DNA from: an uncultured bacterium
Lineage (GTDB): Bacteria > SAR324 > NAC60-12
Reading direction: 5' to 3'
DNA length: 24,831 bases
NCBI GenBank assembly: GCA_964010765.1
Contig: CAXGMD010000050.1
Span: 1 to 24,831, forward strand
This document shows positions 1-24,831 of this stretch, one piece after another. The number at the start of each line of letters is the position of its first letter. Position 1 is the stretch's first letter. The translations under genes and the position numbers were made by a program. Under the pieces are notes generated by a model. It was given only the letters and a program-made list of their open reading frames with translations. It was not told the origin of the DNA and ran no database searches.

Positions 1-328
1 CTCCCCATTTCCCGGTCACCGCGTAACTTGCTCGATTGCTGGCAGAGCGACTGAGAAGGTTGAGTGGTACTGCTGAAAACTGCATCTGGGCTCCACCAGA
101 GCAAAACAGGAGACGGTAGTTGTCTGGCAGTTGTGTCAATTGGCGGAAAAGTTGCTGTGTTTCATCCAGGATCGGCAGGAAATCCTTGGAACGATGGCTG
201 ATCTCCAGAATGGAGGCTCCACATTCCCGATAGTTGAGGAGTTCATTCTGAACCTTCTCCAGCACCGGTAGAGGGAGAACCGCTGGTCCTGGACTAAAAT
301 TGTAGGCGCGTTCGGCAAAGCGAGGCAT
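1..328 (-). CDS. serC: Phosphoserine aminotransferase, N-terminal part (runs off window start)
   Basis: Not in the ORF track. Manual translation from ATG at 328 gives MPRFAERAYNFSPGPAVLPLPVLEKVQNELLNYRECGASILEISHRSKDF...LFCSGGAQMQFSAVPLNL, matching the SerC motifs NFSPGPA, ExSHRS and GGAxxQF..VPxNL. Confidence 0.93.
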   Translation of the reverse strand, partial: MPRFAERAYNFSPGPAVLPLPVLEKVQNELLNYRECGASILEISHRSKDFLPILDETQQLFRQLTQLPDNYRLLFCSGGAQMQFSAVPLNLLSRSASNRASYAVTGKWG

Positions 329-339
329 GGAGGGAGCTT

Positions 340-1140
340 TCAATCTCGCGGCAAGAGGGCAGTGACAAAGAGATTTCGAAACAAGGGCTCTCTTCTTTCT
401 AAGTACGTTTTGAGGCGCAAAGCTTCCTTCTCTTCACGATATCCTCCCGCGTAAACCCGCATGTGTTCAAAATCCAAGCGTACTTCAACATGCTCGAAGG
501 TAATTCTTCTGGCATATTTGGCATTCAGCGCCTTCGTCAGACGGTCTGCCTGATCGACTTCCGGAAAGACTCCCAAGGAAATGCGATACCAGTCGTTTGG
601 CTTGAGCACCTGAGCATATCCGTTCAAGCCAGGATCTTGGTTGATCTCTTCCGCTACAGCAGCTGATCGTTCGGAGGAATATAGTGGTTGGGAACGAACT
701 TCTCGGAAAGGCATACTTTCGACAGCGTTCTCAATTCGTGTCCGGTAACCTTGACGGGACAACAAACGGCGGTGTTCCCCAACACATTCACTGTCGAGAC
801 AATTCGCAACCTGCACATAATATTTGATGGGTAATGGAGGCACCTGGTTGGCATCAACCAACATTACTTCCTCTACCTCTAGCACTTCCTCCACCTCAAC
901 ATCAGGAGTATCCTTTTTACTCGGACTGAGCACCTCAAGAAGGCTGGTTGACTCGGACTGAGCGGGCTCTTCTTCCGTCAAGCTAATCGTTTCAACTGGC
1001 GGCGGTGGCGGCGGTGGCATCAACCACCCGACCACACCTCCGGCAATCACAACGAGCAGACCGAGAATCAAAGCAATGTTGCCTAATAATGATAATTTGC
1101 TCGAACCCTTAGTTTTTCCGTTTTCTGAATCGGCTGACAT
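340..1140 (-). CDS. Single-pass membrane protein with C-terminal SPOR-like (peptidoglycan-binding) domains
   Basis: N-terminal TM helix, poly-Pro and acidic linker, then SPOR-like segments YYVQVANC, WYRISLGVFPEVDQADRLTKAL and RVYAGGYREEKEALRLK. Confidence 0.7.
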   Translation of the reverse strand: MSADSENGKTKGSSKLSLLGNIALILGLLVVIAGGVVGWLMPPPPPPPVETISLTEEEPAQSESTSLLEVLSPSKKDTPDVEVEEVLEVEEVMLVDANQVPPLPIKYYVQVANCLDSECVGEHRRLLSRQGYRTRIENAVESMPFREVRSQPLYSSERSAAVAEEINQDPGLNGYAQVLKPNDWYRISLGVFPEVDQADRLTKALNAKYARRITFEHVEVRLDFEHMRVYAGGYREEKEALRLKTYLERREPLFRNLFVTALLPRD

Positions 1141-1174
1141 TCTACCCCGCTGGTTTGCTAATCTGATCGCGAAT

Positions 1175-2095
1175 TCAAACTGATTCTCTATGCACTGTCT
1201 GCGCCTTGTTTTCCTGCAGTAGCCTTGTCTGTCGCTGGATCTGACTCAAGTAAATCACCACGGCAATCCAGATCAGTCCAAAAGAGATCGCCTGGATCTG
1301 ACTGAAGGGTTCTTCATACAAAAAAATCCCCAGTAGAAAAAAGCAGGTAGGCGCAATGAATTGCAGCAAGCCCAGGGTCGCTAGCGGAAGTCTTCGGGCG
1401 CCAGCTGCAAACAGTAGCAGTGGCAGAGAAGTAATCACGCCAGTGGTTGCCAGTAGTAGACTCAAATCCCAGTTGCTCCCAAAATACAGCCCATCAGACT
1501 GCGACAGATACCATAATAATATGAAAGACAGTGGCATCAGGATCACCATTTCCATCCAGAGACCCAGCATCCCCTGCACCTGAATCACTTTGCGCATCAA
1601 GCCATAGCCTGCAAAGGTCAGCGCAATGATCAGCCCCAGCCAGGGGAATTGTTCCGCTTGCCGCATCAGGTTGATCAGGGCCAAGGCTGTGAGCCCAATC
1701 GCCAGCCATTGCCAGGAGCTGAAGCGCTCACGCAGAAAAAGAAAACCAAAGAGGATGTTTAACAACGGAACAATGAAATAGCCCAAGCTGACCTCCAGCA
1801 CTCGATCCTGCTGGACTGCCATCACATAGCTCAGCCAATTTCCGACAAGTAGCAGAGCACTGAAAATCAAACCAACCAGACGCTGACGTTCTTTTAGAAT
1901 CGATCCCCAACCCCCTGCTGGAGGCTGCCAGAGCAAGATCGCCCATGTGAACACGAAGGACCAAACAATGCGGTGAGCGATCACTTCGAGGGCAGTTGTG
2001 GGGGCCAGGGTTTTCCAATAAATCGGTAAGAAACCCCAGAGAAGGAAGGCAGAGACCGCACAGATCATCCCACGATCCTGCTCATTCTCTAACAA
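1175..2095 (-). CDS. rarD: EamA-family transporter RarD
   Basis: Multi-TM protein with RarD signatures LLWGFLPIYWK, EVIAHRIVWS, EVSLGYFIVPL, YGLMRK, LGLLQFIAPT. TTG start, exact start uncertain. Confidence 0.9.
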   Translation of the reverse strand: MLENEQDRGMICAVSAFLLWGFLPIYWKTLAPTTALEVIAHRIVWSFVFTWAILLWQPPAGGWGSILKERQRLVGLIFSALLLVGNWLSYVMAVQQDRVLEVSLGYFIVPLLNILFGFLFLRERFSSWQWLAIGLTALALINLMRQAEQFPWLGLIIALTFAGYGLMRKVIQVQGMLGLWMEMVILMPLSFILLWYLSQSDGLYFGSNWDLSLLLATTGVITSLPLLLFAAGARRLPLATLGLLQFIAPTCFFLLGIFLYEEPFSQIQAISFGLIWIAVVIYLSQIQRQTRLLQENKAQTVHRESV

Positions 2096-2399
2096 GTAAT
2101 TGATCTCATATTATTTTCTATACTTACAAAACTTGCGAAGGGAGCACTTGAAACGGAAATCATATCGCTGCCTCGCTAATCAACACAATCTGAAAGAGAT
2201 GCAATTTGATAGCAGGGGTACTGAGCAGGTCTAGAGGTATGTGGTAGGACTGAGTTCAAGTCAGTTTATGGATATATGTAGCATTAGTGTCGCTGCAAGT
2301 AAGAAAACATATCGGCATTTGAAGGATAAAATGCGAAAGACTCGAATGGCAGATGACTAGGGCAACATGAAAATAGAGGAGTTGAAGCCTTAAAATATA

Positions 2400-2431
2400 A
2401 ATCGTGTTAACACGATTCACTCCATCTCAAC
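2400..2431 (+). repeat. Palindromic site copy 1 (perfect 18-bp palindrome AATCGTGTTAACACGATT at 2400-2417 plus tail CACTCCATCTCAAC)
   Basis: Read directly; 2400-2422 is identical to 4934-4956. Confidence 0.9.
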
Positions 2432-2729
2432 CCACCACTGCGCCAGATTCTGGCAATCCCTTCAAATCAACAGAAGCTGCCCTAGTCTGCGTACTCAGAT
2501 CCGCTGGCTCTGCTTGCACTCGCTTCCCTTTACTTCTAATTCTGCGATTCACCCAAACACCAGAAATCGTAAATAAGTGGTGTTTTGGAGGATTACCCAC
2601 GTGTGTGATACCAGCATCACCCAAATTGAGCACGTCTACTACCATTTGAACTACACGATACGCGTCACCAATGTGGTGGCTGACTACAGACTAGATTCTG
2701 ATGGGACAATTTGCGTGGTTTGAACTTTG

Positions 2730-2750
2730 GTGAATCGTGTTGACACGATC
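2730..2750 (-). repeat. Palindromic site copy 2, inverted relative to copies 1 and 3
   Basis: 2730-2749 GTGAATCGTGTTGACACGAT; its reverse complement ATCGTGTCAACACGATTCAC matches copy 1 at 19/20. The asymmetric CAC tail defines the orientation. Confidence 0.85.
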
Positions 2751-2827
2751 TGAATTTTTACCTACTAACAACTCAGCCTTCTCCAATAAAATTACTATAA
2801 ATTATTCTAGCAATTAAGTGATGCTCC

Positions 2828-4921
2828 ATGAAAATATTTAAGTTTACACTGTATTTGCTAATTTTCTTATTTCTAATTTCTTCAAAATCGTTTTCCCAAG
2901 AACCATACATAATAACGTCAGAATCGCTTGAAATAATACCAAATAAACATCTTAGTTTCTTGGAAGGTTTTGACGAGACCGTTTCATTTGAAGTTCTAGA
3001 GAGCGTAGAGTGGTCTGACAGACTGCTTGATGCACAATCAATGGTAGATGGTTATTGGGTTCGTTTTGTAGTAAAGAACATTTTAAAAACAGATAAGATA
3101 GGGCTTTCCCATAATTTTAATTATGAAAAGAAAATATTCATTAAAAATTCATTAGGTGTCGATGAATTTAGCTATTGGAGAGCTGGCATTGATAAACATT
3201 TTGAAGAAACTCATATTGGTTCTGAATTTCGTATTAACATTCCAAAAAATGAAAAAACAATCATCTATAATTTTTTCAGAAATTATCCAGTTGATCGATT
3301 TAATTCAATGGATAATTATCATCGAATGATGATTGGTTCATGGGAATCTGTGAGAAATAAAGAATTCTTTAGACTTATAGGTAAAACAATATTTATAGCC
3401 CCAGTTTTTCTGTTTGGAATTTATTACTTTTTTGTTTATCTAATTTCAAAAGGAAATTATATTTGGCTATCTTTAGCGCTCTTACTCATATCCTTTCACG
3501 AAGTATTTGGAGTCACAGGTTTATTGACCAATCATCTGGGAATTTATTCATTCTTTCCCTCGATAGCTTCAGTAAGTGGAATGATTTTTTTTGTGCCTTT
3601 ACTATTTCTTATTTTATCACAGTTTTTCCGAAAAACTTTAAAAATAAAAGAAAAATTTCCAAAATTGAATAAAATTTATTTAGGTATTATTTGGTTTTAT
3701 ATTATAGTTGTTCTCATAAACTTTATTCTTTTACTAAATTGGCCAAATGAAGAGCAAATTAATCTGGTAAAGTATCCTCCAGATAACCTAGGTCCTGGTG
3801 TAATCAAACTTCATCAGTTCATAATACCTTTCTTCATTTTGCTTTTGATATCTATCATAGTTGCATTCTTATCTTGGCGCAAAGGCAGTTCAGCTTCAGG
3901 TTACTTATGCTTGTCTTTCTTGCTACCTTTTCTGTCGATACCTGTTGCAGCAACAACTTATCTCATATTTGATGGATTTAATTGGCATTTTTGGTCGATT
4001 ATACAACCTATTGTAGGATTTTTATTTCTGGGAATGTTTGTCACTTTTGGATTTTCTGTTGCTCAAGGCATGAATGATCTCAAACAAGAATTTATAGATA
4101 GACAAATTGAATTAAATAATGAACTTGAATCTAAGGTAAATGCTAGAACGGCTGATTTAACGAAAGCAAATTTAATGATCACTGACAGTATCAACTCTGC
4201 CAGTGCTATTCAAAACGCAATACTCCCTGAAATTAATGCTGATTCGCATGGCTTCAAAGAGTTTAAATATGTTTGGGAACCTAGAGATATTGTAGGCGGT
4301 GATTTCTACTGGATTGGTCAAAAAGAAAGCTGGACAAGTCTGATTGTTGCTGACTGTACTGGTCATGGAATCCCAGGTGCTTTTATGACGCTGATCTCAA
4401 GTACTCTGCTAGATAGAGTCGCAAACTTAAGTGATTTAAGTCAACCAGATCGAATATTAGATCAATTGGATGAACTGTTAGAAAGCACCTTAAAGTACAG
4501 AGAGGGTGGCAATACTAATTTTGGACTCGATTGTGGTATCATTTGCTTCTCTCAGAAACACAATCTTTTGCGCTATGCTGGTGCTAAGACCAATCTCTAT
4601 CAGAAACTTGATGAAGAGGTAGTTGAGATCAAGGGCGATAAGAAAAGCTTGGGATATGAAAGGAAAGAGCACCCAATCAAATTTAAAGTTAGTGAGTTTG
4701 GCTTAGACCAAAACTCTTCCTTCTTCATCTTTTCAGATGGGGTGACTGATCAAGTTGGAGGAGAGAAGAAACTGATGTATGGGAAGAAACGAGTGATTGC
4801 TCACATCAAAGAAGCAGTTGATGTCCGGTCTGCCGTCAACAATATTGTTGCTGACATCAATCAGTACCAGGCAGGACACAAGAGGAGGGATGATCTAACG
4901 CTCTTTGGATTTGCTGTCTAA
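2828..4921 (+). CDS. Membrane sensor / PP2C-type (SpoIIE/RsbU-like) serine phosphatase: signal peptide, 7TM-DISM-like extracellular domain, multi-TM region, coiled coil, SpoIIE domain
   Basis: C-terminal motifs PRDIVGGDFYW, VADCTGHGIPGAFM, GLDCG, FSDGVTDQVGG, RRDDLT. N-terminal YWVRFVVKN resembles 7TMR-DISMED2. About 7 hydrophobic segments and a LESKVNART linker. Confidence 0.88.
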   Translation: MKIFKFTLYLLIFLFLISSKSFSQEPYIITSESLEIIPNKHLSFLEGFDETVSFEVLESVEWSDRLLDAQSMVDGYWVRFVVKNILKTDKIGLSHNFNYEKKIFIKNSLGVDEFSYWRAGIDKHFEETHIGSEFRINIPKNEKTIIYNFFRNYPVDRFNSMDNYHRMMIGSWESVRNKEFFRLIGKTIFIAPVFLFGIYYFFVYLISKGNYIWLSLALLLISFHEVFGVTGLLTNHLGIYSFFPSIASVSGMIFFVPLLFLILSQFFRKTLKIKEKFPKLNKIYLGIIWFYIIVVLINFILLLNWPNEEQINLVKYPPDNLGPGVIKLHQFIIPFFILLLISIIVAFLSWRKGSSASGYLCLSFLLPFLSIPVAATTYLIFDGFNWHFWSIIQPIVGFLFLGMFVTFGFSVAQGMNDLKQEFIDRQIELNNELESKVNARTADLTKANLMITDSINSASAIQNAILPEINADSHGFKEFKYVWEPRDIVGGDFYWIGQKESWTSLIVADCTGHGIPGAFMTLISSTLLDRVANLSDLSQPDRILDQLDELLESTLKYREGGNTNFGLDCGIICFSQKHNLLRYAGAKTNLYQKLDEEVVEIKGDKKSLGYERKEHPIKFKVSEFGLDQNSSFFIFSDGVTDQVGGEKKLMYGKKRVIAHIKEAVDVRSAVNNIVADINQYQAGHKRRDDLTLFGFAV

Positions 4922-4933
4922 ATTTACTCCCAC

Positions 4934-4966
4934 AATCGTGTTAACACGATTCACTCTCATATCAAC
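4934..4966 (+). repeat. Palindromic site copy 3 (perfect palindrome 4934-4951 plus tail CACTCTCATATCAAC); direct repeat of copy 1
   Basis: 23 bp identical to copy 1, about 32 bp with 1 indel and 1 mismatch. Lies between the converging stops of the phosphatase gene and the integrase remnant. Confidence 0.9.
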
Positions 4967-5264
4967 TCAGCTGCTCGCCTCATTTACCATCATTCACATC
5001 AATGTAGCGTTGGGTAGTCTGTATGCTCGCATGTCTCGCCAATTCTGCTAGTCTCCTAATTCCTACTCCTTCCACACTGAGTTCTGTCAACCAGATTCTC
5101 CTACTACTGTGACTGGTCGCATCCACTATGCCTGCTCTGGTACCAAGTCTTTGTAAGTGCTGGGCGTACTGTAAGGCATTAATTCTTCTGTGTGCTGAAC
5201 AAATAGTGATCTCTGCTCTCTCTGCAAAGCTTCTTTGCATCTTCATTTTTCTGTTGGAACTCAC
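4957..5264 (-). pseudogene. Tyrosine recombinase/integrase C-terminal remnant, frameshifted
   Basis: AGIVDATSHSSRR (HxxR) and LAELARHASIQTTQRYIDV (H...catalytic Y). Another frame upstream gives RDHYLFSTQK (LF patch). A one-base shift after DGK gives RRAAELI* ending at 4957. No N-terminal half visible. Confidence 0.8.
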
Positions 5265-5798
5265 TTATTTGCAAACCAATCAAATCAGGCTGGTCAGACA
5301 TTATTCTGTAATTTTTCTGTAGATTTTTTTAGGCTTTTAGACCTTTCTGTTGAAGTATCTTTTCAGCCTAGTTTGACATTGTTTCAATTTTGATTAAATC
5401 CAATTTTTATTTTATAGATAACTGAAATTTATGATAAATTCTTTATAAGAAAAACTATCAGGAATGGTGTTTTTATTTTAAGCACCAATCTATAAGCCTT
5501 ATCCTAAGTTATTAGATTTCTTGAAAAACCTCATTATTGAAAACTACTAGACCCGGTATTCTATCATGTTTTTTAGCCTTGTTATTTCTTTTTGATCAGA
5601 GAACTTTGCTTCATATCAAATTCCGGAGGCTCTCCATCATGAGTAAGCCTCTTAACTGGAATTATGAAGGATGAATGTTTGTTCTATTGCGAAGAAGACG
5701 GAGCAGAAACCAAAAACTGCTGATAACTCATTCATTGAGCTTGAGATAACAGCTTTTTAAGATTGAGGGGTGTGGGATGGGAATGACCTTCAGAAACC

Positions 5799-7211
5799 TC
5801 AGAGCGAATCGTAATCCAGGCGATTCATGCCGTTGAAAGCAGCAATTCGGTAGGCTTCGTCAAGAGTCGGCACATTGAAGACGGAGTTGATGAAGAACTT
5901 GATCGTCCCTTCGAAGTGCAACACACAGTTACCCAGATGGATCAGTTCCGGTGCACGTGGTCCAATGATGTGCACCCCCAGCAAACGCAAGGTTTCAGGA
6001 CAGAATAGTAGTTTTAGAATTCCTTCCTGTTCTCCCATGATGTGCGCACGTGAGATTTCCTTAAAGTGCGCTATGCCTACCTCATAAGGAATTCTAGCAT
6101 CCGTCAGTTCTTCTTCTGATCTGCCTACATAGGCAACAGCTGGGATGGTCCAGATACCGTACGGAAGCTCTCTCGGGATACGCTCATTTTCCAGTTGTCC
6201 AAATGCGTGCAACGTTGCAATTCTTGCTTGTAGCAAAGATGTGGAAGCCAACGCTGGAAAGCCGACCACATCACCAACGGCATAGATGTTTGGGATGTTT
6301 GTTTGGTAGTGCTCATTCGTTTGAATCAAACCGTTGTGACCCAATTCAACCCCGATTTCCTCCAATCCCAATTTATCAGAATTTGCGACACGACCAGCCG
6401 CCAGCATGACGGTTGAGCAGGGTAGCGTCTTACCACTCTCCAACTCCACTTGCACTTCCTGAGGTGAGATCTTAACGATCTGTTTGACGTTTTCGCCAAG
6501 GCGCATCGTGATTCGCTGATTGCGCATCCGATAAACGAGAGCCTCTGCAATTTCTCGATCCAAGAAAGGCATGACATGACGATCCCGAGCGATCAGATTG
6601 ACGCGAATCCCTAGCTTGGCAAAGATGCAGGCATATTCGCAACCAATGACACCAGCCCCGATGATCGTGATTTTTTTGGGAAGTTTCTCAATCTTGAGGA
6701 TTGTATCTGAGTCGAAGACACACTCATTATCGAGCTGAGCCCAGTCGGCTTTTCGTGGAGCAGAACCTGTGGCAACGACCGTATAGTTAGCAGTAATTTG
6801 ATAAGGTTCCTCATCCGGATGGGCGGGTTGAATCTGCAATTCGGTTGGACTGAGGAATTGGCAACGTCCTCTCTCCAGAGTGACTCGATTCTTCATTAAG
6901 TTGCGACGCAGCTTGTTCTCCTGCTCACTGATCACAAGATCCTTACGATACATCAACTCTTCGGTGCTGACGTTCTCACGCATGGAGATTTCAATTCCAT
7001 GGGTTCGGCGGCGCAGCAATTCCAGATTGACAACGGTCTCTCGCAACGACTTAGATGGAATCGTACCCGTGTGCAAGGAGGCACCACCAAGCTTCTCTCT
7101 TTTGTCTATCAGAAAGACTCGCTTCTTCAACTTGCTGGCTTGGATTGCTGCTTTTTCACCTGCTGGACCAGAGCCGATGATGGCGATGTCGTAGTGCCGA
7201 ATTTCCTGCAT
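5799..7211 (-). CDS. sthA: Soluble (Si-specific) pyridine nucleotide transhydrogenase
   Basis: GSGPAGEKAAIQA FAD motif; GGASLHTGTIPSKSLRE lacks the redox CxxxxC of lipoamide dehydrogenase; GAGVIGCEYA; FNVPTLDEAYRIAAFNG C-terminus. Confidence 0.9.
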   Translation of the reverse strand: MQEIRHYDIAIIGSGPAGEKAAIQASKLKKRVFLIDKREKLGGASLHTGTIPSKSLRETVVNLELLRRRTHGIEISMRENVSTEELMYRKDLVISEQENKLRRNLMKNRVTLERGRCQFLSPTELQIQPAHPDEEPYQITANYTVVATGSAPRKADWAQLDNECVFDSDTILKIEKLPKKITIIGAGVIGCEYACIFAKLGIRVNLIARDRHVMPFLDREIAEALVYRMRNQRITMRLGENVKQIVKISPQEVQVELESGKTLPCSTVMLAAGRVANSDKLGLEEIGVELGHNGLIQTNEHYQTNIPNIYAVGDVVGFPALASTSLLQARIATLHAFGQLENERIPRELPYGIWTIPAVAYVGRSEEELTDARIPYEVGIAHFKEISRAHIMGEQEGILKLLFCPETLRLLGVHIIGPRAPELIHLGNCVLHFEGTIKFFINSVFNVPTLDEAYRIAAFNGMNRLDYDSL

Positions 7212-7255
7212 ACAAATTTCTTACTTTGGGGAAGAAAGATTTAATTGGTGTCAGA

Positions 7256-7284
7256 ATATTGAAAACCTAATTCGCAACTGTCAA
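7256..7284 (-). promoter_or_regulatory. Candidate sigma70 promoter of sthA
   Basis: Minus strand TTGACA (7284-7279), 17-bp spacer, CAATAT (7261-7256); weak -10. Confidence 0.4.
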
Positions 7285-7289
7285 AGAGT

Positions 7290-7309
7290 CTAGAGTAACC
7301 TTACTCTAG
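7290..7309. promoter_or_regulatory. Inverted repeat CTAGAGTAA-CC-TTACTCTAG (operator-like)
   Basis: Perfect 9-2-9 dyad in the der-sthA intergenic region, 5 bp upstream of the candidate -35. Confidence 0.45.
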
Positions 7310-7367
7310 GTCTCATTTCTCTTTATTTTTCTGTGTAAATCTACAGGGAGTCGGTCAGTACTTCGGT

Positions 7368-11217
<3,850 letters not shown>

Positions 11218-11270
11218 CTACTTCGTTCAGCGATTGCTCGGGAGAGAAGAAACAGAGCAGAGGGGGAAAC

Positions 11271-12335
11271 TCAGATGAATTGCCCTTGCACCACTTGAAA
11301 ACTGCAACTCTTCGTATCTAATTTTTCTGGTCGTGTTGTTGAAGTTACGAAGATCTGATTCTGCAGTTGTGCAAAGAGCCCGAGCAGACGTTGGGATACC
11401 TGCGCATCTAACTCGGAGAAAAGGTCATCAAAAATCAGTATTGGATGTAGGGAATAATTGGAGAATAATAGCTGATTTATTGCAATTTTTAAAGACAAAT
11501 TCGTGACTCTCAATTCTCCCTGAGAAAAAAAATCTCGATCAATTTTTTCATCCAGAAATAGGTGGTAATCATCACGATGAGGACCAATCAGGGCGTAACC
11601 TGAATGCAGTTCACGATCCCGCTGTTCCTCCATCATTTTCTCCAATTGTTCCGCGTCACTACACTGGACAGCAGGATGGTAGCGCAGTGATAGCTGCTCT
11701 GGTCGACCAGTAGCCATCCTGAAGAGTTCCACCAAGTGAGATAGCAGCTGTTCAGCAAAGGCTGCTCGGCGCTGGATCAATTCCCAGCCTGTACGAGCCA
11801 GGACTTGGTTCCAGGCAGAGAGCTGACGATCCTGACGCTGCCGCAGCGCAGCGTTTTTTTCAGCCAGTACCTTGGTGTAGTCCTGAAGATGACGGAAGTA
11901 GACTGGATCCAGGGTGGAGATGATTCTGTTGAAGAAGCGCCGCCGCTCTTGAGGAGGTCCTCGAAATAGCGCTACGTCCTCCGGAGTAAAACTCAGAGCC
12001 AGAAAGGAGAGGACATATTCCGAAGTGCGCTGGAACGGAGCATGATCCAGCCAAACCTGACGACCTCGGGTTGAAAGAATAATTTGCACTCGACGCAAAA
12101 CCTGCTGTTGTTCTAGCAGAGCAGTCATTCGAGCTGCGTTGGCTTCGCTGTACCAGAGTTGCTGCGTCTTGCGAGTTCGGAAGGATTCTAGATTACAGAG
12201 GTAGGCAATCGCTTCGACCAAGTTGGTTTTCCCTTGGCCGTTGTAACCGTGCAGCCAGTTGAGACCAGGTCCAAACTCAACCTGCAACTGGCGATAATTT
12301 CGAAAATGATGAAGTTCCAGCGAACGAATTACCAT
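11271..12335 (-). CDS. recF: DNA replication and repair protein RecF
   Basis: FRNY, Walker A GYNGQGKTNLVEAI, GPPQERRRF, GPHRDD, SQGE, PILIFDDLFSELD. Confidence 0.95.
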   Translation of the reverse strand: MVIRSLELHHFRNYRQLQVEFGPGLNWLHGYNGQGKTNLVEAIAYLCNLESFRTRKTQQLWYSEANAARMTALLEQQQVLRRVQIILSTRGRQVWLDHAPFQRTSEYVLSFLALSFTPEDVALFRGPPQERRRFFNRIISTLDPVYFRHLQDYTKVLAEKNAALRQRQDRQLSAWNQVLARTGWELIQRRAAFAEQLLSHLVELFRMATGRPEQLSLRYHPAVQCSDAEQLEKMMEEQRDRELHSGYALIGPHRDDYHLFLDEKIDRDFFSQGELRVTNLSLKIAINQLLFSNYSLHPILIFDDLFSELDAQVSQRLLGLFAQLQNQIFVTSTTRPEKLDTKSCSFQVVQGQFI

Positions 12336-13459
12336 TCAATGCGCAATGGCATGATGACAGCGAGGTATTCTTCATCATCTGCGGCCCTGATCACGCTCGG
12401 GCTCATTGGGTTCTTGCACTCTAGCTTGACTCGCTCAGTCTGGATTACTCCCAGCGCATCCAACAGATAGCGTGAGTTGAACCCCACCTGAAAGTCTTCT
12501 CCGCTATAATCCGCTTCCATTTCGTCGCTAACTTCCCCATATTCGGCCTTTTCGCTCTCTAGCCTTAGCTTCCCCTCGGTCAAGGTTAATTTGACCGGCT
12601 TGAGCTTTTCATAGCTGATAGAAGAGACAATCCGCAGTGCGCTGACCAAACGTTCACGATCAACAATGGCTACCAGATGATTATCCTTGGGAATGATCGG
12701 ATCACAATTGGGGAACTTCCCCTCAATCAATCGAGTCTTGAAAGAAACCTGGCTACCAACAAACTGCATCACACGGTCATCGAAGCTGATCGTGACCTCT
12801 TCTCCGAAAAGTTCGATGGCCTTACGAATCTCTCCTAACGCCTTGCGAGGAATGATTACATCAGAAACAGACTCAAAGGATGCAGACTCGACTCCCTTGA
12901 GCACTTGTGCTAAGCGGTGGCCATCTGTTGCCAACCACCTTGTCAGGTTTCCTTCCTTCGAAGAAAGGTTCACCCCCATCAAGTTTTTGCGGGATTCGTT
13001 GGTTTGTGAAGCGAACAGTGTCATGTCAATGCACTGCTTAAGATCCTGGGATGGTAGCGTTAGCGACTCTGACAACTGCTCCAACTCAGTTTGTGGATAA
13101 AGACCTACTTCCACCAAAGGTAGGCGCATCTCAGAAGCTCCACTTGTGATATGCACCCAGTGCTGCTCCGTCGAGCGGATGCGAATATCATTGCCCTGAA
13201 ACTCCCGACAGATGTCGTAGACCTTCTTTGCATTCACACAAATACTTCCGGCTTGAATCACTTCTGCTGGGAAGTGTTCGATGATGGAAATTTCATAGTC
13301 CGTTGCTGAGAACTCAGCTTCGTTATGATCTCCATCTTCTCCTGAAACAGTTCTTAGTAGAAAGTTTGAGAGAATCGGTTTGGAAGCACTCTTGTCAATG
13401 ATGGAAATGATGTTCTGAAGAGCGCTACGAAGAACTTCCTGTTGAATTAGAATTTCCAT
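12329..13459 (-). CDS. dnaN: DNA polymerase III beta sliding clamp
   Basis: PILSNFLL, ATDYE, ATDGHRLA, IIPRKAL, RLIEGKFP, GFNSRYLLDAL, C-terminal VIMPLRI; 376 aa. Confidence 0.96.
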   Translation of the reverse strand: MEILIQQEVLRSALQNIISIIDKSASKPILSNFLLRTVSGEDGDHNEAEFSATDYEISIIEHFPAEVIQAGSICVNAKKVYDICREFQGNDIRIRSTEQHWVHITSGASEMRLPLVEVGLYPQTELEQLSESLTLPSQDLKQCIDMTLFASQTNESRKNLMGVNLSSKEGNLTRWLATDGHRLAQVLKGVESASFESVSDVIIPRKALGEIRKAIELFGEEVTISFDDRVMQFVGSQVSFKTRLIEGKFPNCDPIIPKDNHLVAIVDRERLVSALRIVSSISYEKLKPVKLTLTEGKLRLESEKAEYGEVSDEMEADYSGEDFQVGFNSRYLLDALGVIQTERVKLECKNPMSPSVIRAADDEEYLAVIMPLRIEW

Positions 13460-13783
13460 ATTTTTTTATAGTCGTAGTAGTAGTCTGTCGAAAACCTGTC
13501 GAAAACCTGTCGACTGGCTTGAAATGATTCAGCTTTTATAGCTTTTTGGGGTTGTCGAAAACTTGTTCAAACTTGTCGAAAACTTGGGGAGTGTAGCAAT
13601 AAGAACAAACAATGAACAGGTTTTCGACAAGTTATCGACAGGTTTTGGAAAGATTGTCGAAAACCTGTTCAAAACTAATCTAAACTACTGAAACTAGATA
13701 GTTTTTAGATTAAATTTCAAGAGATTCAGATAAACTGCCTGTCGAAAACTTGTCGAAAACCTGTCGACTGGCTTGAAATGATT
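13460..13783. other. oriC: Probable chromosomal replication origin (oriC) with variant DnaA boxes TTTTCGACA
   Basis: T-tract 13461-13467; DnaA-trio run TAG-TCG-TAG-TAG-TAG 13469-13483; TGTCGAAAA at 13486, 13497, 13553, 13574, 13655, 13740, 13751; TTTTCGACA at 13621; TTATCGACA at 13632; immediately upstream of dnaN. Confidence 0.82.
13485..13783 (+). repeat. 45-bp direct repeat (13485-13529 and 13739-13783, 1 mismatch)
   Basis: CTGTCGAAAAC(C/T)TGTCGAAAACCTGTCGACTGGCTTGAAATGATT at both ends of the intergenic region. Confidence 0.92.
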
Positions 13784-14608
13784 TCATTTTTTGAAAAATG
13801 AAAATACTTCTTCTTGGTTCAGTGCTGTGATCAATGGGAATGCACCAACATCCTCTAGCAGGTGTATCAGAGTCCCACGTTCTTCAATCGGAGTTGAGTG
13901 GGCACCAATGAAACGAATGGCATCATCTGGAGACCATTGCTTGACAAGTTGTTGTGCAGCTATTCTATTTGGATTGATCAAGAATGGTTCAATACTGATG
14001 TCCTCCAGAGCTTCCAAAAATAGATTTTCTCGCCAGCCGTAGTGTGTGCAGCCAAGCACAACAATCACTTTTCCCGGAGAAAGTGGTGGATTGGCACCGC
14101 TCAGGAATAGTCGGATATTTTCGATTATCCGAGTTCCAGTTACATCAGAAGAGATCATGTCTGCTAAACCCGGACAGGCAATCGACCGTGTATCTGGTAG
14201 CAGTTGATCGTACACTTTGGAAGAGATTGTAGTCGGTGTTGCCAAAATAAGTAATCTGGAATATCCAAATTCCTTTGCTTTTTCAAGAACAGCTTTGCGT
14301 GTCAACTCAAGCATTCCCTGAATGGGTATTTCAGGAAGCTTAATTTCTGGTAGCAGTGCTGAGAGAGTGTGGCAGGCAACAAAGATATGATCAGGTTGGT
14401 AACTGTCTGCAAGGCGGTGTAGGAAAGTTTGAAAGACTTCCTGCTTTTCAGCTAATGACTCCATTGAGTTGTAGCTGCGTCGAGGATCAGGGGCTGCGTT
14501 GACGTAGAGTAATTCTGTATTTTTTGCTGTGGGACCAGTGGGAGCTTTCAGTAGATCAGCGCAGACAGACAGCCCTCCCAGACCTGAATCAGTGACTACT
14601 AGACGCAT
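13784..14608 (-). CDS. Aspartate/glutamate racemase family protein (MurI-like, divergent)
   Basis: DSGLGGLSV; both catalytic Cys motifs VACHT and LGCTHY; ILATPTT; IACPGLADMI. Confidence 0.82.
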   Translation of the reverse strand: MRLVVTDSGLGGLSVCADLLKAPTGPTAKNTELLYVNAAPDPRRSYNSMESLAEKQEVFQTFLHRLADSYQPDHIFVACHTLSALLPEIKLPEIPIQGMLELTRKAVLEKAKEFGYSRLLILATPTTISSKVYDQLLPDTRSIACPGLADMISSDVTGTRIIENIRLFLSGANPPLSPGKVIVVLGCTHYGWRENLFLEALEDISIEPFLINPNRIAAQQLVKQWSPDDAIRFIGAHSTPIEERGTLIHLLEDVGAFPLITALNQEEVFSFFKK

Positions 14609-14618
14609 GGAAGTAGCT

Positions 14619-15662
14619 TCAGCACCGATTGTTGAAAAGATAGTGCGAGATCAGCCACTCATTTCCACCACGAAATCCCCATACTTCCGAAGTCGCCAGG
14701 AAGAACATCCGCCAACGCTGGAACCAGACATCGGCATCTTTGCCGTAAGTCTCACGAAAGGTTTGTAGAATTTCTCCCTTCTGTGAATCCATCATCTGTA
14801 ACCAGGCATCAGCTGTTCGTTGATAGTGAACGCCACTCAGAACCCAGTGCTGTTCTAACAATAGGTCTTTCTGGAAATAGAGTAGCAGATCGTTGGAGGG
14901 CATGATTCCACCTGTGAAGAAGTAGCGTCCCATCCAATTGGAATCTCCTTCGGAGGAAAAAGCATAGGCATAACGACGGTGGCTGAAGATATGGATGAAG
15001 AGTTTTCCTTCTGGTTTCAGCCAATCAGAAATTCTTTCCAACAGTGACTGCCAGTTGCGCATGTGCTCAAACATTTCTACTGAGACAACGCGATCAAAGT
15101 GCTGTTCAGTAGTGAAGTCGTTCATGTCGCAGGTTTGTACACTCAGGTTCGTCAAACCCAACTCCTGGGCACGTGACTCAATAAATTCACGCTGAGGCCG
15201 AGAATTCGAAACAGCCAAAATTGAAGAATTTGGATAATGCTTTGCCATCCACAAGGAGAGAGAGCCCCAACCACAACCAAGCTCGAGAATCTGTTGACCA
15301 TCCTGCAACTGCGCTCTCTCACAAGTTAGAGCCAGCATGGAGGCTTCAGCGTGCTCTAATTCTGTAACACCCTCAGGAAAATGACAGCAGCTGTACTTGA
15401 GATGTGGCCCTAAGACTAATTCAAAGAATTGCGGAGGTAGCTCATAGTGTTGCTCGTTTGCTTCTTGAGTGTGCAGAGCAATTGGACTCTGTCGCATCTC
15501 CTCAACAAACGTCATCATTGCTTGCCATTCCTGATCTGGACCCTCCTGCGCTTGCTCTCGAAGGCGCTGCAGTAACAACAGACGAATGCCAGCACGAGTC
15601 AGCAAATCCGGAATACGACCGTTTTCGACGAGTTCAATCAGGGAACGCAAGAGCATGGACAA
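14619..15662 (-). CDS. SAM-dependent methyltransferase, cyclopropane-fatty-acyl synthase-like (CMAS) family
   Basis: ANEQHYELP, LGPHLKYS, ILELGCGWGSL, FDRVVSVEMFEHMRN, YFFTGGIMPS. Start is TTG 15662 or ATG 15656. Confidence 0.88.
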   Translation of the reverse strand: MSMLLRSLIELVENGRIPDLLTRAGIRLLLLQRLREQAQEGPDQEWQAMMTFVEEMRQSPIALHTQEANEQHYELPPQFFELVLGPHLKYSCCHFPEGVTELEHAEASMLALTCERAQLQDGQQILELGCGWGSLSLWMAKHYPNSSILAVSNSRPQREFIESRAQELGLTNLSVQTCDMNDFTTEQHFDRVVSVEMFEHMRNWQSLLERISDWLKPEGKLFIHIFSHRRYAYAFSSEGDSNWMGRYFFTGGIMPSNDLLLYFQKDLLLEQHWVLSGVHYQRTADAWLQMMDSQKGEILQTFRETYGKDADVWFQRWRMFFLATSEVWGFRGGNEWLISHYLFNNRC

Positions 15663-15820
15663 GATACTTTGAAGGTTGAGAATAGTAGACCTTCTCAGCG
15701 TAACTTATGTGGGATAACAGACAAGTGTGGAGAAATTAGCTTACTAAAGTAATTCTAGATAGCTAAATTAGGCGAGAAAGCGTGGGAAGAAAAAGTGCGC
15801 ACAAAGGCGCACAAAAGAGC

Positions 15821-15988
15821 TTACTTGGCGTCGCGACAGTAGTCGTTGTAGGGAAAGCCAATGCTCCCGTCGCAGAAACGACGGAGAATCAGGTACTCAC
15901 CGCTGCAGCCAGTACTTACCAGAACCGTACCCCCCAGTACGAGTCCCAGCACCAGCTTGCGGAAGAGCCGCTGTCGGAAGATGTGCAT
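15821..15988 (-). CDS. Small predicted lipoprotein (55 aa)
   Basis: GAGGTG RBS then ATG at 15988. MHIFRQRLFRKLVLGLVLGGTVLVSTGC has a basic n-region, hydrophobic h-region and lipobox-like STG-C. Confidence 0.6.
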   Translation of the reverse strand: MHIFRQRLFRKLVLGLVLGGTVLVSTGCSGEYLILRRFCDGSIGFPYNDYCRDAK

Positions 15989-16062
15989 GGACACCTCATA
16001 ATCGAATGGAAGCAAGAGAAACAGACACAATAGAAGGGTATCAATTTTTGTGCCCCAAGTCA

Positions 16063-17580
16063 TCAAGGGTCAGCACACACACGAAAACCCAGATAGTCCT
16101 GCCTCATTTCTGGTGGGTTACCACCTCTTTGCCAAAGTTCAAGAGATTCTGGTTGATTTCGATAGCTCCCACCGCGAACTGTTCGCAATCTCCCCTCTTT
16201 AGGGCCACTCGGTCGGGTGACTGTTTCTGGTACTAGAGGCGCATAATAGTCTTGAACCCATTCCCAAAGATTTCCCTGCATATCGAAGAGTCCCCAGGTA
16301 TTTGGTTGCTTGCGCTGAACAGGCTGGGGACCTGGTTGAGAAAGATTGCGGCTGTGCCAGGCGTGTTGGTTGAGGCATTTGGCTTCTGTCCCACAACCAA
16401 ATCGTCCTTGTCCCTCAGCTCTGGCGGCATACTCCCATTCCGCCTCCGAGCAAAGTCGGTAATCTCCCGGATAGTGATGACTGAGCCAGCGTGTGTACTC
16501 CTGAGCCTGATCCCAGGAAATATAATTGAGAGGTGCATCAACTCGATCTGGATTTTTCATTGTCCAGTGGCGTGACTCGGTTGGTTCTGAATAACGACAA
16601 GCACCAGCCTCCATACACAATCGATATTCGCCCACAGTGACTTCGTGATTGAGAATGTAATAGATCTGATTCATCGTCACTTGACGCTCTGGTGGTTTGC
16701 CGGGGCTGCCCATCACAAAGCTGCCTGGCCAGATTGGGACCATCCCAGGTGCAAGAGTACGTGTCTCAAAGGACCATTCGTAACGAGCCTCTAGACGGTT
16801 TCCCTGTAAATCTTTGAGTTCGGGTAGTAGCGTTACCCGATACGTCATTCCATACAACCATGGTTGATTCGGAATGAATTTCAGGCTAGTTCCTTCTACC
16901 TGCAAGTTACCCGCTACTGGAAAATTACTAGCCCCTTGGATTGCTTGAATCCTTACCGATTCTTTACTAACCGTCTGAGGATCCAATGGCTGACTTAGAT
17001 AAACATTGATCGATTGGTCAGCCTGAACTTGGGTCTCTCCGTCAGTTGGATTGACCAGTACAACACTGGGAGGCCGCATCAAAGGAGGCGGTGAAGTTAG
17101 GAAGTTCCAGCGTAATTCACTCAGCATCTCTCCGTTCTGGCCACGTAGCGGCTTGAGTAAGCTGACGGTGTAGGAAGTATCGTGAGCGAGTGCAGAATTG
17201 GGAGTGAGTGTAAGACTATTGCCCCTGGTACCTAGACGGAGTGAAATTTGAGTACCTTCGGAATCAGCCAGCGCAAAACTCTCAGCGTTTAGATTTTTGG
17301 AGTCCAGCGGTTGATCAAAGTTGAGTAGGATCAGTGTATCTGGAGAGACCGTGGCGTTGGGAGCTGGAACCAGAGAATTGATGGAGAGTAGCTTTGGTGT
17401 CTGGCTGAACTCTGGAGCCGAGATTGGCTCAGAGAGGGGTTCATTCTGTCTACTGTTCGAGCTTTCACCTGTTGATATAGCAGGAAGTAGCCGTGGGGGA
17501 TTTTCTGATGGTGAGGTCTTGCGTTCACAAGAGATCAAGAAGTAGAGCGACAGGACAAGTAGCAGATGGAACAGCCTCAT
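16063..17580 (-). CDS. Lipoprotein with two Ig-like (Big_5-type) domains and C-terminal formylglycine-generating-enzyme-like (SUMF1/FGE-sulfatase) domain
   Basis: Lipobox LISC; repeats ..P.(P/D)..T.V..D..I...F/L.QPLD ... L.P...L....Y.V.L...W.F.T; GSFVMGS, HEVT, RLCSEAEWEYAARA, PNTWGLFDMQGNLWEW, RGGSY, GFRV. Start ATG 17580 after GAGGGGG. Confidence 0.85.
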   Translation of the reverse strand: MRLFHLLLVLSLYFLISCERKTSPSENPPRLLPAISTGESSNSRQNEPLSEPISAPEFSQTPKLLSINSLVPAPNATVSPDTLILLNFDQPLDSKNLNAESFALADSEGTQISLRLGTRGNSLTLTPNSALAHDTSYTVSLLKPLRGQNGEMLSELRWNFLTSPPPLMRPPSVVLVNPTDGETQVQADQSINVYLSQPLDPQTVSKESVRIQAIQGASNFPVAGNLQVEGTSLKFIPNQPWLYGMTYRVTLLPELKDLQGNRLEARYEWSFETRTLAPGMVPIWPGSFVMGSPGKPPERQVTMNQIYYILNHEVTVGEYRLCMEAGACRYSEPTESRHWTMKNPDRVDAPLNYISWDQAQEYTRWLSHHYPGDYRLCSEAEWEYAARAEGQGRFGCGTEAKCLNQHAWHSRNLSQPGPQPVQRKQPNTWGLFDMQGNLWEWVQDYYAPLVPETVTRPSGPKEGRLRTVRGGSYRNQPESLELWQRGGNPPEMRQDYLGFRVCADP

Positions 17581-17638
17581 GATCCCCCCTCGGACAAACA
17601 GCAACGATTGGGGTGGTTGGTGCTGAAAGATAGCGAGA

Positions 17639-18850
17639 CTAACGACCGAGCAATTGATTCATGTTCAGCATCGGTAGCAAGACAGACAGCGCAATGAAGC
17701 CGACAATTCCACCCATCAATACAATCATAGTTGGTTGCAGCAGAGCCGTCAGACCCTCCAACAATCTACTTACTTCTTCCTGCATACGGTTTGCCACACG
17801 TTCTAACAACTCATCAACACGGGCTGCTTCTTCTCCAATAGCCACAACGTGCTGGACATAGTCCGGGAAGTAACCCGTTCGACCCATCGCTGCCGAAAGT
17901 GGGATTCCCTTGTTGTTGACCTCAATGATCATCTTGTTTAGTTGCTCAATCAGCAGTTGATTGACAACCACGTGTCGTGAAATTTCCAGAGCAGTCTTCA
18001 AATCCACTCCACTTCCAAGCAGGGTTCCGAGAGTTTGACAAAAACGAGCGATCAGTACCTTCTGCATCAGGGGACCAATCAGCGGTGCTTTCAGTTGCAG
18101 TTGTTGGAGAACTTTCTTGCCAAACTCGCTACGTAGAAAAGCTGAGAAACCGAAAATCAGGATTATCAACCCAATCAATACAAGGTACCAAGAGTGAACC
18201 ATGAAATCGCTGAGGCCCATTAAAATTCTGGTGGGCAAGGGTAGCAGGGTTCCTTTGCTGGCAAAAATCTGGGTGATCTTGGGCACGATGTAAGTGACCA
18301 TAAAGACAACCACCAGCAATGAAAAAACCAGCATGAAGGCTGGGTAGATCATTGCTGATTTCAGTCTACCTCGCAGACGTTCTTGAGTTTCGTAGTAATC
18401 GGCAAGCCGTTTGAGAATTGTACCTAGGTTGCCACTGTTCTCTCCTGAACGAATCATGCTGACATACATCTCAGGAAAGATTTTTGGGTACAGCTGCAGC
18501 GCATCCGCCAAGGATCCCCCTTCAACAACACGTGCTCGGACTTCGGCCAGGATTTCCTTAAATCCCACGTTTTCGGTCTGCTCAATGATGAGTTGTAGGG
18601 CCTTGTCGTAAGGAATTGTAGCGTCCATCAACACCTCGAACTGTCGAGTGAAGAGAGTCAACGCTCGCTTGTAATTGGTTCCACGTTTTGGGAGGAAGGA
18701 ACGACTGGTGTTGCGGGAAACCCGAATTTCCTTGGGATAGAGCTGCTGAGAGCGTAATCGCTGGCGCAGGTCACTCTCGCTAACAGCATCTTCAGAACCC
18801 TTGCGCAGAACTCCAGCCTGGTCGAAAGCTTGGTACTGGTAGAGTGGCAT
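17639..18850 (-). CDS. gspF: Type II secretion system inner-membrane platform protein F
   Basis: MPLYQYQA, LFTRQ, VVEGGSLADAL, GENSGNL..IL.RLADYYE, AMIYP, LPLPTRIL, IGEE, LLQP, VLLPML; neighbours gspM/N favour GspF over PilC. Confidence 0.88.
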   Translation of the reverse strand: MPLYQYQAFDQAGVLRKGSEDAVSESDLRQRLRSQQLYPKEIRVSRNTSRSFLPKRGTNYKRALTLFTRQFEVLMDATIPYDKALQLIIEQTENVGFKEILAEVRARVVEGGSLADALQLYPKIFPEMYVSMIRSGENSGNLGTILKRLADYYETQERLRGRLKSAMIYPAFMLVFSLLVVVFMVTYIVPKITQIFASKGTLLPLPTRILMGLSDFMVHSWYLVLIGLIILIFGFSAFLRSEFGKKVLQQLQLKAPLIGPLMQKVLIARFCQTLGTLLGSGVDLKTALEISRHVVVNQLLIEQLNKMIIEVNNKGIPLSAAMGRTGYFPDYVQHVVAIGEEAARVDELLERVANRMQEEVSRLLEGLTALLQPTMIVLMGGIVGFIALSVLLPMLNMNQLLGR

Positions 18851-18859
18851 GGTCGAGTC

Positions 18860-19897
18860 TCAACGAGAGTTACGGTGGGGTTGAATCTGATATTTCCAAA
18901 CAGCACGCTGATGCTCCCGCAGGGTACGAGAGAATGCACTACTACCGTCTCCTCGTGCAACGAAATAAAGATATTTCACACTGGCAGGCTGCAATGCGCT
19001 ATGAAGAGAGTCCCAACCGGGGTTACTGATGGGCGTTGGAGGTAAACCCTTTTCTGTATAAGTGTTGAACGGTGTTGGGGTCTCTAAGTGTTTCCGTGTG
19101 AGATTGCCATCGAAATTTGAAATCCCATAGATTACTGTTGGATCACTCTGCATCTTCATCCCCAAGCGTAAGCGGTTATGAAAAACCCCGGCAATCAGCG
19201 GACGATCCTCTGCTGTTCCCGTTTCTTTCTCAATCATTGACGCAAGGATCAAGAGTTGATGGTCGCTCAGCTTCTTACCCCCTTCAGCCGGAGTTTCTGA
19301 GCGTAACTGGGTAAAACGATTATTGAATTCCTGAATCATCAGGCCTAGGATTTCACGTTCGCTACTCTCTTGCGCGATGAAGTAGGTTTCAGGGTAAATA
19401 ACCCCTTCCAAGGTTTTTAAGCCTTGAATTCCTGATAGCTTGCGTAGTGTAGAATCTGTAAAAAGTTCATCGTACCGATCAGCTTGACCAAGACCCTGTT
19501 CCACAAGGCGGGCTGTAGCTTGTTGGTAGCTCAGGCCTTCCGGGATGGTGACACGAACTTGCAGGCCACTGCCAGAAACAAGGTGGTTGAGGAGTGCAGC
19601 ATGGTTCCAGCGAGGATCTAGCTGAAATTCTCCGGCTTGTAATCGGTGGTGCTGTCCGTTGAGGCGAGCGAGAAATTCAAACCAGAGAGGTTGTTGAATC
19701 AGGTTGGCTTCTCGGAGTTGCTGAACCACTTGGGAGAAGTTGCTTCCGCGCTCGATGCGTACCCGGATGGGTTCATCACCCTGGCCGATTGGAAGGTTCC
19801 AAAGCCAGATCAGGTTAAGAGTTAACAGTAAGAGCCCTAGCAGCAGCCCAATACGTTTTCTAGCGAATCCCCCAAACAGCATTCCTGGTCGCTTCAT
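18860..19897 (-). CDS. mltG: Endolytic transglycosylase MltG (YceG)
   Basis: LQAGEF, VTIPEG, LEGVIYPETY, ILASMIEKE, VFHNRL..GMKMQSDPTVIY, PFNTY..KGLPPTPISNPG, YLYFVA. Confidence 0.94.
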   Translation of the reverse strand: MKRPGMLFGGFARKRIGLLLGLLLLTLNLIWLWNLPIGQGDEPIRVRIERGSNFSQVVQQLREANLIQQPLWFEFLARLNGQHHRLQAGEFQLDPRWNHAALLNHLVSGSGLQVRVTIPEGLSYQQATARLVEQGLGQADRYDELFTDSTLRKLSGIQGLKTLEGVIYPETYFIAQESSEREILGLMIQEFNNRFTQLRSETPAEGGKKLSDHQLLILASMIEKETGTAEDRPLIAGVFHNRLRLGMKMQSDPTVIYGISNFDGNLTRKHLETPTPFNTYTEKGLPPTPISNPGWDSLHSALQPASVKYLYFVARGDGSSAFSRTLREHQRAVWKYQIQPHRNSR

Positions 19898-20814
19898 GTG
19901 CAGCGGTTCCGAAAAGGCGGAGAGATTTGCCGGAAGGTTCCTCGTATCTTGACATCAAAGAAGTCCCCACAGCGAAACCCTTGTAGCATCATTGTCAATG
20001 GTCCCAGTTGATCCTGGAGCTTTTGCGACAACCGCACTTTCAGATCCAGATCAATTCTCGATTCCAAGAGGTTTCTTTCGTTGAGACGGATATTGCCGGT
20101 AACGCTTCCTTCCAGATCACCATTCAGAGTCAGTTGACTGATCTCGATCAACTGCTGTTGCATTGAGATCGCATACGACACTTCTGGTAGATTCAATTCA
20201 GTAATAGAGAGTCCGTTGAGCAGTGGATGTTCCTGATTTAGGCGAAATCGGAAGTCTGTCATGGAACCCTGCAAGGTGCCAATGGGTAGAGACTGCTGTC
20301 TTCTTTGCAACTGTGCCAGGTTCTTGATCTCACCATCAAGCGACATGACCCCTGCTGGAAAGCCAAAGGGGAGAGTATTGGCCAGCGGTACTTGTTGCAG
20401 CATCAACTCATCCAAAGAGATATTCAGGGTGTTCATCCCAGGCAGATCAAATGCAAGCTTGAGATCAGACTGATAGAGTTGGGCCTGTACCCAGAATTGC
20501 TGAAATTGCAGAATGGGCAGGAAAGGCAGTGTTACTTGATCCAGTTGGGCTAGGGTTTCCAACGGAAGCATCCAAAGCTGTGGAGGGCGTGGAAAAGTAA
20601 CTGAAGGAGTAGAGAGGTGGGTCCATTCCAGTTGGAGTGGATCGATCTCAAGCTGGAGGCCTGCTTGGCGTCGAGCTTGTGACTCTATATAGTTGGCAAC
20701 GGCTTCTCCAGGAAATTGCTGACGAAAGCCGGCGAGCAGTGCCACAACCAGCAGTACCAGGACGGCAATGAATGCTAGTAGAACCTTGAGGATTAGCAGC
20801 GGTAGACGTTGCAA
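19894..20814 (-). CDS. gspN: Probable type II secretion system protein N (deltaproteobacterial type)
   Basis: N-terminal TM followed by FP.E, beta-rich body, C-terminal IRGTFRQI motif; directly downstream of the gspM-like gene; TTG start. Confidence 0.62.
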   Translation of the reverse strand: MQRLPLLILKVLLAFIAVLVLLVVALLAGFRQQFPGEAVANYIESQARRQAGLQLEIDPLQLEWTHLSTPSVTFPRPPQLWMLPLETLAQLDQVTLPFLPILQFQQFWVQAQLYQSDLKLAFDLPGMNTLNISLDELMLQQVPLANTLPFGFPAGVMSLDGEIKNLAQLQRRQQSLPIGTLQGSMTDFRFRLNQEHPLLNGLSITELNLPEVSYAISMQQQLIEISQLTLNGDLEGSVTGNIRLNERNLLESRIDLDLKVRLSQKLQDQLGPLTMMLQGFRCGDFFDVKIRGTFRQISPPFRNRCT

Positions 20815-20829
20815 GCAGGCCTTTGCAGA

Positions 20830-21327
20830 TCAGGAGTTGGAGGAACGAGGACTCTGTTTGAAGACCTGAAAGTTCAAGCGCACAACACGACTTCCTGGAG
20901 CCACGCTGAAAAGAAGCTGCTCGATTTGAAGGACCGGTTGGTTATTTTCAAGCCGATACAGGACCTCCAACGCATCGTCCAGATTTAGCTTATCCAGACG
21001 TACTTGGACACCATCCATCCCCTCAGGTGGATTGCTGAGCGCATTGAGTTGCAGGTTGTCCTGGATCTTTAAATCACGAGCAACAGCTTCGACAAAAGCA
21101 GAAAGTGGCTGCTCCATTACTGGAGCAAGTGGCCGATTTTTCAGTTGGTTCCACTCACTGGCTAGCGCTTGCAACTCGCGTAGCTGTTGTCGCCGATTAT
21201 CCAGTTGTTGTTGTAACAGTGCTTCCTGACCAGCGAGCTGCTTTTGTACATACACTCCTCCAAAGGCCAAGCCGATGAGAAGCAATAAACCCAGCAGTAG
21301 TTGTTCACGAAGGGTCAGTTCACGCAT
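20830..21327 (-). CDS. gspM: Probable type II secretion system protein M (165 aa)
   Basis: MRELTLREQLLL (LxxRE motif), TM helix, coiled coil, ferredoxin-like C-terminus VQVRLDKLNLDDALEVLYRLEN. True start judged to be ATG 21327, not 21477. Confidence 0.75.
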   Translation of the reverse strand: MRELTLREQLLLGLLLLIGLAFGGVYVQKQLAGQEALLQQQLDNRRQQLRELQALASEWNQLKNRPLAPVMEQPLSAFVEAVARDLKIQDNLQLNALSNPPEGMDGVQVRLDKLNLDDALEVLYRLENNQPVLQIEQLLFSVAPGSRVVRLNFQVFKQSPRSSNS

Positions 21328-22012
21328 GAGGACACGCGGTAGAGTCAGAAGTAGAAAGAATGCGTACCACTGGCGGTGATTTCCGAACTCGCAGTGGATT
21401 GCGAGTACAGTAATTGGCAAAGCCAGCATCGATGAAGCGATAGGGGAGCTGCTCGTCCCGACCCGCTGGAATTCCAAGACGAGTGGTTTGCAGGACTTGT
21501 TCCGGACGATAGCCGGTATCCAGTAGCTCCAGGCGGTCTGCTATCAACTGTTGTTGATCCCAATCTGGAACCTTTAGTCCTAGAGAGCGACAGAGCAGGG
21601 TTTGCCCTGAGCAGAGTCGCTTTGAGTCACGAATTCGACCAGCAACACGGTTGCGATGCTGCATGGTTTGCACCATTGCTTGGGAAGTTGGACCATCTGG
21701 AAAGAAGGGAAAAATGACCGCTGATTTGAGCAGCACGGCGTTGCCTTCTCCCTGACAACTGAAGTTGAAGGAGTCGCCACCGTGCGCATAGTACATGTAG
21801 ATGGTACCGGGTGCTCGGAAGAGAGCGTTGCGTTTGGGAGTCCAACCCAGCGAGGCGTGGCTGCCTTTCTCAGTCAGGTAGTAGGCTTCTGTTTCGATCA
21901 GTTGTGCCGCCAACCACTGTCCATCCAGATGATGCCGCAGCACTTTTCCTAATAGATCTCGAGCAACTTCGCAGGTGTCGCGATCGAAAAAATCCCGGTC
22001 TATGGGAGTCAT
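21320..22012 (-). CDS. mpg: DNA-3-methyladenine glycosylase (MPG/AAG family)
   Basis: FFDRDTCEVARDLLGKVL, IETEAY, SHAS, PGTIYMY, AVLLKS, TTRLGI, PYRF. ATG 22012 overlaps the ilvE stop (ATGA). Confidence 0.9.
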   Translation of the reverse strand: MTPIDRDFFDRDTCEVARDLLGKVLRHHLDGQWLAAQLIETEAYYLTEKGSHASLGWTPKRNALFRAPGTIYMYYAHGGDSFNFSCQGEGNAVLLKSAVIFPFFPDGPTSQAMVQTMQHRNRVAGRIRDSKRLCSGQTLLCRSLGLKVPDWDQQQLIADRLELLDTGYRPEQVLQTTRLGIPAGRDEQLPYRFIDAGFANYCTRNPLRVRKSPPVVRILSTSDSTACPHA

Positions 22013-23088
22013 TCGTCGATCAGTTCCATCCATCCATAGGGATCTTCCATCTCGCCATACTGGATGCCAGTTAGGTTTTGGAAGAAACGTTGGGCAACAG
22101 GTCCGGTCTTCCCTTCCCCAACGAGAAAGCTCTCATCCTTCCAACTGAGTTCACCAACTGGAGAAATGACGGCAGCAGTCCCAGAACCAAAGATCTCCTT
22201 GATGGTTCCTTGGCGCACCCCGTTGAGTACCTCCTCAATGCGAATACGCCGCTCCACCATTGGTAGTCCCCAGTGACGTCCGAGTTCCAGAACAGACCGA
22301 CGGGTGATGCCCGGTAGGATGGTTCCGTTGAGTTGGGGCGTGACGATTTCATTTTCCATGACAAAGAAGATGTTCATGGAACCAACTTCTTCAACATATT
22401 GCCGCTCCACCGCATCCAACCAGAGGACTTGTGTGTAGCCCTTGGCCTGGGCTTCCTTTTCAGCCAAATTGCTAGCGGCATAGTTGCCTGCGGTCTTCGC
22501 TTCGCCGACCCCACCAGGGGCAGCTCGAACGTACTGTTCTTCGACAATGATCTTGACCGGATTGAAGCCTTCTGGGTAGTAGGGTCCGACGGGGCAGAGG
22601 ATGATGAAGAACAGGTATTCCTTGGAAACCTTCAGTCCCAGTGCTTCTTCAGTAGCAAGCAGAGTTGGGCGGATGTAGAGAGATGTGCCTGGTTCATTTG
22701 GAACCCAGTTTTGATCGGTACGCAGCAGTAGCTTGAGTGCTTGTAGCCCAGTTTCAACGTCCAGTTCCGGTAGACAGATTCGCTGAGCAGTTCGTTGGAG
22801 TCGCTCAAAATTCTGTCGAGGGCGAAAGAGACGAATTTTTTGATCGGCTCCTCGATAGGCCTTCATCCCTTCAAAGGCAGACTGACCGTAGTGCAGCACC
22901 AGGGTGGAAGGAGACATCTGCAGGTTTTGGAAGGGCTGAATTCTGGCGGAGTGCCAGCCACCGCGATCGCTACTCCAGCGAATCGCTAGCATGTGGTCCG
23001 AAAAGACGGTGCCAAAGGTTACCCCAGTTAGTGTACTTGGCGGGGTCTTGCGTGCTTGCTGCGGAAGTAGTTCCTGTACGATGTCCAT
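22009..23088 (-). CDS. ilvE: Branched-chain amino acid aminotransferase
   Basis: FGTVFSDHM, LHYGQSAFEGMKAY, SLYIRP, PLP lysine in AKTAGNYAAS, EEVGSMNIF, ILPGITR, GSGTAAVISPV. Confidence 0.95.
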   Translation of the reverse strand: MDIVQELLPQQARKTPPSTLTGVTFGTVFSDHMLAIRWSSDRGGWHSARIQPFQNLQMSPSTLVLHYGQSAFEGMKAYRGADQKIRLFRPRQNFERLQRTAQRICLPELDVETGLQALKLLLRTDQNWVPNEPGTSLYIRPTLLATEEALGLKVSKEYLFFIILCPVGPYYPEGFNPVKIIVEEQYVRAAPGGVGEAKTAGNYAASNLAEKEAQAKGYTQVLWLDAVERQYVEEVGSMNIFFVMENEIVTPQLNGTILPGITRRSVLELGRHWGLPMVERRIRIEEVLNGVRQGTIKEIFGSGTAAVISPVGELSWKDESFLVGEGKTGPVAQRFFQNLTGIQYGEMEDPYGWMELIDE

Positions 23089-23129
23089 GTGTGCGTATTG
23101 CTGGAAGAGGAAGGGTGAAGTGGTTAAAC

Positions 23130-23273
23130 TCAGCGGCTATTGAGATACTGCATCTGGCGATACACCTGCTCTTGCCGATACTCGTCGTAATGCAACAGTA
23201 GGTAAGCCGTGGTTGAAACAGTACTTATGAGCAGCAATAGGGCGATGCGTACAATCCACTTGGTATGATGCAT
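23130..23273 (-). CDS. Small ORF, 47 aa, with one hydrophobic Ile/Leu/Val-rich segment
   Basis: Manual translation MHHTKWIVRIALLLLISTVSTTAYLLLHYDEYRQEQVYRQMQYLNSR*. Fills the gap between a candidate promoter and ilvE; no clear RBS. Confidence 0.5.
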   Translation of the reverse strand: MHHTKWIVRIALLLLISTVSTTAYLLLHYDEYRQEQVYRQMQYLNSR

Positions 23274-23298
23274 GGTTTCGGCCGACAAAAAAACTGAA

Positions 23299-23328
23299 AT
23301 TATGTAGAAATTATCCCATGCTTGTCAA
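23299..23328 (-). promoter_or_regulatory. Candidate sigma70 promoter for sORF-ilvE-mpg-gsp operon
   Basis: Minus strand TTGACA (23328-23323), 18-bp spacer, CATAAT (23304-23299). Confidence 0.55.
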
Positions 23329-23338
23329 GCGGACGCTC

Positions 23339-24103
23339 TCAGAATGCAAAACCAACGGTGAAGACCATTGCCGCTGGTAGCCGCATCGAAGAGTACCAGC
23401 GGTCCCGACGTCCATTCTGCTCTTCTTCCAGATTGGCTCTGAATTTATCAGGATCATCATTGAATTCAATATTGTTATATTTGTTTTTGATCGAGTATGA
23501 CTGTTCGGAAGGGATCGTCCAGCGCAGGAAATCAAAGGAAGTAAACATGTTTTCAGAGAATTTCTGGAACCCAACTCCTATGGTGTAAACGCTGGTCTCA
23601 ATAGTCATGTCATAGTAGGCTTGTGCTGGTTCGTATTTATCGTTGACATCTACCTTTTGCCCATACTTGATGTAACCTCGATTATAAAGCTCCAATCGTC
23701 GCTGTTCGCTGGTGCCAGCGATGTAGAAACTTTCTGCAACAAAGACCTTGGCATAGACTGCTGTGTTTATGATTCGGACATCCCCAATTCCATCTTTTCG
23801 CAGATCATCTAGAGCGCTGAGAATATCAGAATCAACTAACTCCAAACCTACTACAACTGGGTCATAGTAGGCACCTAGCACAATCCCTGGAGAGGTCAGT
23901 AGCAGCGGGCTGAGTCCATACTGTATTCCGAACAGGAGGGCAAAATTGCGCTCAAATCGGTAGCCTCCCAATTGTAGTGACTCTGCTGTTCCTGGATCAA
24001 GAAGGGGGTCATCATCAATTGGAGTGCCTGATTCTTCTTGAGCTCCCACCCACATGGGGGCCGACAGGAACAGGAAGAAGAACAGGAGTAAACGCAGACG
24101 CAT
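23339..24103 (-). CDS. Hypothetical secreted / outer-membrane beta-barrel protein (254 aa)
   Basis: Signal peptide MRLRLLLFFFLFLSAPMWVGA-Q from ATG 24103; amphipathic beta-strand-like segments; C-terminal FTVGFAF resembles the BAM beta-signal. Confidence 0.65.
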   Translation of the reverse strand: MRLRLLLFFFLFLSAPMWVGAQEESGTPIDDDPLLDPGTAESLQLGGYRFERNFALLFGIQYGLSPLLLTSPGIVLGAYYDPVVVGLELVDSDILSALDDLRKDGIGDVRIINTAVYAKVFVAESFYIAGTSEQRRLELYNRGYIKYGQKVDVNDKYEPAQAYYDMTIETSVYTIGVGFQKFSENMFTSFDFLRWTIPSEQSYSIKNKYNNIEFNDDPDKFRANLEEEQNGRRDRWYSSMRLPAAMVFTVGFAF

Positions 24104-24184
24104 AGACTTGCTTCGCCGACAGGTTTGAAGGATAGTGCGGGACTTACACAAAATAGACCACAAATTCTTGCCGACTACCTTGCT

Positions 24185-24673
24185 ATGACTAGCCTTGTGC
24201 GCATTGACTAGCACCTACTGAGTGACCTGAGCCAACGTGCTCGTCAGCATTCACGACGACGTTTGAACCATAACTTTCATGAACCTCCGGATGTTGTTAA
24301 CCGGATGCTTAACGCAATTGAACCTGATAGCTATATTTGTCCTCACTGACACCAACATCCTCCATTATAAGAATCCTTCCCGGTCCTGCGAGGCGCTGGA
24401 GCTGTGATTGTATTTACAGACACGGGGGAGGTAGAGGACATTCTGGTGTTGGATTCAAGACGTCAGTGCTGGGGTGTGGAAATTCCGGCAGGACGTTATC
24501 ATACGGTTCTCTCTCGAGCTGTCGGTAGTGTGTTTTACGAGGTCAAGCAGGGTCCTTATGATCCTCAACGTACCAAAGAATTTGCTCCTTGGGCTCCGTT
24601 GGAAGGAACCCCAGAGGCCCCAGCATACTTACAACGCCTGCACCAATGGGTGGACCAGGCCCAGCAAATGTAA
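24185..24673 (+). pseudogene. WbuC-family cupin-fold metalloprotein pseudogene with three in-frame stops
   Basis: One frame from ATG 24185: MTSLVRID*HLLSDLSQRARQHSRRRLNHNFHEPPDVVNRMLNAIEPDSYICPH*HQHPPL*ESFPVLRGAGAVIVFTDTGEV...GVEIPAGRYHT...FYEVKQGPYDP...FAPWAPLEG. Stops at 24209 (TAG), 24347 (TGA), 24368 (TAA). Confidence 0.85.
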
Positions 24674-24691
24674 CCTTGCCAAAAAAGTGGA

Positions 24692-24720
24692 TTGACAAGT
24701 CCTAGAGGCTGGGAGATATT
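24692..24720 (+). promoter_or_regulatory. Candidate sigma70 promoter of tRNA-Leu
   Basis: TTGACA 24692-24697, 17-bp spacer, GATATT 24715-24720, 24 bp upstream of the tRNA. Confidence 0.55.
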
Positions 24721-24744
24721 TTTCAGCTTCTCTCCGCATCGAAT

Positions 24745-24831
24745 GCCGACGTGGCGGAATTGGTAGACGCGCTAGATTCAGGTTCTAGTGGGGGCAACCC
24801 CGTGGAGGTTCGATTCCTCTCGTCGGCACCA
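24745..24831 (+). tRNA. tRNA-Leu(CAG)
   Basis: Acceptor stem GCCGACG/CGTCGGC plus A-CCA; D-arm GCGGAATTGGTAGACGC; anticodon arm CTAGA-TTCAGGT-TCTAG (CAG 24779-24781); long variable arm GGGGCAACCCC; T-loop GTTCGATTC. Confidence 0.97.

Follow-up and report, generated by a model that had tools for sequence, protein, structure and literature searches.

What the repeat-rich spacer upstream of dnaN does in this uncultured SAR324 bacterium, and which protein reads its repeats, is the question raised by this locus. The preliminary description of the window (the whole 24,831-nucleotide stretch analyzed) had proposed a replication origin made of DnaA boxes with C changed to G at position 6, and had attributed the change to a DnaA with altered domain IV specificity or to a different initiator. 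We examined the spacer in its assembly (G000; 3.86 Mb, 266 contigs, 92% complete) and in relatives, together with the DnaA encoded elsewhere in the genome. The answer would place the replication origin, along with its box motif, of a marine group that is abundant but uncultured.

The box array and trios beside dnaN

The eight copies of TTTTCGACA that had been claimed are all present (13486, 13497, 13553, 13574, 13655, 13740, and 13751 on the minus strand and 13621 on the plus strand), as is the single TTATCGACA at 13632, and a word count accordingly gives nine copies of TTWTCGACA within 324 bp (13460-13783). The degenerate copies were likewise found, with two mismatches to TTWTCGACA at 13643 and 13666 and three at 13508, 13564, and 13762. 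Eight of the 13 intervals among these 14 sites measure 11 bp, in agreement with the phasing described previously, and 13460-13783 holds no exact match to TTWTNCACA, also as described. The box forms considered side by side differ at position 6: TTTTCGACA (G6), TTTTCAACA, and TTATCCACA (canonical). Nine intergenic sites of the array lie within one or two mismatches of TTATCCACA, forming the kind of box cluster expected of an oriC, and all nine strong sites carry G rather than the canonical C at position 6. The features of the spacer and its flanking genes are as follows.

13460..13783, no strand: predicted oriC, intergenic between a racemase-like gene and dnaN, 64% A+T
13460..13468, no strand: short A/T tract from the trios to the dnaN start codon, seen in the sequence
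13469..13483, plus: DnaA-trios TAG TCG TAG TAG TAG, predicted unwinding site, with three consecutive perfect trios beside the box
13486..13505, minus: two TTTTCGACA copies in tandem, with a 2-bp gap between them and another 2 bp to the trios, putative basal-unwinding-system boxes
13508..13516, minus: half box with a TCGACA core, three mismatches, in the 11-bp phase
13485..13529, no strand: first copy of the 45-bp direct repeat, matching copy 2 at 98% identity
13553..13582, minus: box, degenerate box, and box (13553, 13564, 13574)
13590..13598, minus: candidate extended -10 of a dnaN promoter, TG-n-TACACT, matched by similar words at that position in relatives; assigned with low confidence
13621..13651, plus: group in the opposite orientation, made of TTTTCGACA, TTATCGACA, and a degenerate box
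13655..13674, minus: TTTTCGACA and a degenerate box
13681..13693, minus: IHF-like site, one mismatch to the consensus
13739..13783, no strand: 45-bp direct repeat, copy 2, with boxes at 13740 and 13751 and a half box at 13762
12329..13459, minus: dnaN, beta sliding clamp, over the TIGR00663 cut-off
11271..12335, minus: recF, over the TIGR00611 cut-off
8731..11190, minus: gyrB, over the TIGR01059 cut-off
13784..14608, minus: glutamate-racemase-like gene at the spacer boundary, below cut-off

Chance is excluded as the source of the array, given that nine copies of TTWTCGACA are observed against a Poisson expectation of 0.007 per 324 bp and that the next-best 400-bp cluster holds two of the 95 copies in the assembly. 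The cluster count proposed in the preliminary description thus returned this array as the sole such cluster in G000. Of the 10 copies of the longer word A[AG]GTTWTCGACA in the whole assembly, nine lie in the spacer. Even when the canonical motif is used with one mismatch allowed, the array is still the top cluster (11 sites versus 6), and the best cluster of exact canonical boxes elsewhere in G000 has three sites, apparently within an ABC-transporter-like gene on contig C16. The genome-wide totals are less telling: TTATCCACA is in mild excess (34 versus 22.6 expected), and the excess of TTATCGACA (36 versus 27.4 expected) is slightly below it, which counts against the G-box reading. Independent assemblies carry the same array, and a record labeled SAR324 cluster bacterium has a DnaN that is 97.9% and an origin region that is 91% identical to those of G000. 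The differences found in four sequencing runs (best 40 of 83) include three in the spacer (13600, 13730, and 13735), all outside the boxes.

The DnaA-trios at 13469-13483, the IHF-like site, and the 45-bp duplication did not figure in the preliminary description. The site at 13681..13693 was compared with the IHF consensus WATCARN4TTR; six of seven genus members have it at -234 relative to the dnaN start and the seventh at -248, and G000 has three HU/IHF-family genes. Matches to this consensus in genera with A6 boxes are partly artefacts, given that tandem A6 boxes mimic it. The 45-bp repeat also occurs in G003, G005, and G008, box copy number is altered in G002 and G004, and the repeat is unrecognizable in G001, suggesting that the array grows and shrinks in 11-bp steps. 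Boxes and trios are more conserved within the genus than the remaining spacer DNA. In three close genomes, 0 of 243 box and 0 of 45 trio positions changed versus 23 of 684 in the rest of the spacer; in two further genomes the counts are 14 of 162 and 0 of 30 versus 53 of 456, and in the most distant one 17 of 81 and 2 of 15 versus 114 of 228. The genes dnaN-recF-gyrB-der run on one side of the spacer, and the racemase-like gene lies on the other. Elsewhere in the window, a stretch of 30-34% GC that was likely acquired holds a plus-strand gene (2828-4921) for a membrane protein whose phosphatase domain is SiaA/SpoIIE-like.

The spacer upstream of dnaN is very probably the chromosomal replication origin of this SAR324 bacterium, and the earlier claim to that effect gains support from the DnaA-trio layout, from a skew switch in G000 and relatives, and from the absence of a rival box cluster. 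PMC8287927 defines the basal unwinding system (BUS) by a box, often tandem, with three or more NAN trios no further than 16 bp away. The spacer has this layout, with the trios at 13469-13483 ending 2 bp from the box at 13486, and it lies directly upstream of dnaN, as origins often do, with dnaA on another contig. A replication strand signal is present in G000, where the fourfold GC skews of plus- and minus-strand genes are anticorrelated (r=-0.64, 92 contigs). For minus-strand genes in the window, skew is +0.003 on the left side of the spacer (706 sites) and -0.111 on its right side (736 sites), a modest switch of origin polarity (p=0.03). We examined skew at dnaN in seven relatives (G009, G026, G019, G169, G001, G013, and G022); in the first five, each strand that could be tested showed a significant switch, with p from 1e-19 to 0.02. 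The raw cumulative skew minimum fell less than 200 bp from the dnaN start in five of the seven (G001, 11 bp; G009, 13 bp; G022, 109 bp; G019, 113 bp; G026, 173 bp) and was not near it in G013 or G169. The whole-genome skew check proposed earlier, carried out on 20 sampled 20-kb stretches of the single-contig G013, gave no clear pattern.

An origin beside dnaA was considered and rejected: at most one box lies within up to 400 bp upstream in all 45 dnaA genes (in G000 the view is limited to the 323 bp between dnaA and the contig end), and skew around dnaA showed no origin-type switch in any of three genomes. The canonical cluster beside dnaA that the preliminary description had named as evidence against its reading is therefore not found in these upstream regions.

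We considered that the array could instead be a transcription-control region for dnaN-recF-gyrB, operated by DnaA or another regulator, rather than an origin. The possible extended -10 inside the array is conserved in relatives, which suggests DnaA control of dnaN-recF-gyrB transcription, and the skew switch at dnaN is significant on only one of the two strands in G013 and on no strand in G022. A scan of the spacer with the sigma-70 consensus returned no promoter. Given the skew switch in G000 and five of seven relatives, the trios, and the lack of another box cluster in the assembly, and since promoter control is in any case compatible with origin function, we regard transcription control in place of origin function as very improbable.

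DnaA and position 6 of the box

If the spacer is the origin, the protein that reads it has to be sought elsewhere in the genome. A single dnaA gene was detected in G000, and it lies outside the window (contig C61, 19409-20932, minus strand); a search of G000 for a second dnaA or Hda gave only this one PF00308 match. Across the order, one full-length copy each was found where dnaA was found at all (35 of 44 and 16 of 19 genomes matched). One family member carries an extra, canonical-type dnaA (L034; G034:C69:1102-4590) that groups in trees with outside DnaAs; its presence there probably reflects a contaminating contig or a transfer. Of the 16 sister-family genomes that have both genes, 14 have dnaA immediately upstream of dnaN, and in the host family dnaA is no longer beside dnaN. 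In G000, dnaA is now upstream of a divergent gene for a type II topoisomerase B subunit (L003, 8016-9818 on C61) that scores below the gyrB and parE cut-offs.

The protein has the four-domain architecture of DnaA, with PF00308 and PF08299 over cut-off and the profile covered from 1 to 435 of 437, and it scores 292.5 bits against TIGR00362, below the cut-off of 343.9. We used an alignment-based model (pLDDT 85.6), given that the single-sequence AlphaFold model reached a pLDDT of only 38; the model lies 1.8 A from B. subtilis domain III and matches 8btg and 8bv3, with 8btg as the top hit. Domains III and IV are under purifying selection within the genus (dN/dS of 0.06-0.08). Family DnaAs form clades of their own in a quick tree, and in the order DnaA has diverged more rapidly than DnaN: family members share 45% identity in domain III versus 65% in DnaN, the reverse of the sister order (76% versus 61%).

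The base contacts of the canonical box are made by R399, P423, D433, H434, T435, and H439 (PMC2533591 and PMC7561715). The alignment of these residues that had been suggested previously shows R399 and H434 kept and P423S, D433S, T435S, and H439N changed, that is, two of six retained. These four replacements support, at the level of sequence, the altered domain IV specificity proposed earlier. The "different initiator" alternative is less likely, given that the trios are kept, the 9-mers are near the DnaA consensus, and domain IV is under purifying selection. R399 and H434 are invariant in all 23 family DnaAs. D433 is found in none of 39 order members versus 88 of 125 other DnaAs, and T435 in one of 39 versus 57 of 125; T435S is itself common elsewhere (59 of 125). 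The 125 comparison proteins are what remained of 150 matches after 137 were kept by length and 12 probable kin set aside.

A link between these residues and base 6 was also visible outside the order. In 70 dnaA-dnaN spacers (of 91 loci; the 21 without dnaN beside dnaA were dropped), boxes paired with Thr435 had C 68 times and a purine 23 times, and those paired with other residues had C 43 times and a purine 68 times (p=3e-7); G6 was found once with Thr435 versus 12 times without it (p=0.007). Both p-values are overstated, given that the genomes include relatives and that three seeds were chosen for purine boxes, one of which supplies 4 of the 12 G. Spacers of DnaAs with the D-H-T signature (15 spacers) had no G6.

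Within the order, we tallied position 6 as TC-x-ACA words in the 300 bp upstream of dnaN, where about 3-7 per base are expected by chance. The 33 family genomes gave G 84, A 99, T 7, and C 0 (none of 190 words, with about 3 expected by chance), and 15 sister-family regions gave G 11, A 12, C 2, and T 2. The host genus (g1) is almost purely G (G 60 : A 1), g11 is almost purely A (G 2 : A 65), g12 has A 10 : G 0, and g2 and g4 are mixed. The lineage-wide change from C to G claimed earlier thus stands for the host genus, which is pure G; order-wide it does not, the change there being from C to a purine, A or G. A canonical C6 box for the sister order was an idea that we dropped, given that its DnaA has N433/T435 and that its spacers mix A6 and C6 (17 of 24 loci).

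Six family genera (g3, g5, g6, g8, g9, and g10) have almost no TCRACA words upstream of dnaN, and several of them are Ser433, which argues against a simple residue-to-base code. Their dnaN-upstream regions (L017, L025, L028, L033, L072, L104, and L105) mostly hold trio-like repeats and IHF-like sites, with words ending in AACA and no TCRACA boxes. The DnaAs of these genera carry T436A, possibly reflecting a further box shift.

Whether the host genus truly prefers G is a separate matter. DnaA specificity could merely be relaxed at position 6, with the uniform G arising from drift and local duplication or conversion of one word. Both purines occur family-wide and g2 and g4 mix them, local amplification is evident from the 45-bp duplication and the altered copy numbers in G002 and G004, and there is a weak positive correlation between G fraction and GC content (rho 0.33, p=0.054, n=34). 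Under relaxation, however, C should persist, yet it is absent from the 33 family genomes; the divergent G001 retains G in all nine counted boxes; and GC content is insufficient as the sole cause, since g12 has a higher GC than g1 and still has only A. We consider relaxation an unlikely, if sensible, account and lean toward a true preference for G.

A metagenome scan for trios beside two tandem G6 boxes returned 41 stretches, seven of them beside dnaN and all seven from genus g1; the other 34 had no dnaA or dnaN neighbor. A purine-tolerant scan of species genomes gave at least 120 matches. Among the matches listed, 25 lie beside dnaN, and these include Clostridia, Kiritimatiellia, and others with A6 boxes, with two having a G6 box beside the trios; the DnaAs of those two outside origins have S433 or N433. 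An unrelated origin in Kiritimatiellia (L288, G061) has G 4, A 3, and C 0 at position 6 and a DnaA with S433/A435, a possible convergence. In a Pseudobdellovibrionaceae dnaA-dnaN spacer (L175) the trios face dnaA, not dnaN, and the boxes mix C6 and A6. From residues and boxes taken together, DnaA is the probable binder of the TTWTCGACA boxes.

The ATP site of DnaA and a proposed mechanism

The loss of ATP-switch residues in the only DnaA found is a larger surprise than the box variant, and it was absent from the preliminary description. Compared with B. subtilis DnaA, the G000 protein keeps Walker A (Lys), I190, R202, and R206 and carries D214E, D248N, R260T, R264K, R313C, K222S, and T225C. 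The usual set of ATP-site motifs is thus not intact: Walker B has gone from DD to ED, sensor I is N, box VII is T, the arginine finger is K, and sensor II is C. R313 is kept in 6 of 23 family members, 16 of 16 sister-family members, and 124 of 125 others, and R264 in 13 of 23, 16 of 16, and 125 of 125; the arginine finger is therefore not Arg in 10 of the 23, being Lys in G000. R260 is kept in 0 of 23, 0 of 16, and 118 of 125, and D248 in 0 of 23, 6 of 16, and 118 of 125. Among 90 further outside DnaAs, 89 keep both R264 and R313, and the remaining one is truncated. Four other family DnaAs (L047, L052, L053, and L059) have DR, GN, or RN at Walker B, two of them with Leu as the arginine finger, and are under purifying selection.

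In what follows, domain III residues of E. coli and B. subtilis are presumed equivalent by motif. In E. coli the sensor 2 residue R334 acts in hydrolysis and initiation can proceed without it, whereas ATP-dependent activation requires R285 and helicase loading requires R281 (PMC5742627). Sensor II loss would fit an initiator without an off-switch. The arginine finger is another matter, being essential for BUS unwinding in B. subtilis and likewise in the Gram-negative DnaAs tested (PMC8287927), so that the G000 DnaA, with Lys at this place, might fail to unwind. Arginine-finger loss is what our reading chiefly leaves unexplained, and it is the strongest reason to suppose that the site is the origin but that its 11-bp repeats are read by another initiator, a plasmid-type Rep or an unknown protein, with the degenerate DnaA serving as a regulator or a helicase-loading helper.

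Several observations fit such an initiator: residues that model organisms require for filament formation and unwinding are missing from this DnaA, dnaA no longer lies at the origin in the host family, DnaA is the faster-evolving protein in the order, and a plasmid-derived chromosomal initiator has been reported for Fusobacteriaceae. Against it, the trios, a DnaA-specific element, are kept beside the boxes, and the repeats are 9-mers one base off the DnaA consensus. Domain IV remains under selection with R399 and H434 fixed, and the sister family has dnaA beside the same words with both arginines intact. G000 has no match to Rep3_N (one Rep family, searched in a 92% complete assembly). DnaB is present, and DciA (PF05258) had no match in the same assembly. 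We judge another initiator to be improbable, and we return to DnaA as the likely protein acting at this origin.

We propose that DnaA domain IV would bind the TTWTCGACA boxes and that loss of Asp433 and Thr435 would have removed the preference for C6, allowing purines (the contact of these residues with base 6 is one that we infer), with G then presumably fixed in the host genus. With the array possibly bent by an IHF/HU-type protein, DnaA would load from the tandem boxes (13486-13505) and polymerize along the trios, after which the duplex would open next to dnaN and DnaB would be loaded. DnaA likely binds nucleotide but would do so without the usual ATP-hydrolysis off-switch, given that Walker A is kept while substitutions have hit sensor I, sensor II, box VII, and the arginine finger; replication timing would then rest on another control. 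That the spacer is very likely the origin and its TTWTCGACA repeats likely the sites of the cell's own divergent DnaA is a joint reading in which we have good confidence. The fullest version, in which SAR324, a widespread marine lineage, pairs a classical box-and-trio origin with an initiator whose site has been rewritten (C6 to G via Asp433/Thr435 loss), which is without the ATP-hydrolysis switch and arginine finger that are considered essential, and which initiates without a DnaA-ATP/ADP cycle, is offered tentatively, at somewhat short of even chances.

With a site that is likely rewritten and an ATP switch that has lost residues, this SAR324 bacterium may time its replication differently. 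Should a DnaA without arginine finger and sensor II indeed work, it would challenge the idea that bacterial initiation universally needs ATP-driven filament formation and hydrolysis, and initiation without the DnaA-ATP/ADP cycle would offer a natural test of both the recognition code and the dispensability of the cycle. Relatives form a graded series (C, A/C, A/G, and pure G) paralleled by changes at positions 433 and 435, so that a few purified domains would suffice to test the recognition code of DnaA.

Comparison with known systems

The literature cited in this section is represented by the accessible portions of each source. In largely open-access full-text literature, we found neither TTWTCGACA as a lineage DnaA box, nor an SAR324 origin described with DnaA or oriC, nor a DnaA naturally without arginine finger and sensor II. 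SAR324 does not appear in those portions of PMC9825612, PMC13643167, and PMC12371093, nor in the corresponding part of Table S1 of PMC8287927, and the motif is not listed in those of PMC10225481 or two of its small supplements. The same part of Table S1 has no entry for TTATCGACA; its one instance of TTTTCGACA is a mismatched box in Alicyclobacillus, whereas the A forms give 191 and 58 text matches. Origin finders run with the E. coli motif would score the SAR324 boxes only as mismatched.

An iteron (Rep) origin has a Rep gene near iterons of 17-22 bp. Unlike such an origin, the present array has a repeat unit of 9-12 bp, and G000 has no Rep3_N match. Compared with the canonical box TTWTNCACA (PMC2533591, PMC7561715), eight of nine positions are shared and R399 and H434 are kept; the differences are C6 to G in all nine strong sites and P423S, D433S, T435S, and H439N in DnaA.

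G6 is not as unique as it looks, given an in silico precedent in Dehalococcoides and the commonness of A6 boxes. The Dehalococcoides box TTATCGAAA was proposed by Ori-Finder from genome comparison only (PMC2275245) and is the standard motif for that genus in Table S1 of PMC8287927; it shares G6 with the G000 box, also has A8, and belongs to a different phylum. The A6 form TTWTCAACA is the standard motif for Borrelia, Chlamydia, and Lawsonia (Table S1 of PMC8287927; PMC2671203), sharing a purine at position 6 with G000; A6 dominates the SAR324 genera g11 and g12, and the host genus has G. The epsilonproteobacterial box, with a TTCAC core, was tied to helix-5 changes at 435 and 438-439 and tested in vitro (PMC5043019). 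Both cases pair a lineage-specific box with helix changes, but there position 5 changed and C6 and the HD dyad were kept. In the same source, H. pylori DnaA does not bind a G6 site that also carries A5, which weakens the G6 reading.

The spacer also resembles the BUS oriC (PMC8287927; PDB 8btg), with its tandem boxes, short gap, at least three TAG trios, and A/T tract, all upstream of dnaN. Unlike in that system, the G000 boxes have G6, dnaA is unlinked, and DnaA is without R264, R313, R260, D248, K222, and T225. Taken by itself the box variant is modest; it is its pairing with an initiator lacking the ATP switch that specialists would find surprising.
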